A DNA stretch of 64,000 bases from Chloroflexota bacterium (GTDB taxonomy: Bacteria > Chloroflexota > Dehalococcoidia > SM23-28-2 > RBG-16-64-32): the NCBI GenBank assembly GCA_022574655.1, contig JACZRQ010000002.1, positions 5,696 to 69,695 on the forward strand, given 5' to 3'. Below the pieces are notes generated by a model. It ran no database searches, was not told where the DNA came from, and worked only from the letters and a program-made list of their open reading frames with translations. Numbering within the stretch: position 1 is the stretch's first letter; the number at the start of each line of letters is the position of its first letter. The translations under genes were made by a program, and so were the position numbers. Below are positions 1 through 64,000 of the stretch, one piece after another.

Positions 1-168
1 CTGCGACAGGACGCGCGACTTGGCGTGATAGTGGATGCGCTCGATCTTGACGTCTTCAAAGTAAGGCCAGTTCGCGACGCCGTGTCCCCAGGGAATGGAG
101 AGATCGTAGAATTCGAGCCCGGTGTTGTTCGCAGGCCAAGTGTAGTTGTCGGGTTTCATGGCTCCCAT
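1..168 (-). CDS. Cyclase family protein (kynurenine formamidase-like), N-terminal part; runs off the window start
   Basis: Not in the ORF track. Manual translation: MGAMKPDNYTWPANNTGLEFYDLSIPWGHGVANWPYFEDVKIERIHYHAKSRVLSQ. The DLS.P..HG...WP pattern is typical of cyclase-family N-termini. Alternative ATG at 159. Confidence 0.65.
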   Translation of the reverse strand, partial: MGAMKPDNYTWPANNTGLEFYDLSIPWGHGVANWPYFEDVKIERIHYHAKSRVLSQ

Positions 169-289
169 CCTTCGGATCGATGTCAGGGGGGCGGCTTGTT
201 CACGCGCTATTGTGCAGCGCACGCCGAAATTTCGCAATAGCCGTCACGATGAGTCAGAGGCCGGCGGATATAATGAACACGCTGATCGA

Positions 290-1345
290 ATGAGCAATGA
301 ACTACTAGTTACGTTAGCTCTACCACTGGCCGATGAGCTTCAGGAGCGCATTCGGGCGGTGGCCCCGCGACTTTCAGTCACACCGTTAAGCCGCGCCCAG
401 CAAAGCGCGTTTCGCGGAGGCCAAGCTCTGTGGGAAGGTTACGGCGCGACGCCAAGCGATGAGGACGAGAGCCCAGAAGAGGCCATGGCCGCGCTTGAGC
501 AGATCCTTGAAGATACCGAGGTTCTGCTCTGCAACCCGGTGATGCCGGACGACCTGCTCGAACGTGCGACCCGCCTGCAGTGGGTCCAGTTGTCCAGCGC
601 CGGCATCGACCGGCTAAGCGGAAGCCCCGTCTTGCGATCGAACCTGACCATCACCACCTCCAGCGGCGTGCACGCCGCGCCCGTAAGCGAGTACGTCATT
701 GGCATGATGATCGCTCTCGCGAAGCGCCTCCCGGAGGCGATGCAGGCGAGGGCAGAGATGAACTGGCGCCCCTACGCTCCGAACGAACTGGAGGGCCGGA
801 CCGTTGGGATCGTAGGCGCCGGTCACATCGGCTCGAGGATTGCGCACGTCGCGAAGGCGCTGGGGATGCGCGTGATCGGTATGCGGGTGCCGGTCGGCTG
901 GCGGGGGTCGGGCCGCCCGAACTTCGATGAACTGATACCATCCAGGGAGCTTCACCGCCTGCTGGGAGAGAGCGATTACGTGGTTCTCAGCGTCCCGCTG
1001 ACGGAGGAGACACGCGGGCTAATCGGGGGACCCGAGCTTGGCGCGATGAAACCCACGGCCGTCATCGTGAACTCGTCTCGCGGGCCGGTCATCGACGAAG
1101 AGGCGTTGATCGACGCGCTGAAAGAGGAGCGCATCGCTGGGGCGGCGCTGGACGTCTTCTCGGAGGAACCGCTTCCTCCCGAGAGCGAGTTCTGGCGCTT
1201 GGACAACGTGATCATCACGCCACACATAGGCGGCGGTTCGCCGCGGGTCTTGGAGCGCGTGATCGATCTCTTCTGCGACAACCTGAGCCACTACCTGGTG
1301 GGCGAGCCGATGTTCAACGTCTACGTTTCGGAGCGCGGATTCTAG
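290..1345 (+). CDS. D-2-hydroxyacid dehydrogenase (NAD(P)-dependent)
   Basis: GIVGAGHIG Rossmann motif, NSSRG, ALDVF and TPHIGG motifs. Start moved from 146 to ATG 290. Confidence 0.92.
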   Translation: MSNELLVTLALPLADELQERIRAVAPRLSVTPLSRAQQSAFRGGQALWEGYGATPSDEDESPEEAMAALEQILEDTEVLLCNPVMPDDLLERATRLQWVQLSSAGIDRLSGSPVLRSNLTITTSSGVHAAPVSEYVIGMMIALAKRLPEAMQARAEMNWRPYAPNELEGRTVGIVGAGHIGSRIAHVAKALGMRVIGMRVPVGWRGSGRPNFDELIPSRELHRLLGESDYVVLSVPLTEETRGLIGGPELGAMKPTAVIVNSSRGPVIDEEALIDALKEERIAGAALDVFSEEPLPPESEFWRLDNVIITPHIGGGSPRVLERVIDLFCDNLSHYLVGEPMFNVYVSERGF

Positions 1346-1402
1346 CTCCTTGGTGTCTAGCGTCACCTGGCTCTGAAGCACGCACCGAGAAGATGTCAGG
1401 AT

Positions 1403-2569
1403 CTACTTCGGCTTGTCGTCTGAGCGCTGAGCCATCGCCTTGTCTATCGCCGCCTTCGCGCCGCTCATCAGCTTGTCCTTGTTGTCCTCGTTGTACTGGA
1501 GCGATCGATCGATCCACGCGACGGTGTCTTGCACCTGTGGCATGACGTAACGGGCCATCAGTTCGTAGCTACGGAGCGTTTTCTCGCGGCTTGCCCATTC
1601 GTGCGCGAATCCCAGCAGACAGCCGAAACCGCCCGACATCTCCTGAATTTTGGCGATGCCTGCGACCGCCTCGTCCGGTGTGCCAATCAACGCGCCGTAT
1701 GCTCGTAGTCGTTCCGCCACCTCTCGGCCCGATGTCGACGACGGGTTCGCGGGAGAGCCGAGCACATCCGAGAGATATTGGTTCCACGCTAGCACGCCAT
1801 CCTCGATGTCACGTATCGCTTCTTCCGTGGAATCCGCGAGATGGAAAGGCATAACGATGCGCCACGTGGCGCGATCGGGTGCGGGTTTGCCGGCCTCTTT
1901 GGCCGCTTCGTTCCAGATCGTCCATTGGTCCTTCATCGCTCGCATTCCGTGTTCCGCGTACGACGCCATCGACAGGACCCCGGCGCCGTGTTTGCCTGCG
2001 GAGGTCACGCCCGATGGCGTCAGGGTTGAAGCGATCGCGATCGGCATGGTCGGTCGTTGGTACGGCTTCAGCTGCAGCTGCGCATCGTTAAGCTCGAACC
2101 AATCGCTCTTGTAGGTGATCGGTTCTTCCTCGGTCATCAGGCGGATGATGATGCCCAGCCCTTCGTTCATTCGCTCGCGTTGGAGGACAGCCGGTATGCC
2201 GAGCATGTAGGCATCGGTCGCGAGAGCGCCCGGGCCAACGCCGAGCATCACGCGGCCATGGGTCAGGTGGTCGAGTAGAACGAGACGGTCGGCGACGTGA
2301 AACGGGTGGTGGTACGGAATGCTAACAACGCCCGTACCGAGGCGAATATGCTTGGTGCGCTCAGCCGCGGTGGCGATGAAGATCTCGGGGCTGGCGATCA
2401 TCTCCCAACCCAAGGAATGATGCTCGCCGATCCACGCCTCGTCGTACCCGAGTACGTCAAGCCACTCGATCAGCTCGAGATCGCGCTGGAGTGAAAGGGT
2501 CGGATTGTCGCCGGCGATGTGAAAGGGCGCCATGAATATACCGAAGTTGAGTCGTTTTGGTGGGGCCAT
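1403..2569 (-). CDS. LLM-class flavin-dependent oxidoreductase (luciferase-like monooxygenase)
   Basis: FGIFMAPFH, GYDEAWIGEHH and IRLGTGVVSIPYHHP motifs. Confidence 0.92.
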   Translation of the reverse strand: MAPPKRLNFGIFMAPFHIAGDNPTLSLQRDLELIEWLDVLGYDEAWIGEHHSLGWEMIASPEIFIATAAERTKHIRLGTGVVSIPYHHPFHVADRLVLLDHLTHGRVMLGVGPGALATDAYMLGIPAVLQRERMNEGLGIIIRLMTEEEPITYKSDWFELNDAQLQLKPYQRPTMPIAIASTLTPSGVTSAGKHGAGVLSMASYAEHGMRAMKDQWTIWNEAAKEAGKPAPDRATWRIVMPFHLADSTEEAIRDIEDGVLAWNQYLSDVLGSPANPSSTSGREVAERLRAYGALIGTPDEAVAGIAKIQEMSGGFGCLLGFAHEWASREKTLRSYELMARYVMPQVQDTVAWIDRSLQYNEDNKDKLMSGAKAAIDKAMAQRSDDKPK

Positions 2570-2662
2570 CGCCGCAGCTCCTAATCTCCGTTCAAAGAAG
2601 GATGCTTGCCGATCACAAATGTTACGCCAGATCGGGTAGGCACTGTCAAGTGAATCGCCAGT

Positions 2663-2944
2663 ATGGCGGTTGGACTGGTGTTGGCGCTCGGTGGAACTAG
2701 TGGTCGAGGCGGCGTCGAAGACGTCGCGGACGAAGAGCTGCCAGATCTGGCGCCGTTCGTTCAGACGTTCTCATGTCGGGCACAGACAATCGACGGTCCT
2801 GTCCATCACATCGCGACTATAGGAACGAATATAGGGACGACTGAGTTTAAACTGGCTACTGACGCTCTCGACGCAGTTAACAACTTTACGCTCCTCACTG
2901 GTAAGAGTTTCTACGTTGGACGGTTCGAAGTGCGGCCGACGTAG
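2663..2944 (+). CDS. Hypothetical protein (doubtful)
   Basis: 93-aa ORF filling the gap between two minus-strand genes. No recognisable motif and no clear RBS. Confidence 0.3.
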   Translation: MAVGLVLALGGTSGRGGVEDVADEELPDLAPFVQTFSCRAQTIDGPVHHIATIGTNIGTTEFKLATDALDAVNNFTLLTGKSFYVGRFEVRPT

Positions 2945-3022
2945 CGGAAGACGGTTCGAGGAACGACTGAAGCTGGCCTTAATGGCCGGACCTTTTCATG
3001 GTCTGTCCAGGGAACGAAGGGC

Positions 3023-3217
3023 CTAGCTCTTGCTCTCCTCCGTGTCGGCGGAATCCTTGTCGTCTGCACTCTCGTCTTTGATTTCGCGCCGGAACTCCCG
3101 TATGCCACGCCCAACGCCCTTGCCGATGTCGCCGATTCTTGTCGCTCCGAAAAGAACTACGACGATGGCGAGAACGATGAGGAGTTCAGGAGCGCCGAGA
3201 CTTTGAAATATCAGCAT
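3023..3217 (-). CDS. tatA: Twin-arginine translocase TatA/TatE subunit
   Basis: LGAPELLIVLAIVVVLFG, then an amphipathic helix (GKGVGRGIREFRREI) and an acidic tail. GAGGTG RBS. Confidence 0.93.
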   Translation of the reverse strand: MLIFQSLGAPELLIVLAIVVVLFGATRIGDIGKGVGRGIREFRREIKDESADDKDSADTEESKS

Positions 3218-3446
3218 CGAATCACCTCATTCTAAAGCATAGCAGACGCAAAATCGCCCAGCGCCTTGACTAGGTCGCTAGCGACAACGCCCAACGAGCC
3301 GACGCGGACTCCGGCTACTGGTGGCGACCTTGCCCCCGAGCGAAGATGCCACTTGATTGTTGCCCACCAGCCTCACTAGTTCCCAGGCGACCATTGTTGA
3401 AACATCCCACCAACCCTTCGCTCGGCCGCGAGGGCAGCTTGTCGCA

Positions 3447-4505
3447 TTATAGCGAGATGGGCAAGCCGTCGCGATAAGATCGAAAGCTCGCCCAGGCCAG
3501 CGCTACAGCAGCCCTTCCGTCTTCCCCTGTCACTACCGGGTCCGTGTTCTCCAGAATGCAGTCTGCAAACGACCGGAGTTCGGCAACGTATGAGTCAAGG
3601 TATCGCTTCGCGAAATATGGCTCCGGCGGGTCAAGTCGGTCTGGCTCTCCAGGCAGCCCGCTCGGTCCAGCAGCGCTCACTTCTGTGCCGGTCGCGATCG
3701 ACACACGGTCGCACTGCTCGTTTACGATTGACGCCATACCCTTCGTCCCGAACGCCTCAAGTCGCTGGTCGGAGCCATGCTGCGATACGCGACTGTCGTC
3801 AATGATGGCCGTCGCACCATCCTCGAAGCGCAGCGTCGTGACCGCAGTGTCCGGGTCGTCTAGCGGCTCCTCGGCCATCACCCCTCCTTGCGTGAAGACG
3901 CTCATCGGCTCTTTGCCAATCACGAAACGTGCTAGGTCGAGGTCGTGGATCATCGTGTCGAGGAAGAGGTCACCATCGTCTCGTCCAGGCTGCCTCACAT
4001 CTACCGGGTCGCGCCCGATGATATGCAGAGTCAGCAGCCGGCCGAGGTCTCCATTCGACACGAGCTCTTTCACTCTACGGACGTTGACATCAAACCGCCT
4101 ATTGAATCCCACTTGAAGCTTGATCCCGGCACGTCTGACCTCTGCAAGGGCTTGATCGACCTCATCGACCTGCCACCCTAGCGGCTTCTCGCAGAACACG
4201 TGCTTACCGGCCCCAGCAGCGAGCTCGATCAGACCGCAGTGCGTTTTTGGTGGCGCCGCAATAATGACCGCGGCAACCTCCGGGTTAGCGAGCAAGTCCT
4301 CCACTGTTGAATACGCTCGGGGTCCAAACTGAGCGGCGCACGACGCAGCGAGGCCATCGTCCACATCTGTGACGGCGATCAGATTAGCCTGCCGAACCAG
4401 CGTCGTGAGGATGTTCGCATGCATCGCGCCAATGCTGCCGGCCCCGATCAGACCGATCCCGACCTGCCGCTCGCTAGTCCCGGTTGTCACTGTGCTTTCT
4501 CCCAA
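3447..4505 (-). CDS. Gfo/Idh/MocA oxidoreductase, inositol 2-dehydrogenase (IolG)-like, paralog 1
   Basis: GLIGAGSIG, FCEKP, VGFNRRFD and DTMIHDLD motifs. Confidence 0.88.
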   Translation of the reverse strand: MGESTVTTGTSERQVGIGLIGAGSIGAMHANILTTLVRQANLIAVTDVDDGLAASCAAQFGPRAYSTVEDLLANPEVAAVIIAAPPKTHCGLIELAAGAGKHVFCEKPLGWQVDEVDQALAEVRRAGIKLQVGFNRRFDVNVRRVKELVSNGDLGRLLTLHIIGRDPVDVRQPGRDDGDLFLDTMIHDLDLARFVIGKEPMSVFTQGGVMAEEPLDDPDTAVTTLRFEDGATAIIDDSRVSQHGSDQRLEAFGTKGMASIVNEQCDRVSIATGTEVSAAGPSGLPGEPDRLDPPEPYFAKRYLDSYVAELRSFADCILENTDPVVTGEDGRAAVALAWASFRSYRDGLPISL

Positions 4506-4523
4506 GGATTACAGAGGTGTTGA

Positions 4524-5567
4524 TTAGAGCGAGATGGGTGTGCCTTCGCGATATGACCGAAAGGCGGCTACGGCCAGCGCCACCGCCGCCCTTCCGTCTT
4601 CGCCAGTCGCTACGGGTTCGGCGTCGTCAAGCACGACGCGGGTGAACGACCGGAGTTCGGCCACATAGGAGTCGAGGTACCGTCTGGCGAAGAACGGCTC
4701 AGGCGGGTCGAGTCGCGCGGACTCCCCAGCCCCGCCACGCGGGCCAGCCGACTGTACTTCCGCGCCCGTCGAGAACCACACGCGATCTCGCTGTTCGTTC
4801 CCGAAGGACGCTACGCCCTTCATACCGAACGCTTCGACGCGTTGGTCGTAGCCGTGTCCCGACACGCGGCTGTCGTCGATTATGGCCGTTGAGCCGTTTT
4901 CGAAGCGTATCGTCGTGATCACCGTGTCGGGATCGTCTAGCGGCTCATCCGCCATCACACCGCCTTGCGTGTACACGCTCGTCGCTTCACTGCCGGTCAC
5001 GAAGCGGGCGATGTCGATGTCGTGGATCATCGTGTCGAGGAAGATGTCACCGTCCTCTCGTCCTGCGGGCCTATGATCGATCGGGTCGCGTCCCATGATA
5101 TGCAAGGAAAGGAGGCGGCCGACGTCACCGGACGACACCATCCGCTTGACCTTGCTGACGTTGGCGTCGAATCGCTTGTTGAACCCGACCTGAAGCTTGA
5201 CGCCAGCCCGTTCCACCTCTGCCAGAGCATCGTCGATCTCCTCGACCTCCCAGCCCAGTGGCTTTTCGCAGAACACATCCTTTCCCGCCCCGGCGGCGAG
5301 CTTGATCAGATCGCAGTGGGTTTTCGGTGGCGTCGCGATGATGACCGCAGCCACTTCTGGGTTGGCGAGCAGGTCCTCAACCTTTGCGTACGATTGTGAC
5401 CCGAACTGGGCGGCGCACGCGGCCGCGCGACTTCCGTCCACATCCGTGACCCCGATCAGATCAGCCTGCCGAACCAGCGTCGTCAGGATGTTTGCGTGGA
5501 GCGCTCCAATTCCGCCCGCGCCGATCAGACCGATCCCGACCCGGGGCTCGTTGGTCTCGGTTGCCAT
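4524..5567 (-). CDS. Gfo/Idh/MocA oxidoreductase, IolG-like, paralog 2
   Basis: Same motifs (CEKP, VGFNKRFD, DTMIHDID). Aligns end to end with 3447-4505. Confidence 0.88.
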   Translation of the reverse strand: MATETNEPRVGIGLIGAGGIGALHANILTTLVRQADLIGVTDVDGSRAAACAAQFGSQSYAKVEDLLANPEVAAVIIATPPKTHCDLIKLAAGAGKDVFCEKPLGWEVEEIDDALAEVERAGVKLQVGFNKRFDANVSKVKRMVSSGDVGRLLSLHIMGRDPIDHRPAGREDGDIFLDTMIHDIDIARFVTGSEATSVYTQGGVMADEPLDDPDTVITTIRFENGSTAIIDDSRVSGHGYDQRVEAFGMKGVASFGNEQRDRVWFSTGAEVQSAGPRGGAGESARLDPPEPFFARRYLDSYVAELRSFTRVVLDDAEPVATGEDGRAAVALAVAAFRSYREGTPISL

Positions 5568-5739
5568 ATGTGCCTCTTTCTACGCTTGCGAAGGCTGCGA
5601 TTATCTTGAGTAACGAGAGGTCAATTATACTCAATTGACGCCACAGACCAAGTCTCGCGAGCCAAGAGTCCTTCAGGCAGCCGGCATCGGGAAAGTATGG
5701 CAGGCTTGGTGTCACGCCTATGTTAGAATGACCGCCGAC

Positions 5740-6792
5740 ATGAGCGGCATGACTGCGGTGTTCCTGACCGACAAAGCAAAGATCGAGCTACGTGAGGCGC
5801 CGAAGCCAGTTCCCGGGCAAGGCGAAGTGCTGGTGCGCGTACGCGCTTGCGGCATCTGCGGCTCAGATCTGCATTTCTATCACGGCCGTCTGCCATCGAG
5901 GGCGGACATTTCGCCGGGGCACGAGTTTGCCGGCGATATAGCGGAACTCGGCGAAGGCGTTGACGGATTCCAAGAGGGCGACCGCGTGGCCGTTGAGCCG
6001 TACAAGTTCTGCCGGGAGTGCTCGTACTGCCGCGCTGGCCACTACCTGGAATGTTCCGAACGAGTGGCTATCGGCGCCCTTGTGAGCCTAAGCGGGAGCG
6101 GAGTAGATATCTGCTCGGGAGCGTTGACGGAGTACATAGTAGTGCCGTCTTACACTCTGTACCGGTTGCCGGATGAACTGGACTTCGTGCTGGGGGCGCT
6201 GATGGAGCCGCTGGCGGCAGCGGTCCACGGTGTGCACCTGGCTGAGGTCTCTGAAGGAGAGACGGTCTGCGTCCTCGGCAGCGGTACCATCGGTCTGATG
6301 TCGATCCTTGCTGCGCGAGCGGCGGGCGCCACCAATGTCATCGCAAGCTACCGTCATGCCCATCAGGCGGCAGCCGCCTTAGCGGTAGGCGCTTCGCGGG
6401 TCGTGAAGTCGGAGGAGATCGATGATCTTGGCCCAGAACAGATCGACGTAGTTATCGAGACCGTGGGCGGCGCGGCGCAGACTCCAACGCAGGCGCTCGG
6501 TTTGATCGGACCTCGCGGCCGCGTGCTGCTGTTGGGGCTTTTCACTCAGCCCGTCCAGCTAAACGTGCAGCGGGTAATGACGGAACAGGCCCGGATCATC
6601 GGTGGAAATGCGTACTGCCGCCGCCCGGGACAGCCCACAGACTACGATGCCGCACTGACAATCGTCCGCGCGGAGGCCGACCGCGCAGGCGCCATTATCA
6701 CGCACCGCTTCCCGTTAGATCAGACCGCAGAAGCGTTCGCGACAGCTGCGGATAAGTCGACCGGCTCGATCAAGGTTCAGGTCTGCCCCTAA
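5740..6792 (+). CDS. Zinc-binding alcohol dehydrogenase (MDR, sorbitol/threonine dehydrogenase-like)
   Basis: CGICGSDLH, GHE, structural Zn CxxCxxCx7C and GSGTIG. Start uncertain (5728/5740/5749). Confidence 0.9.
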   Translation: MSGMTAVFLTDKAKIELREAPKPVPGQGEVLVRVRACGICGSDLHFYHGRLPSRADISPGHEFAGDIAELGEGVDGFQEGDRVAVEPYKFCRECSYCRAGHYLECSERVAIGALVSLSGSGVDICSGALTEYIVVPSYTLYRLPDELDFVLGALMEPLAAAVHGVHLAEVSEGETVCVLGSGTIGLMSILAARAAGATNVIASYRHAHQAAAALAVGASRVVKSEEIDDLGPEQIDVVIETVGGAAQTPTQALGLIGPRGRVLLLGLFTQPVQLNVQRVMTEQARIIGGNAYCRRPGQPTDYDAALTIVRAEADRAGAIITHRFPLDQTAEAFATAADKSTGSIKVQVCP

Positions 6793-6817
6793 CCGGCTGA
6801 GCTTTGTGGGAGTGAGT

Positions 6818-7591
6818 ATGCTACCGGGAATCAAGCAGTTCGACCTAACCGGCAGGATCGCCATCGTAACTGGCGGATCGAAAGGGCTCGGCGAGGCGAT
6901 GGCGGCGGCGCTCGCTTCGGCGGGAGCGGATCTAGTCATCACTAGCAGACATGGCGACGAGGCGAAGGCCGCGGCGGGACAGATCACGGCAGACCACGGG
7001 CGGCGCGCGATCGCCGTCGAAGCCGACGTAACAAAGCCCGCGGATACCGATCGCGTCGTCGACGCCGCTCTGTCCGAGTTCTGCAAGATCGACATCCTGA
7101 TTAACAACGCCGGCATCAACATCCGCGGATCGATCGACGAGCTGACGTACGAGCAGTTCAAGGAGGTCCAAGACATCAACGTCAACGGCATGTGGCTGTG
7201 CTCGCGAGCCGTGATCCCGCACATGAGGAAGGCGAAGTACGGCCGGATCATCAACATGTCCAGCTCGCTGGGACTGGTCGGGCTGGCCAATCGCACACCA
7301 TACGCGACCAGCAAGGGCGCCGTCGTCCAGATGACTCGGGCGCTCGCGCTCGAGCTCGCGTCATCGGGCGTGACCGTCAACGCGATCTGCCCCGGTCCGT
7401 TCCTTACGGCTATGAACGTGCCGATCGTCGACACAGAGGAAGGCAGGAAGTTCATCGTTGGTGCCACAGCCCTCGAGCGCTGGGGGCGTCTCGAGGAGAT
7501 CCAGGGCGCCGCGATCTTCCTGGCAAGTGACGCGGCGAGCTATATGGTGGGGAGCATAATCGCCGTCGACGGCGGCTGGACCGCTCGATAA
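6818..7591 (+). CDS. SDR oxidoreductase (gluconate 5-dehydrogenase-like)
   Basis: TGGSKGLG, NNAG and YATSK motifs. Confidence 0.92.
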   Translation: MLPGIKQFDLTGRIAIVTGGSKGLGEAMAAALASAGADLVITSRHGDEAKAAAGQITADHGRRAIAVEADVTKPADTDRVVDAALSEFCKIDILINNAGINIRGSIDELTYEQFKEVQDINVNGMWLCSRAVIPHMRKAKYGRIINMSSSLGLVGLANRTPYATSKGAVVQMTRALALELASSGVTVNAICPGPFLTAMNVPIVDTEEGRKFIVGATALERWGRLEEIQGAAIFLASDAASYMVGSIIAVDGGWTAR

Positions 7592-7672
7592 GCGTTTCGT
7601 TCCAAGGCGGGACGCGCGACCGGTGATATACAGCCACGGGGGGCGGTAGTCAGGTTTCGGAAGGAGATTGGA

Positions 7673-8434
7673 ATGCGAGCAAACCGTCTGAAGCAACTCT
7701 GGGAAGATGGCCAACCGGCTCTCGGCGGATGGCTGACGGTGCCGTCTAGCTTCTCGGCGGAGGTGTTCGCGCACGCCGGATTCGACTGGGTCTGCGTCGA
7801 CACGCAACACGGCGTAATCGACTACCAGACGTCTGTAACGATGCTACAGGCGCTTTCGACGACGGACGTGGTACCGATTGTGCGCGTACCCTGGAACGAG
7901 CCAGGAATCATCATGAAAACGCTGGATGCGGGCGCTTACGGCGTGATCATTCCGATGGTGAACTCCAGAGCGGAGGCCGAGGCGGCGGTTGGGGCTTGCC
8001 GTTACGCACCAGACGGGTTTCGCAGTTCGGGTCCCGTAAGAGCTCGGTTTTACGGCGGCGAGGACTACTTGGCGAAGGCAAACGAGACGGTGCTGTGCAT
8101 GACGATGATCGAGACGCGCGAGGCGATCGGAAACCTGGACGAGATCTTGAGCGTGCCGGGTATCGACGCGGCATACATCGGTCCGTCGGACTTGGGCATC
8201 TCTTTGGGGATCGCGCCCGGTTATGACCAAGACGACAGATCGTTCGTGGATGCAATCCAGGCAGTGTTAGATGCGTGCGACCGGCACGGAGTGGTGCCGG
8301 GGATTCACGGCGGTACAGTCGCTACGGCGCGCAAGCGCGTCGAGCAAGGCTTCAAGTTCGTTGAGATGTGTTCGGACACAGACGCGCTGGTCCGGACCGC
8401 GAACACCGATCTCAAGGCGGTTCGCGGCACCTAA
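7673..8434 (+). CDS. HpcH/HpaI aldolase family protein
   Basis: GFDWVCVDTQHG, MIETREAI and YIGPSDL motifs. Confidence 0.92.
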   Translation: MRANRLKQLWEDGQPALGGWLTVPSSFSAEVFAHAGFDWVCVDTQHGVIDYQTSVTMLQALSTTDVVPIVRVPWNEPGIIMKTLDAGAYGVIIPMVNSRAEAEAAVGACRYAPDGFRSSGPVRARFYGGEDYLAKANETVLCMTMIETREAIGNLDEILSVPGIDAAYIGPSDLGISLGIAPGYDQDDRSFVDAIQAVLDACDRHGVVPGIHGGTVATARKRVEQGFKFVEMCSDTDALVRTANTDLKAVRGT

Positions 8435-8495
8435 GGCCCGATCAGAGGGCGCCTGATTCTTACGTGACTAGTTCGACGCTCTTCCGCAGGGTTGG

Positions 8496-9302
8496 TCAGG
8501 TCAGGTTGCCGAATTCCTTGAGTAGTTGGGTATGAATGGGCGGGGCAGCTGCAAGTACCGACGAGTGCTGCATGTCCGTCACGGGTTGTCCTTCGAAAGT
8601 TGAGACGGTGGCGCCCGCTTCTTCCGCCAGCAGCCAGCCGGCGGCGAAGTCCCAGATCGCGGTGCCAAGGTGATAGTAGGCATCGAGCCGCCCCGCCGCT
8701 ACGTATGCGAGGCCAAGCGCGCAGGACCCCAACGAGAGAGACCTCTGAATTCTGGGAGCCAGGGTACGAGCCGTTAAGAACGTAAGTAGCACGTCATCTT
8801 CGATGTAGCCGAGGTCGTAGGCGATCAGCGCAGACTCGAGCGATGAACTGTTGCCGACTTGTATCGGCTGCCCGTCGACCGTGACACCGCTTCCGCGACG
8901 GCCGCTGAAGCACTCACGTCGGACCGGATCATAGACAACACCAAGTAGTGGCTGGTCATCCAGGAAGAGTGCGATCGAAACTGCGAAGAACGGTATACGG
9001 CGGTGAAAATTCATGGTGCCGTCCAGCGGGTCGACGATCCACTGGTAGGAGGAGGTCCCACTTCCGATCTGCGATCCGAATTCCTCGCCGACGATTCCGT
9101 GCGTAGGAAATTCCTTCTCGAGGGACTTGCGGATATGCTCCTCAGCCGCTAGATCCGCCGCGGTGACTACGTTTCCCCTCCCCTTGCTCGTCGTCACCTC
9201 GGTTGAGGTCTCTAGGATCAGTTCACCCGCCTGCTCGGCAAGCGCGACCGCCAGGTGGAGAGCATCAGTCCCGCTTCGACCGACCGGAAGTTCGCGCACC
9301 AT
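8496..9302 (-). CDS. Inositol monophosphatase family protein
   Basis: GEE, WIVDPLDGT and WDFAAG metal-binding motifs. Confidence 0.92.
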   Translation of the reverse strand: MVRELPVGRSGTDALHLAVALAEQAGELILETSTEVTTSKGRGNVVTAADLAAEEHIRKSLEKEFPTHGIVGEEFGSQIGSGTSSYQWIVDPLDGTMNFHRRIPFFAVSIALFLDDQPLLGVVYDPVRRECFSGRRGSGVTVDGQPIQVGNSSSLESALIAYDLGYIEDDVLLTFLTARTLAPRIQRSLSLGSCALGLAYVAAGRLDAYYHLGTAIWDFAAGWLLAEEAGATVSTFEGQPVTDMQHSSVLAAAPPIHTQLLKEFGNLT

Positions 9303-9471
9303 TTGGAGCCTCCCCTACTACGACTTCACGCGACGTGGCATGGGCCGGACCGGTGATGGCGCCCATCGGTGACATTTTAAGGCATCGCAAAATTGCCGCG
9401 ACCAGGCTTCAGCGCTCGGCAATCATCGTGCGGGCTTTAAATGCGAGTCTGAAGGCGCGATAATCACATCC

Positions 9472-10485
9472 GTGGCTACGCGAGACAACCATCAGATTCT
9501 GCTTGCCGAGCGTCCTTCGGGAAAGCTCGCGGAGAAGCATTTCCGCGGGGTCGATTCGACTATCGACTCACCGACGCCAGGTCAAGTCCTTTGCCGTCCG
9601 ATACTCCTTTCGATCGACCCCGCCAACCGCCTCTGGTTGCGTGGAAGCGACTATCTCGAGGTCCGTGAGGGTGAAGTGATGCCGGGCTGGACACTGGACG
9701 AAGTGATCGAGGAGAACCAGACATCGATCGAGGTGGGGACGATCGTCACCTGCGAATCGGGCTGGCAGGAGTACGCAATTCACCCGATCGACGACGTTCG
9801 TGCTATCGAGCCCAGCGGCGACCTAACGAAACACATGAGCGTACTTGGCATGACCGGCCGCACCGCCTACTTCGGTCTGTTGAACATCGGACGGCCTCAG
9901 TCCGGCGAGACAGTCGTCGTATCGGCCGCCGCTGGCGCGACCGGAAACGTTGTCGGGCAGATCGCCAAGCTCCACGGCTGCCGCGTCATCGGTATCACCG
10001 GCTCCGACCGCAAGAATCGGATGCTCACGGATGATCTGAACTTCGACGCCGCCGTCAGCTATAAGGACCCGTCGTTCGCCAGCGACCTTCGCGCTGCCTG
10101 TCCCGACGGCATCGACGTCTACTTCGACAACGTCGGCGGCGAGGTCCTCAGCACTGTCTTGCCGATCATGAACCTACGCGGACGAATCGTCTGTTGCGGC
10201 GCCGTCTCGCAGTACGACTCGAAGCGTCTGCCGATCGGAGCGCCGATAAATACGAGCCTCCTCGTCGGGCGGCGTTTGCGAATGCATGGATTCGTGGTCA
10301 TGGACTACGACAACGAAGCCCCACAGGCTGAAGCCCAACTTGCCGAATGGATCGCGAATGGCGAGCTGAAAATCCTGCAGGACGTTATCGAAGGCCTCGA
10401 TTCGGCACCGCGTGCTCTTGTCGGCCTGCTTGCAGGGGACAACGTCGGTAAGCGTATGGTCCGAGTCAGGCCCGATCCTCCTTAG
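9472..10485 (+). CDS. NADP-dependent oxidoreductase (prostaglandin reductase/CurA-like MDR)
   Basis: LSIDP, GMTGRTAYFGL, VSAAAGATG and YFDNVGG motifs. Confidence 0.9.
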   Translation: MATRDNHQILLAERPSGKLAEKHFRGVDSTIDSPTPGQVLCRPILLSIDPANRLWLRGSDYLEVREGEVMPGWTLDEVIEENQTSIEVGTIVTCESGWQEYAIHPIDDVRAIEPSGDLTKHMSVLGMTGRTAYFGLLNIGRPQSGETVVVSAAAGATGNVVGQIAKLHGCRVIGITGSDRKNRMLTDDLNFDAAVSYKDPSFASDLRAACPDGIDVYFDNVGGEVLSTVLPIMNLRGRIVCCGAVSQYDSKRLPIGAPINTSLLVGRRLRMHGFVVMDYDNEAPQAEAQLAEWIANGELKILQDVIEGLDSAPRALVGLLAGDNVGKRMVRVRPDPP

Positions 10486-10561
10486 AAGCGCGCGGAGTGT
10501 TCGCCTAGCCCGCATGCAGAGACTCGCCAGTTTTGGTATATTGGGGCGCAAGGAGCGTCGA

Positions 10562-11245
10562 TTGAAGAGTCTCATCGTCCTACTCTGCCTCGCCTTGGCT
10601 GTAGCTCTGACTGTCACCGCCTGTAGCGGTGACTCCGGCGACGCCGAACGGACTAGCTCCTCATCCGATCTTACAAGCTCGCTCAACTCAATCGACTGTA
10701 GTGCGAACGAGCGTGCGACACTTGGTGAGTTGATGTGGGATGACGTGTTCGCCGAGGGTCTGCTCGAGACGGACAACTGGCTCGTGCGATCCACGGACGC
10801 AAGCGACAGATTCGTCAGCGTCTTTAGGGACGGCGACGTCGTTGGCCAGGTCGAACTCGAGCGCATATCTCTCGATTCAAACTTCAATCCGGCCGAAGGC
10901 ATCGCCACGATGACAGAGTGGGCGAACGAATCCTATGAGTTAACTGAGAGCCAGCGACTCTACACGTACGGCGAGACGTACGTCTTCGAGTCCCGCGATC
11001 CCCAACCGAACCCTGTTGGGTCGTTCTGCGGTATCTCGTTCGGCTCTTCGGGTGCGATTTCCGGCGATGAGGTGTACAGGCTCGCCGCGTTCGCCACGTT
11101 TGACAGCGAGAACATGTACGTTTTCTCGGCCCTATTCGACGCGTCGCGCGGTGACGACGCGGGCTTCGCGGACGGCGCGACACTGGAAGAATACGAGACG
11201 TACCTGCTCGAACTCGCCGCCGTGCTCACCCTTCCTCCTCTGTAG
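10562..11245 (+). CDS. Hypothetical lipoprotein
   Basis: AGGAG RBS then TTG at 10562. Signal peptide MKSLIVLLCLALAVALTVTA-C with lipobox, followed by an acidic Ser-rich linker. Confidence 0.65.
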   Translation: MKSLIVLLCLALAVALTVTACSGDSGDAERTSSSSDLTSSLNSIDCSANERATLGELMWDDVFAEGLLETDNWLVRSTDASDRFVSVFRDGDVVGQVELERISLDSNFNPAEGIATMTEWANESYELTESQRLYTYGETYVFESRDPQPNPVGSFCGISFGSSGAISGDEVYRLAAFATFDSENMYVFSALFDASRGDDAGFADGATLEEYETYLLELAAVLTLPPL

Positions 11246-11335
11246 ACCGACCAGCGTCTCGTCGACAGAGCAGTTCGGCGGAATCACGATCGTTCGGTCT
11301 CTTCAGGAAGTGTTACTGTCGACCGCGGGGGCCGC

Positions 11336-11827
11336 TCAAGTCTCTAGGCCCTCATAGAACGTGTCGCCGCTCACCATAGGCTCCTTCACCCAGTTCGAGT
11401 TCCAGGGCGTTCGGAATAGGAAATTCACGGTAACGTGAGAGGCCAACCAGCGTCCATTGACCTTCCGGTATCGCTCATCGTACGTACCGGCGACCAAGAT
11501 AGCTTCGCCCTGCACGGTCTCCGGATCGAGGAAGTACCAGGTGGCCGTCGCCTCTTCACCAGAGGGGTCGATGTCGATTATCTCGTCCATGTGAAAGTGC
11601 ACGGTGAAAGTGAGGTTCTCCTTGATCGCAGCGAAGAAGTTCCGAATCGCCTCATGTCCCTTGTAGACCCCGAAGTCGGTACAGTCGAACACCGCATCCT
11701 CCGTGAAGAGCGACACGATTCCATCGAGGTCGTATTTGTCGTCCGTATAGCGGGCGTATCGGCTCTTCAGCCTTCGTATTTCTTCCCTGTCCTCGATAGA
11801 CTGGACGCGCTCCTCAAGTGTGGGCAT
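11336..11827 (-). CDS. Nuclear transport factor 2 / SnoaL-like protein (BaiE-like), paralog 1
   Basis: LEERV..IEDREEIRRLK.RYA..TD, LFTEDAVFD and Y.ERYRKVNG.W pattern. GAGGAGG RBS. Confidence 0.88.
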   Translation of the reverse strand: MPTLEERVQSIEDREEIRRLKSRYARYTDDKYDLDGIVSLFTEDAVFDCTDFGVYKGHEAIRNFFAAIKENLTFTVHFHMDEIIDIDPSGEEATATWYFLDPETVQGEAILVAGTYDERYRKVNGRWLASHVTVNFLFRTPWNSNWVKEPMVSGDTFYEGLET

Positions 11828-11913
11828 GACTAACCTCCTCATGCTGAACGCAGATGCACCTAGCGAATCACGTAGACCTCCTCAGGAATGACCGTCCGAC
11901 GGCGTGGGCTGCT

Positions 11914-12426
11914 CTAGGCCTGCTCATAGCGAGGGATAGATTCGGAACCCTCCAAGAAGGTGTTGCCGCTTACGAGCCGCTCTTTCACCCAGTCGGAGTT
12001 CCAATCTATTCGGAAGAGGAAGTTCACCTTCATGTGGGCGACCTTCCACTTGCCATCGACCTTCTTGTACTGGTCCTCGTAGGTTCCGGCGACCAATAGA
12101 GGCTGCCCCTGCACAGTCTCGAAATCGAGGAAATAGCAGCTGCCGGTCGCCGTCTCCCCGGAGGGGTCGATGTCGATTATCTCGTCCGCGTGGTAGTGCA
12201 CGGTAAACGTGAGGTTCTTCTGCATCACGCCGTAGTACTCGCGGATCGCCTCATGGCCCTGGTAGGCGCCAAAGTCGGTACAGTCGAACACCGCGTCCTC
12301 TGTGAACAACGAAACGATCCCGTCCAGGTCGTATTTAGCGTCGGTATAGCGGGCGTACATGCCCTTCAGACGGCGGATTTCTTCCCTATCCTCGATTACC
12401 TGAACGCGTTCCTCAAGTGTGGGCAT
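11914..12426 (-). CDS. NTF2/SnoaL-like protein, paralog 2
   Basis: Highly similar to 11336-11827, with an identical N-terminus (MPTLEERVQ). AAGGAGG RBS. Confidence 0.88.
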   Translation of the reverse strand: MPTLEERVQVIEDREEIRRLKGMYARYTDAKYDLDGIVSLFTEDAVFDCTDFGAYQGHEAIREYYGVMQKNLTFTVHYHADEIIDIDPSGETATGSCYFLDFETVQGQPLLVAGTYEDQYKKVDGKWKVAHMKVNFLFRIDWNSDWVKERLVSGNTFLEGSESIPRYEQA

Positions 12427-12622
12427 GACTACCTCCTTGTGCTGAACAGGTACGCATTGTAGGCGGTGTAGCGAGCCTGCTGACCGAAACTCTATCACAT
12501 CGCCATGTCGATTAGATGGTTGGGTTAGGTCAAGTCCTACGCTAGGATCGCCTCAGGCGCTCTCAGCAGGCCGAGATCACCACGAAACCCGTCGCGAGGT
12601 CCCATAGTCCCATGGGCCCTCT

Positions 12623-12652
12623 GGATCGACCTACCGACCGGTAGGTCGATCC
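12623..12652. promoter_or_regulatory. Perfect 13-bp inverted repeat overlapping an operator-like site
   Basis: GGATCGACCTACC-GACC-GGTAGGTCGATCC contains ACCGACCGGTAGGT (12633-12646) and lies between divergent genes. Confidence 0.7.
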
Positions 12653-12755
12653 TCTGAGCGTTATTATCGATGTGCTTTCGTGGCCCGTTATTTGTGTAAC
12701 ACTCTGGTAACTACGCCGGTGATAGTATTGGGTTCAGATGGAAGGTTAGTCTCCG

Positions 12756-13313
12756 ATGACGCGACTGCTCCTCAAGCTCCCCTGGTTTATCTCCGCCCCG
12801 GCTGTGGTTGCCCTCGCCTTAGTCCTGGCGGTGGGCGGCAACTACATTCTGGGCAGCTCATTCGCGCGGACGTTTCTAGACGAAACGGACCCGCTCGCTA
12901 CCGCGCCGCTTCCAGACGACGGGCAGGCCGCGCGAGACGACCTCGTGGATCCCGGCGATGACGGCGGGTCGGCCTCGGGTTCCGTTCTTGCAACGGGCGA
13001 GTTTATGGACACCACTCTGTATTCGGGAAGTGGCACAGCGAAGGTCATCCAGGCAGCCGACGGCTCGCTCGTGCTTCGGTTCGAAGACTTCTCGGTCTCT
13101 GGAGGCCCCGACTTGTTCGTTATAATGACTACCGACCCGGACGGCGGCTCATCTGACGACGGGCTGGAGATCGACCGTCTGAGGGCGACGGACGGCAACA
13201 TCAACTACGACATCCCGCCGGGAACGGACGTCTCACAGTACGAGAGCGTCATCATCTTCTGCAAGAGGTTGGGGATTACGTTTTCGGTCGCAACGCTGGA
13301 GGTGTTCGAGTGA
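12756..13313 (+). CDS. DM13 domain protein with N-terminal membrane anchor
   Basis: GSGTAKV..., LRFEDFSVSGGPDLFV and GNINYDIP.G.D.SQY.SV.IFC match the DM13 pattern. Confidence 0.85.
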   Translation: MTRLLLKLPWFISAPAVVALALVLAVGGNYILGSSFARTFLDETDPLATAPLPDDGQAARDDLVDPGDDGGSASGSVLATGEFMDTTLYSGSGTAKVIQAADGSLVLRFEDFSVSGGPDLFVIMTTDPDGGSSDDGLEIDRLRATDGNINYDIPPGTDVSQYESVIIFCKRLGITFSVATLEVFE

Positions 13314-13762
13314 GCGACGAAGCAATGAGCGCCGCGAACCCGCTCTCCCGGGCGGCGCTCGCGACGCCGGACGGACTGGATCTCGTTCTGTCGGTCGCTG
13401 GACGCCTAGTCGGAGCTGCTCTCGCTATCTATATCGCGGTCGATCAAACGTACAACCGGACAGAAGTCCTGGCGATCGGTGTGGCCGTCGTCGTCCTGGT
13501 GACGTTCGCGATCGGTGCCGTGACGAAGAGCGCTTGGTTCCCGTCGCTGGGGGCGTCGGTCCTGTTCTTCGGTGGAGCCCTGCTCTGGTTCGACACGGCT
13601 GGAGAAGCCATGGTCGTGGCCGGTACGGTTGCGGCCGTGGGCTCGCTCATCCATACACATCGCGTTGGAGGGCGGGTCGACGCGCCCGTGTCGGCCTTCT
13701 TCGTCGGCTGTGGCCTCACCACGATCGGTGTTTTGGCATTGCTGCTGGCGGTAAAGGGCTAG
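13310..13762 (+). CDS. Hypothetical integral membrane protein
   Basis: About five hydrophobic segments. GTGA overlap with the DM13 gene indicates translational coupling. Confidence 0.7.
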   Translation: MSDEAMSAANPLSRAALATPDGLDLVLSVAGRLVGAALAIYIAVDQTYNRTEVLAIGVAVVVLVTFAIGAVTKSAWFPSLGASVLFFGGALLWFDTAGEAMVVAGTVAAVGSLIHTHRVGGRVDAPVSAFFVGCGLTTIGVLALLLAVKG

Positions 13763-13777
13763 GATCTCTGTCCCCGC

Positions 13778-15058
13778 CTAGACGGCGTAGAGCCTAGTCG
13801 CCTGCTGTCGGAGTTCCGCCCGCAGGTCTGGATGAGCTACCGTGATCAGCTCGCCGATACGTTCCCTTACGGTCTTGCCCCGCAGCGTCGCGACCCCATA
13901 CTCAGTAACGACATAGTCCACGAAGGTCCGGGGCACCGTAACCACCGTGCCCTCTTCCAGCGTCGGAACGATACGTGACCTCAGTTCTCCGTCAATTGTG
14001 TGACTGGACGGCAGCACGGTGATTGAGCGGCCCCCGTGCGAGTATTGTGAGGCGATGGCGAAAGCAGTCTGCCCACCCACACCGCTCCAGACGCGCGTTC
14101 CGATCGTTTCTGATGCGACCTGGCCCGTCAGATCGACGAGCAGCGCGTTGTTCACCGCTACAAGGTTCTCCTCTCGCATAGTGAGCCGAACGTCGTTGAC
14201 GTATCCGAACTCATACAATTCGAACGTTGGGTTCCCATCGATAAGGGCCAGCTCTTCTCGGCGCATCGCTATCAAGGCACTACCGACAACCTTGCCCGGG
14301 TGCAGCGTCTTGTATCTGCCGGTGACCACACCCTTCTCGACGAGATCGGCGATCCCTCCGGTGATGATCTCGGTTTGGATGCCGAGGTCGTGCTTACCAT
14401 CCAAGTACGATGCCAGCGCCGCCGAGACTGTACCTACGCCAATCTGCAGCGTGTCCCGATCATGCACAAGCTCGGAAGCGACAAGCGCCGAGATCACTTC
14501 GGTCACTTGCTGCTCGTCGTCCCGTCGTGGCGGCAGCTGCACTCGTTTCGCCTGTCGGCGCGCCTCGACGAAGTAGTCTATCTGGGAGACATGAACAAAG
14601 TTCCGGCCCCCCGTGCGTATGAAGCCCTCCCGGACTTCGGCGATCACTGATCGAGACCGACGACAAAGCGACGGCGAGAACCAGACCCCTGGGCCAAAGC
14701 TGCAGTATCCGTGTCGATCCGGCGGAGAAACTGACACCAAATATGCATCAGGCTCTTGACCCAGACCCTCGGGAACCTCGTTCTCTTGCCACTTCCCAAC
14801 AGGGAGGTATCCCAGGTACCCGCTGTTTGCCGGCTCTCTATCGGCGGGCGTGGCAAAGAAAGTCGTGATCTGGGGTCTGATATCGTCGTCGCGTTCGAAC
14901 CAGGGGAACAACGAAACCGGGTGATCTATACGCAGTACGGCCAGCAATTCCGGTCGGTCTGACAGGGCGGAGCAGAGAGTATAGGGGGTACAAGTGTAGG
15001 GCGCGACGGCAACGCGACTGCCGGGAGCGATCGTGCCCACGGCCTCCTCGGGCGTCAC
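13778..15058 (-). CDS. Acetyl-CoA hydrolase/transferase family (4-hydroxybutyrate CoA-transferase-like)
   Basis: TLQIGVG, QTE, NNALLVDLTGQV, GVGGQ..F and VVTEYGVA.LRG motifs. Confidence 0.9.
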   Translation of the reverse strand: MTPEEAVGTIAPGSRVAVAPYTCTPYTLCSALSDRPELLAVLRIDHPVSLFPWFERDDDIRPQITTFFATPADREPANSGYLGYLPVGKWQENEVPEGLGQEPDAYLVSVSPPDRHGYCSFGPGVWFSPSLCRRSRSVIAEVREGFIRTGGRNFVHVSQIDYFVEARRQAKRVQLPPRRDDEQQVTEVISALVASELVHDRDTLQIGVGTVSAALASYLDGKHDLGIQTEIITGGIADLVEKGVVTGRYKTLHPGKVVGSALIAMRREELALIDGNPTFELYEFGYVNDVRLTMREENLVAVNNALLVDLTGQVASETIGTRVWSGVGGQTAFAIASQYSHGGRSITVLPSSHTIDGELRSRIVPTLEEGTVVTVPRTFVDYVVTEYGVATLRGKTVRERIGELITVAHPDLRAELRQQATRLYAV

Positions 15059-15150
15059 GAGCTTAACGCCAAGCGAGCTACGCCAGTCTATCGCGTATCG
15101 CCCTCGCTACCGTCTGAATTGGTGTAGTCGCCGCGGTCACCGCTGTTACC

Positions 15151-15197
15151 TTGACACCCTATCCTGAGCGAACATATATTTGTACCGTCCCGTCGGT
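15151..15197 (+). promoter_or_regulatory. Sigma70-type promoter with downstream operator-like palindrome
   Basis: TTGACA (15151-56), N18, TATATT (15175-80), then ACCGTCCCGTCGGT (15184-97), ahead of the 15223-19887 operon. Confidence 0.7.
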
Positions 15198-15222
15198 CGA
15201 GTATAGCAGAGGAGCATTGTCC

Positions 15223-16287
15223 GTGAAGGTTGGCGTATTCCAGCTCATTCCTGGGTCCCCGGAACGGGATCACAGCCAGCTTTATCGAGAGGCGATCGAG
15301 CAAGTCGAATACGCGGAACGGCTCGGTTTCGATTCTGTTTGGCTCGGCGAGCACCATTTCACGAACTACGGAATCTGTCCATCCATCCTGACATTCGCCT
15401 CCTACATTGCCGCAAGAACAGAGCGAATTCGTATCGGTCTCGCCGTCGCCGTGCTTCCCTTCTACCAACCGCTACGCCTCGCGGAGGAAGCGGCGATGGT
15501 GGACGTACTCAGCGGCGGACGACTCGACTTCGGTGTCGGCAGAGGTTACCAGCGGGTTGAGTTCGACGGCTTTGGTGTTTCGCTGGAGGAGAGTCGCGGG
15601 CGTTTCAAAGAGACGTTGGAAATTCTACAGTTGGCTTGGAGCGACGGGCCGTTCTCCTACGACGGCGAATTTTACAAGATCGACAGCGTCGACGTGCTTC
15701 CTAAACCAATTCAGAAACCGGGCCCGCCGATTTACGCGGCAGCGGTCAGTCCTGAGACGGCGGAGGCGATGGCAGAGAAGGGCTATCCGATCATGGTCGG
15801 ACTCACTGACACCGAGAGTGCGATCGCTACCGCGCATACGAGGTATCGAGACAAAAGGCGCGAGGTATACCCGGGCGGGCTGGACCTGGAGCTGCCGGTA
15901 CTCCGCATGATCTACCTATCGCAGGACGGGAAAAGCATTCGAGCCGAAGCGGAACCCGGCTTCAAGAACTACCTCAGCAGCCTGATCACAGAGGGTAGCC
16001 CGGGGGGCAAGACCGGCGAATTTTCGCAGTCGTACGGGTTCTACGAAAAGCATTTCCCGCGGCTGGAAGGACTGACCTACGAGACGGCCGTTGAGCGGAT
16101 GCTCCTGTTCGGGGAACCGGCAGAAATCAGAGAGCGCATCAACGGACTGGAACGCGACATAGGCTTGAACTCGCTGATCTGCTGGTTTAGCTTCGGTCTA
16201 TTGCCGCATGAGAAGGTGATGCGCTCGATGGAGCTGATGGCCGAGCACGTCTTGCCGCACCTCAAGGAGGCACCTATCGCGGGTTGA
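15223..16287 (+). CDS. LLM-class flavin-dependent oxidoreductase
   Basis: GFDSVWLGEHHF, IRIGLAVAVLP and LDFGVGRGY motifs. GAGGAG RBS before GTG 15223. Confidence 0.92.
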   Translation: MKVGVFQLIPGSPERDHSQLYREAIEQVEYAERLGFDSVWLGEHHFTNYGICPSILTFASYIAARTERIRIGLAVAVLPFYQPLRLAEEAAMVDVLSGGRLDFGVGRGYQRVEFDGFGVSLEESRGRFKETLEILQLAWSDGPFSYDGEFYKIDSVDVLPKPIQKPGPPIYAAAVSPETAEAMAEKGYPIMVGLTDTESAIATAHTRYRDKRREVYPGGLDLELPVLRMIYLSQDGKSIRAEAEPGFKNYLSSLITEGSPGGKTGEFSQSYGFYEKHFPRLEGLTYETAVERMLLFGEPAEIRERINGLERDIGLNSLICWFSFGLLPHEKVMRSMELMAEHVLPHLKEAPIAG

Positions 16288-16332
16288 CAGCTCAACCTTC
16301 GGTGGAGTCCGGCAGTTGTTGCACGTGATCCG

Positions 16333-17919
16333 ATGAATACTCTGGAAGAGAACCTGCTTCGAAGGAACGTAGTAGGGGACACCCTTCGCAGGTCGGCCGC
16401 ACGGTATCCGGATAAGACCGCCATCATCTTTCGAGATAAGCACCTGACTTATCGGGAGCTTGACTCGTCGGCCAACCGATGGGCGAACGCGATGCTGGCG
16501 CTCGGGCTGAAACGAGGCGATAGGGTCGTGGTCGTCTCCGGTAACGACGAGCGATTCGTAGTCGTCTACTACGGATTGATGAAAGCCGGCTTGACGATAG
16601 TGCCCGTTAACCCTGGACTCACGGACGACGATATGCAATTCATCGTCAATGGCTCGGGTTCCAACGCGATCGTGGCGGACGATTCGTCCTTGAAGCGCCT
16701 CCTCCAGATGAAAAGCAAGCTATTCACTCTAGAGACATATTTGAGCGTCGACGCTGGTCGCGGAGATGTGCTCGGCTACGAAGAGATCTTGGCCAAAGGC
16801 GAAGAGAACGAACCGGAGGTCGTAATAGAAGACGAGGATGCCTGCCAGATCCTGTACACATCAGGCACCGAAGCGAGGCCCAAAGGGATCATCCTCAGCC
16901 ACCGGGCGATCATGGCCAACTGCAACAACGTCGTGATCGAATTCCCGTTCAGAGTTCAGGATATCGGCTGCCTAGTCTTGCCGCTGCATCACTCTGGTGG
17001 CCTCGACGTATTCCTCTCGCCTCTCATCTATGTGGGTGCGACCATGGTCGTTCTCGGGGGCTTCGATCCGCAGGAGGTGCTAGAAACGATCGAACGTCAC
17101 AAAGTCACCACGTTCTGGGGACTGCCGATCTTCTACCGGGCGATGATGGACGTTCCGGACTTCGACAAGTACGATCTATCGTCTCTCAGGCTATGCACTT
17201 ACCATCTGGCGCCAATTACTACTAATCTGCTGAAAGAAGCGATCGAGAAGTTCGGCTGCGAATTCGGCCTCACCTTCGGTCTTACCGAAATGGGTCCGGT
17301 CACGACCGTATTCCCTCCAGATGCGCAATTCGAGAAGTTTGGCTCGATCGGACGTCCCATCCTCTCGGTCGACCTCAAGATCGTTGACGGAGAGGATAAC
17401 GAAGTCCCGCGAGGCACGGTCGGTGAGATCGTCTATAGGGCGCCTTGCACGATGGACGGGTATCTGGGGCTTGAGGAGAAGAACGTCGAGACGTTCCGAG
17501 GTGGCTGGCTCCACAGTGGCGATCTAGCCTACATGGATGAGGACGGGTACGTGTTCTTCGTCGACCGGAGCAAGGACATCGTCAAGAGTGGCGGTGAGAA
17601 CGTCTCGTCTAGAGAGGTGGAGACCGTCCTTCTGGCCCATAGAGACGTCGAAGACGTAGCGGTCATCGGACTGCCCCACCCGCGCTGGGGAGAAGCGGTC
17701 ACGGCGGTCGTAACGGCGCGCCCGCAAGCGACAATAGACGAGCAAGAGCTGATCCGATATTCTAAGGAGAGACTGGCTGGGTTCAAGGTACCGAAGCAAG
17801 TACTCGTGCTGGATGAGTTGCCGAAGACCGCCACGGGAAAGATCCAGAAGTCCGTAATCCGCCAACGCTTGATAGAAATGAGCAAGCGCGACGCAAAGAC
17901 CCGAGACCGTGACGGCTGA
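16333..17919 (+). CDS. AMP-binding acyl-CoA synthetase / CoA ligase
   Basis: YTSGTEARPKG, GLTE, GWLHSGDL, KSGGENV and LPKTATGKI motifs. Confidence 0.93.
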   Translation: MNTLEENLLRRNVVGDTLRRSAARYPDKTAIIFRDKHLTYRELDSSANRWANAMLALGLKRGDRVVVVSGNDERFVVVYYGLMKAGLTIVPVNPGLTDDDMQFIVNGSGSNAIVADDSSLKRLLQMKSKLFTLETYLSVDAGRGDVLGYEEILAKGEENEPEVVIEDEDACQILYTSGTEARPKGIILSHRAIMANCNNVVIEFPFRVQDIGCLVLPLHHSGGLDVFLSPLIYVGATMVVLGGFDPQEVLETIERHKVTTFWGLPIFYRAMMDVPDFDKYDLSSLRLCTYHLAPITTNLLKEAIEKFGCEFGLTFGLTEMGPVTTVFPPDAQFEKFGSIGRPILSVDLKIVDGEDNEVPRGTVGEIVYRAPCTMDGYLGLEEKNVETFRGGWLHSGDLAYMDEDGYVFFVDRSKDIVKSGGENVSSREVETVLLAHRDVEDVAVIGLPHPRWGEAVTAVVTARPQATIDEQELIRYSKERLAGFKVPKQVLVLDELPKTATGKIQKSVIRQRLIEMSKRDAKTRDRDG

Positions 17920-18028
17920 GTCAGGCTAGAACCCTATATTGCCGCGTGTTGTATTGTAGATTGGCGTAGTAGCGCACGTGCGGTGGTCTTGCTCGCTTAA
18001 ACGGTAGGCGAGCGCAGGAGGATGTCAG

Positions 18029-18373
18029 GTGATTAAATATGTCGCCCTCTGGAAGCTTGGAGAGGGTGTGTCGCCCGAGGAGTTCGAGGCGGAATATCGA
18101 ACCCACGTCGAAGCGGCCGCGAAGAGGATGCCCGGCCTCAGGAAGTACCAAATCGGGAGAGTGCTTTCGGCCAGGGGGTTTGACGACAGCTACTACCGAA
18201 TCGCAGAGCTGTACTTCGATGACGTTGAGTCGCTCAAGAGTGCGATGAATTACCTCACGAGCCTATCGGCCAGCGATCCGGCGAACCCGTCCGGTGCTCG
18301 AGACCTCATGGCCTCGACACTCGCGCTTATCTGCGACGAAGAAACCATCGGCCTACCCAATCAGACGGACTAA
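18029..18373 (+). CDS. EthD family protein
   Basis: MIKYVALW...EEF..Y..H....KRMPGLRKY...YYRIAELYFDDVESL pattern. Confidence 0.8.
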   Translation: MIKYVALWKLGEGVSPEEFEAEYRTHVEAAAKRMPGLRKYQIGRVLSARGFDDSYYRIAELYFDDVESLKSAMNYLTSLSASDPANPSGARDLMASTLALICDEETIGLPNQTD

Positions 18374-18402
18374 GCTGAACTAGCGAAGGATCGACGATAG
18401 AT

Positions 18403-19107
18403 ATGACAAGACGCAAAAGAGCACCAAGGAACTCAGCTACATCAAGAAAGGAACAAATCCTCGATGTAGCGACCAAGCTATTCCACAAGAAGGGATACAC
18501 CGGAGCTTCAGTTCAGAACCTGGCGGACGCCGTCGGAATAAGCAAGGCTACGCTCTACTACCACATCGGGAGCAAGGAACGTCTCTTGTACGAGATCCAT
18601 GAGAGATTCCTCAACGAAGGATTCGAGCTCCTTGAGCCGTTGGAGCAGAGTCCCGATTCTCCCACCAACAAGCTAATCAACTACTTCATTGGTCAATGTC
18701 AACTAACTCACCGACGCGGCCTTGAGATGGCCGTCGCGATGGCGGAGCTGGATCGTCTGTCAACGAGTCGTCGCAAGACGATGGTCGCGAAGCGAGATCA
18801 GTACCTCGACGTCCTCGTCCGCACGCTCCAGGCAGGGGTCGATAGCGGAGAATTCAGGCCGATCGACCCTCGGCTGGGGGCGCTCTGTGTCATGGGCATG
18901 GTCAACTGGCTGCATCGATGGTACCAACGAGACGGTGCGTTGTCCCCAGAAGACCTCGGGAGATTCATGGCCTCCATCGTTCTGAGCGGGTTGTCCGCTG
19001 AACCGACCGCCGCCAACCTGGCAGCCCTCGACGGCTTCGCTGCGCCAAGTGCTATCAGCGACGGCGAGCCTCAGGCCGTCTCCGCGCGAGCGCCTAGCAC
19101 CAGGTAA
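18403..19107 (+). CDS. TetR/AcrR family transcriptional regulator
   Basis: HTH ILDVATKLFHKKGY...ADAVGISKATLYYHIGSKE and C-terminal GMVNWLHRWY..DG.LS (KstR2/PaaR-like). Confidence 0.93.
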   Translation: MTRRKRAPRNSATSRKEQILDVATKLFHKKGYTGASVQNLADAVGISKATLYYHIGSKERLLYEIHERFLNEGFELLEPLEQSPDSPTNKLINYFIGQCQLTHRRGLEMAVAMAELDRLSTSRRKTMVAKRDQYLDVLVRTLQAGVDSGEFRPIDPRLGALCVMGMVNWLHRWYQRDGALSPEDLGRFMASIVLSGLSAEPTAANLAALDGFAAPSAISDGEPQAVSARAPSTR

Positions 19108-19119
19108 CGAGGAGGAGCT

Positions 19120-19887
19120 ATGCCCGGACGTTTGGAAGACAAAGTTGCCCTGATCACCGGGACGGGTGGAGCCCAGGGACGGGTTGCCGTTCAGCTGTTC
19201 ACACGAGAAGGTGCAAAGGTCGTTGGCACCGACATCAGCGGTCGACGTGGTGAAGAGACGTTGGAGCTGGTGCGAGGAGAAGGCCACGACTCAGTCTTTT
19301 ATCGATGTGATCTGGCGGAAGAGACCGAGATCGAGCAACTCGTCGCGTTCGCGCTCGAGTCTTATGGTGGACTGGACATCGTCTACAACAACGCCGCCAG
19401 AGCCAAGTTCGCGCCCTTCGCCGAGCTGACGATGGAAGACTGGCAGTTCACGATCCGAAACGAGATGGACGTCATATTCTTGCTCTGCAAGCGAACGGTA
19501 CCGGTCCTCATCGAGCGAGGAGGCGGATCAATAATCAACGTAGCGTCCATCGGGGGCGTGGTGGGCATGCCGGGGCTTGGGAACGTGGCGCACGGCGCGG
19601 CCAAAGCAGGGGTCATTGGACTAACGAAGAATCTCGCTGTCGAAGTTCGGGACAAAGGGATCAGAGTCAACGCCATCGCTCCCGGCATTATCGACACCCC
19701 TGGGGCGGCGCAGGCGGCAGGCTGGGACGATCCCGAGATCTGGGCTGCACTTACGCTGAAGCCATTGACGCACAAGGCCGGACAGCCAGAAGACGTCGTC
19801 AACTGCGCACTCTACCTGGCGTCCGACGAGTCGAGCTACGTCACAGGCTCGGTCTTTACGATCGACGATGGCTGGGCCGCCTGGTAG
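19120..19887 (+). CDS. SDR oxidoreductase
   Basis: TGTGGAQG and NNAA motifs. HGAAK at the YxxxK position. Confidence 0.88.
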   Translation: MPGRLEDKVALITGTGGAQGRVAVQLFTREGAKVVGTDISGRRGEETLELVRGEGHDSVFYRCDLAEETEIEQLVAFALESYGGLDIVYNNAARAKFAPFAELTMEDWQFTIRNEMDVIFLLCKRTVPVLIERGGGSIINVASIGGVVGMPGLGNVAHGAAKAGVIGLTKNLAVEVRDKGIRVNAIAPGIIDTPGAAQAAGWDDPEIWAALTLKPLTHKAGQPEDVVNCALYLASDESSYVTGSVFTIDDGWAAW

Positions 19888-19921
19888 TTGAACCCGACTT
19901 TTCTACCAGCGCGAAGTCTAT

Positions 19922-20806
19922 CTAGACCTTCGGCGCAACCTCACGTGCGAACGTCTCCATGCGCTCCAAGGTTCTCTCGATCGTGCGCCCAGTGAACGTC
20001 ACGAGTACATGCGCCGCCCCAGCGGCTTGGTATTCGCGCAGGTTCTCGATTACTTCAGCCGGCTCAGCACGGGTTAGCGAGTCGTCGGCTAGAACGCTGA
20101 GCGATATCGCGTTGCTGTCACGCCCGTACTCCTTCGCATAGATCCTGACCTTCGCCAGACCCTCGGCCAGAATCTCAGGAGTCCCCGACGCGTGCCAGCA
20201 GTTCGCGTACTTAGCCGCCCTTCGTAACGCGCGATCGCTCCAGCCGCCGATCCAGACCGAAGGTGTCGGCTTCTGCAGCGGCTTCGGGTAGAAGCCCACA
20301 TCGCTCAAGGAGTAGAAGCGCCCCTTGAACTCTGGATTGTCCTGGGTCCAGCAGCTCAAAATAATCTCCAGACCCTCATCTAACCGATCCCCCCTATGGT
20401 CAAATGGGACATTCAGAGCTTCGAATTCTTCCCGCAACCAGCCGGAGCCGACACCGAAGATCAATCGTCCGTTTGACAGGACGTCCAACGTCGCCAGGCT
20501 CTTCGCCGTGAGTCCAGGATTGCGCATCGGCAGCGCCAGGACTGAGGTGCCAAGAGCGATCCGCTCCGTCGCCGCGGCCACGAATGTCAAGAGCGATATC
20601 GCCTCGAGAAACGGCAGATCAGGCGGAAACGGGAACTCGCCGGAAGGGTTCCCGGGGTAGCGGCTAGTGTGGTGCCGTGGCAGTATTACGTGCTCCGCGG
20701 CGAACAGCGAGTGAAAGCCAAGGTCCTCGGCTCGTCGGGAGAACGCTAGATTGGCCTCCCGCGTCGCCAGATGTCCCGCTTGCAACAGGTGAATCCCGAA
20801 TTCCAC
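19922..20806 (-). CDS. LLM-class oxidoreductase, F420-dependent-like subgroup
   Basis: AEDLGFHSLFAAEHV, IALGTSVL, LDVLSNGRLIFGVGSGW and VWIGG motifs. Confidence 0.85.
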   Translation of the reverse strand: MEFGIHLLQAGHLATREANLAFSRRAEDLGFHSLFAAEHVILPRHHTSRYPGNPSGEFPFPPDLPFLEAISLLTFVAAATERIALGTSVLALPMRNPGLTAKSLATLDVLSNGRLIFGVGSGWLREEFEALNVPFDHRGDRLDEGLEIILSCWTQDNPEFKGRFYSLSDVGFYPKPLQKPTPSVWIGGWSDRALRRAAKYANCWHASGTPEILAEGLAKVRIYAKEYGRDSNAISLSVLADDSLTRAEPAEVIENLREYQAAGAAHVLVTFTGRTIERTLERMETFAREVAPKV

Positions 20807-20904
20807 TTAAGACCATCCTAGAGCTGCCATCGGCCTGCTCTGGGCAACGCATTGTCCTCCGTGAGACGCTCGGACAGCCAGTGTTGGAGTCACGGCGGTC
20901 TCGA

Positions 20905-21684
20905 TCACTGGGTCACCGCCAGACTCGGCCTGGTGATCCACGTCCATCCTTCCGAAGGCTGGATGACCGCTACTTGTAGTGGGCCTCCGCAGGATGAAGT
21001 CGACGACTTCTCGAATGCAGCGGCGCCGATCGCAGTATTCAGCAACAACGTTCCTAGATTCAGCGCGTCTTGAATCGGCATTCCGTCGTAGACGGTGGAG
21101 AGCTTCCACTGCTCGTTGAAGACTTGGCTAACGATATCTTGAGACACCCCGAGCCGAAGGAGCTGCTCCGGAATTCTCGCGTCGAAGCCCTCGTACAGGC
21201 GAGGCATGGGGGTGGAGACTCCCCTCCAGACAGACCCGTAGGCCGTCAGATCGCGTACTGGACGCGCCTTCTCTGCGTTCGGGAGCACGAACTCCCACTC
21301 CTCAGCAGAGCGAGCGCCTTCGGAATACCCAGAGACGAAGAACCCAACCTCAGGCTGCTCGCGGCCATCATTCGCCGGATAAGCCTCAGCATACCTAGTC
21401 TTCATGAACTCGCAGAGTGAGTTGGCGAAAGCGCCAACTCGACGCTGGTCGGTGCTCCGACCGAGAAAGCCCACCACGGATTGATCGACCGATCTTGTGC
21501 CGAGGTTGCCGACGCCGAACGCCATGATACCCATCGACTCGCCGACTTGAAACAGCCTGCGGGCGTTGTTGTACGTCTTGGCGATTTCCAACGTTCCGTC
21601 GGAAAGGCGACCAGTGAGCTGGGCTACGCTGTCCGTCCCCAGCACCAGTCCATCTGGAACCTTGACGGTGATACAGATCGACAT
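20905..21684 (-). CDS. Hypothetical protein, proteasome-beta/Ntn-hydrolase-like
   Basis: M-SICITVKVPDGLVLGTDS N-terminus and a C-terminal GGPLQVAVI strand resemble proteasome-type subunits. Confidence 0.6.
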   Translation of the reverse strand: MSICITVKVPDGLVLGTDSVAQLTGRLSDGTLEIAKTYNNARRLFQVGESMGIMAFGVGNLGTRSVDQSVVGFLGRSTDQRRVGAFANSLCEFMKTRYAEAYPANDGREQPEVGFFVSGYSEGARSAEEWEFVLPNAEKARPVRDLTAYGSVWRGVSTPMPRLYEGFDARIPEQLLRLGVSQDIVSQVFNEQWKLSTVYDGMPIQDALNLGTLLLNTAIGAAAFEKSSTSSCGGPLQVAVIQPSEGWTWITRPSLAVTQ

Positions 21685-21741
21685 CTCAACTACCTACCCT
21701 GATACATTATGCAGCAGTCGATGTCCAAAAAGGAGGCTCTG

Positions 21742-22056
21742 ATGATCGTTGAGCTTGCTCGCCTCAAGATAAAGCCCGGTAAGGGCGCAGAAGCCGAACA
21801 AGCACTGAGGGAGATGGCTGAAGCAGTAGAGGCTCAAGAACCGGGCGTGCTCGTCTATCTCAGCCACCGCTCGCAGAAACACCCCAGCGAGATCGTCTTC
21901 TTCGAGATCTACGCCGACGAGGACGCCTACTCTGCTCACTTCGAGACGCCACATATCGTACGCTGGAAGGCGAATCTTGGACCGGTCTTCGATCCCGGCT
22001 CCCTCGAGGTCGAACGAGTTGACCGGGTGACGGGCTTTTCACGCCCGCCCGCCTGA
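21742..22056 (+). CDS. Antibiotic biosynthesis monooxygenase (ABM) family protein
   Basis: LKIKPGK, EPGVLVY, FFEIYADEDAYSAHFETPH. AGGAGG RBS. Confidence 0.88.
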   Translation: MIVELARLKIKPGKGAEAEQALREMAEAVEAQEPGVLVYLSHRSQKHPSEIVFFEIYADEDAYSAHFETPHIVRWKANLGPVFDPGSLEVERVDRVTGFSRPPA

Positions 22057-22084
22057 GAAGCGCTCTATTGGGCCAGCGACACTG

Positions 22085-22843
22085 TTAGATCGAGAGAATT
22101 CCTCCGTCCATAATGTGCTCCGCGCCGGTGCACCATGCTGAGTCGTCAGAGGCGAGGAAGAGTGCGAACTGCGCGAACTCCTCCGCTGTGCCAAACCGTC
22201 CCATCGGGACCTTCGATTCGAGGAACTGTTGCATGCCTTCTTTCGAGTCCATGAACTGTTGAACCATCGGCGTCATGATCGTCCCAGCGCAGATCACGTT
22301 GACGCGGATACCCTGTTTAGCGAACTCGAGAGCCGCAGTCTTCGTGAGGATCACGATGCCGCCCTTCGCTGCGCTATAGGCTGGTAGCTCCGGGAAGCCG
22401 ACTAACCCCGACGTGGAAGCGTTGTTGATTATCGAACCCCCACCGCTTTTCAGCATCGCCGGGATGCCGTATTTCATCCCGAGAAATGTCCCCTTCAGAT
22501 TGATATCGACGACCGCGTCCCAGTTTTCTTCAGTGCACTCGGTTGTCGAGGCGGTATCGCCAACGATGCCGGCGTTGTTGAACAGAACGTGAAGCCCACC
22601 GTAGGTGTCGACGGTCGCTTGCACCATCGCTCGGACGTCTTCCGTCTTGCTTACGTCGGCCTTGACGAATGTCGCGGTGCCTCCGCCGCTGGAGATATCG
22701 TCGGCGACCGTCGGACCTCTCTCTACGTCCCAATCGGACACAACCACCTTGGCACCTTCCGCTGCGAACAGTCGTGCCGTCGCTTCCCCGAGCCCGATCG
22801 CCGCGCCGGTAACCAGAGCGACTTTCCCGTCCAGCTTGCCCAT
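22085..22843 (-). CDS. SDR oxidoreductase (glucose 1-dehydrogenase/cyclopentanol dehydrogenase-like)
   Basis: TGAAIGLG, NNAG and YSAAK motifs. Confidence 0.92.
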   Translation of the reverse strand: MGKLDGKVALVTGAAIGLGEATARLFAAEGAKVVVSDWDVERGPTVADDISSGGGTATFVKADVSKTEDVRAMVQATVDTYGGLHVLFNNAGIVGDTASTTECTEENWDAVVDINLKGTFLGMKYGIPAMLKSGGGSIINNASTSGLVGFPELPAYSAAKGGIVILTKTAALEFAKQGIRVNVICAGTIMTPMVQQFMDSKEGMQQFLESKVPMGRFGTAEEFAQFALFLASDDSAWCTGAEHIMDGGILSI

Positions 22844-23000
22844 GTGCGAACCCTCCTTCACATGTTGGAGCGAGTTTAAACAACGCTGTTGGCTCTGCGC
22901 CCCATCGCTCAAATCAATAGATGACCCCCGACATCACCACGCGGGACCTGCTGTACGACCCCTGCGGCCGCCGGCGTCGAAATTCGCTGAGGTTCGGAGA

Positions 23001-24092
23001 TTAGATCGGGATGACCATCGCATCTTCGCTCGACCACGAAAGAGCCACCGGCTCGCCCAGGGAGGGCCGCTCTTCGGAGGGCACCGAAGCACGAATCATG
23101 GTGCCATTCACCTCGACAACGATCGTTGTCCAGACGCCGCGATATTCTTCCCCCCTCACAACGCCCTTGATGATGTTTGGTGAGTCCGCAGCGGCGCCGG
23201 TCTCACCCTCTTTACTCGCGTCCGCCTCGCTCGAGGCGAGCCTCATGCGATCCGCCGAGATAGCGTATGCAACCGGGCCCGTCAACTGTTTCTCTGATGA
23301 GAGAACCCGACCCCAGACCGAGCCAAGCGGGCAACGTACCTGGACGTTGCTACCGTCGTTGCTCACGACGGTTCCATCAACTACGTTGTTCTGACCGACG
23401 AAGTCGGCGACAAATCGGCCACCGGGATGGTCAGTCAAATCCGTACCTGACCCTATCTGCACGATCTTGCCCTCGTTCATCACAACGATACGATCCGCCA
23501 TCGCCAGGGCCTCTGACTGATTGTGGGTGACGTAGACGAAGGTGATGCCGGAGCGCTGCTGCAGGTCCTTCAGTTCGCTCTGGACAGCGAGCCCGAGAGC
23601 CGCGTCCAGCGAGCCCAGCGGCTCGTCGAGGAGCAATACGGGCGGCTCCAGGACCAGCGCGCGAGCCAGTCCAACGCGCTGTTGCTCGCCACCACTCAGC
23701 TCGTTGGTCCAGCGATCCAGAAAGCGCTCGACCCCTAGGGTTTCCGCGATCTTTTCAACTCGCTTGCGTCGCTCCTTACGCCCAATTCCTCGTTTCGTCA
23801 GGCCGTACTCGATATTCTGTCGGACGTTCAAGTGTGGGAAGAGGACGAACAGCTGCCAGACCATCGGGACGTTCCGTTTGTGGGGAGGAACCCTGGTAAC
23901 GTCGCGGTCGGCGATATAGATAGTGCCCGACGTGGGCTTCTCTAGCCCCGCCACCAGTCGCAGCGTTGTCGATTTACCGGAGCCACTCGGCCCGATGATG
24001 CAGGTAAACTCCGCCTCCCGGATCTCGAGATCTATATCGTCGACGGCTACTACGTCGCCGAACTCCTTACGCAGCTTCTCCAGGCGAATCAT
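23001..24092 (-). CDS. ABC transporter ATP-binding protein (PotA-like, C-terminal TOBE)
   Basis: GPSGSGKS, LSGGEQQ, LLLDEP and YVTHNQ motifs. Confidence 0.95.
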   Translation of the reverse strand: MIRLEKLRKEFGDVVAVDDIDLEIREAEFTCIIGPSGSGKSTTLRLVAGLEKPTSGTIYIADRDVTRVPPHKRNVPMVWQLFVLFPHLNVRQNIEYGLTKRGIGRKERRKRVEKIAETLGVERFLDRWTNELSGGEQQRVGLARALVLEPPVLLLDEPLGSLDAALGLAVQSELKDLQQRSGITFVYVTHNQSEALAMADRIVVMNEGKIVQIGSGTDLTDHPGGRFVADFVGQNNVVDGTVVSNDGSNVQVRCPLGSVWGRVLSSEKQLTGPVAYAISADRMRLASSEADASKEGETGAAADSPNIIKGVVRGEEYRGVWTTIVVEVNGTMIRASVPSEERPSLGEPVALSWSSEDAMVIPI

Positions 24093-24130
24093 GATCTTAT
24101 CGAAGTCTCCAATCGAAAGTGTTCTCCATA

Positions 24131-25918
24131 TTAGCCAATGGGCAGGCGCCTGAACAGCCGACTTGCCAGCCCAAGGAGCTTATAGCCAGGAAGAAACGAG
24201 ACGATCGCCGCAAGAGCGAATATGCCGATGAGTGAGCCGTATACCAGAGCACCGGCGGCGTAGATCTCCGGGGAGCTGTTCATGATCTGCGTGTTAAGGC
24301 TGAATGCCGGCCAAGTGTAGACCACAGCGGTGAGGAAGAAGGTGACGACCGATTCGCCGAAAGAGATACCAGCGGCTACTACGAAGCTGGCTATTATGGC
24401 GGGAATGGCTAACTGAAACGTGGTGTCGAAAATCGCTCGAGGCCGACTGGCGCCTAGATTCGTGGCCGCCTCTTCCAGATGTGGGTCCATCTGCGATAGC
24501 CTGTTGTTGAGGATGAATAAACAGAACACTCCGACGAGGCCAACGTGCGCGATCACTACAGAGTTGAGACCTCCCCAGATCCCGAGTTCCACGAAATACA
24601 CCAGCAGGCCTAGGCTGAGCACAAGCGGTGGTGTCACGGCCGGGGCCACGACGATCATAGTGTAGGGGAGAACCCATCCCGGCCTAAAACGGGCGAGGTA
24701 ATAGGCAGCCAGCCCACCCATGATGGTGCCTATGGTCCCTACAGCCAGCGAAACTTTAACGCTGTTCTGGATCGACGTGAGCATGCCTTCGTCATGGAAC
24801 AGGCGGTCGTACCACTTGGTCGAGAACTCAGCGATGGGCCAGACTGGAATCCCACCGTCGTGAAAGCCATATAAGATTAGCGACATCACAGGGATCGTCA
24901 CGAAAAAGAGCCCAGCCACGATCAAGGCACGCCAGAACCAAGCTGTTATCCCGCTGCTTTCGAATGTGGTCGCCGCACCTTGTGCCGTGCCTGTGAGGCT
25001 GACCCTACCCATGATGCGGAACGAGACCAGAATGACGATTAGGACGGTTAAGAGCATCGCGACCGAAACTGCAGCGGCAGCCGGCGTATTCCCAGCCTGG
25101 TTTTGCTGATCGGCAACAACGGTAGCTATCGTCCTGACGGATCCCAGCAGTCGCGCCGAGAGCAAATCCGAAAAGGTCAATACGAAGGTCAGCATCCCTG
25201 CCATCACGATTCCCGGCTTACTCAAGCGTACGACCACGTCAAAGAAGACTCCCCAGGCGGAGGCGCCGAGATTGGATGCGGCCTCCAGAAGTCTGCGATC
25301 TATCGTGTTAAGTCCTAGCACATACATTAGGAGCGCGGTGATCGGCCAGAGGTAAGCCAGCATGGAGATATGCACCGCCTGCGCCGTTCGAGAGAACGCG
25401 GGTATCACGGGAGTAATGCCATATGTAAAGTTGCTCAGGTCTTGAGAGACCTGATGAAAGATCCCTCGCTGTGCGAGTACCGGCTGCCAGGAATAGACCT
25501 GCAACAGGTAGCTTACGAAGAACGGCATCATCGTGAGGGCCATGATCCCGAACTGCATCCGACGACTGCCGCCATGGAACGCGACCGCATACGCATAGGG
25601 GAATACGACAAGAAGAACTATCACCGTCTGAATCGTCGCGAGCTTGAGAGTGAACCACCAGATGTCAAAGAACTGGCGGGTGAAGACGTGGTTCTCCCAG
25701 GCGCCGAGAGTCAGGTCGGAGCGGGTACCGTGCACTCCCGCCTCCGTGGCGAAGAACGTGAAGAAGCTCTCGCGGACGAGGAAGAAGATCGGAACGAGAA
25801 AAAAGGCTACGGCCCAGAACAGAAGTGGTAAGACCAATACCCACATCGGTATACTGAACCGCTGCAGGAACGCCGGCACTCGCAAGCGTGCAGCGAAAGA
25901 GCTTCCGGAGTCAGCCAT
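24131..25918 (-). CDS. Fused double ABC permease (PotB-like plus PotC-like)
   Basis: Two EAA loops (LLEAASNLGAS and LEEAATNLGAS) in one 595-aa open frame. Confidence 0.88.
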   Translation of the reverse strand: MADSGSSFAARLRVPAFLQRFSIPMWVLVLPLLFWAVAFFLVPIFFLVRESFFTFFATEAGVHGTRSDLTLGAWENHVFTRQFFDIWWFTLKLATIQTVIVLLVVFPYAYAVAFHGGSRRMQFGIMALTMMPFFVSYLLQVYSWQPVLAQRGIFHQVSQDLSNFTYGITPVIPAFSRTAQAVHISMLAYLWPITALLMYVLGLNTIDRRLLEAASNLGASAWGVFFDVVVRLSKPGIVMAGMLTFVLTFSDLLSARLLGSVRTIATVVADQQNQAGNTPAAAAVSVAMLLTVLIVILVSFRIMGRVSLTGTAQGAATTFESSGITAWFWRALIVAGLFFVTIPVMSLILYGFHDGGIPVWPIAEFSTKWYDRLFHDEGMLTSIQNSVKVSLAVGTIGTIMGGLAAYYLARFRPGWVLPYTMIVVAPAVTPPLVLSLGLLVYFVELGIWGGLNSVVIAHVGLVGVFCLFILNNRLSQMDPHLEEAATNLGASRPRAIFDTTFQLAIPAIIASFVVAAGISFGESVVTFFLTAVVYTWPAFSLNTQIMNSSPEIYAAGALVYGSLIGIFALAAIVSFLPGYKLLGLASRLFRRLPIG

Positions 25919-26019
25919 CGTCTACATTACGTCCTTATACGCGTGCGGGGCGAGGCTTTGAAGCCTCGCCCCGCGTCTGCTCTAGTCAACGTCGGCAGTC
26001 TTCTTCGGCCGTCGTCGAT

Positions 26020-27243
26020 CTATCCGATCGCCGTCTGGAACTCTGCCCATGCCTCGACCCACTTGTCCCTGGTCGGGTTGATCGGGGTGACCCAGTCAAC
26101 CAGGTTCCAGTTCGTGTCGCCGATCTTGGGCTCGACAACCTGCGTCTCCTCGTTGAGGAGGTACGGCCACGCGTCGTGCCAGGACCCGTGAACCAGCGGC
26201 CAAGCATCCGCAGCGGCCGGCGGAGTGGACCAGGCGTCCTTCATAGTTACGTTGGCCATGCTCTGCGGTTCCAGCAGCGCGAGCGCGAACTCTACCGCCC
26301 GCTCCGGGTTGTTGGAGCCCGCCATCAACGAGAATCCCTCGGAAGGTGTGAGCACACCGGACTTGCCGAAGAACGTGGCGGCGGGAATTCCCTGCGCCTT
26401 GAGCCGCGGCATGCCTGCGCCGCCGTTCATCGACCCGAGGATATCGGCCGTTCCGTCGGCGAGCGCCTTGATGCCTTCGCCGTAGGACGCCACCATGAAC
26501 CCCTGATCCGCGGCCGCAATCATCCGGTCCTTCATGTTCTGGAACTCGGCGTCGGTCACGTCGAACGGGTTCAACCCCTCCAGGAAACCGAATAGCGGTA
26601 TCGTCTGCACAGGGTCGTTCCAGAACGCGACCCTGCCCTTGTACTTATCCTCGTATATGAGCTCGTAGCCCTTGTCCAGCCACTCATCCGTAGATACCGT
26701 GCCGCCGTTGTGAATGAGCCCCTGGTATTCCGTGTGAATCCGGGCGTACATGACGTCGCCGTCGTAGACCTCGGGGCCCCTTGTGCGCTCCGCGGATGGT
26801 TGGGACCACGCGTCCAGCCGGCTGAGGTCGAATACTGCGGGGTCCAGGGGCAGGAGGGCACCGGATTCCACGAGAGTGGGTGTTCCTTCGTGGTTGTAGA
26901 ATCCGGCGATGTCATAGGTGCCGGACGGAGCGCCGGCGATCAGCTCGTTCAACTCCACCATGCTGGCGACACCCTTGTACTGGATGTCGAGGTTCAACCT
27001 GGCGTTGATGGGATCGACCCAGATCGGCGATTGAGCGCCGCCCCAGCCGATCATGTTCATGGTTACGGTCTCTTTAGTCGTATCCGGCGCATCCGTAGGT
27101 CCACCGTCAGGTGCGTCCGTCGGTGTCGTCGTTTCGTCATCGTCGCCGCAGGCCACGACCATTCCCATGCCACCGATGGTGGCTGCAAGACCAAGTCCGG
27201 CACCGGACTTTAATAGCTGTCTGCGTGAGATCTTCTTACTCAT
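26020..27243 (-). CDS. PotD/PotF-family solute-binding lipoprotein with Tat signal
   Basis: SRRQLLK twin-arginine motif, VVA-C lipobox, PTDAPD linker repeat, SEGFSLMAGSNNPE and a PotD-like C-terminus. Confidence 0.85.
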   Translation of the reverse strand: MSKKISRRQLLKSGAGLGLAATIGGMGMVVACGDDDETTTPTDAPDGGPTDAPDTTKETVTMNMIGWGGAQSPIWVDPINARLNLDIQYKGVASMVELNELIAGAPSGTYDIAGFYNHEGTPTLVESGALLPLDPAVFDLSRLDAWSQPSAERTRGPEVYDGDVMYARIHTEYQGLIHNGGTVSTDEWLDKGYELIYEDKYKGRVAFWNDPVQTIPLFGFLEGLNPFDVTDAEFQNMKDRMIAAADQGFMVASYGEGIKALADGTADILGSMNGGAGMPRLKAQGIPAATFFGKSGVLTPSEGFSLMAGSNNPERAVEFALALLEPQSMANVTMKDAWSTPPAAADAWPLVHGSWHDAWPYLLNEETQVVEPKIGDTNWNLVDWVTPINPTRDKWVEAWAEFQTAIG

Positions 27244-27387
27244 TGCGATTTCACTCCCTTGCTAGACGTAGGTTAGGGGTAATATCCGCTAGTGGAGTAG
27301 TTGTGGGGCTCACCATTCACCAACGGACGAGTGCACAACCCGTCCGGGTTAAGTTGCACATTAATCGGACCTCACTTTCACAACACT

Positions 27388-27469
27388 ACCGACGAGTCGG
27401 TAGCGAATCTTCTATCCTACCGTTCGGTCGAGATTCTAGATTCTAGTTACCGTTGAAGGTGTATGTCAA
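27388..27469 (-). promoter_or_regulatory. Sigma70 promoter of the ABC operon with downstream operator-like palindrome
   Basis: Minus strand TTGACA (27469-64), N18, TAGAAT (27445-40). Palindrome CTACCGAC-GA-GTCGGTAG spans 27386-27403. Confidence 0.72.
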
Positions 27470-27726
27470 GGGACTTTTCCAGGTCTCTAATCAAGAAGGC
27501 CGCACCTGATGGGAGAATCCAGGAAGGGCGGCCTTGATTACGACTATTGTTCGTGCGTGTAGAGCCGACGTTCGATGGATGACGCTGTAAGAGGCGGTCC
27601 CCTTCTCTCTGCCAACCGGTCGGTCGTACGTTGACTGCTCGATTGGTGTTGATTATGATTGGCGGCGTGTTGAGCCTCACGCACTAGGCTCGTAGTCAGC
27701 CCATCTAGAACAGCAGGAGGTACCAG

Positions 27727-28707
27727 ATGGCGTACAACGAAGGCGACGACTTCGCGACGCACTTCACAAAGGACGATGAGAATCCTAACGAGGAACCCGA
27801 TAACGCCTACCAGGAGAGCGTTTATATCAGTTTCGTAGACAACGAAAAGGGCATCGGCGGCGTATGGCGCATCGGACTGGAGCACAACCAGGACAAGGCG
27901 AACGTTTGCGCCACTCTCTGGCGCGAAGGTTCGACCTCCTACAACTACTTCTATCGCCATCACCCTAAGCCCAAGGCTGACTGGAGCAACATGCAGGCAG
28001 GCCCCTTGACGATCAAAGTCGTTGAGCCCTGGAAGAAGATTCACGCGGTTCTGAAAGACGATGAGGCAGGGCTCGAGGTGGAGCTGGAATGGAACGCCAG
28101 GACCCCGGCCTTCGACTTCAAGAAAGATGTTCCAGAGCAGCTAATCGGAGCCTTCCGGGAACATTATCAGCAGTTCGGCGACTTCGAAGCGAAGGTGAAG
28201 TGGGGCAGCGAGAAGTTCGATATCTCTGGTACGTGCTTTCGAGACCACTCGTGGGGCGTCCGCGAGTGGGAGCGAGGCTGGAAGTTCGTTATCACCGGTG
28301 GCGTGCTTCGCGACAAGGACCTGTTTTACGTGATGATGGGGCATCGCCAGGGAAGGATGAACGGCGAGGGTGTTGTGCTCACGCATTTCGACCCAGACAA
28401 GGACACTCGTGTAAAATTCCACATCTCCGACTTCCGTGCCGTGTTCGATCCGCCGCCGATCGTCGCCGCGCAGTCATACGTCCTGCACACGCCCGACCGC
28501 GATTTCAGGGTCTGGGGCAGAGCGGTCGCTCCGACGCTCGTCATGCCGTTCGGCAAGGCGCACTTTACGACTGCGCTCTATAAGTGGGACGTGGACGGCG
28601 AGACGGTGTACGGGATCACCGACAACTTCGCCGGCCACCATTTCTCCCACAACTCGTATCCGTTCCCGACACAGGGTGGGGATGGTTCAACAGGCGCAGC
28701 TCTTTAG
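27727..28707 (+). CDS. Hypothetical beta-barrel protein (AttH/CrtC/tocopherol-cyclase-like, RDHSWG motif), paralog 1
   Basis: QESVYISF, HYQQFG and RDHSWGVREW motifs. AGGAGG RBS. Confidence 0.7.
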   Translation: MAYNEGDDFATHFTKDDENPNEEPDNAYQESVYISFVDNEKGIGGVWRIGLEHNQDKANVCATLWREGSTSYNYFYRHHPKPKADWSNMQAGPLTIKVVEPWKKIHAVLKDDEAGLEVELEWNARTPAFDFKKDVPEQLIGAFREHYQQFGDFEAKVKWGSEKFDISGTCFRDHSWGVREWERGWKFVITGGVLRDKDLFYVMMGHRQGRMNGEGVVLTHFDPDKDTRVKFHISDFRAVFDPPPIVAAQSYVLHTPDRDFRVWGRAVAPTLVMPFGKAHFTTALYKWDVDGETVYGITDNFAGHHFSHNSYPFPTQGGDGSTGAAL

Positions 28708-28748
28708 ATTGTGCCCACCAATCGTCGGAGGACTATCGCAACGGCGCG

Positions 28749-30524
28749 CTAGCGAGCAACGGTAACTTCGCCACTCTGTCCATCGACTGTTATCGTCTGT
28801 CCATTCCTTAGCTGAGCCAGCGCACCTTCGACCCCGATAACGGCGGGAACACCGAACTCTCGCGCCATTATCGCACCGTGAGAAAGTGCTCCGCCGATCT
28901 CAGTAACGACTGCGGAGATAATAGGGAATGCGACGGTCCATCCCGGATCGATTGCACTGGCGACGAGCACGTCACCCTGCCGTAACGTATCGACATCACT
29001 CAGCCGTTTGAGGACTCGCGCCGGCCCGGTGGCGATCCCGTGACTGGCAGGCGTCCCGCGCAGAACAAGCGGTCCGCTATCCTCCGCGATGTGCCCTACC
29101 GACACCTCCGGCTCTTGAGATGTTCCGCCAACGAACAAAGGTGGCAGCGATTGGTAGCCTCTGAAGGCAGTCTTTCGCGACCCCACCTTGGCTTGGCCCT
29201 CGGAGATCAACGAGTCGTCGTCTAGAATGTCGAACACCTCCGGCTCCGTGAGAAAGAACACATCCTCTCTGTCGGACAGCACGCCAGACCCCATCAAGTA
29301 GTCGCCGGCGGAAAGTAGCATGCGTCGGTACCTGGAGATGAGTGTATCCGCCACGAAGCGCTGATTCTCTCGACAGGCGGAGTACGCCAGATTGTAACGT
29401 AGAAGCGCGCGGAATATGCGACTCTTCAGCCAGCCGAATCGCTGAGTCTTGAGCGCCGATTCCACCTCCTCCGTCGCGTCACCTCGACGGCGAATCTGTG
29501 TCTCAAGCTCCAAGTCCGGTGAGCGCTCAGGCGGTAAGCTGCACATCGCCTTCAGAATTGCCAACACCGGCGTCGGGTCCTCAACCCAGGAAGGCGCACG
29601 ATATAATTCCTGACTCTCTCTGCGATCGCCGTATTTCGACAGGAACCTTTCGAGCGCCTTGCGGAAGCGCTCGGCCTCAGGCATCTCGCCGACGATCTCG
29701 GTAATCTGCTGCGGATCATGCTGTTCGAAGATGCTGGCGAGCGCAGCTTCTGAATTGATGAGCCGTGAGAGCTCCCACAGGGCCGAGGCAATTTGGACGC
29801 TGACGTTGTCCGGATTCCCAGACACCAAACGGGCAAACGTCTCTTTGTGTCCATCCGGGTACCAGTTTCTTAGAAGTGTAGCCCGAAGAGCGTCCAAGAG
29901 CGTATTGTAGTGAAATATCCAGCCTACGTAGCCGACTTCGTGACGGATCACCAGCTGACGCAACAGCTGTCTGTACCAGAGCAAGTCGTTCAGTGAGCCA
30001 TGATCAAGGTCGATGCCGTCGAGCTTCGATCGCACACGTGCCAAAATGTCCTGGCTTGTGCGTTGAAAGAAGCGGTGGTTTCGGAACAGGCTCTGGTCCC
30101 GGTGGAAGAGAAGGACCCGTAGCTCCCCCAACAGGCGACTCCACAGCTTGAACGGCAGCGAGGCAACCTCATCCCTTTGCGACGGTGGAAAGTGGTTGAG
30201 CAGCTCTTGATCCCTCAGAAAAGGCGGATCGTACTGTGCGCGGCGCCTCAGATACTCTGTGTTCATGTAGGCGCGACCGCGATGATACTTGAACATCGGG
30301 AGGGCCAGGAGATCCCGATACCCTTTCGCCTCGTCGACCGCGTGTTCGAGTGCCTCGCACCACCAGATCACGTAAGCGTAACCACCAGGCGTGAAGGTGC
30401 TGCGCAGGAAGTTGTCCGCCCAGTAGCGGCTCCACACAGTGTCACGCGGCGGGCGGAGAGGCCGGTATGAGATACCCTCCCGGCTTGGCTCGATAACGTC
30501 TTCGTCGATTACGTCGCTCGTCAC
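28749..30524 (-). CDS. PEP-utilizer family protein (substrate domain plus phosphohistidine swivel), lacking ATP-grasp domain
   Basis: C-terminal GTPASHG...GDVLV...DPGW...TEIGGALSHGAIMAREFGVPAV. The N-terminus aligns to residue ~320 of the 42065 paralog. Confidence 0.85.
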   Translation of the reverse strand: MTSDVIDEDVIEPSREGISYRPLRPPRDTVWSRYWADNFLRSTFTPGGYAYVIWWCEALEHAVDEAKGYRDLLALPMFKYHRGRAYMNTEYLRRRAQYDPPFLRDQELLNHFPPSQRDEVASLPFKLWSRLLGELRVLLFHRDQSLFRNHRFFQRTSQDILARVRSKLDGIDLDHGSLNDLLWYRQLLRQLVIRHEVGYVGWIFHYNTLLDALRATLLRNWYPDGHKETFARLVSGNPDNVSVQIASALWELSRLINSEAALASIFEQHDPQQITEIVGEMPEAERFRKALERFLSKYGDRRESQELYRAPSWVEDPTPVLAILKAMCSLPPERSPDLELETQIRRRGDATEEVESALKTQRFGWLKSRIFRALLRYNLAYSACRENQRFVADTLISRYRRMLLSAGDYLMGSGVLSDREDVFFLTEPEVFDILDDDSLISEGQAKVGSRKTAFRGYQSLPPLFVGGTSQEPEVSVGHIAEDSGPLVLRGTPASHGIATGPARVLKRLSDVDTLRQGDVLVASAIDPGWTVAFPIISAVVTEIGGALSHGAIMAREFGVPAVIGVEGALAQLRNGQTITVDGQSGEVTVAR

Positions 30525-30545
30525 TTCAGCTCGCTAGGGCGTCGA

Positions 30546-31508
30546 CTACCCTCCAGGGTGCGCTGGCCCGGATCCGCTTGACTGATGAGAATAGGCGGTC
30601 CCTGCAAAGTTGTCGACAATGCCGTAGGCCATCTCACCGTCAACATCCCATCGGTAGAGCGCCGTCGTGAAGTGTGCCTTGCCGTACGGCATCACGAGGG
30701 TGGGAGCGACAGCGCGGCCCCAGCACTTCTGTTGGCCCGCTGGAGAGTCGAGTGTGTAGGACAGCATGGTCGGGATCGGCGGTGGGTCGAACACCGGACG
30801 ATAGTCCGCCAAGGCGAACTTGACACGAGTGTCTTTATCAGGATCCATATGACTCAGGACTAAGCCACCATCTCCGGCCTGTCCGTCCCGGCTGTCCTTC
30901 CAGACGTAGAGGATATTCTCGTTCGGCAGGAAGATGCCGCCGGTGACCAGCCAATCCCAACCGCGCTCCCATTGGCGAATCCCCCACGAGTGATCCCTGA
31001 ACGTGATCCCGCCGAGCTCGAATGACTCGTCGCCCCATTTGACCTTCGCCTCGTAGCGACCGAACTGCTCGTAGTGCTGACTGGTCCAACCCTTGAGGGG
31101 GTTGGGGTTATCGGTTGCGAAGTCGAATACCGGCGTTTTCCCTTCCCAGTTGATCTCGACGGACAGGTCCGCGTCCGCGTCCTTCAGGGTCGCTCGCACC
31201 TTCTTCAACGGTTCGATAACCTCGTAGTGAACCGGCCCCACCGTCAGGTCGCTTAGATCACCCTCAGGCATCTTGTGATGGCGGTAGAAGTAGTTATATG
31301 ATTCGGCACCTTCGCGCCATAGCGTAGCGCAGCAGGTCGCCCTTCCTTGATTCGGCTCCAACCCAATGCGGAAAACACCGCCTACACCCTTGTTGTCGTC
31401 GGTGAAGCTTATGTAGATGCTCTCCTGCCACGCGTTGTCCGGGTGCTCGCCGTCGTTCGCGTGCTCCTCAGTAAACTGTAGCGAAACCTCTTGGTTCTCA
31501 GAGATCAA
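30546..31508 (-). CDS. Hypothetical beta-barrel protein (RDHSWG motif), paralog 2
   Basis: QESIYISF, HYEQFG, RDHSWGIRQW. Colinear with 27727-28707. AAGGAGG RBS before TTG 31508. Confidence 0.7.
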   Translation of the reverse strand: MISENQEVSLQFTEEHANDGEHPDNAWQESIYISFTDDNKGVGGVFRIGLEPNQGRATCCATLWREGAESYNYFYRHHKMPEGDLSDLTVGPVHYEVIEPLKKVRATLKDADADLSVEINWEGKTPVFDFATDNPNPLKGWTSQHYEQFGRYEAKVKWGDESFELGGITFRDHSWGIRQWERGWDWLVTGGIFLPNENILYVWKDSRDGQAGDGGLVLSHMDPDKDTRVKFALADYRPVFDPPPIPTMLSYTLDSPAGQQKCWGRAVAPTLVMPYGKAHFTTALYRWDVDGEMAYGIVDNFAGTAYSHQSSGSGPAHPGG

Positions 31509-31827
31509 TGCGCTGTTCCTCCTTCGCAAGAACGTATGGTGCGGTAAAGGTTGATCCGATCATCTGAATCCGCCCAAGTCAACGGATGTCGCTCGTGACT
31601 CTACCGACCGCTCGATCTGCATGTAGAATGTAATCATCGCAACAGCAACTTTGTCAACGTCTGCATCTTCGCATCAAGCAATCTCAAATCACGTCTGACT
31701 AGCGCTTCGTCTCGAACCGTGTCCAGATCGATGTGATTCGAACCTGAGCGGTGAGAACCCCAAGTTCGAATGAAGCGGCCTATCGGCGCGCCGCTGCGGA
31801 GTGACAAGCAACGTGCGGCGAACTCGG

Positions 31828-32625
31828 TTAACTACCTTTGAACTGAGGTTTTCGCTTCTCGAGGAATGCCGTGGCCGCTTCCTTGAGATCGTCGCTGTCA
31901 AGTGTAATTGATTCGAGGATTGCAGACGTATCGACTGCAAGGTTGACATGGTCACGTAACAGTTTGTTCAGACAGAACTTCGTCCAGCGAATGGCGAGGG
32001 GCGACCCAGACGCCAGTTCGCGCGCGAGTTCCATCGCCTTAGGCAGAGCCTCAGCGGCAGGTACGGCATAGTTCACCATACCCATCTCAGCAGCTTGCTT
32101 GCCCGTAATCCATCGACCCAGAAGGAGATACTCTTTCGCGCGGGCCATTCCCACCAGCCAGGGCCAGATGACGACACCGCCGTCACCGGCCACCAACCCC
32201 ATGAGTACGTGGGCGTCGCTGATACGGGCATCTTCGGCGGCCACGATGATGTCGCTAAACAGAGCAAGCGTGGCACCCAGCCCGGCTGCATCACCGTTCA
32301 CCGCCGCAACGATCGGCTGTTCCACCTCGAGCATATAGAGGAGCAGCCGTCGAACCTCAGCCAGCGGCACCTCCTGCGCTCTGTCGCGCCAGGTTCCGGC
32401 CTGAAGCACTTTCGCGTCCCCGCCGGCTGAGAAGCCAGTCCCGGCACCGGTCAACACGATGCATCGGACATCCCGATCCTTGCTTATCTCTGAGAATAGC
32501 GACTCCAACTCCTTGTGCATCTCTGGATTGATCGCGTTCCGCCGTTCGGGGCGGTTCAACGTCACCGTGGCGATGCCGTCTTCATCCTTCTCGACGACTA
32601 TGAACTCGTATTGGCCGTAATCCAT
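31828..32625 (-). CDS. Enoyl-CoA hydratase/isomerase
   Basis: LNRPERRNA, FSAGGD, AVNGDAAGLG and GLVAGDGG motifs. Confidence 0.92.
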   Translation of the reverse strand: MDYGQYEFIVVEKDEDGIATVTLNRPERRNAINPEMHKELESLFSEISKDRDVRCIVLTGAGTGFSAGGDAKVLQAGTWRDRAQEVPLAEVRRLLLYMLEVEQPIVAAVNGDAAGLGATLALFSDIIVAAEDARISDAHVLMGLVAGDGGVVIWPWLVGMARAKEYLLLGRWITGKQAAEMGMVNYAVPAAEALPKAMELARELASGSPLAIRWTKFCLNKLLRDHVNLAVDTSAILESITLDSDDLKEAATAFLEKRKPQFKGS

Positions 32626-32665
32626 GCCTTATTCCTCTCGTGGGCGTCGGATCGCTAGCGCAGGT

Positions 32666-33853
32666 TCAATTTGGATTCGAGCTGATGTCCAATGACCCGA
32701 GGGCTCCGGCCGCCGATGCCTTACCTATCGCCAACTGAAGGATCTCAGCAGCACCCCCGCCGAGAACGACCGCCATGTTGTCCCGATAGAATCTCTCGAC
32801 GCCAACCTCAACCGTGTAACCCCAGCCGCCGTGAATGTGCATAGCGTGCTCTGTGACGTACTGAGCCATAGTTGTCGCGAACAGCTTCGCCATCGCAGCC
32901 TCCGAAGTACAGCGCTGCCCAGCGACTTCGAGCGATGTGGCGTAGTACCCTAGCAGCTTCGATGCCGTGATCTTCGTCGCCATCTCAGCGAGCATAATCT
33001 GAACCGCTTGGAAGTCACCGATGGGTTGGCCAAAGGCCTCTCTCTGCCGCGAGTAGGCCTGGGCTCGCTCGTAGGCACCCCTGGCGATTCCGGTGGATAG
33101 AGCGCAACAAAGAATCCTGTCAACATCGATCGAGGCGAGCGCCATCTTCAGCCCGTCACCTTCCTTCCCGAGCAACGCGCCCTTGGGGATGTGCACGTCG
33201 TCAAACGTTACCTCGTTCTGGTACGAGGACTTCATGCCGCTCATCTCGATCGGGTCTGATACCGAGATGCCAGGCGTGTCCTTCTCGACGAGGAAGGCCG
33301 AGTACTTCCTGTCTCCGTCACCGTTGCTCATCCCGGCGAGAACCATGCCAACGCTAGGAAGAGGGGCGCCGAAGTTCGTGATCAACGTCTTCCGACCGTT
33401 GAGGACGTAGTCGTCGCCGTCGACGGCTGCGGTCGTTTTCACGCCCCGAACGTCGGAACCGGCATCAGGTTCGGTCATGACAATTGCGCCGATAACCTCT
33501 CCGCGAGTAAAGCGGGGAAGATACTCCTTGCGCTGGTCGTCCGTACCCATCCGGTAGATAACCTTGTAGCCGATGACTCCCGAGTGGACCATGCAGTCCA
33601 TCGCGAAACCAGGGAGTGCAGTCGCAAGCTCCTCCGCGATGATGAAGTCGGCGAGCAGGTCGAGGCCACCGCCGCCGTATTCGGTCGGTATAGCGGCTCC
33701 CAGCCAGCCCAACTTTGTAACGGCCCGGAAGAGATCCAGAGGGAACTCGCCGTTGCGCTCGATCTCTTGGGCGTGCGGGGCGACTTCTCTTCGGGCGAAG
33801 TCCCTGACCGACCGCTGCAGTAGCCTGTGCTCCTCGCTCAGATTGAATTCCAT
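32666..33853 (-). CDS. Acyl-CoA dehydrogenase
   Basis: MTEPDAGSD, LNGRKTLITN, FGQPIGDFQ and HIHGGWGY motifs. Confidence 0.93.
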   Translation of the reverse strand: MEFNLSEEHRLLQRSVRDFARREVAPHAQEIERNGEFPLDLFRAVTKLGWLGAAIPTEYGGGGLDLLADFIIAEELATALPGFAMDCMVHSGVIGYKVIYRMGTDDQRKEYLPRFTRGEVIGAIVMTEPDAGSDVRGVKTTAAVDGDDYVLNGRKTLITNFGAPLPSVGMVLAGMSNGDGDRKYSAFLVEKDTPGISVSDPIEMSGMKSSYQNEVTFDDVHIPKGALLGKEGDGLKMALASIDVDRILCCALSTGIARGAYERAQAYSRQREAFGQPIGDFQAVQIMLAEMATKITASKLLGYYATSLEVAGQRCTSEAAMAKLFATTMAQYVTEHAMHIHGGWGYTVEVGVERFYRDNMAVVLGGGAAEILQLAIGKASAAGALGSLDISSNPN

Positions 33854-34067
33854 GACTTCACTTCCACTGCCTACTCAACGACATCTCTTGCGCCGCAGTC
33901 GTTGCTTGCCGGGCGAGCAACATTCGTGTAAATTACTGCTGACCGACCGTTCGGACGATATCAGTACACCAGTCGCCGTTAGCGCTGTCAAGAATCACCG
34001 ACTCGTCGATGAGCCGTGGCCCCAAGCGATGCGCCCAATCGGCGTTGCCCGAAGGAGGCGGGTGCCC

Positions 34068-35255
34068 ATGGATAAGAGTCATCGAGGGGAAGTGGCGATC
34101 GTCGGCATCGGCGAGGTACCGTCCGGGGTTTACCCGGACCGCCCGTGTCTGCAGAGCGCCCTAGAATCGGCGCGGGACGCGATCAAGGACTCGGGACTAC
34201 CCCACGACGAGATCGACGTGGTGATACCAGCGGGAACATTCTACGACCCCTGGTACAACACGAACATGATCTTCTCTCAGCTCGTAGAAGAATTGGGGCT
34301 GACCGGCAAAGCGAAGATGAACCTGCAGGTTGTGGCGGGCGGGGCCAGCAGCAGCGCCATGATGGAGACGGCCGCGGGCCTAGTCGTTACTGGCAAGGCC
34401 CGGGCCGTGTTGTGTGTTCACGCGGAGAAGTGGGGCTCGATGCCCAACCAAGAGATGTACGACAAGCTGGCGACGTTCGGGATCTCCCCGGAGTGGGAGG
34501 CTCCATACGGTCTGAACATGAACGCCGTGGCGGCGCTGATCACCCAACGCTACGCATTCGAAACCGGCACAACGACCGAGCAGCTGGCCTCCGTTTGCGT
34601 GGCTCTGAGAAAGTGGGCGGAGCTTAACCCGAACGCCATGTACCAGAAGCCTTTGACACTTGAGGACGTGCTCCGTTCCAAGCTCGTGACTAGCCCGCTC
34701 CACGCCTTCGAGTGCAACAGACTTGCAGACGGAGGATCGGCTTTCGTTGTCACCAGTGCCGAAAGGGCGAAGTCACTCGATACAGTTCCTGTGTATCTCT
34801 TAGGCTCGGGGTCAGTGGTCACCCACTACGCGATCTCTCAGGAAACGGACATGAGCCGCTTCGGCTATACCCAGGCGGCCGACGAAGCTTTCGAGGCGGC
34901 CGGCCTGGGCCCGGAGGATATCGACATCGCGGAGATCTACGACTCCTACCCGGTGTTTAACCTCATCGCCTTGGAGCAGATAGGATTCTGCAAGCGCGGG
35001 GAGGCCGGACAGTTCGTGATGGAAGGGCACACTTGGCCCGGCGGATCTTTACCCATGACGACGAACGGCGGCATGCTCTCCCAGGGCCACACGGGCACCG
35101 GGGGTGGGATCGCAGTGCTCGTTGAAGCGGCCCGACAATTGATGGGCAAGGGCGGAAAGCGTCAGGTTGAAGGAGCCCGCTTTTGCGTGGAGACAGCGAC
35201 GGGCGGCACCTATATGGATGCGCATGTCAGCGTGTTCGGACGGGAGGTTCCATGA
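34068..35255 (+). CDS. Thiolase family protein (SCP2/lipid-transfer type, non-canonical)
   Basis: VAIVGIGE, LADGGSAFV, DIAEIYDSY and TNGGMLSQGH. GGASS replaces the catalytic-Cys motif. AAGGAGG RBS. Confidence 0.9.
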   Translation: MDKSHRGEVAIVGIGEVPSGVYPDRPCLQSALESARDAIKDSGLPHDEIDVVIPAGTFYDPWYNTNMIFSQLVEELGLTGKAKMNLQVVAGGASSSAMMETAAGLVVTGKARAVLCVHAEKWGSMPNQEMYDKLATFGISPEWEAPYGLNMNAVAALITQRYAFETGTTTEQLASVCVALRKWAELNPNAMYQKPLTLEDVLRSKLVTSPLHAFECNRLADGGSAFVVTSAERAKSLDTVPVYLLGSGSVVTHYAISQETDMSRFGYTQAADEAFEAAGLGPEDIDIAEIYDSYPVFNLIALEQIGFCKRGEAGQFVMEGHTWPGGSLPMTTNGGMLSQGHTGTGGGIAVLVEAARQLMGKGGKRQVEGARFCVETATGGTYMDAHVSVFGREVP

Positions 35256-35665
35256 GCGGCTACAAAAAGCCCCTTCCGGAGGTTACTCCGTGGAGCCAGC
35301 CGTTCTGGTCCGCCGCGAAGGAGCATCGCCTTGTCTTTCAACACTGCCCGAGCTGCGAGCTGAACATTCTCTATCCAAAGTTGTTTTGCCCGAACTGCTA
35401 CAGTTCCGATCTGCAGTGGATGGACGCCAGCGGCCGAGGCGAGGTCTACACGTTCAGCGTCATCCACCTGCACCCACCTTCGCCCTTCCGGGATTCTCTG
35501 CCATATGTTGTTGCGATTGTGCAACTTGACGAAGGCGTCCAGTTGATGACGAATATCGTTCGCTGCGCCCCGGAGGACGTGAAGTGCGGGATGAGCGTGG
35601 TTGCCGAATTCGACGATGTCACTGACGACTTCACTCTCGTGAATTTCCGACCGGCGGCCATGTGA
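35252..35665 (+). CDS. DUF35 Zn-ribbon/OB-fold protein (thiolase partner)
   Basis: PFW, CPSC..YPK..CPNC, SGRGEVYTFSV and LDEG motifs. ATGA overlap with the thiolase. Confidence 0.92.
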   Translation: MSGYKKPLPEVTPWSQPFWSAAKEHRLVFQHCPSCELNILYPKLFCPNCYSSDLQWMDASGRGEVYTFSVIHLHPPSPFRDSLPYVVAIVQLDEGVQLMTNIVRCAPEDVKCGMSVVAEFDDVTDDFTLVNFRPAAM

Positions 35666-35693
35666 GCGGATGAGCGACCGCAGAGGCGCGACA

Positions 35694-36152
35694 ATGACTT
35701 GGCGAAGTTGGGACGACATAGAGATCGGTCAGACTATACGGAGTCAGGAAGTCACAGTTACTGAGACTCATCTGGTGAACTGGGCTAGCTTAACCGGCGA
35801 CTGGTTCGAACTGCACATGAGCGAGGAGTACGCCAGGTCCACGATCTTCAATCAGCGTGTAGTGCACGGGCCCCTCACATTCGGTCTCTCCATCGGTCTC
35901 GCTTACCAGACCGGCTACGTCAACAAGGACTGGGTCATCGCCTGGCTTGGCGCCAACGACATGAAGCTTCCGAAGCCGGTCTTCATCGGCGATACTGTAC
36001 ATCTCGACCTGTCGGTTGTCAGCAAACGCGAAACCAGCAACCCTGACCGAGGGATTGCGGTGCTGAAGTACGACATCAAAAATCAGAACGACGATACAGT
36101 TCTCGAGTTCGAGTCAACGTTCATGGCTCGACGAGCGAGCGGCGGTCCGTAA
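35694..36152 (+). CDS. MaoC-family (hot-dog) dehydratase
   Basis: FASLTGD-like WASLTGDWFELH, VVHG and PVFIGDT motifs. Confidence 0.9.
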   Translation: MTWRSWDDIEIGQTIRSQEVTVTETHLVNWASLTGDWFELHMSEEYARSTIFNQRVVHGPLTFGLSIGLAYQTGYVNKDWVIAWLGANDMKLPKPVFIGDTVHLDLSVVSKRETSNPDRGIAVLKYDIKNQNDDTVLEFESTFMARRASGGP

Positions 36153-36164
36153 GAGTAACGTAGA

Positions 36165-37037
36165 TCAGGGCGACACCGCCAACGTGATCGCTCCCGCCAC
36201 GATGAGGACGGCACTCATAATCCGGACCGGCCCGTAGCCCTCCTTGAGGACCCAAACACCGAGTGATGCGCCGAACACGATTCCGATTTCGCGTGCGGGA
36301 GCGATATAGCTGATTCGACCAGTCGTCAGTGCGATAAGCACTAGCAGATAAGCGAGCGCAGCGAGACAGCCCGCCGCAAGTACACTCCAACGACGTTCAC
36401 GCCATTCCATCCGAACGGACGATGCTCCGTCTCTGAGAACGATGGGAGCGGCGAGGAAGAGTGGTCCAGTCGCGGAAACGAAACTAAGCGTGATAGGTGA
36501 GAGGTGATCGAGGGCACTCTTATCCCAGAGAGAATAACCGGCGATCAGCGCGCCGGTGAGAACGGCGAAACGAGTATCGGGTCGGTTCAGGGAGCGAAGC
36601 GGCTCTACGAGATCTCTCAGCGTACGCCCCTGAACGTTTAGGACGTAAACGCCGATCACCACCAGGGCGATCCCGAACGTCGCTTGCGGCGAAGGTCGTT
36701 CTGCCAGAATCACGACGGCCCCAAGTGGTATGAGGGCAGAACTTAAACCTCGTGACACTGGATAGACTAAAGATAAGTCACCGTGGTGGTATCCCCGCGC
36801 TAGGGCGAGACTATATGCAGAGTGGAGTAGAGCGCTACCCACCCCGAAGCCGATAGCTCGAATGCCTATCCCATCCAGGTAGATGATCACGATGACCGGG
36901 ACTATGAATGCCGCAACTGCGACGGCAACGAGCAGCCAGAGGAACGCCACCTTGTCGTCGCTCCTTTTAAGCAGAAGATTCCACGTCGCGTGACAGCACG
37001 CCGATACGACGACGAGGAGGAATACTGTCGAGGTCAT
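36165..37037 (-). CDS. EamA/DMT family transporter
   Basis: About ten TM segments, HATWNLLLK and GDLSLVYPVSRG. Confidence 0.9.
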   Translation of the reverse strand: MTSTVFLLVVVSACCHATWNLLLKRSDDKVAFLWLLVAVAVAAFIVPVIVIIYLDGIGIRAIGFGVGSALLHSAYSLALARGYHHGDLSLVYPVSRGLSSALIPLGAVVILAERPSPQATFGIALVVIGVYVLNVQGRTLRDLVEPLRSLNRPDTRFAVLTGALIAGYSLWDKSALDHLSPITLSFVSATGPLFLAAPIVLRDGASSVRMEWRERRWSVLAAGCLAALAYLLVLIALTTGRISYIAPAREIGIVFGASLGVWVLKEGYGPVRIMSAVLIVAGAITLAVSP

Positions 37038-37218
37038 AGAGTGGCGCCATTGTATGACGGGGCGTTGCGTTCGGCATGACATCACCAGTTCAGGTAGCCG
37101 CTACCTTCTGCTTGCGACGCCTCAAGATGACTAGTAAGCTGGGGAGGCTCAACGCTGCCGTACGCGGTCTCTCTCCCTTGAGGTGGCGACGGTTGCGTCT
37201 CGCAAGGAGGCGAACGCG

Positions 37219-38025
37219 ATGGCCAGTGTCTTGTATGAGAAGAAGGGTGAGCTGCTCTACGTCACGCTCAACAGGCCCGACGTCCACAACGCATGGGACC
37301 CAGAGACTGTCGTGCGTCTGGCCGACGCCTGGAGAGACTTCGCGGCCGATGACTCCCTTCGAGTCGCGATAATCACGGGCGCCGGCGATCGATCGTTTAG
37401 CTCCGGCGCCGATCTCAAACGGTTGATCCCCCTTCTTTACCGGTCGAGAGAGCCAGAGGACGAGTGGGACAACAAGGTCCTCCAGAATTCAGATATCGCC
37501 AGAACGGCTCTGCTCAGAGGATACGAGCTACACAAACCGATCATCGCGGCTATCAACGGATTCTGCCTAGCCGGAGGGATGGAGCTAATCCAAGCGACCG
37601 ACATACGGATCGCCGCAGAGCATGCGACGTTCGGCCTCACGGAGGTCAAACGCGCCATCATCCCGGCCGGCGGATCGCTCGTGAGGCTCGCCCGACAGAT
37701 CCCGTACTGCCACGCCATGGAGATCTTGCTGACGGGCGAATCCATTAGCGCCGAGGACGCTCAGGGCATTGGGCTCATCAATCGAGTTGTGCCCGCAGAC
37801 GAGCTTATGAGCACTGCCGAGGGAGTTGCGGCTAAGATCGCAGAGAACGGGCCGTTGGCCGTCCGCAAGATCAAGGAGACAGTCTTGAAGACTATAGGCC
37901 TGCCCCTCGCGGAAGCGTTCGCCGTTGAGGATGACGCCGTGCGCAGCATCCGGGACTCGGAGGATGCGGTCGAGGGTCCGCTAGCGTTCGCTGAGAAGCG
38001 GAAGCCGCGCTACGTCGGAAAGTAG
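37219..38025 (+). CDS. Enoyl-CoA hydratase (crotonase)
   Basis: LNRPDVHNA, FSSGADL, GFCLAGGME and FGLTE. AAGGAGG RBS. Confidence 0.92.
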   Translation: MASVLYEKKGELLYVTLNRPDVHNAWDPETVVRLADAWRDFAADDSLRVAIITGAGDRSFSSGADLKRLIPLLYRSREPEDEWDNKVLQNSDIARTALLRGYELHKPIIAAINGFCLAGGMELIQATDIRIAAEHATFGLTEVKRAIIPAGGSLVRLARQIPYCHAMEILLTGESISAEDAQGIGLINRVVPADELMSTAEGVAAKIAENGPLAVRKIKETVLKTIGLPLAEAFAVEDDAVRSIRDSEDAVEGPLAFAEKRKPRYVGK

Positions 38026-38065
38026 TGCGCGACGGTCCCGCCTATCTCGATTGATGGAGGATGCC

Positions 38066-38806
38066 ATGAAACTCAAAGACAAGGTTGCCGTCATCACCGG
38101 CGGCAGCAGCGGCATCGGGCTCGCGATCGCCGAAGAGTTTATCGCTGAGGGGGCGAATGTGGTCATCTGCGGGCGGAATCAGGCTGCGCTGGATGAAGCC
38201 TCAGGGGGACTCGGAGAGAAGGCGCTGGCCGTTCGGGCGGATGTAAGCGTAATGACCGACCTAGATCGCCTGTTCGACGAGACCGCTTCGCGTTTCGGTA
38301 ACATAGACGTCGTCGTCGTCAACGCCGGGGTCGCCATCGCTACATCGCTCGAGGAAACGGACGAAAAGATCTTCGACGAGCAGTCGGACATCAACTTCAA
38401 GGGAGCCTATTTCACGGTGCAGAAGGCCAGCCCGCACCTGAACGACGGAGCTTCGATCATCTTCATAAGCTCAACGGCGAACCAGATGGGCCTCCCTAAC
38501 ACCTCAGCCTACAGCGCAACCAAGGCTGCACTTCGCTCTCTCTCCAGAACCCTGTCGACGGAGCTGCTCCCGAGAGGCATTCGGGTGAACACGCTCAGCC
38601 CCGGGAATATCGTCACGCCCATCCTGCGTAAGATGGGCGTCGAGGACATCGACGCGTTCCTCAAGGAACGCGAATCCCAGGTGCCCTCGGGTAGGTTCGG
38701 AACGGCAAAGGAAGTAGCAACAGCCGCCGTCTTCCTGGCGACCTCAGACTCGTCATACGTCGTGGGCTCAGAGGTAGTCGCCGACGGCGGTTGGTCGCAG
38801 CTGTGA
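38066..38806 (+). CDS. SDR oxidoreductase
   Basis: TGGSSGIG, NAG and YSATK motifs. Confidence 0.92.
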   Translation: MKLKDKVAVITGGSSGIGLAIAEEFIAEGANVVICGRNQAALDEASGGLGEKALAVRADVSVMTDLDRLFDETASRFGNIDVVVVNAGVAIATSLEETDEKIFDEQSDINFKGAYFTVQKASPHLNDGASIIFISSTANQMGLPNTSAYSATKAALRSLSRTLSTELLPRGIRVNTLSPGNIVTPILRKMGVEDIDAFLKERESQVPSGRFGTAKEVATAAVFLATSDSSYVVGSEVVADGGWSQL

Positions 38807-38939
38807 CAGAGACGTGCTGGCGCGGATTCAGCAAGGGTGACCAGTCCTACTAAGGAGCGGGTTCATAGCCTGTCCCGCCCTTCGAGTTAAGCTGGTCTAA
38901 CCACCCGGGTTCTTTACTGGGAACAGGAGACTTACCCCA

Positions 38940-40187
38940 TTGCGTCGGCCAGCGCTCAGCGGCCCAGAATCCAACATCTGGAAGTATTACACCTTCCAGT
39001 TTCTTCTGAATTTTCAGCTCTGGTGGCCGATCTGGGTCATCTATCTCACGGAGCAACGCGGCCTATCGCTCGGCCAGGTGACTCTCATCGATGTCCCGTT
39101 CTGGGCGACTATCGTCTTCCTTCAGATCCCATCGGCCGCTGTCGCCGACCGTTGGGGACGGAAGCCGACCCTGATCGCAGCCGGCCTGTCCATGGCGGTA
39201 GCCGTAACCCTATTCGGCGTCGCGTCCTCGTTCTGGCTGCTTCTGCTCTCATATCTGATCTGGGGCATTTCGTTCTCGCTGCTCTTCGGCGCTGAGTCGG
39301 CGTTCATCTTCGATTCACTCAAGTCGATGGGCCGGGAGAACGAGTACTCAAAAATATACGGTCGCGCTTGGGGCCTAGCAACGGCGGCGATGCTTGCTGG
39401 CACACTCATCGGCGCGCCGCTCGCAGACTCTACGAACCTCAGTGTCCCGATCATCGTCAGTGGAGGCATCGCCGGGCTGGCTGCCCTGTTCGCGATCACG
39501 CTTTCCGAGCCTGAACCCATGGATCGAAGCCGGAAAACCATCTCATACGCCAAGATCATTGGGGACAGCGCGCAGCTTGTTCGAACGCGACCAGCAGTGC
39601 GATACTCGATCCTCTTCTATGGTCTCATTACGGTGGGAAGCATCGCTCCGGTCATTCTCTTCCAACCGTTCCTTATAGAGCACGACGTTGACATCGGGGA
39701 TGTGGGCTTCTGGCAAACGCCAACTCGCGTGGCCGGAATCGTCGGCGCGGTCGCCGCACACCGACTCATTCTCGCGGCGGGCGAGCGGGCGACGTTCTAT
39801 GCCATGCCTGTCGTCCTGATCTTCTCGTACTTGATGCTCGGGCTTTGGGATTCACTGTATGCCCAGATAGCATTTCCTTTGATGAACTTCGTCGTCATCC
39901 TCTCGCAACCGACGGTGACCGACTACCTGAACCGCCGCGTGCCCACGGAACAGCGGGCGACCGTCATCTCACTCACGAACTTGGCGCGCTCGGCCGTACT
40001 GATCCTCGCGGCGCCGCTTCTGGGGCTGCTCGCGGACGAGGCGTCGCTCGCCACATCGTTCATAGTCGCCGGTGCGCTGGTCGCCGGCTTCGGGCTGCCG
40101 CTGATGGCGCTCTGGTCGCCATTCATATCGCCTCACAGAGGCGCCGAGACGATCGAGGCCGAGCCAGCGAGCAAGGGGGGCGACTAA
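38940..40187 (+). CDS. MFS transporter
   Basis: About twelve TM segments, ADRWGRK motif A and SGAESA-like segment. Confidence 0.88.
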   Translation: MRRPALSGPESNIWKYYTFQFLLNFQLWWPIWVIYLTEQRGLSLGQVTLIDVPFWATIVFLQIPSAAVADRWGRKPTLIAAGLSMAVAVTLFGVASSFWLLLLSYLIWGISFSLLFGAESAFIFDSLKSMGRENEYSKIYGRAWGLATAAMLAGTLIGAPLADSTNLSVPIIVSGGIAGLAALFAITLSEPEPMDRSRKTISYAKIIGDSAQLVRTRPAVRYSILFYGLITVGSIAPVILFQPFLIEHDVDIGDVGFWQTPTRVAGIVGAVAAHRLILAAGERATFYAMPVVLIFSYLMLGLWDSLYAQIAFPLMNFVVILSQPTVTDYLNRRVPTEQRATVISLTNLARSAVLILAAPLLGLLADEASLATSFIVAGALVAGFGLPLMALWSPFISPHRGAETIEAEPASKGGD

Positions 40188-41014
40188 GTCGATGGCCCGA
40201 CGGGCGGCCAGGAGACCCGCCTCGGCTCTCGCCAGCCTTGGGCCGCATCGAGCGCAGTGGCGAACCAGACACCGTCGCGTCCCTTCATGTGTTCGATCAG
40301 CCGCTCGAGCACTCCGATCCGCGAACGGCGCCCGATCAACTGAGGATGTAGCGTGATCAAGAACATGCCACCTTCTTCGTAGGCCTTGTCGAACTCCGTC
40401 TGCCACAGGGAGAGAATGTCATCGGGAGGGAGCATTACGTTCGACCCACCGAAGAAGTAGGCGCTGAACGGAAAATCATCGAGTTCCCAGCTCACTGGCA
40501 GCTGGATGAGGGGCTCCGGCATGCCCTCGACATCGATCAAGTACGGGTTGTCGTCACCCATCAGGCTACTGTCGTAAACAAATCCCTCTTCAAGCAAAAG
40601 TTTCGCCGTATGCAGGTTGTGGTCCCAAGGCACCACACGCGCGCCACGCGGCCTCGAACCTGTCACTTCCTCAAGCGCCTTCAACGAGCGTCGGATCAGG
40701 CCTCGCTCCTCATCAACCGACATTCCGATCACTGACTCACAGTTGAATCCCTCGTATGCGACCTCCTGACCAAGCTCCATCGCTCGCTCGACCTCTGCCC
40801 TGTGATTCAGCGCGACCCACGCGGGGACAAAGAAAGTACCTGGGACCTTGTAGCTGTCGAGCAAATTCATCACCCGCTCAAACCCGGCCCTCGCGCCGTA
40901 CGCTCCACGCTCCATCGAGCCGGGCGAATCCATCTCGAGTGCACCGAACCACATCGCTTCGGCATCGAAGTTCCAGGTGAGTACGACGGCGCACCGTTTT
41001 CCGTTCGACCACAT
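40184..41014 (-). CDS. Polysaccharide deacetylase / PuuE-like (CE4) protein with altered metal ligands
   Basis: TWNFDAE, GTFFVP, YDSSLMGDD.PY, LPVSWELDD and LHPQLIG motifs. Confidence 0.85.
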   Translation of the reverse strand: MWSNGKRCAVVLTWNFDAEAMWFGALEMDSPGSMERGAYGARAGFERVMNLLDSYKVPGTFFVPAWVALNHRAEVERAMELGQEVAYEGFNCESVIGMSVDEERGLIRRSLKALEEVTGSRPRGARVVPWDHNLHTAKLLLEEGFVYDSSLMGDDNPYLIDVEGMPEPLIQLPVSWELDDFPFSAYFFGGSNVMLPPDDILSLWQTEFDKAYEEGGMFLITLHPQLIGRRSRIGVLERLIEHMKGRDGVWFATALDAAQGWREPRRVSWPPVGPST

Positions 41015-41117
41015 CCGATCCCTCCTTAGGACATAACGACAAGGACGTCAGGCGATGGCTCAATAGATCGCTCGCCTTCGAGCTTCCTCGTCCTGCGCTC
41101 GATTATATTGCCTTTCC

Positions 41118-41161
41118 CCCGACCGGTTGGTATTGACGCTTCAACGATACTGAACTATCTT
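41118..41161 (+). promoter_or_regulatory. Sigma70 promoter with adjacent operator-like site
   Basis: CCCGACCGGTTGGT (41118-31) directly before TTGACG (41133-38), N17, TATCTT (41156-61). Confidence 0.65.
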
Positions 41162-41283
41162 GCGAACGAGGGTCCAGCCCGTGGTGTGAAGAGGACGCAT
41201 ACGGCCGACCCAGCATGATCGCGAATCGAAGGCCTCGCCGACGTAGCTTTCGCTTGGCCCAGCATGGAAGGACTCTGTGACCG

Positions 41284-42051
41284 ATGAGACTCAAGGATCG
41301 CGTAGCCGTCATCACCGGAGGTGGATCTGGTATCGGCAAAGCGACGGCACTTCTCTTTGCCAAAGAGGGCGCTAAGATCGCGATCTTCGAGATCGCCGAA
41401 GACAACGCACGCGAGGCAGTGAAGGAGGTTGAGGCGGAAGGTGGCACCGCCATCTACGCGCTTGCCAACGTGGCCAGCGAGTCAGAGGTGGAGGTGGGAG
41501 TCCAGAAAGTGATCGACACGTTCGGCAGGATCGACATCCTATTCAACAACGCAGGGGCTCATCGCTATCCGCACACCAGTACACCGATCGACGAGCTACC
41601 CGAGTCCGAGTGGGATCGAATCGTCGACAGCCACCTGAAGGGCTGCTTTCTCTGCTCCAAGCATGCGGTGCGTCAAATGAAGAAGCAAAAGAGCGGTGTC
41701 ATCGTCAACATCGCCTCGATCTCTGGCCTGGTCGGGATCCCTTACGTGCACAACTACGGAGCCGCCAAGCACGGCATCATCGGTCTAACCAAAGAGCTAG
41801 CCGTCGAACTCGCAGACTTCGGGATTCGTGCGAACGCGGTTGCGCCTGCCAGCGTCGATACTCCGATGCGCTGGCATGGTGGCAAGGGCATCTCTGACGA
41901 AGTACGGGCGGAGATCAGCCGCACAATTCCCTTGAAGCGGATCGCTCAGCCGGAAGAGATAGCGCAGGGAGTTCTCTACTTAGCGTCTGACGAATCGTCG
42001 TTCGTCACGGGCGCCGTGCTCCCTATCGATGGCGGATACGTCGCCCAGTAG
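41284..42051 (+). CDS. SDR oxidoreductase
   Basis: TGGGSGIG, NNAG and YGAAK motifs. Confidence 0.92.
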   Translation: MRLKDRVAVITGGGSGIGKATALLFAKEGAKIAIFEIAEDNAREAVKEVEAEGGTAIYALANVASESEVEVGVQKVIDTFGRIDILFNNAGAHRYPHTSTPIDELPESEWDRIVDSHLKGCFLCSKHAVRQMKKQKSGVIVNIASISGLVGIPYVHNYGAAKHGIIGLTKELAVELADFGIRANAVAPASVDTPMRWHGGKGISDEVRAEISRTIPLKRIAQPEEIAQGVLYLASDESSFVTGAVLPIDGGYVAQ

Positions 42052-42064
42052 ACGTAGGGACGAC

Positions 42065-44749
42065 ATGGCACAATCCCCCGGCGATGGCAACGTCACAGGC
42101 CTAGTAGCTCCGCTGGCGGACGTTGGAGAAGCGGACGCGACCGCCGTTGGAGGCAAAGCCTTTGGACTGAGCAGGTTGGCCCAAGGCGCGTTCGAAGTAC
42201 CGTCAGCGTTTTGCATTAGTTGCGCAGCTTACCGGCAGTTCATGGAGCAGACTGGGCTCGAGAACCTGATCAACGCCAGGAAAGATCGTATCGCGTCAGC
42301 GGACATCAAGGACGCGCGCAAATTGAGTGCCGAGCTGACTGACCACCTCATGCAATCAACGATGCCGGCCGATTTGGAAGCGGAGATCGTTGCGTCTTAC
42401 AAGCGGCTGGTCGGCTCGGACATCTCTAAGCACGTTGCCGTGCGCTCGTCGCCGGCTGTGAGTCTCCCTGGTCAATATCACACCGCTCTGAACGTCGCTG
42501 GAGAGGACCACGTTCTGGACGCGGTGAAAGATGTCTGGGCATCGTACTGGACCCCTGAGGCGATCGTCACCAGGGGTGCGTTGAGTGTCCCTCACACGCC
42601 TGTACAATTCGGGGTCGTCGTTCAGGAGATGATTGATGCGGAGGTCGCGGGGATTCTGTTCACGGCTGAGATGCCCAGCGGCGATGAGAGCAAGATCGTG
42701 ATCGAAGCGGTGACTGGGCTCGCCGAGACTCTTGCGCTAGGTAGACGTGATCCCGATAGGTTCGTTGTGGACAAGGCGAGTCTCGATGTGATTGAGCGGA
42801 TCGCCGCACCTGCTGGGGGTTCGAACAAGACCGAAGCGGTAACGGAAACACTTAGTGACCAACTGATATCGGAGCTCTGCCGCATTGGTTTGTCAGTCGA
42901 AAAGAACTTCCAACATCCGGTGGACATGGAGTGGGCCTATCGGGAGGGGCGCTTCTACACGCTTCAGGCACGAGCTATCCGAGGCTTGGCAGACGAGGAC
43001 GTCATCGAGCCCTGCCGCGATCACTTCCAATACAATCCCCGTCCGCCGCGTTCCGACGCGGTGTGGAGCCGGTATTACGGAGACAACTTCCTGCGCGGCA
43101 GATTCACACCCGCGGGATATTCCTTCGTGATCTGGTGGCCAGAAGCGATGGAAACGATCATCGACCGGACACGGGGATACAAGGAGCTAGAGAACGTTCC
43201 TCTGTTTCGCTACTATCGCGGCCGGGCGTACACGAACACCGACTACCTGAAGCTCCGTGTCCAGTACGAACCACCGTTTCTGCGGACGCAAGAGTCGATG
43301 AATCACTTCCCATCCTGGGAGCGGGAAGAGATCGCCTCCATGCCGTTCCGGTGGTGGAAGAGGCTATGGGGGGAGTTGCGGGTCCTGGTGCTGCGCCCGA
43401 ACCAGAGCCTGTTCAGGAACTACCACTTCTTCGAGCGCGAGAGCGCAGACATCCTCGATAAGATCCGAACCGAACTCGACCCTATCGACCTGAACGCGTC
43501 GTTGGAGGAATTGCTCCGCTATCGCGATGTGCTTCGGAGGCTGATCGCCCGCCACGAGCTAGGATACGTCGGATGGATCTTCCACTACAAGTTGATGATC
43601 GATGCCCTCCTGACGATGCTGCTGAAGGAGTGGTACGGGCCGGGTCACGAGGAGCTGTTCGCCAGCCTCCAGGCAGGCGTCCCGGACAACATCAGCGTGA
43701 AGACAGCCGGGGCGATGTGGGAGGTCTCTCGCGTCGCCGCCGGGGATCCCGTCGTGGCTCGTGCGTTTGAGCGTATAGACACGAAGGATCTCTTAGACGA
43801 GCTGAAAGGTGTGCCGCAAGCCGAGACGTTCTTGAACGCGCTAAGTGGCTTCCTGGACGAGTACGGGTACAGAAGGGAAGCGCTGACGATAGAGCCTCCT
43901 TCGTGGGAGGAAGATCCGACGCAGGTCATCCGTATCTTGAAAGCGATAGTGAAACTGCCGGACGACCGTTCACCAACCTCCGAGCTCGAGGCACAGATTC
44001 AGCGAAGATTGGAAGCCACCGCCAAGGTCGAAAGGGCTCTATCCTCGCAACGCTGGGGTTGGTTCAAGAAACGGGCCTTTCGGGCAGTCCAAAAGTACAG
44101 CCTCGCCTACCTTGCATGTCGCGAGAATCAGCGCAAAGTCGCGGACCCATGTATCTCACGCTATCGGCGGATGTTCCTGGCCTTCGGTGACCGGCTCGTC
44201 CCGCGGGGTGCGCTATCCGATAGGGTAGACGTGTTCTTCCTATCGGAGCCGGAGATTCTTGAGGCGGTGATGGACGATGGCCGAGCCGAATACTGCAAGA
44301 ACAAGGTTCAGTCACGCAAGGCCACTTTCCCGAGTTACGAGGCGCTCCCGCCGATGTTCGTTCGCGGGAAATCGGAGGAGCTACTGCCCGAGGCCGTGGC
44401 GAGCAGGCATGCTACGGACGGTCAGTTGGTCCTGGAAGGCACTCCCGCGAGCCCTGGCGTGGCATCAGGACCGGCCCGGATCCTGCACCGCCTCGACGAG
44501 GTAGATTCTCTCACCCTAGGTGATGTGCTCGTCGCAAGCGCGATCGATCCTGGCTGGACCAGCGCGTTCCCCGTAATCGGCGCGGTCATCACCGAGATTG
44601 GCGGCGCCCTTTCTCATGGCGCCATCATGGCCCGGGAGTTTGGCGTGCCTGCCGTGATCGGAGTGGAGGGCGCACTGACGGCGTTAAAGGATGGCCAATC
44701 CGTCACAGTTGACGGTCTGAATGGGACAGTTACCGTCGACGAAAGCTAA
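42065..44749 (+). CDS. Three-domain dikinase, rifampicin-phosphotransferase-like architecture (ATP-grasp, substrate domain, His swivel)
   Basis: GGKA, AVRSS, VVVQEMI, DMEWA..YTLQAR and C-terminal GGALSHGAIMAREFGVPAV. Confidence 0.9.
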   Translation: MAQSPGDGNVTGLVAPLADVGEADATAVGGKAFGLSRLAQGAFEVPSAFCISCAAYRQFMEQTGLENLINARKDRIASADIKDARKLSAELTDHLMQSTMPADLEAEIVASYKRLVGSDISKHVAVRSSPAVSLPGQYHTALNVAGEDHVLDAVKDVWASYWTPEAIVTRGALSVPHTPVQFGVVVQEMIDAEVAGILFTAEMPSGDESKIVIEAVTGLAETLALGRRDPDRFVVDKASLDVIERIAAPAGGSNKTEAVTETLSDQLISELCRIGLSVEKNFQHPVDMEWAYREGRFYTLQARAIRGLADEDVIEPCRDHFQYNPRPPRSDAVWSRYYGDNFLRGRFTPAGYSFVIWWPEAMETIIDRTRGYKELENVPLFRYYRGRAYTNTDYLKLRVQYEPPFLRTQESMNHFPSWEREEIASMPFRWWKRLWGELRVLVLRPNQSLFRNYHFFERESADILDKIRTELDPIDLNASLEELLRYRDVLRRLIARHELGYVGWIFHYKLMIDALLTMLLKEWYGPGHEELFASLQAGVPDNISVKTAGAMWEVSRVAAGDPVVARAFERIDTKDLLDELKGVPQAETFLNALSGFLDEYGYRREALTIEPPSWEEDPTQVIRILKAIVKLPDDRSPTSELEAQIQRRLEATAKVERALSSQRWGWFKKRAFRAVQKYSLAYLACRENQRKVADPCISRYRRMFLAFGDRLVPRGALSDRVDVFFLSEPEILEAVMDDGRAEYCKNKVQSRKATFPSYEALPPMFVRGKSEELLPEAVASRHATDGQLVLEGTPASPGVASGPARILHRLDEVDSLTLGDVLVASAIDPGWTSAFPVIGAVITEIGGALSHGAIMAREFGVPAVIGVEGALTALKDGQSVTVDGLNGTVTVDES

Positions 44750-45426
44750 GCCAGAAAGCTCTGTAGAGCGCCGCGCCAATCTGAGAAGTCCTCAAAGGCG
44801 ATGTCCGCGCCCGCTTCCTTTAACTGATCGACTGACCACTTTCCCGTGGCCACCGCAATCGACGTTGCGCCGTTGTTCTTAGCGGCTTTCACGTCCGAGG
44901 GTGTGTCGCCGACCATAACCACGGTCTTCGGATCCGCCTCAGCGGCGAGTCGCTTCATCGCCATGCCCACTAACACGCTTCGATCCTCGTCGTCGTCGCC
45001 GAACGCCCCATCGGCAAAGTGGCTGGAGTCGACGCCGCAGTGCTCGATCTTAAGCATGGCAGCTTGCCTGGAGTTGCCCGTCACTAGACCTAGTGTGGCG
45101 CCCGCCTCGGCCAGACCTGTGAGCAACTCCTCAATTCCGGGAGTACGCTTCGCCTCAGCCGTTGCCAGGCAACCGGGAAGAACCTCATGGTATCGCTGTC
45201 TGAATTGACGAGTCAGGTCCTCGACCTCGCCAGAAACGCCATGACGATCAAGAGCCTCGTGCAATATGATCGTATCCGTGCGGCCTGCATACTGCAGGTC
45301 TATACCGGCGAAGGCATCCTCGACCCCGAAGAGATCGGCGAACGCCTGCTTGAAGGCTCGTGCCGTGGCGTCGCCGCTCCACAACACCGTGTTGTCAAGA
45401 TCGAAAAGGATTAGTTTCTTAGCCAC
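44746..45426 (-). CDS. HAD-family phosphatase
   Basis: FDLDNT (DxD), VTGN and VGDTPSD motifs. Stop overlaps the dikinase stop. Confidence 0.9.
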   Translation of the reverse strand: MAKKLILFDLDNTVLWSGDATARAFKQAFADLFGVEDAFAGIDLQYAGRTDTIILHEALDRHGVSGEVEDLTRQFRQRYHEVLPGCLATAEAKRTPGIEELLTGLAEAGATLGLVTGNSRQAAMLKIEHCGVDSSHFADGAFGDDDEDRSVLVGMAMKRLAAEADPKTVVMVGDTPSDVKAAKNNGATSIAVATGKWSVDQLKEAGADIAFEDFSDWRGALQSFLA

Positions 45427-45540
45427 ACTTACCAGCCGGGCTGGCCGGACGATCTCGCCAACCCCGACGCCATAATGTAGCAGTCCAAGTTCTGGGTCAA
45501 GACGCGCACACGATCATTAGGGGGGCTCCGTTCCGACCGA

Positions 45541-45828
45541 CTAGTCAGCGCTCTGTCGCGCTGCCGACTGTGGGCCGACATCTGCCGGACTCGGCACCGG
45601 CTGCCGTCCGCGCACGACCAGAATCAAGAGCCACATCAGACCGATGAGAGACAATACGATCGAGCTGGCGTAGAGTTCTTCCCCGACCAGCCCAACGACG
45701 ATAATAGAGGTGCCGATAAAACTGACGGTGGAGGTCAGGCGCGGCACATAAGCGTTCTTGTTCAGCAGCGTTGGGATCAGAGACGGAAGGAAGATCAGGT
45801 TACCCACTGTAATCAGGGCATCCCACAT
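45541..45828 (-). CDS. Small three-helix membrane protein (PQ-loop/SemiSWEET-like topology)
   Basis: MWDALITVGNLIFLPSLIPTLL... with three hydrophobic segments. AAGGAGG RBS. Confidence 0.6.
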   Translation of the reverse strand: MWDALITVGNLIFLPSLIPTLLNKNAYVPRLTSTVSFIGTSIIVVGLVGEELYASSIVLSLIGLMWLLILVVRGRQPVPSPADVGPQSAARQSAD

Positions 45829-45960
45829 GATTCCGTCCTCCTTTCGAAATGGCGGCCGTTTCGGCCGCTCTGTCCACGTAACTTTCTCGACGGTGCTCGG
45901 GCAGGTCGAGACGCATTGTACTCTCCAGCGCCTCAAGTTGGAGCCGTGACCGTAACTGAC

Positions 45961-47633
45961 TCACTTTTCAGCGCGAATGATGCCGCTGTCGAGGAGAACT
46001 TTCAGCTCGTCATGTACAGTGCTTGCCGACACGCTCAGATTCGCGGCAACCTTTTTGAGCAATTGCGAGACCTCTATCCGGCCGTCAGCCTCACGCACCA
46101 CGTCTAAGGCAACAGAAGAAAGAGTAGTCAGTCGATTCTGATGGTAGACGCTGACGAGAGCCTGAGCGACGAGCTTCTCTGGATCCACGTATAGGTAACT
46201 TTTGAGCGGGTAGTTGGCCACCAATCGTGCGTCGGCTGACGGTATCGCTGACGAGTGCGGGTCTGCAAGGCTGTCGAATACCTCCGCAATGGCGACGTCA
46301 GTCCATTCGCTGTCGTTCAAAGGGACGCGGTCTCCTTCCATCGCGAACCGGTCGAAGACTTCACGAGCGGATTCGCTGATAGAGTCAGCCTCGCTCGATC
46401 GTTGCTCTAGTTTGTCGTGAAGCAGATAGCTGCCGCCAGATAACACCTTGATGAAGGTCTGCTTATGCGAACTCTCGCGGATTGCGTAGCTCAGGTTGTG
46501 GGTCTTCCAGAAATAGGAACGCATATCGCGGTGGGCGTTGTAGAAGTAGAGAAGCAGACGGATCATATGATCATAGAACGACTTGAGGGTGTCCTGGTAG
46601 GCGCCTTGCAAGACCTCTTCTCGAGCACCAGGCGTAGCCCCCAGAAGACTATTGATGCTACAAGCCGCTAGCACGGCGGTCCGCATCGCGTTTGAGACGC
46701 CGTAAGACCACAGCGGATCTACGAAGACAGCGGCGTCGCCAGCCCGGAAGTACCCGGGTCCACAGTAGTCTTTGAACGTGAAGGAATAGTCACGAATCAC
46801 CCTCACGGGCTCTATCCGGCGAGCATCGGAGACCAAGGCGGCGACGTGTGGACAAAGCGCGATCATGGCGTCTAGGAAGGCCTCACTCCCCATCTGTTGA
46901 AGTTGCTGGAAGCTTCGATGGGAGACGACGGCCCCAACACTACTGTAGTGCTCGTTTTGCGGAATGACCCAGAACCACCCGTGCTCAAAAGCGACGACAA
47001 TCTGATTCCCCCGAGGCTCATCGGGGTCCCAGTTCGGCACGGCGACGGCGGGGGAATAATAGGAGAACACCGCGATGTTTTTGAAGTCCTCGTTGTACTG
47101 CAAGCTATGAGACCGTTCCAGAGCGAGACTGTCCTGACCAGTGGCGATCAGGGTGTAGGCGGACTTGACCTCGCCTTCGGTCCCGTCAGGCCGAGAGTAG
47201 GCGACTCCAACGACTCGGCCGTCCGCGTGAAGCAGACGCGTGACCCGATGGTTTTGATAGACGTTGGACCCCCGTCGGATGGCGTTTGACAGAAGCACTC
47301 GGCGCGGCGCACATGGTAGGAGTAGGTCGGGTTGCCGGGTACTTCAGCAAAGCGCCAATGCCAGGGCCGTTCCCGGTTCTTGCCCCAGATGAAGCTGCCC
47401 CCGTACTTCCGCACAAAGCGACGACTTTCGACCTCTTCCCTCGCGCCGAGACGCTGGAGAATTGTTGGGGCGATTCCTAGTAACGACTCGCCCACGTGGT
47501 AGCGTGGAAAAGTTTCTTTTTCCAGCAAGACCACATCGCGACCGGCAATTGCCAATAGAGCCGCCGCTGTCGATCCAGCCGGGCCACCACCGATGACCAC
47601 AACGTCACACGTTTCGGGGACGGATTCGTTCAC
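45961..47633 (-). pseudogene. Frameshifted FAD-dependent halogenase-family gene
   Basis: 5' frame: GGGPAGS, FPRYHVGESL, RKYGG. 3' frame: FEHGWFWVIP (WxWxIP), YSF, AGDAAVFVDPLWSYGV. Frames switch at ~47298. Confidence 0.82.
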
Positions 47634-47801
47634 TGGCTCACACCTTCAGGCTATCTGGTCTCGAGGAGCGGTCGACAGGGGTAGTCGAATTCTAACCGAC
47701 GACATCTTAACTCGGATGTAGAATCATTCGCCAGCGAGCGTATCGCTCGGTACCAGTAGACCCCGGTGCCGCTCGATCTTGATGACAGATTCGCGCGTCT
47801 A

Positions 47802-47857
47802 TTGACAGGATAGCAAATTTGGAATATCTTTCGACCGACGCATACCGAACGGTCGGT
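47802..47857 (+). promoter_or_regulatory. Consensus sigma70 promoter plus operator-like palindrome
   Basis: TTGACA (47802-07), N17, TATCTT (47825-30), then ACCGAACGGTCGGT (47844-57). Confidence 0.72.
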
Positions 47858-48037
47858 CGGCTTGACCCCTCCCAGAATAGCCGCTTCGAGAGCTAGACTC
47901 GGCAGAGCGATCCGACCACTCTAGGCATGCTGTCTCCTTTCGCGGTTAGGGTCGGGTATGCCCCCCGGCCCTGCCGTCGTTTGGCGGAACCTCTCGCCGC
48001 CGCGGGCGATCACGTGGCTATCCACAACACCATCCTT

Positions 48038-48997
48038 ATGTGGCAACTCCGACCTAATCCCATCCGGCGATTCGACAGCTGGAGATTGGAACAACGCCCA
48101 GCAAGTCTCGTTTGGCCGATACGTCTGAGCCCGCTCGCCCTGCTTGTGGCAACGGTCATGCTCTCCTACGCGTGCGGCGACCAAAGCAACGACCGGATCG
48201 TCTTTAGCACCGATCGAGATAACGATGCGGGTGCGGTGTACATCATGAACGGAGATGGATCGAATCCGACGAGGCTTACCAACTCTCCGGACGGCGACAA
48301 CGATCCCGCATGGTCTCCAGATGGAACGCAGGTAGCGTTCACCAGATTACACCCCCCTGACAACTTCGAGATATACATAGTCAACGCTGATGGAACCGGC
48401 GAATTCAACCTCACTGATCACAGGTCCTGGGATCTTCATCCTGAGTGGTCGCCAGACGGCCGTCGCATTGCCTTTCAATCGTATCGATTTGACATCCGTG
48501 TCGGCCGGTCACAATGGCATGTATACGTTATCGACGTCGACAGCGGTGCCGTCACACAGCTGACCACTATGTCCGGAGACTCCCCGGCATGGTCGCCTGA
48601 CGGCTCTCGCATAGCCTTCAGCGGGCAGGACGGCGAGATCTACCTTATGAATTCTGACGGAAGCGACGTCGTCCGCCTGACAGATCGTGCTCATAACGAC
48701 TCCGATCCAACCTGGTCACCGGATGGCACAAAGCTGGCATTTACTTCAACCCTCAACGGCAACGACGAGATTTTCGTGATGAACATCGATGGATCTAACG
48801 CAGTTAACCTCACGAAAAGTCCGGAGCGGGAATTCGATCCGGCTTGGGCGCCGGATGGTGCGCGCCTTGCCTTCACGAGGCTCGTCGACGCCTCCAACTT
48901 AGAGATCTTCGTTATGAACGCGGACGGGTCCGAGCAGATAAACATTACCGACAATCCCAGCGTGGATCACAAAGCCGACTGGCTTCGCGAGCCGTAG
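48038..48997 (+). CDS. TolB-like beta-propeller (PD40 repeat) lipoprotein
   Basis: Five clear D/H/S-P-x-W-[SA]-P-D-G-x-x-[ILV]-A-F repeats and LSYA-C lipobox. Start uncertain. Confidence 0.85.
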   Translation: MWQLRPNPIRRFDSWRLEQRPASLVWPIRLSPLALLVATVMLSYACGDQSNDRIVFSTDRDNDAGAVYIMNGDGSNPTRLTNSPDGDNDPAWSPDGTQVAFTRLHPPDNFEIYIVNADGTGEFNLTDHRSWDLHPEWSPDGRRIAFQSYRFDIRVGRSQWHVYVIDVDSGAVTQLTTMSGDSPAWSPDGSRIAFSGQDGEIYLMNSDGSDVVRLTDRAHNDSDPTWSPDGTKLAFTSTLNGNDEIFVMNIDGSNAVNLTKSPEREFDPAWAPDGARLAFTRLVDASNLEIFVMNADGSEQINITDNPSVDHKADWLREP

Positions 48998-49399
48998 CAG
49001 GTCTGGCGGCGGCGCTGTTATGCGTCCGCCGCAAAAGGAGTCGTCGGAGGGACGATCGGGAACAACTCAGCGACGGCGGAGGATGGTTGTCAAAGCTCTC
49101 CTGCGCCGATTGAAGCCCTGCCGACCGGAACATCTCTGTTCAATACGGTCGGAGTTCGCCTAATTTGTTGACTTTGGGAGCTGCCGCGCAGCCCCATCCG
49201 TATCTCCCTACCGTCCGACCTGTGCACCTAATTACCAGGCAGATAGTCGTGCGGGCCTGTGGGTGCCCAGATGTCGTCCGTGTCAGCCACGTTGGCAGTC
49301 GATCGAAGAATTCTTGATCCGTCTCGTTAGGATTCCGGATCTCAAGTCCGGGGGTCGGGGGCCTATTCCAGCCACGGTGTGCCGCATCCGGCTAGGCGA

Positions 49400-49548
49400 A
49401 TTGCCGCGCGCTCGAACGCGATGAGGCAGCGTCGATAGTAGCAGTTGGGGTAGACCTCACCGCCCGGCGAGTACGATCTCGTCGCGTTCGGCACCTTCCA
49501 TCGCCTCGTCTGACGGTAGGCCGTACAGGATGGGTACGACGGCATCAG
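49400..49548 (-). pseudogene. Degenerate fragment of a small Cys-containing hypothetical protein
   Basis: SDAVVPILYGLPSDEAMEGAERDEIVLAG, then a frameshift to GEVYPNCYYRRCLIAF. Resembles the VVPIxYGxP..E..E.AERGE.VLGGC family. Confidence 0.45.
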
Positions 49549-49743
49549 ACCTTCCTCACTCACAAGGTAGGGGTCTGAATCCTATCGTTGCTGCCCATCA
49601 CGTCGCGTCGTTCCTTCAGCAACATCACTCACTCTGCTGGCGACGAAAGTCAAGCGTCCGAAAGATCGTCGGCGCGGCGCTCGCCGCCGTGGGCGCGACC
49701 GAGATCGACCATCCTGTGGGGGCTCAATATTCATCCGGTCCGC

Positions 49744-50587
49744 TCAGGCAGCCTCCCACTCGTATTCATGATGTAAACCGCCGAGCACTGGATGCGCCTT
49801 GACCCGGCCGCGATCCGGCTCTACCAGGCGGACAGGGGACCCGTTCGGCGGCACCAAGCCGAGTGAGCGGTGCGGTCGCCCCTGATTGTAGTGCGCTGCG
49901 TACTCCTTCAAGACGAGCCGAAGGTGCCTCTCGTTGATGTGATCAGGTGGTCCAGACACTCACGCCGCAAGGTGCCGATCAGGCGCTCGGCGATAGCATT
50001 CGCCTTGGGTGCCCGGACGGGGGTCAGCAGCGTCTCGATCCCGAGCTGGGCGGCGTCGCGGACGAAGGTAACGCCGTAGCAGCGGTCGCGGTCCCGAATT
50101 AGATAGCGGGGCTGTTCGCCCCAGGGAGTGGCCGCGATGAGCTGGCGCCAGACCCACCGCGCAGTGGGATGCGCCGTCACGTTGAGATGCACCAGCCTTC
50201 GGCGTCCATGGCTGATGAAGAAGAACACGTACAGCGTCTGCAAGCCAACGGCGGGGACGGCGAAAAAGTCGGCCGCCCAGATGTGCGGGGCGTGGTTGCG
50301 GAGGAAGGTCCGCCAGGATTGTGCTGGCGGCCGGAGCCCCGCCCGCCGTCTGTAGCGCCGGATCGATTCTGCGCCGACGTCGTAGCCAAGCTTGCGTAGT
50401 TCGCCTTGAATGCGGACGCTGCCCCAACGAGGGTTCTCGCGGGCGAGCCGCTCAATCAGAGCACGAAGCTCAGCCGACAGGCGCGGACGTCCAGGACCGC
50501 GACGGCGGCTCTTCCATGTCCAGTAACGCTGCCAGGCGGTGCGGTGCCAGCGAACGACCGTGTCCGGCTGGACAATGACCACAGCGG
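49744..50587 (-). mobile_element. Integrase-core (rve/DDE) transposase remnant, 5'-truncated and frameshifted
   Basis: GRPRLSAELRALIERLARENPRWG, WAADFF, LIRDRD, NAIAERLIGTLRRECLDH, then another frame INERHLRLVLKEY..HYNQGRPHRSL...LGGLHHEY. Confidence 0.88.
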
Positions 50588-51237
50588 AACGCCACGAGGT
50601 CGAAGCGGTGATCGCCCGCGCACGCACCCTCCCAGTCGACGATCCCGGTGAGCGTGCCGTCATCGAGGGCGAGCACGTTGTCGGTGTGCAGGTCGAAGTG
50701 GACGAGCCCGCTCGTCGGGAACCATGACGGCTCGGCGTCGGCGCCGACCGACTCGACGAAGTCCATGATGCGACGGGCGCGATCGGAGTGCGCTCGGAGC
50801 GAGTCGTGCTGCGCCCAGCCGTCCTCGCCGACCGTGAGGGTGTGGATCACGAACTCGCCCCACCCCTGCAGCGCTGGTGCCGGTTGCGGACCGCCGACGA
50901 TGCCGGCGGCGGCGGCAACGCACTCGATCATCCGGTCGACCAACGGGGGCGGCGCGATCGGGAACGATCGTCCCGGCAGCACCTGCTGCGCGGAGAGCGT
51001 CCACCCGTCAACGGCGCGCACGAACGGGTACTCGGGCACAGGCACGCCACGCGAACGCAGCACGTCGAGGGCGGGGAGGAGCACCGCGTAGCGGTCGGCC
51101 ACGCCCTCGTCGGCGAACCACTTCAGGACGACGCGCGCGCCATCGGCAGCGATCGCGAACCATGCGCCGCCTGACTCGCCCCCTGGTGCACGGCCCTCCA
51201 GCTGGAAGCCGAGGTCGCGCAGCTGCTCCGGGTTCAC
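50588..51237 (-). pseudogene. Aminoglycoside-phosphotransferase-fold kinase, 3'-truncated
   Basis: VVLK, GVPVP, HFDLHTDNVL (Brenner motif) and IVDWE. Similarity ends at DHRFDLVAFR, where integrase sequence begins. Confidence 0.75.
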
Positions 51238-51362
51238 GTCTTGGGCGGCGCCTCGCCTTCCGTGGCGAAGAGCACCCAGAACCAGTGCTCCGAACGCGGT
51301 GCGCGTCCCTCGACGTTCGTGTAGTTCGAGAACACGGACGAAATAACCTCACCGAAACTCAG
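51234..51362 (-). pseudogene. DUF805-family N-terminal fragment
   Basis: GAGGAGGT RBS, then CTG in place of ATG: (L)SFGEVISSVFSNYTNVEGRAPRSEHWFWVLFA, then unrelated TEGEAPPKT-stop. Confidence 0.65.
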
Positions 51363-51769
51363 TGGTTTCTACCTCCTCGCCGTAGATCACGATGTCGCCC
51401 GTCTGAAACTCGGTCTGGACTCCAATCTAACACCTCGGCGTGCGCCTTTTCTACGCTACGCTCATGACCGAGGCAAAGCATCCGGTTTCGCCGTCAGGCG
51501 AACAGACCCACAGCCGATAACACCCCGCTCTAGTGCTCGCCTCCACAGATACGGCGCTCTAGTGTTCAGGCGTAAATACTTGGGAAGCAGATGCTCTCCC
51601 GAACCGAGCTACTCCCGCTCGATTTCAGAGTCGGCTAAACCGAGATCCTCAGGTGGCCTCCGCCACTGATGGTGGGCGCGTATCTCCTACTCTTCTCCAC
51701 AGGGGGGGATGCCTCCGAAATGAACGAGAACGAAGGGAGAGATCTCAGCCGCCACCGGCTCACCCGCGT

Positions 51770-52360
51770 TCAGGGCTCTGGCTTCGTGCCGGCGCGTGCA
51801 GGGAACGCGGGAGCACCCTCTTCACGCTCGACCCGCACGGCGTTCGTGAAGAACGAGACGGTATGGTACTGGCCCACGACTGCCAAGAGCTCGATGAGCT
51901 GGGAGGGATTCCAGTTCTCTGCGAGCTTCTTCCACAGTCCGTCGGATACGGTAGCGGTCTCATGTAGCTCGTCGACTAGCTGCAGAAGCAGGGACTGGCG
52001 CTCCGACCACACCAGGTCGTCGGGCGAGCCGGTGACCGTGGCCTCGATCTGCTTCTCGGAGAGGCCGAGGGGCTGCCCGTATGCCAATACATGGACCCCC
52101 CACTCGTATTCTGAGCCGCACCGCGCGCAGGTGCGATGGATAACGATCTCGCGTTCTAGCGGGTCAAGGGCCCCATAGTTCAGGAGGTAGGCGCCAGTGC
52201 TACGCAGCTTATCGAGGATGTAGCGGTTATGCGCCACCGTGCGAAAGAGCTTCAGAGGCTCCATTTCCGGGGGCATCATCCGCTTGAGTATCTGGGCGAC
52301 CTCGGGGTCGTAGGGGGGCTCAAGCGGCGCGATCCGAGGGCTATCGTTCGGGCTTTTCAT
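51770..52360 (-). CDS. Carboxymuconolactone decarboxylase (CMD/AhpD-like) family protein
   Basis: RIAPLEPPY, LFRTVAHN, EREIVIHRTCARCGSEYEWGVH motifs. Confidence 0.85.
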   Translation of the reverse strand: MKSPNDSPRIAPLEPPYDPEVAQILKRMMPPEMEPLKLFRTVAHNRYILDKLRSTGAYLLNYGALDPLEREIVIHRTCARCGSEYEWGVHVLAYGQPLGLSEKQIEATVTGSPDDLVWSERQSLLLQLVDELHETATVSDGLWKKLAENWNPSQLIELLAVVGQYHTVSFFTNAVRVEREEGAPAFPARAGTKPEP

Positions 52361-52400
52361 TTGGCGCGTCCCTTCCTGAGTGGTCACGACCGGACTTCTC

Positions 52401-52571
52401 CTAACCTTCCACATTTCTCGAGGAGCGGCGCACCTCGGGGAGCTGCCACTCCAGCTGGATATGGCTCCAGGGGACCTCTGGCATCCGGACGAGAGCGGGG
52501 CCTTCGCCCATCGCGCAGAAGGCCATGCTCACGCCGTCCTTGGTCTGCGCGTACTGGATGCGCGGCTCCAT
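52401..52571 (-). pseudogene. N-terminal fragment of an alpha/beta-hydrolase-fold signalling protein
   Basis: MEPRIQYAQTKDGVSMAFCAMGEGPALVRMPEVPWSHIQLEWQLPEVRR, then a stop after 56 aa. Confidence 0.65.
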
Positions 52572-52850
52572 GGCGGGACTATACTACATCATCGCCACCG
52601 ACCCTGCACCCAGTGCTACGCCGCCATCCTAAGCGTAATGCGGTAGCGGTACCTAATTTCCCTTGATCGATACGGATGGGAACCGTTCCGTCGAGCTCTA
52701 CGCTGCCACCCTCAAATCGAAGCTACGGGGCGTTACCGAAGGAAGAACATGACCATGATCTTTGTCGGCCCGCCGTAGGTGAGCCGCGAAGCAGCTTGCA
52801 GGAAGGCCCGCCAATCGGCGGGCCTTCCTGTGTGTGGCTGCCTGCGGGCA

Positions 52851-54212
52851 CTAAACTTCAGTGTCGACGAAGTAGGAGGAGCTGGCCAGGTCGATCCACT
52901 CCGGCGTCAGGGCGGGCTTCTCCCCGTAGAACCTCGTGATGTCGCTCAGCAGATCGATGAGATCGCGCGGGTGGCATCCCCGGTAGCTCCGGCCGGTCTT
53001 GTGGTAGTAGACGTCCATCAGGTAGCGGGCGCCTTCGTCGGAGTACGGCACGTCACGCTCCTTGCAGACGCGCTGGAGGATCTCCAGGAACTCTTCCTCC
53101 GACGGGTCTGGCACCTGCACCTTGTGGCGGATGCGACGGAAGAACGCCTCGTCTCCTAGTTTGCCGGGCGGGATGTTCGTGGAGAAGATGAGGAGCGTCT
53201 CAAACGGCACCTCCACGGTATCGCCGGAATGGAGGAAGAGGTGATCGACTCCTTGCTCCATGGGGACGATCCAGCGGTTCAGCAGCTCCTGCGGCTGCAC
53301 CGCCTGGCGGCCGAAGTCATCGATGACGAGCACGCCGGTGTTCGCCTTCCACTGTAGGGGGGCAATGTAGAACTTAGATACCGGAGAGTAGCGCAACTCC
53401 AGGTCCTCCAGCGTTAGCTCCCCTCCGGCCGTCACGATGGGGCGCTTGGTCTGCACCCAGCGTCGGTCGCGGCGGCGCTCTAACCCGTTCGAGCGTTGTG
53501 CGGAGCCTGCCAGCCGGTGGTCTTCATCCGTCTCCTCAGCAACCGGGTGGTGCAGGCGCGGGTCAAAGACCTTGATGATCTGTCCGTGTGTTTCAATGGC
53601 GTAGGGTATCAGCACCTGGCCGGGAAGCATCGTGCCGATGGCTAGCGTGATCGAGGTTTTGCCGTTGCCGGGCTCTCCGTAGATGAAGACGGACCGGGCG
53701 GAGTTCACAGCCGGCCCTAGCGGCGCCAGCACTTTCCGGCTCAGCACTAGGTGCGATAGCCGGTCGCGGAAGGTGTCGCGGTCAATATGGACATCCCTGA
53801 TGGACTGGCGCTTGAGGATGTCTATATATAATGAAAAGGGCACCGGCGCCGGGCCGACATATTGGTTTCTTCCCAGCGCCTCCTCAGCTTTCTCAACGCC
53901 GCGCCCCGTGAGGGCATATTGGTAGGCCTGCTCACCGACTCCCGCACTACCGACGACCTCCACGGCTTGCTCCTGGCGCAGGAAGGTGATCACCTCTTCC
54001 ATGACAGGGAAAGATAGGGCAAGCTGCTCTGCTAGCTGCCTGCCGGAGGGCCGGCCGGAGAAGTGGATCGCCTTCAGTACCAGGTCAACGAGTAGCGCCA
54101 GGTCAAGCCCGGTGTCATCGATACTGGTGGGTTGTGCCACAAACGGAGTGGGAGGGGCGGAAGAGACGTCTTTCGCTCCTCTGGTGATGGAGGCAGTAGT
54201 TTCAGCGGTCAT
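52851..54212 (-). CDS. AAA+ ATPase of unknown function with N-terminal winged-helix-like region
   Basis: Walker A GEPGNGKT, Walker B LVIDDFG, FSTN sensor and FFRRI arginine finger. Confidence 0.85.
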   Translation of the reverse strand: MTAETTASITRGAKDVSSAPPTPFVAQPTSIDDTGLDLALLVDLVLKAIHFSGRPSGRQLAEQLALSFPVMEEVITFLRQEQAVEVVGSAGVGEQAYQYALTGRGVEKAEEALGRNQYVGPAPVPFSLYIDILKRQSIRDVHIDRDTFRDRLSHLVLSRKVLAPLGPAVNSARSVFIYGEPGNGKTSITLAIGTMLPGQVLIPYAIETHGQIIKVFDPRLHHPVAEETDEDHRLAGSAQRSNGLERRRDRRWVQTKRPIVTAGGELTLEDLELRYSPVSKFYIAPLQWKANTGVLVIDDFGRQAVQPQELLNRWIVPMEQGVDHLFLHSGDTVEVPFETLLIFSTNIPPGKLGDEAFFRRIRHKVQVPDPSEEEFLEILQRVCKERDVPYSDEGARYLMDVYYHKTGRSYRGCHPRDLIDLLSDITRFYGEKPALTPEWIDLASSSYFVDTEV

Positions 54213-54266
54213 GTGTGAACCTCATCTCTAGACACGTGTTTCGTTCTCTGTTTCATCCTACGTAGA

Positions 54267-54293
54267 TCATCGCACGGAAACGGCGAAGCTGAA
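54267..54293 (-). promoter_or_regulatory. Sigma28/WhiG-like promoter motif upstream of the AAA ATPase
   Basis: TTCA-N15-TGCGATGA on the minus strand. Confidence 0.5.
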
Positions 54294-54303
54294 CCGTGCG
54301 CTC

Positions 54304-54723
54304 TCAGGCAGAGAGCAGCAGCTCTCGGGTTAGGTCGCCCCAACTGAAGAGCACCGCTGACAGCCGGCTACTCTCAGGGACCTGCGCACCGGTCCATTGG
54401 AGCAGTACTTCGTGAATCTGGGTCTCCGCCGCTCCCTCGCTATAGAAGTCCTGAGGGCGGAGAATGCCACAGTTGGAGCTGGCCTGCTGGACATTATCTT
54501 CATCCAGGACGGCAAGCGTCAGTGTGACGTAGTCCAGGCCGTACGGCCGGTGGGTCTGGCCCAACACCTCTCGACACCAGACAATGAGCGTGTTCGCCAT
54601 GTGGGTGCTGTCGCTCTCCAGTCGCCATGTGGTGTGATACAGGCCGACGCCGGCCTCTAAGGAACGGCGGACATGGTCGCGTAGAGACTGGCGCTGAAAC
54701 ACTCGACTGAGAGGGTTGGACAC
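54304..54723 (-). CDS. Hypothetical protein (139 aa)
   Basis: GGAGG RBS 5 nt before GTG 54723, with a sigma28-like motif upstream. Confidence 0.6.
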   Translation of the reverse strand: MSNPLSRVFQRQSLRDHVRRSLEAGVGLYHTTWRLESDSTHMANTLIVWCREVLGQTHRPYGLDYVTLTLAVLDEDNVQQASSNCGILRPQDFYSEGAAETQIHEVLLQWTGAQVPESSRLSAVLFSWGDLTRELLLSA

Positions 54724-54766
54724 AGAGGCCTCCGCGACGGCCCCATTGCAGCGGCCGCAAATGGAG

Positions 54767-54793
54767 TATCGACAGGCCAACGACAAAGGTTGA
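54767..54793 (-). promoter_or_regulatory. Sigma28/WhiG-like promoter motif
   Basis: TCAA-N15-GTCGATAC on the minus strand. Confidence 0.55.
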
Positions 54794-54802
54794 ACAGCGG
54801 GC

Positions 54803-55252
54803 TTATCGAGCATCTTCAGGGCGGAGGACCAGTGCTGCATAGATGGAGAAGGCGCCCAGGAACGCCAGGGCTAAGCCGGAAAGCTTGGGCCAAGGCCCAA
54901 CGCCACCGCTGGCGACGCCGGTCGCCGGCAGTGTGGCCGGCTCTCTGGGAGCTATCGCTACCGCCGGCGCAAGCTCTGAGACGTAGGTGGGGGTAGGCTG
55001 CGGCGCGGCCATGCTGGAAGAGGTCTCGCTCATGGGGCCAGCGGCGGTGGAAGAGGTCTCGCTCACGGGGCCGGCCGTGCTGGAAGAGGTCTCGCTTACG
55101 GGGCCGGAGGCGGTGGAGGAGGTCTCGCTCACGGGGCCGGAGGCGGCGCCGGAGGAGATGACCCCACTCCAGAGGAGGAGCAGGGCGAGCACGCCGCCGG
55201 CCACAATAGCGCGGCGTGCCCAGTGGCTGCATCTTCCAGCTATGGTACCCAT
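54803..55252 (-). CDS. Small secreted Ser/Thr-rich repeat protein with LPxTG-like sorting signal
   Basis: N-terminal signal peptide, four 11-aa repeats, LPATG, hydrophobic helix, and R-containing tail. Confidence 0.65.
   Translation of the reverse strand: MGTIAGRCSHWARRAIVAGGVLALLLLWSGVISSGAASGPVSETSSTASGPVSETSSSTAGPVSETSSTAAGPMSETSSSMAAPQPTPTYVSELAPAVAIAPREPATLPATGVASGGVGPWPKLSGLALAFLGAFSIYAALVLRPEDAR
55013..55144. repeat. 4 x 33-bp coding tandem repeat
   Basis: Unit G[CG]TGGA[AG]GAGGTCTCGCT[CT]A[CT]GGGGCC[AG]G..G., head to tail with no spacers. Encodes (S/A)GP(V/M)SETSS(T/S)(A/T/M). Confidence 0.95.
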
Positions 55253-55256
55253 GGCT

Positions 55257-55296
55257 AAACAAGAAAGCCGCCGGCTTCAGCGCGAAGGCGACGGCT
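55257..55296 (-). terminator. Intrinsic terminator-like hairpin between riboswitch and ATG
   Basis: AGCCGTCG-C-CTTC-gcgct-GAAG-C-CGGCGGCT followed by TTCTTGTTT, 4 nt before the start codon. Confidence 0.65.
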
Positions 55297-55318
55297 GAAC
55301 ATCCTCCGATTTTTCCTC

Positions 55319-55440
55319 TTCGGCAGCTCGGCCGTCGTTCCCGCTGTGGGAGTAGACCCGGAGCTTTGCGCCCGGACAAATTGCCGGGGGCCTTGCGACC
55401 AGGCGTGGTTTCCCACGCCGTGCCCTTTCGGAGGTCTATT
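55319..55440 (-). ncRNA. c-di-GMP-I (GEMM-I)-like riboswitch, atypical 5' half
   Basis: GCGCAAAGCTCCGGGTCTA...GACGGCCGAGCTGCCGAA matches the GEMM-I 3' signature. Upstream GNRA hairpins include GGCGTGG-GAAA-CCACGCC. Confidence 0.55.
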
Positions 55441-55654
55441 CTGTTGTCTTGCGGATTGGGCCAGGGGACGCCAGCCAGGCCCCGCCTCCTGAACGCGCGC
55501 CCCCTAGGCCCGTAGCCCGATCTCGCAGCCATTCATAAAGAGTGGCTGTAGATCGCTGGAGTAAGTTGGCACCCATAGCCTCAGTGCCCGTTTCGCGCGC
55601 CAGGCTCGCATCCTGCTCCCCAGCGTCGTTCACGAGATCTGGACATCCTTGCCC

Positions 55655-55681
55655 TGAACGGTGCGGTTCTTTAGCCGATAC
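55655..55681 (+). promoter_or_regulatory. Sigma28/WhiG-like promoter motif upstream of the vWA-FHA gene
   Basis: TGAA-N15-GCCGATAC. Confidence 0.62.
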
Positions 55682-55826
55682 TACTGTTGGACGCTTGATT
55701 CGACAGCCACCAACGATCGGTTCGCACCGATGCTGTCGGATCGCGCCGCATTGTGTCATAGCCATCATTGATATGTCAAGTGCAAGTTCCATGTCTATTC
55801 AGATCAGAACGGGAGAATCGCACGGT

Positions 55827-57848
55827 GTGTTACAGCGGAGCGAGCCTGTCGCGAAGCAGCGCCGTGGCTTAGCCCGCCGGGCGTGGCTGCTGTTCACCTT
55901 GCTAGCGTTACTGGTTGTACCTACCGTCGTCCGTGCGCAGGAAGCCTCCCTAACGGTGGAGGTGGCTAGCCTTACCACGGGTGAGGAGGCCGGCGTCCAA
56001 GCGGTGGTGGCGGTGCTGGGCGAGGACGGCCGTCCTGTGTCCGACCTGACCACGGAGGCGTTTGTGGTCCAGTTGGATGGCCAGGTGGTGCCGATCACCA
56101 CAGTGAGCCAGGGCGTGGACAGCACCCTGGGCATCGCCGTCGTTCTGGCGCTTGATGTGAGCCATAGCATGGAGGGCGCCCCGCTGGATCAGGCGAAGGC
56201 CGCCGCTCAAAGCTTCCTGGACGGGCTGGGGCCTCAGGACAGCGTCGCAGTCGTCGCCTTCGGCCATACGGTTGTGTCAGTGCTAGGCTTCACCCAAGAT
56301 CGGGCAGCAGTAGCGGCCGCTATCAATAACCTGACGATAGCCGCGGTTGCCGGCACCGCACTTTATGATGCAACCGTTGAGAGCCTAAGCCAGGCGGCCG
56401 GAGCTGAAACCAACCGTAGGGCGGTGGTCCTGCTCACCGACGGCCTGGACTATGGGAGCGATATTCCCCGGGCGGAGGCGCTGGCGACGAGCGAGCCGCT
56501 GGGCGTCCCTCTGTTCACCATCGGCCTTGGCAATGATATCGACGCTGGTTACCTGGAAGAGTTAGCTCAGATGAGCGGCGGCCAGTTTGATGTGACGCCA
56601 TCACCCGAAGGTCTAGCCCAACTCTATCAAGGAGTGGCCGAACTGCTGCGAGGTCAGTATGTCTTGAGCCTGGACCTCTCCGGCCTGTCGTTTGACGAAA
56701 CGGCGCCGGCCACGCTGCGCATTGACGTCACCATCGGAGAGCAGACGGGCAGCGGAGAGCGCGACGTCTGTCTGCAGCAGATATGCGTTGGTCTGAGTGA
56801 AGCGGAAGGGACGTTTACCGCCCAGGTGATTTCCGCGGAACCTGTCGTGTCCGTCATCTTCCTGCTCGATGGCGAGCAGGTGGCGGAGTTAAGCGAACCG
56901 CCGTACCTGTTCACCTATGATCCCATGTCCGTTGCGGACGGCGACCATACGGTAGAGGCGAAGGCCACCACTGCGGACGGTGCGATTGCCAGCGGAAGCA
57001 TACTGCTGAGCACCGGCGGCGTGGACCTGGTCAACAACCTAGACCGTTACCTGCCGGCCGGAGCAGTCGCGGTTGGCGCTGTCTTGATCGCGTTCCTGCT
57101 GCTCCGGTTGCTACGAAGCCGACGAAAGCGCGAGACACAGCAAGAGACCCCAATCGAGCCGCCGACGCGCGATGGGCCTGAGGAGGAACCGGCTCCTCAG
57201 GCACCAGAGCCTCCTCCCGCAGGCGAGGAGGCGATACAGCATGGGGCGCTGCGCCAGCTCTGGGACCAGACACCCACAACAGAGAAGCCGCCTCCTGCGG
57301 TGGTGGAAGAGCCGCTGGGCGCCCTGCGTGTCGTCAGCGGCCCGTTGGCCGGGCAAACGTTCACTGTCGGCGGCGCTCCCGTCAGCATTGGCTCAGGTCA
57401 TCGTTGCCTGATCCGGCTCCCGGTGGAGGAGGGTAGCGAAGAAGAGATCGCGCCTGAGCTGGCTCGGGTCTGGATCCGGGATAAGCAGCTAATGGTGCAT
57501 GAGCTCATGCGTCTGACCGTGACCGGGTCAGTGGGAGGAGGCTGGTCCATCTTGGCTCCCGGCGAGTCATTTAACATCGGCCCCTATTCGTTCAAGTTCG
57601 AGCTAGATGGCTATGAGGCTCCCGAAGAAACTAGCCCTGCTCCTATACCGAACGTCCTTCGGGAGGCCGGTGAAGCTCCCCCGGACAGCCCGCCGCCGCC
57701 ACAGGGCGCCCCTGCGCCTTCCGAGGGCGGTTCAGGAGAGCCCACAGAGGCTTCTCAGCCAAGCGCTTCCTCGTCAGATGACGGTGGAACAGGGCAAGAG
57801 ACACTCCCTGACAACCCCATGCGCGGGCGCATATGGCCGCGCGATTAA
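55827..57848 (+). CDS. Single-pass membrane protein: vWA domain, Ig-like domain, TM, degenerate FHA, Pro/Glu-rich tail
   Basis: Signal peptide, MIDAS DVSHS / GTALYDA / LLTDG, Ig-like VIFLLDGE..PPYLFTYD..GDHTVEAKA, TM AVAVGAVLIAFLLLRLL, FHA-like LRVVSGPLAGQTFTV..VSIGSG. Confidence 0.82.
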   Translation: MLQRSEPVAKQRRGLARRAWLLFTLLALLVVPTVVRAQEASLTVEVASLTTGEEAGVQAVVAVLGEDGRPVSDLTTEAFVVQLDGQVVPITTVSQGVDSTLGIAVVLALDVSHSMEGAPLDQAKAAAQSFLDGLGPQDSVAVVAFGHTVVSVLGFTQDRAAVAAAINNLTIAAVAGTALYDATVESLSQAAGAETNRRAVVLLTDGLDYGSDIPRAEALATSEPLGVPLFTIGLGNDIDAGYLEELAQMSGGQFDVTPSPEGLAQLYQGVAELLRGQYVLSLDLSGLSFDETAPATLRIDVTIGEQTGSGERDVCLQQICVGLSEAEGTFTAQVISAEPVVSVIFLLDGEQVAELSEPPYLFTYDPMSVADGDHTVEAKATTADGAIASGSILLSTGGVDLVNNLDRYLPAGAVAVGAVLIAFLLLRLLRSRRKRETQQETPIEPPTRDGPEEEPAPQAPEPPPAGEEAIQHGALRQLWDQTPTTEKPPPAVVEEPLGALRVVSGPLAGQTFTVGGAPVSIGSGHRCLIRLPVEEGSEEEIAPELARVWIRDKQLMVHELMRLTVTGSVGGGWSILAPGESFNIGPYSFKFELDGYEAPEETSPAPIPNVLREAGEAPPDSPPPPQGAPAPSEGGSGEPTEASQPSASSSDDGGTGQETLPDNPMRGRIWPRD

Positions 57849-57881
57849 CAGAAAATTCACGTTTCCTATAGCGTACCCCCT

Positions 57882-57908
57882 CTAGTCCGCCCCTATTTCT
57901 GCCGATCC
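57882..57908 (+). promoter_or_regulatory. Sigma28/WhiG-like promoter motif upstream of the ECF sigma
   Basis: CTAG-N15-GCCGATCC. Confidence 0.5.
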
Positions 57909-58002
57909 TAGTGATTAGGGAGTTCCCTCATGGTTGGAGGAAAACACCCTCACAATAAAGCGTAACGCTGGTCTGAACGATTCCGTTTAAGGATTGATAC
58001 GC

Positions 58003-58599
58003 ATGCTCAAGGTCATCTCCCCGCAAGATATCGATGAGCGTACCCTGGTGCAGCGGGCCACTGCACGGGACAAAGGCGCGTTTGGCGCGCTCTATGACCT
58101 TCATGTGGTTCGGGTCTATCGGCACCTGTACTATATGGTGGGTAACGCGGCAGAGGCGGAAGACCTCACGGCGCAGGCCTTCCTACAGGGATGGGAGGCG
58201 ATTCACCGCTACGAGATTCGTGGCGCGCCGTTTGTCTCCTGGTTGCTGCGCATCGCCCATAACTTAGGAGTGAGCTACCTGCGCTCCCGTAAGGAGAGCG
58301 CCCAGCTGCCGGAGACGCTGATAGACCATGGAAGCCAAAGAAATCCGGAAGAAGCGATTCACCAGCGGTTGGAGGGAGAACGTGTACGGGCGGCTATCAT
58401 ACGGCTACGAGACGAACAACGGCAGGTCATCATGCTCCGGTTTGTTGAGGACCTGGACTATCGAGAGGTGGCGGAGATCGTGGGTAAGAGTGTGGCGGCG
58501 GTACGCGTGATCCAACACCGGGCACTGAACACCCTGCGTAAGCAGATGCAGCGCGACGAGGCGGAGGCGGCAGCGGAGGCGGCAGCGGCGCATGGATGA
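58003..58599 (+). CDS. ECF (group 4) RNA polymerase sigma-70 factor
   Basis: AFGALYD, AEDLTAQAF, SWLLRIAHN (region 2) and LRDEQRQVIMLRFVEDLDYREVAEIVGKSVAAV (region 4). Confidence 0.93.
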   Translation: MLKVISPQDIDERTLVQRATARDKGAFGALYDLHVVRVYRHLYYMVGNAAEAEDLTAQAFLQGWEAIHRYEIRGAPFVSWLLRIAHNLGVSYLRSRKESAQLPETLIDHGSQRNPEEAIHQRLEGERVRAAIIRLRDEQRQVIMLRFVEDLDYREVAEIVGKSVAAVRVIQHRALNTLRKQMQRDEAEAAAEAAAAHG

Positions 58600-58855
58600 G
58601 ATGGAGCTCATGGAAGCACTGGCCGAGTGCCTGGAAGCCCTCCGGCGCAGCGAGGCGGATCTGGAAGCCTGTCTGGAACGGCACGCGGCTTACCGGGCGG
58701 AGTTGGAGCCGCTCCTGGAGGTCGCGCGACTCATCCCCCGCCTGCCGGGAGAGATCGCTCCCTCACCGCCCTTCCGCCAACGGGCCCGCCGTCTGATCCT
58801 AGACGACCAGAATGGCGAGAGCTCGGCCGAGTTGGGCTGGCAGCGGCCTTGCTAG
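58592..58855 (+). CDS. Putative minimal soluble anti-sigma factor
   Basis: Overlaps the sigma stop. LAECLEAL...LEACLERH..YRAELEPLLEVA...PSPPFRQRAR resembles N-terminal anti-sigma domains of Chloroflexi DUF5667-type proteins. No TM segment. Confidence 0.65.
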   Translation: MDEMELMEALAECLEALRRSEADLEACLERHAAYRAELEPLLEVARLIPRLPGEIAPSPPFRQRARRLILDDQNGESSAELGWQRPC

Positions 58856-58906
58856 GATAGGCGATCTCCCTTAAGGGAATTCCTCCCTCTAAATACGGGT
58901 TACCCC

Positions 58907-58933
58907 TTCAGACTTCCTGGTTTCTTCCGATGA
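58907..58933 (+). promoter_or_regulatory. Sigma28/WhiG-like promoter motif upstream of flp
   Basis: TTCA-N15-TCCGATGA. Confidence 0.55.
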
Positions 58934-59004
58934 TGGTAGAGGATAAAGGTCTGAAGAAACGCCCGGCGTCCGCGTCGGAGCTGCTAGGGAAGGAGGACTA
59001 AAGA

Positions 59005-59220
59005 ATGCGCTTTCTCAATGAAGCACTGCTGCGGGCGTTGGTCGGCTGGCACAACCTGGAAGCCAGCATGAAGGACGAAGAGGGCCAGACCCTGGCGGAG
59101 TACGGCCTGATCATGGCTGTCATTTCCATTGGCGTGGTCGTGGCTGCCGTAATCGCCTTCCGAGAGGCCATCATCGGCGCCTTTGATGGTGCCGTCGACT
59201 GCCTCGACGGATCCTGCTAA
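59005..59220 (+). CDS. flp: Flp family type IVb pilin
   Basis: EEG|QTLAEYGLI cleavage motif (E at +5, Y at +6), hydrophobic helix, GGAGG RBS. Confidence 0.92.
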   Translation: MRFLNEALLRALVGWHNLEASMKDEEGQTLAEYGLIMAVISIGVVVAAVIAFREAIIGAFDGAVDCLDGSC

Positions 59221-59241
59221 GTCAGTTAGCAGAACATGCTG

Positions 59242-59271
59242 GGAAGGGCCTCGACCAGTCGAGGCCCTTCC
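59242..59271 (+). terminator. 13-bp perfect hairpin after flp (terminator or mRNA stabiliser)
   Basis: GGAAGGGCCTCGA-CCAG-TCGAGGCCCTTCC. No U-tract. Confidence 0.65.
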
Positions 59272-59344
59272 TGCGTATCCGGCGGGCCCAGCACCTGGCG
59301 GGCGGCTTGGCCGCAATCGCGGCGCTGTTCATGAGAGCCAGGCG

Positions 59345-59371
59345 TAAAGCTTGGCTGGAGCCTACCGATAC
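59345..59371 (+). promoter_or_regulatory. Sigma28/WhiG-like promoter motif upstream of cpaB
   Basis: TAAA-N15-ACCGATAC, close to the sigma28 consensus TAAA-N15-GCCGATAA. Confidence 0.68.
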
Positions 59372-59451
59372 ATATCATGGATGACCCTTAAGGTGCTTCG
59401 CCCTAACTGATCAGGGCAAAGCGCGTAGCTCATACGTAAGTGAGGGACACA

Positions 59452-60288
59452 ATGGCACGAGCAATGACAGGCGCAGCAGTAGGCCGGGTGAACCGACGGT
59501 TCTTGTTCCTGGCTCTTATCTTAGCCGTACTGAGCGCGGTCTTGGTATACGCTGGAGTGTCGAAGTCTGGCGGAGGCACTGCTACCCAGACCGACATCCA
59601 GGTGGTGTACGCTAGACAGTCAATCCCGGCCGGCACGTTGCTTACCGCTGAAATGCTGGGCGTCCGTGAGGCCGCAGAAAATTCTGTAGGCATTGGGTTC
59701 TTCACCAGCATTCAGGACACAGTTGGCAAGCTGGTCCAGTTCCCTATCGCGGCAAACGCCTCGGTGCTGAACTCCAGTCTGGCCGGTACCACCAGCGTGC
59801 CCCTCAGCGATAGCCTTAGTTACGTCGTAGAGGAGAACAAGCGTGGCATGGCCATTGGTATTGATCTAGTGGTTGGCGCCGGCGGGTTGGTGCTCCCTGG
59901 CGATCATGTGGACATCTTCTTTGTGCCTGACAACGCGGCGGACGTGCTGACCGACCATGTTGGCGCCATGCTGATAGCGGAGAACATAGAAGTGTTGGCC
60001 GTGCAGCAGGTGATTGTAAACATCGCCCCCACGGCGCCCGGACTGCAAGACGAGGACGAAGGCGCGGCAACAGAGGAGGGCGACGGGAGGGTTCCCGGTG
60101 GTGCGGTCCCTGAGCCAATCCCGCAGGCAGCCACCGTTACACTGCTGCTCACGCCCGCGCAGGCGCAACAGATCTTCTGTGCGGAGATGAGTGGCGTGAT
60201 CCGGCTTGCCGTGCGGGCCTTCCAGGATAACTCTCCAACCGGGATTGCGCCGTCCGTGTGCATTCTCCGAGCGGACGACGAGCTCTAG
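59452..60288 (+). CDS. cpaB: Flp pilus assembly protein CpaB/RcpC
   Basis: N-terminal TM, SAF domain (VVYARQSIPAGTLLTAEML), GGLVLPGDHVDI, ENIEVLAV, VTLLLTPAQA. Confidence 0.9.
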   Translation: MARAMTGAAVGRVNRRFLFLALILAVLSAVLVYAGVSKSGGGTATQTDIQVVYARQSIPAGTLLTAEMLGVREAAENSVGIGFFTSIQDTVGKLVQFPIAANASVLNSSLAGTTSVPLSDSLSYVVEENKRGMAIGIDLVVGAGGLVLPGDHVDIFFVPDNAADVLTDHVGAMLIAENIEVLAVQQVIVNIAPTAPGLQDEDEGAATEEGDGRVPGGAVPEPIPQAATVTLLLTPAQAQQIFCAEMSGVIRLAVRAFQDNSPTGIAPSVCILRADDEL

Positions 60289-60330
60289 CCGTAGCCGGAA
60301 TAATGTGGAACTGCGGAGAGGCAGGACAGC

Positions 60331-61524
60331 GTGGCCCGAAACCCTGAAGTTGTCATCATTGACCCGGACTTAGACGTTCGGGCTGAACTCAAGCGCACGC
60401 TTGAGGTGGGTACGTTTACCGTGACGGGTGTGGCTGACTATGGCATTGAGGCGGTCACCGTTGCGCAAGAACGATCGCCGGATGTCTTCCTGGTGAGCAT
60501 GGAAGAGCCGGTTGCGCGCGCGCTCCAGACGATTGAAATGCTCGGGTCGGCTAATTCCACCGCGGCCATCGTCGTCTACTCCTCCCTCTCCGACGCTGCG
60601 TCCGTGCGGCGCGCGATGGTGGCGGGCGCGCGGGACTACCTGATGAAACCGATCAAGCCGGAGGACGTCTCGCGCGCTGTCTTCGGCATTTTGGAGCAAG
60701 AAGAGCGGAAGCGGATACACGTAGGTAGTGATGTCAGCGAGCCTGTAGCCCGTGGCACGACGGTGACGATCTTCGGCGCCAAGGGCGGCATTGGCAAGAC
60801 GACCATCGCGACGAACCTGGCGACGGCTCTGGTCCGCACCACCGGCGCCAACGTAGTGCTGGTGGACATGGACACGCGCTTCGGGGACGTTGCCATCATG
60901 ATGGACATTGCAGTCGAAACCAGCATTGCTGATCTGGGGAGGCGCGTTGAAGAGTTGGACCGGGAGTCCATTAAGGACTACCTGGTGCGTCACCACACGG
61001 GAGTCACGATCCTGCCGGCGCCCCTCCACCCGACAGAGTGGCGCAGCGTGACGCCGCAGCAAATAGAGAGAATCATCGATCTGCTGGCGCAGGGCCACGA
61101 CTACATCATCATCGATACGCCCGGCACCTTCAACGAACTCATTGCTACCACACTGGAGCTGGCCAACATGATCCTGCTGGTCACCAGCATGGACATCGCC
61201 AGCATTAAGGACACGGCGCTGGCGCTGGAGATGCTCCGCGCCGCTCAGGTATCAGAGGATAAAGTCAAGCTGACGATCAACCATTCCACATCGTCCAACA
61301 GTCTGCGCGAGGAAGATGTGGAGCGTGTACTGGAGTACACCGTGACGTGGCGCATTCCTCATGATTACAACGTCGCCAACTCCAACCAGTTGGGTATTCC
61401 TATTGTCATTGCGAAGCCATACGCGCGCGTCGCACGCGCCGTCACAGATATCGCCTACGCGCTTTCCGGCGCGCCTAGAGAGCGCAAGGGCTTCCTGGAA
61501 CGGTTTCTTGGGCGCGCCGGCTAG
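60331..61524 (+). CDS. cpaE: CpaE/TadZ: receiver-like domain plus MinD/ParA ATPase
   Basis: GARDYLMKP, GAKGGIGKTT, LVDMD and IIDTP motifs. Confidence 0.9.
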   Translation: MARNPEVVIIDPDLDVRAELKRTLEVGTFTVTGVADYGIEAVTVAQERSPDVFLVSMEEPVARALQTIEMLGSANSTAAIVVYSSLSDAASVRRAMVAGARDYLMKPIKPEDVSRAVFGILEQEERKRIHVGSDVSEPVARGTTVTIFGAKGGIGKTTIATNLATALVRTTGANVVLVDMDTRFGDVAIMMDIAVETSIADLGRRVEELDRESIKDYLVRHHTGVTILPAPLHPTEWRSVTPQQIERIIDLLAQGHDYIIIDTPGTFNELIATTLELANMILLVTSMDIASIKDTALALEMLRAAQVSEDKVKLTINHSTSSNSLREEDVERVLEYTVTWRIPHDYNVANSNQLGIPIVIAKPYARVARAVTDIAYALSGAPRERKGFLERFLGRAG

Positions 61525-61553
61525 CGGGTGAGCGGGAGAGGAGAGCATCGCTG

Positions 61554-62912
<1,359 letters not shown>

Positions 62913-62915
62913 CTG

Positions 62916-63887
62916 ATGGACCTACTAGCATTAGGCGCATCCATATCAATCTTGGTGACGGTTCTCCTGTTCGCCATCGCTCTCTATTCCGGCGCCGCTA
63001 TAAGCGCTCAGGTGCGGGGCCGGCTGGAAGAGGTGCTGACTGAGTCCACCTCTGTGGTGGAAGGCAGCTCAGGCACGCCGCTACGTCAAACTCCTTCCGT
63101 CATGGGGCTCTATAAGTTCGTTATCTCCGGCGGTTGGTTAGAGAGCATGGCGGAGGGTCTACAGCGGGCGGACAGCCGCCTGCAACCGGTTGATTTTATT
63201 ACTATCCGCGTTGCCCTGGCCGGCCTGGGTTTTGCTACTCCCTTCCTGTTCCTTGGTGGCCCTCTGGGAGTAATGTTGGGCTTCGTCGTCGCCCTGGTGG
63301 GTTTTCAAGCGCCACAGGTCTGGATGACCAAGCGCCATGAAGGGCGTAGCAAGAAGCTGGAAGAGCAGTTGCCAGAGGCGCTCACCCTCATCGCCAACTC
63401 GCTCAAGGCAGGGTTTGGGCTGCTGCAAAGCCTGAATCTGGCCGCTGAGCAGTTGGAACATCCTATTGCCACGGAGCTGGGCCAGACCATACATGAGATG
63501 AACGTCGGCTCCAGTGCGGACGAGGCGCTCCAGGCTATGAGTGAGCGAGTGGAGAACTACGATCTGGACTTAGTGGTGACGGCGATCTTGGTTCAGCGGT
63601 CAGTGGGCGGGAACTTGGCCGAGATCTTGGAGACCGTGGCCGGGATGATGCGCGAGCGAGTGCGAATTCGCGCCGAGATCGTCACCTTGACCGCACAGCA
63701 GACCCTAACAGGTGTCGTCATCGGCCTGCTGCCGATCGGAGTGGGCCTCATGTTCCTGGTCGTCAGCCCGTCGTATATCTCCATACTCTTTAGTGAAACG
63801 ATAGGGAAAGTGATGTTGGGGGTTGCGGTGATCATGGAGACTGTTGGGATTTTGATTATTCGCCGGATCCTTGCTATTGAGGTGTAA
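62916..63887 (+). CDS. tadB: TadB (type II secretion F-family) protein
   Basis: QLPEALTLIANSLKAG and ILVQRSVGGNLAEILE motifs. Confidence 0.93.
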   Translation: MDLLALGASISILVTVLLFAIALYSGAAISAQVRGRLEEVLTESTSVVEGSSGTPLRQTPSVMGLYKFVISGGWLESMAEGLQRADSRLQPVDFITIRVALAGLGFATPFLFLGGPLGVMLGFVVALVGFQAPQVWMTKRHEGRSKKLEEQLPEALTLIANSLKAGFGLLQSLNLAAEQLEHPIATELGQTIHEMNVGSSADEALQAMSERVENYDLDLVVTAILVQRSVGGNLAEILETVAGMMRERVRIRAEIVTLTAQQTLTGVVIGLLPIGVGLMFLVVSPSYISILFSETIGKVMLGVAVIMETVGILIIRRILAIEV

Positions 63888-63892
63888 CTGAG

Positions 63893-64000
63893 ATGCCGAT
63901 TATTGCTGCCGCGGTTGTGTTTGCTACCGTCTTTGTCATCTTCTTGGCGTTCGCCAGCCCTGAGAGCGGCGTGCGTGATAGGCTGGATGCTCTCTGGCAG
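63893..64000 (+). CDS. tadC: Probable TadC, N-terminal fragment (runs off the window end)
   Basis: ATG 5 nt after the tadB stop: MPIIAAAVVFATVFVIFLAFASPESGVRDRLDALWQ. Call rests mainly on synteny. Confidence 0.6.
   Translation, partial: MPIIAAAVVFATVFVIFLAFASPESGVRDRLDALWQ

Follow-up and report, generated by a model that had tools for sequence, protein, structure and literature searches.

A probable c-di-GMP-I riboswitch with a three-hairpin arm upstream of a gene for a small LPATG surface protein in Dehalococcoidia

What kind of regulatory RNA reads like a GEMM-I riboswitch in its 3′ half while carrying several hairpins in its 5′ half, and in which direction might it act on the gene behind it? 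The question is raised by the minus strand just upstream of a small gene in the window, by which we mean the whole 64,000-nt stretch of DNA analyzed here. The first-pass annotation had assigned the 3′ half of the sequence at 55257–55440 (minus strand), whose letters it quoted correctly, to GEMM-I, and had proposed a search with Infernal and the Rfam models. This search returned a covariance-model match above the cut-off, namely RF01051 (c-di-GMP-I) at 55319–55395 on the minus strand, which scored 39.1 bits where the gathering score is 35 (E = 3.8e-6 locally and 4e-4 over the whole window). RF01051 was the only Rfam family to reach its own cut-off anywhere in the 64 kb, and it did so in nine homologous loci as well (38.4–46.0 bits). 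We regard it as very probable, judging from sequence and predicted structure, that the window RNA is a genuine c-di-GMP-I aptamer. It is a structural variant of a known riboswitch class, the three-hairpin form being what is new. The complete explanation is that a functional c-di-GMP-I riboswitch in Dehalococcoidia occupies the 5′ leader of an operon for a small LPATG surface protein and, working through an alternative helix (P0), switches expression on; this we hold to be somewhat probable.

Table 1. Features of the riboswitch locus, in window coordinates
Feature	Position	Strand	Basis or remark
Candidate sigma-70-type promoter of the riboswitch transcript, TTGACA-18-(TG)CACAAT	55750..55779	minus	10/12 matches vs 0.2 expected
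Two conserved leader hairpins, A (55555-55518) and B (55511-55458)	55458..55555	minus	RNAalifold on 14 leaders
Complete c-di-GMP-I aptamer, 120 nt (P1, J1/2, three-hairpin arm, CGCAAA core, P3)	55315..55434	minus	homologue-guided boundaries
P1 5′ strand CCUCCG, also P0 5′ strand	55429..55434	minus	pairs with CG, AA bulge, GAGG
G20 equivalent, reads G-alpha of c-di-GMP	55424	minus	first G of consensus GGCA
H1, GGCGUGG-GAAA-CCACGCC, counterpart of the canonical GNRA-capped P1b/P2 hairpin	55402..55419	minus	covariation
H2, GGUC-GCAA-GGCC, first inserted hairpin	55389..55400	minus	homologue alignment, predicted folds
H3, CCCGG-CAAUUUGU-CCGGG (N8 loop), second inserted hairpin	55371..55388	minus	directly abuts C44
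Core CGCAAA: C44 (55370), G45-C46 (55369-55368), A47-A49 (55367-55365)	55365..55370	minus	invariant, 18/18 aligned sequences
P3 helix (P2 in 2007 nomenclature)	55325..55365	minus	Rfam consensus alignment, high posterior probability
C92 equivalent, Watson-Crick partner of G-beta	55323	minus	first C of invariant GCCGA
UCGGAGG, P0 3′ strand (anti-P1), Shine-Dalgarno-like	55303..55309	minus	invariant in 18 sequences
Hairpin T, terminator-like, AGCCGUCGCCUUC-GCGCU-GAAGCCGGCGGCU	55266..55296	minus	13-position stem: 12 pairs and one C-C mismatch
U-rich tract UUCUUGUUU after T	55257..55265	minus	ends 4 nt before the ATG at 55252
Controlled gene: 149-aa secreted Ser/Thr-rich protein, LPATG sorting signal (predicted)	54803..55252	minus	ORF and homologues
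Downstream syntenic genes: 147-aa-type protein, 453-aa AAA-type ATPase	52851..54840	minus	weak AAA_16 match (ATPase)

The aptamer limits were set from 18 distinct homologous leaders, and the predicted fold of a transcript ending at the 3′ end of P1 is exactly the proposed architecture. In P1, the strand CCUCCG pairs with CG (55322–55321) and, across an AA bulge (55320–55319), with GAGG (55318–55315); canonical relatives of the family have a like pattern, CUCCCG/CG-AA-GGAG, with U-A and C-G pairs swapped. The joining segment J1/2 comprises 4 nt in the window RNA versus 5 in family relatives. The G and C that follow the G20 equivalent pair with G45/C46, and the AAA linker between the two arms (55367–55365) is conserved. 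In P3, 98.4% of cells are paired across homologues and nearly all model pairs are standard, the two exceptions lying in the distal stem; both its conserved 5′ strand, AGCnCGGGnC, and the partner strand are found in the window. A conserved bulged G at 55332 (minus strand) is the G83 equivalent and a candidate long-range partner of C44. The equivalents of G20, A47, and C92 sit in the invariant blocks GGC, CGCAAAGC, and GCCGA, respectively, with the A47 equivalent (55367) being what we take to be the ligand-intercalating residue. The window RNA thus appears to keep the standard three-helix junction together with all known ligand and tertiary contacts. The roles of the core residues (G20, C44:G83, C92, and others) follow PMC11705072 and PMC6140456, the numbering of C92 having been deduced from U90/C92/G94/U96 in PMC11705072.

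What sets this RNA apart is the arm between G20 and C44. H1 directly follows G20-G21-C22-A(AA), has 7 bp like canonical members, and is changed on both sides in five of its seven pairs among the homologues. It is followed by 31 nt (a U, H2, and H3) that separate it from C44; in canonical members the hairpin is joined to C44 by just G42-A43, the place that H2 and H3 fill here. The proposal of a structurally atypical GEMM-I riboswitch was therefore borne out, in that the single GNRA-hairpin arm has expanded to a cluster of hairpins. The first-pass annotation had described this as replacement of a single GAAA-capped P2 by several hairpins; the cluster of three stands, whereas H1 is the canonical hairpin itself, retained, and H2 and H3 are an insertion. 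Of the four hairpins it named, H1, H2, and H3 are supported by predicted folds and by homologues. The fourth, UCC-GAAA-GGG, was rejected, its bases belonging to the P1 5′ strand (CCUCCG), J1/2, and G20-G21 in the cmscan alignment of homologues. As a separate observation, the inserted hairpins leave the binding-site residues untouched.

The inserted hairpins are conserved among homologues. In close homologues H2 is nearly invariant as GGCC/GGCC, but it is replaced by GGCCCCGA/UCGGGGCC in L073, by GCCG/CGGC in L156 (by eye), and by GCAGGC/GCCUGC in L157. The stem of H3 ranges from 5 to 8 bp, with an unconserved loop and one pair changed from GC to CG in four sequences; L157 has CUCCCCC/GGGGGAG instead. 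When the P2 insert was folded alone, three consecutive hairpins were predicted in 18 of 19 homologues, including L157 with its unrelated H2 and H3 sequences, and two more distant homologues keep all three hairpins with different H2 and H3 sequences. We consider the three-hairpin arm very likely to be real. The H1 loop, moreover, tracks P3: of 11 sequences with a GAAA loop, 10 carry a receptor-like U(A/G) motif behind GGGUC in P3, and of six with other loops none does. The window's own receptor motif, CUAC...AAC, is degenerate relative to CUAAG...UAUG, while L157 has the canonical receptor CUAAG/UAUG. More speculatively, H2 and H3 may form an extra tertiary module, for instance with H2 as a second GNRA loop docking on H1 or P3, which could alter the affinity or kinetics of ligand binding or bring in a second factor; the RNA would then be a distinct GEMM-I subclass within a structured leader that could integrate c-di-GMP with another signal. 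We rate this idea as rather improbable.

The orthologous leaders behind these comparisons were gathered via protein homologues and a pattern scan, and come from several Chloroflexota MAGs and from metagenomes. A DNA search with the 211-nt leader against 60 related genomes returned just P3-level matches to other GEMM-I elements and no orthologue of the same family. A covariance model built here (R1) gave 156.6 bits on the window aptamer and 99–148 bits on 22 other variant matches in 22 loci (some identical in sequence), versus at most 62 bits on canonical GEMM-I. Across 19 sequences, 95.9% of cells in the aptamer structure are paired, compared to at most 49% with partners slid; 11 pairs changed on both sides, and the observed values were reached by none of 500 shuffles. 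Covariation analysis, a further check suggested at first pass, thus supports the arm structure, with H1 as a covarying helix. The MAFFT alignment of the 18 distinct sequences (A2) mis-aligned H1, H3, and P1 for some members. Realignment to R1 improved it and left L073 and L137 shifted in P1; because some double changes in P1 are such alignment shifts, none in P1 was counted. Little covariation comes from P1, P0, H2, and most of P3, since these are near-invariant in close homologues.

The aptamer is embedded in a conserved structured leader of ∼490 nt, with the candidate promoter and hairpins A and B on its 5′ side and the anti-P1 strand and hairpin T on its 3′ side. All 18 homologous leaders retain the promoter elements TTGACA and TGnCAnAAT, and the transcription start is predicted near 55743. 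In hairpins A and B, 97.2% of cells are paired versus 31–50% with partners slid, and G.U variants in 11 pairs are compatible with pairing on the minus strand only. As annotated at first pass, the leader lies upstream of a gene for an LPxTG-type protein, with hairpin T between the two. In the 149-aa product, a hydrophobic segment at the N-terminus is followed by Ser/Thr-rich PVSETSS repeats, after which come LPATG, a second hydrophobic stretch, and a charged tail, the end reading LPATG-(13 aa)-SGLALAFLGAFSIYAALVL-RPEDAR. The combination of [LF]Px[TSA]G, hydrophobic segment, and charged tail recurs in 35 of 35 homologues, and the features of a sortase substrate (signal peptide, LPXTG, hydrophobic segment, positive tail, and a sortase in the genome) are all present at the motif level. 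The protein matched no Pfam or NCBIfam family at E ≤ 0.01, including the Gram_pos_anchor and LPXTG anchor models. The order of the small-protein gene, a 147-aa gene, and a gene of ∼456 aa is kept in L059, L062, L068, L069, and L073. Tad genes (CpaB, CpaE-like, CpaF, TadB) lie 4–9 kb away, and the genome contains 11 GGDEF loci, four PF04203 sortase genes, and two further canonical GEMM-I elements.

How might ligand binding be passed on to this gene? A candidate is offered by the purine-rich strand UCGGAGG, which can pair with the 5′ strand of P1 to form P0. The duplex CCUCCGA:UCGGAGG is predicted at -13.2 kcal/mol in the window and at about -13 to -18.6 kcal/mol across 20 leaders, and in each of the five leaders folded, P1 gives way to P0 in the minimum-energy structure when the transcript extends through UCGGAGG. 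Inspection by eye shows compensating changes in P0, with CGAC/GUCG in L127, GCUCC/GGAGC in L171, and a U.G pair in L156; L158 displays the same anti-Shine-Dalgarno logic on a canonical aptamer. On this evidence, P0 is likely to be the switching helix. P0 would be longer than P1 and use the same 5′ strand, with UCGGAGG situated 5 nt downstream of P1. Without ligand, P0 would prevail and break the pocket; with c-di-GMP bound, P1 would be locked and UCGGAGG left single-stranded. In relatives without the downstream hairpin, UCGGAGG would serve as the ribosome-binding site, such that the ligand would turn translation on, and we take the sign to be the same in the window form, with c-di-GMP leading to expression.

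The direction of the switch is best read from four deletion variants of the leader (L059/L060, L079/L080, L075–L077, L137), in which GGAGG lies 6–10 nt before the called start codon. In these, UCGGAGG is the sole Shine-Dalgarno sequence, which implies an ON switch. The aptamers of L059, L079, and L068 are near-identical (2–3 differing positions) and sit on platforms with and without the terminator hairpin. In the window, the ATG at 55252 has no Shine-Dalgarno sequence. An AUG follows directly after GGAGG there and opens a frame of 15 codons that stops 2 nt short of the main ATG; coupling through this upstream ORF was discarded as a candidate, the frame being unconserved in homologues. For the window, an ON direction is plausible and the one we favor, rather than established. 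An ON sign would also match a surface protein encoded beside a Tad pilus locus, which we mention as a side observation.

Hairpin T bears on the sign in the window itself. The first-pass annotation had noted a strong hairpin with a U-rich tail before the ATG, and this is what we find: a GC-rich hairpin with an immediate U tract, as is typical of intrinsic terminators. A simple terminator scanner reported just overlapping sub-stems of it. By eye, T is present in 13 of 20 distinct leaders, with one stem position reading C.C, U-A, C-G, or U.G, and L156, L157, and L171, which are more distant, have it too. A good U tract follows T in the window, L068, L117, and L129; several homologues, L073 and L127 among them, have a poor one, and a terminator role for T is therefore one that we infer. 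Predicted folds contain T regardless of which helix, P1 or P0, is enforced, and enforced-fold, strand-pairing, and accessibility computations on the window form revealed no coupling between T and the state of the aptamer. Two relays were considered and rejected. Pairing of UCGGAGG with the 5′ arm of T as an antiterminator (-7 to -10.5 kcal/mol) scores within 1–2 standard deviations of shuffled strands. For a translational relay, accessibility of the start region showed no consistent difference between enforced P1 and P0 across 12 leaders, the window itself being predicted at 0.40 with P1 locked versus 0.71.

The main rival to our reading is an OFF switch, in which c-di-GMP would stabilize the aptamer and the self-contained hairpin T would terminate transcription, while without ligand an antiterminator would form or the terminator be weakened. 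As is usual for OFF switches, all of T lies 3′ of the aptamer, and canonical GEMM-I elements of the same family (L034–L036), having the P1 3′ strand inside the Shine-Dalgarno sequence, read as OFF. In the window, L061, and L073, locking P1 lets the freed purine strand pair with the U/C tract behind T, an interaction that could make termination stronger. In addition, the unconstrained minimum-energy fold of the window pairs the 3′ strand of P3 (GGAACGACGGC) with the 5′ arm of T (GCCGUCGCCUUC), T being absent; such a fold would imply that ligand turns expression off. However, this antiterminator is predicted in the window alone and was rejected as a candidate, since L061, L064, L068, and L073 keep P0 and P3 with the T arm free, and forming it would require a stable P3 to be unzipped. 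The four deletion variants, moreover, are ON by construction, and a flip of sign each time is less parsimonious. We thus judge an OFF switch unlikely, if by some distance the most serious of the alternatives.

Returning to the aptamer of the preferred c-di-GMP ON switch, one may ask whether the expanded arm has changed its ligand to 3′,3′-cGAMP, c-di-AMP, or another dinucleotide, as the first-pass annotation had entertained. The insert does adjoin C44, near the pocket, and one class member, L117 (identical in sequence to L149; Chloroflexi bacterium RBG_16_68_14), naturally has A20, the signature of GEMM-Ib. These 3′,3′-cGAMP riboswitches, such as Geobacter Gs1761, have the fold and the family model in common with c-di-GMP-I and are marked by A20. 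The window RNA has G at this position and is hence not a GEMM-Ib candidate; nor are 16 of the 17 other distinct sequences, which likewise carry G (17 of 18 in alignment A2, window included). Wild-type G20 discriminates against cGAMP (PMC6140456). With C92, A47, C44, G83, and the AAA linker retained alongside G20, altered specificity finds no support at the window locus, and the genome encodes 11 GGDEF domains. We consider a changed ligand quite improbable.

Even less credit can be given to a decaying or non-functional relic, in which a lost P2 hairpin would account for the low Rfam score and the unusual 5′ half. The window element does score lowest among the three GEMM-I elements of its genome (39.1 bits versus 90.5 and 70.6 for the two canonical ones), and in its own cmscan alignment P2 spans only 9 nt. 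Yet that alignment is correct in its 3′ part and mis-registered at its 5′ end, which cmscan placed on a chance GGCAA inside H3, shrinking P2. In homologues, the upstream CCUCCGAAAAGGCA was used instead, with a 45-nt insert, and CCUCCGAAAAGGCAcA was aligned to model positions 1–16. The low score is thus an artefact of the 45–50-nt insert, which upsets the alignment. Furthermore, 18 distinct sequences, drawn from metagenomes and several Chloroflexota MAGs, share the full architecture, with covariation, and the ligand-contact residues are all retained. A partial tandem duplication, giving two GEMM-I 5′ halves (GGCAC...GGUCGCAAGGCC and GGCAAU...GGGCGCAAAGC) with one 3′ half, is hardly credible. 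By eye, the two window stretches do agree around CGCAA at 13 of 18 positions, and cmscan took the inner one, but the inner GGCAA exists in the window only, homologues reading CCCGGCG, CCCGGAC, or CCCCGAC at this place, and GGUCGCAAGGCC is no more than a GNRA hairpin.

Compared with known systems, the window RNA shares with c-di-GMP-I (RF01051; Vibrio cholerae Vc2) the three-helix junction, the GGCA...CGCAAAGC core, the AAA linker, and the P3 sequence with its bulge; equivalents of G20, C44:G83, A47, and C92 are present as in Vc2-type GEMM-I, as is a GNRA hairpin (H1) of canonical length. The tracking of H1 loop type with a receptor-like P3 motif resembles GEMM as described in PMC1950547. Unlike canonical GEMM-I, however, it carries two extra hairpins (∼31 nt) between the GNRA hairpin and C44, adding two branches to the junction, and it has the shorter J1/2 and a degenerate receptor motif. 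Judged by titles and abstracts, we found no paper specifically on a branched-arm GEMM-I or a Chloroflexi c-di-GMP riboswitch, which is not proof that such RNAs are undescribed. Two other loci, L101 (Ga0105164_10004264) and L124 (OBEQ010478392.1), combine a canonical core with an arm of ∼70–85 nt that by eye apparently contains several hairpins. Their sequences and layout are unrelated to those of the window, with the GNRA hairpin being 3′-most there (by eye) and 5′-most here, so that on sequence grounds the arms look like independent elaborations.

Cyclic-di-GMP riboswitches that act as ON switches of adhesin and pilus genes are known in Firmicutes, namely, Bc2 of Bacillus thuringiensis before the collagen adhesin gene cap and c-di-GMP-II riboswitches of Clostridioides difficile before pilA1 and CD2831. 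The present locus has in common with these a cyclic-di-GMP riboswitch ahead of a sortase-anchored surface protein or pilus genes. It differs in belonging to Chloroflexota, in a platform made of an anti-P1 strand and a separate hairpin, and in its target, a tiny protein rich in Ser and Thr instead of a large adhesin.

GEMM-I is among the best-studied riboswitch folds and a common biosensor scaffold, and the variant shows where this fold tolerates or exploits elaboration. Two natural hairpins one nucleotide from the pocket residue C44 offer a natural test of what peripheral helices do to ligand kinetics, and platforms with and without a terminator hairpin on near-identical aptamers amount to a natural experiment in expression-platform change. 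Since Rfam annotation mis-registers such members and scores them barely above threshold, similar variants are probably under-counted. For the organisms themselves, which are uncultured Dehalococcoidia, the locus would connect c-di-GMP signaling with a surface protein anchored by sortase and encoded next to a Tad pilus locus.

A single Rfam family exceeds its cut-off in the 64-kb window: c-di-GMP-I, which matches at 55319-55395 on the minus strand with 39.1 bits, above the gathering score of 35 bits. Together with a core that is invariant in 18 sequences, this bears out the GEMM-I riboswitch proposed by the first-pass annotation. In the cmscan alignment, the fit is very good for P3 and the 3′ junction, and the P2 hairpin is shrunk to 9 nt because the 5′ consensus GGCAAA was placed on a GGCAA within the third arm hairpin (H3).

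A DNA search of 60 related genomes found no copy of the same leader in same-family relatives of the window's MAG (2.65 Mb, 77% complete). The 149-aa protein encoded downstream has 35 homologues in public assemblies, on contigs that share a divergent VWA protein, a 530-660-nt leader, the small protein, a 147-aa protein and a 456-aa ATPase. All nine loci tested first (L059-L067) gave a GEMM-I match. At five of them (L059-L063), cmscan put CCUCCGAAAAGGCAcA at model positions 1-16, with 45 nt (in L060, 29 nt plus an outer stem) inserted before GGCGCAAAGC; the other four (L064-L067) were anchored on the H3-like stem, as was the window. Going by the homologue alignments, the true aptamer is 55434-55315 rather than the stretch bounded by the Rfam match. 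L087, L104, L106, L113, L117/L149, L127, L129 and L137 came from a pattern scan of collections of metagenomes and genomes, and L156 and L157, which are more distant, from a class-wide scan with R1, our covariance model of the three-hairpin variant.

Features of the riboswitch locus (positions within the window; blank where no position is assigned)
Feature	Position	Strand	Sequence or remark
Candidate sigma-70-like promoter	55779-55750	minus	TTGACA-18-CACAAT with TG, 10/12 matches; TTGACA-18-TGnCAnAAT
Hairpin A	55555-55518	minus	conserved leader hairpin
Hairpin B	55511-55458	minus	conserved leader hairpin
Analysed leader and start	55440-55250	minus	sequence reading
5′ flank, P1 5′ strand, junction		minus	AAUAGA, CCUCCG, AAAG, G, GC, AC in order
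G20 equivalent	55424	minus	Vc2 numbering
H1		minus	GGCGUGG-GAAA-CCACGCC, then single U
H2		minus	GGUC-GCAA-GGCC
H3		minus	CCCGG-CAAUUUGU-CCGGG
C44 equivalent	55370	minus	Vc2 numbering
A47 equivalent	55367	minus	Vc2 numbering
Core and 3′ part		minus	C, GC, AAA, GCUCCGGGUC, UACUCCCACAGCGGGAAC, GACGGCCGAGCU, then G-C-C-G
G83 equivalent	55332	minus	Vc2 numbering
C92 equivalent	55323	minus	Vc2 numbering
P1 3′ side, spacer, anti-P1		minus	AA, GAGG, AAAAA, UCGGAGG, then AUGUUC
Hairpin T		minus	AGCCGUCGCCUUC-GCGCU-GAAGCCGGCGGCU
Tract after T, to start		minus	UUCUUGUUU, AGCC, AUG
Small-protein gene	54803-55252	minus	homologues P0002-P0036

When cut at the 3′ end of P1, the RNAs of the window, L064 and L068 have as their MFE fold P1, three consecutive hairpins and P3, and for 18 of 19 sequences the insert folded alone gives three hairpins. 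With 19 sequences aligned to R1, base pairing is seen in 95.9% of cells, as opposed to at most 49% with the partners slid. Covariation analysis on homologues, a check proposed in the first-pass annotation, found both-side changes at 11 pairs among these sequences, and the observed values were reached by none of 500 shuffles. Most of the covariation falls in H1 (both-side changes at 5 of 7 pairs). H2 is nearly invariant in close relatives (GGCC/GGCC) and is replaced by GGCCCCGA/UCGGGGCC in L073, GCCG/CGGC in L156 and GCAGGC/GCCUGC in L157; H3 combines a 5-8-bp stem (CUCCCCC/GGGGGAG in L157) with a loop of variable sequence. The alignment (A4) was fitted to R1, and as L073 and L137 stand one base out of register in P1, apparent covariation of that helix was left out of account. 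Support for P1 comes from canonical family members, in which CUCCCG faces CG-AA-GGAG where the window has CCUCCG and CG-AA-GAGG, such that U-A and C-G pairs trade places. Of the several hairpins said to replace the single P2, H1, H2 and H3 are conserved, with H1 covarying, but UCC-GAAA-GGG is not an arm hairpin: in the homologue register it is P1, J1/2 and G20/G21.

H1 is of canonical length (6-7 bp) and its loop is usually GNRA. Among distinct sequences with a GAAA loop, 10 of 11 have U(A/G) after the GGGUC of P3, which is what remains of the CUAAG receptor strand; with GCAA, GUAA or non-GNRA loops, the motif occurs in 0 of 6 (Fisher p = 0.0006, relatedness of the sequences ignored). For GEMM, Weinberg et al. 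described GAAA loops with a receptor and GYRA loops without one (PMC1950547). Given its length and this loop-receptor tracking, which matches that rule, H1 is read as the standard P1b/P2 hairpin, and the U, H2 and H3 as a 31-nt insertion in place of G42-A43, immediately 5′ of C44.

Vc2 numbering was transferred via residues named in PMC11705072 (A33 in the GAAA loop, C44-G83, G20/G21/G42/G45, U90, C92, G94 and U96) and PMC6140456. The equivalents of G20, C44, A47, G83 and C92 all lie in blocks invariant across 18 sequences. Changing G20 to A yields cGAMP or bispecific riboswitches (PMC6140456). With G at position 20, c-di-GMP is the ligand expected from sequence for the window RNA, which keeps all five equivalents; the specificity suspected earlier to be altered is thus probably that of the known class. 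Within the three-hairpin class, A20 is confined to L117/L149 (L117:1275-1416 and L149:3274-3415, Chloroflexi bacterium RBG_16_68_14; ..AGAGCA.. vs ..AGGCA..), before the same operon. A20 is the GEMM-Ib signature (cGAMP or bispecific), and further such elements are found in L037, L041, L045 and L056, several being canonical GEMM-I of family relatives. The window's genome has 11 GGDEF domains, and canonical GEMM-I elements occur at two further sites, G000:C97:17257-17343(-) (90.5 bits) and G000:C71:1358-1446(-) (70.6 bits); the former is preceded, ~1 kb upstream on its own strand, by a GGDEF gene (C97:18331-18804).

An invariant UCGGAGG, 5 nt 3′ of P1, can pair with CCUCCGA, which comprises the P1 5′ strand and the first base of the junction. 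For the resulting helix, P0, the score ranges from -13 to -18.6 kcal/mol across 20 of 20 leaders, and the MFE fold flips from P1 to P0 once UCGGAGG is included (5/5 leaders tested). P0 would take away the G:C pair stacked beneath C92 and would thus be incompatible with ligand binding. Its pairing is kept by changes in L127 (CGAC/GUCG for CGAA/UUCG), in L171, which has the same leader with a canonical arm (GCUCC/GGAGC), and in L156 via U.G. Four variants (L059/L060, L079/L080, L075-L077 and L137) have lost the downstream 13-bp hairpin together with the original start. Their anti-P1 GGAGG, 6-10 nt 5′ of the called start codon, is the only Shine-Dalgarno sequence (SD). P0 would sequester it without ligand; with ligand, CCUCC would be held in P1 and the SD would be free. 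For these deletion variants the layout points clearly to an ON switch, in which c-di-GMP would raise expression. Comparison of L137 with L129 places the deletion between a pair of GGAG(G)(A)UCUUC repeats. An equivalent anti-SD arrangement is seen in L158, where the aptamer is canonical.

Hairpin T (12-13 bp) occurs in the window and in 12 of the 19 other distinct leaders tabulated; one position of its stem shows compensating changes. The strong hairpin and U-rich tail noted before the ATG are indeed present; the tract is a good one in L068, L117 and L129 as well as in the window, and a poor one in L073 and L127. In predicted folds, T forms with either P1 or P0 enforced. Pairing of the freed UCGGAGG with the T 5′ arm was no better than for shuffled strands, and start-region accessibility showed no consistent change between enforced P1 and P0. 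Two considerations, biology and parsimony with respect to the four derivatives lacking T, tip our prediction slightly toward ON in the window. An OFF switch, with c-di-GMP lowering expression, seems rather unlikely: it would follow from the window's unconstrained fold, the only one in which the P3 3′ strand is duplexed with the T 5′ arm and T is absent, but this duplex requires unzipping of P3 and is missing in relatives. At 55255-55302(-), a 15-codon frame (MFSRRLRAEAGGFLV) starts with an AUG right after GGAGG, passes through T and ends at a UAG 2 nt short of the main ATG; this ATG lacks its own SD, and the frame is not conserved in homologues.

Upstream of the aptamer, 420 nt are strongly conserved in 18 leaders, among them the ~330 nt at 55445-55780 (minus), which match no Rfam family. 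From the candidate promoter, the leader would measure ~490 nt. Hairpins A and B are 97% paired across 14 sequences, with many G.U variants that pair on this strand only; hairpin B is also present in L078, a locus without riboswitch. A block at 55674-55684, GTAGTATCGGC on the minus strand, is invariant in 18/18 leaders; its plus-strand reading, GCCGATACTAC, is a candidate sigma-28/WhiG-type -10 of the divergent VWA gene, and the two divergent transcription units would overlap. Beyond that gene come an ECF-type sigma factor and the Tad genes CpaB, receiver-CpaE-like ATPase, CpaF and TadB.

The downstream product is the LPxTG protein anticipated earlier: it has a signal-like N-terminus, PVSETSS repeats, a YVSELAPAV motif, LPATG, a hydrophobic segment and a charged tail, and a sorting motif, [LF]Px[TSA]G, is kept in its 35 homologues. 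Across the family, YVSELAPAV directly precedes the sorting signal and the count of (S/G)PVSETSS repeats varies. Curated anchor HMMs did not match the protein, nor did any Pfam/NCBIfam model; four sortase genes were identified in the genome. The next gene (147 aa in relatives; ORF 54304-54840 here) received no family assignment.

R1 scores of at least 99 bits for the variant and at most 62 bits for canonical GEMM-I keep the two apart; the model finds the variant in 3 of 401 sampled Dehalococcoidia genomes, with two more at 77 bits. One metagenomic contig, L090 (Ga0209515_10000418), carries six GEMM-I matches, five within ~2.6 kb (positions include 6439-6600, 7516-7619, 8691-8834 and 8913-9037). 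Two metagenomic GEMM-I, L101 (Ga0105164_10004264) and L124 (OBEQ010478392.1), have an unrelated long P2 arm that looks branched by eye and whose 3′-most branch is a short GNRA hairpin (ACG-GCAA-CGU and CAUG-GAGA-CAUG, respectively). Because these arms are also long yet unrelated, elaboration of this arm seems to recur; at the level of titles and abstracts, we found no paper describing such arms. The window element is a real riboswitch whose structure makes it a new variant within a known class.
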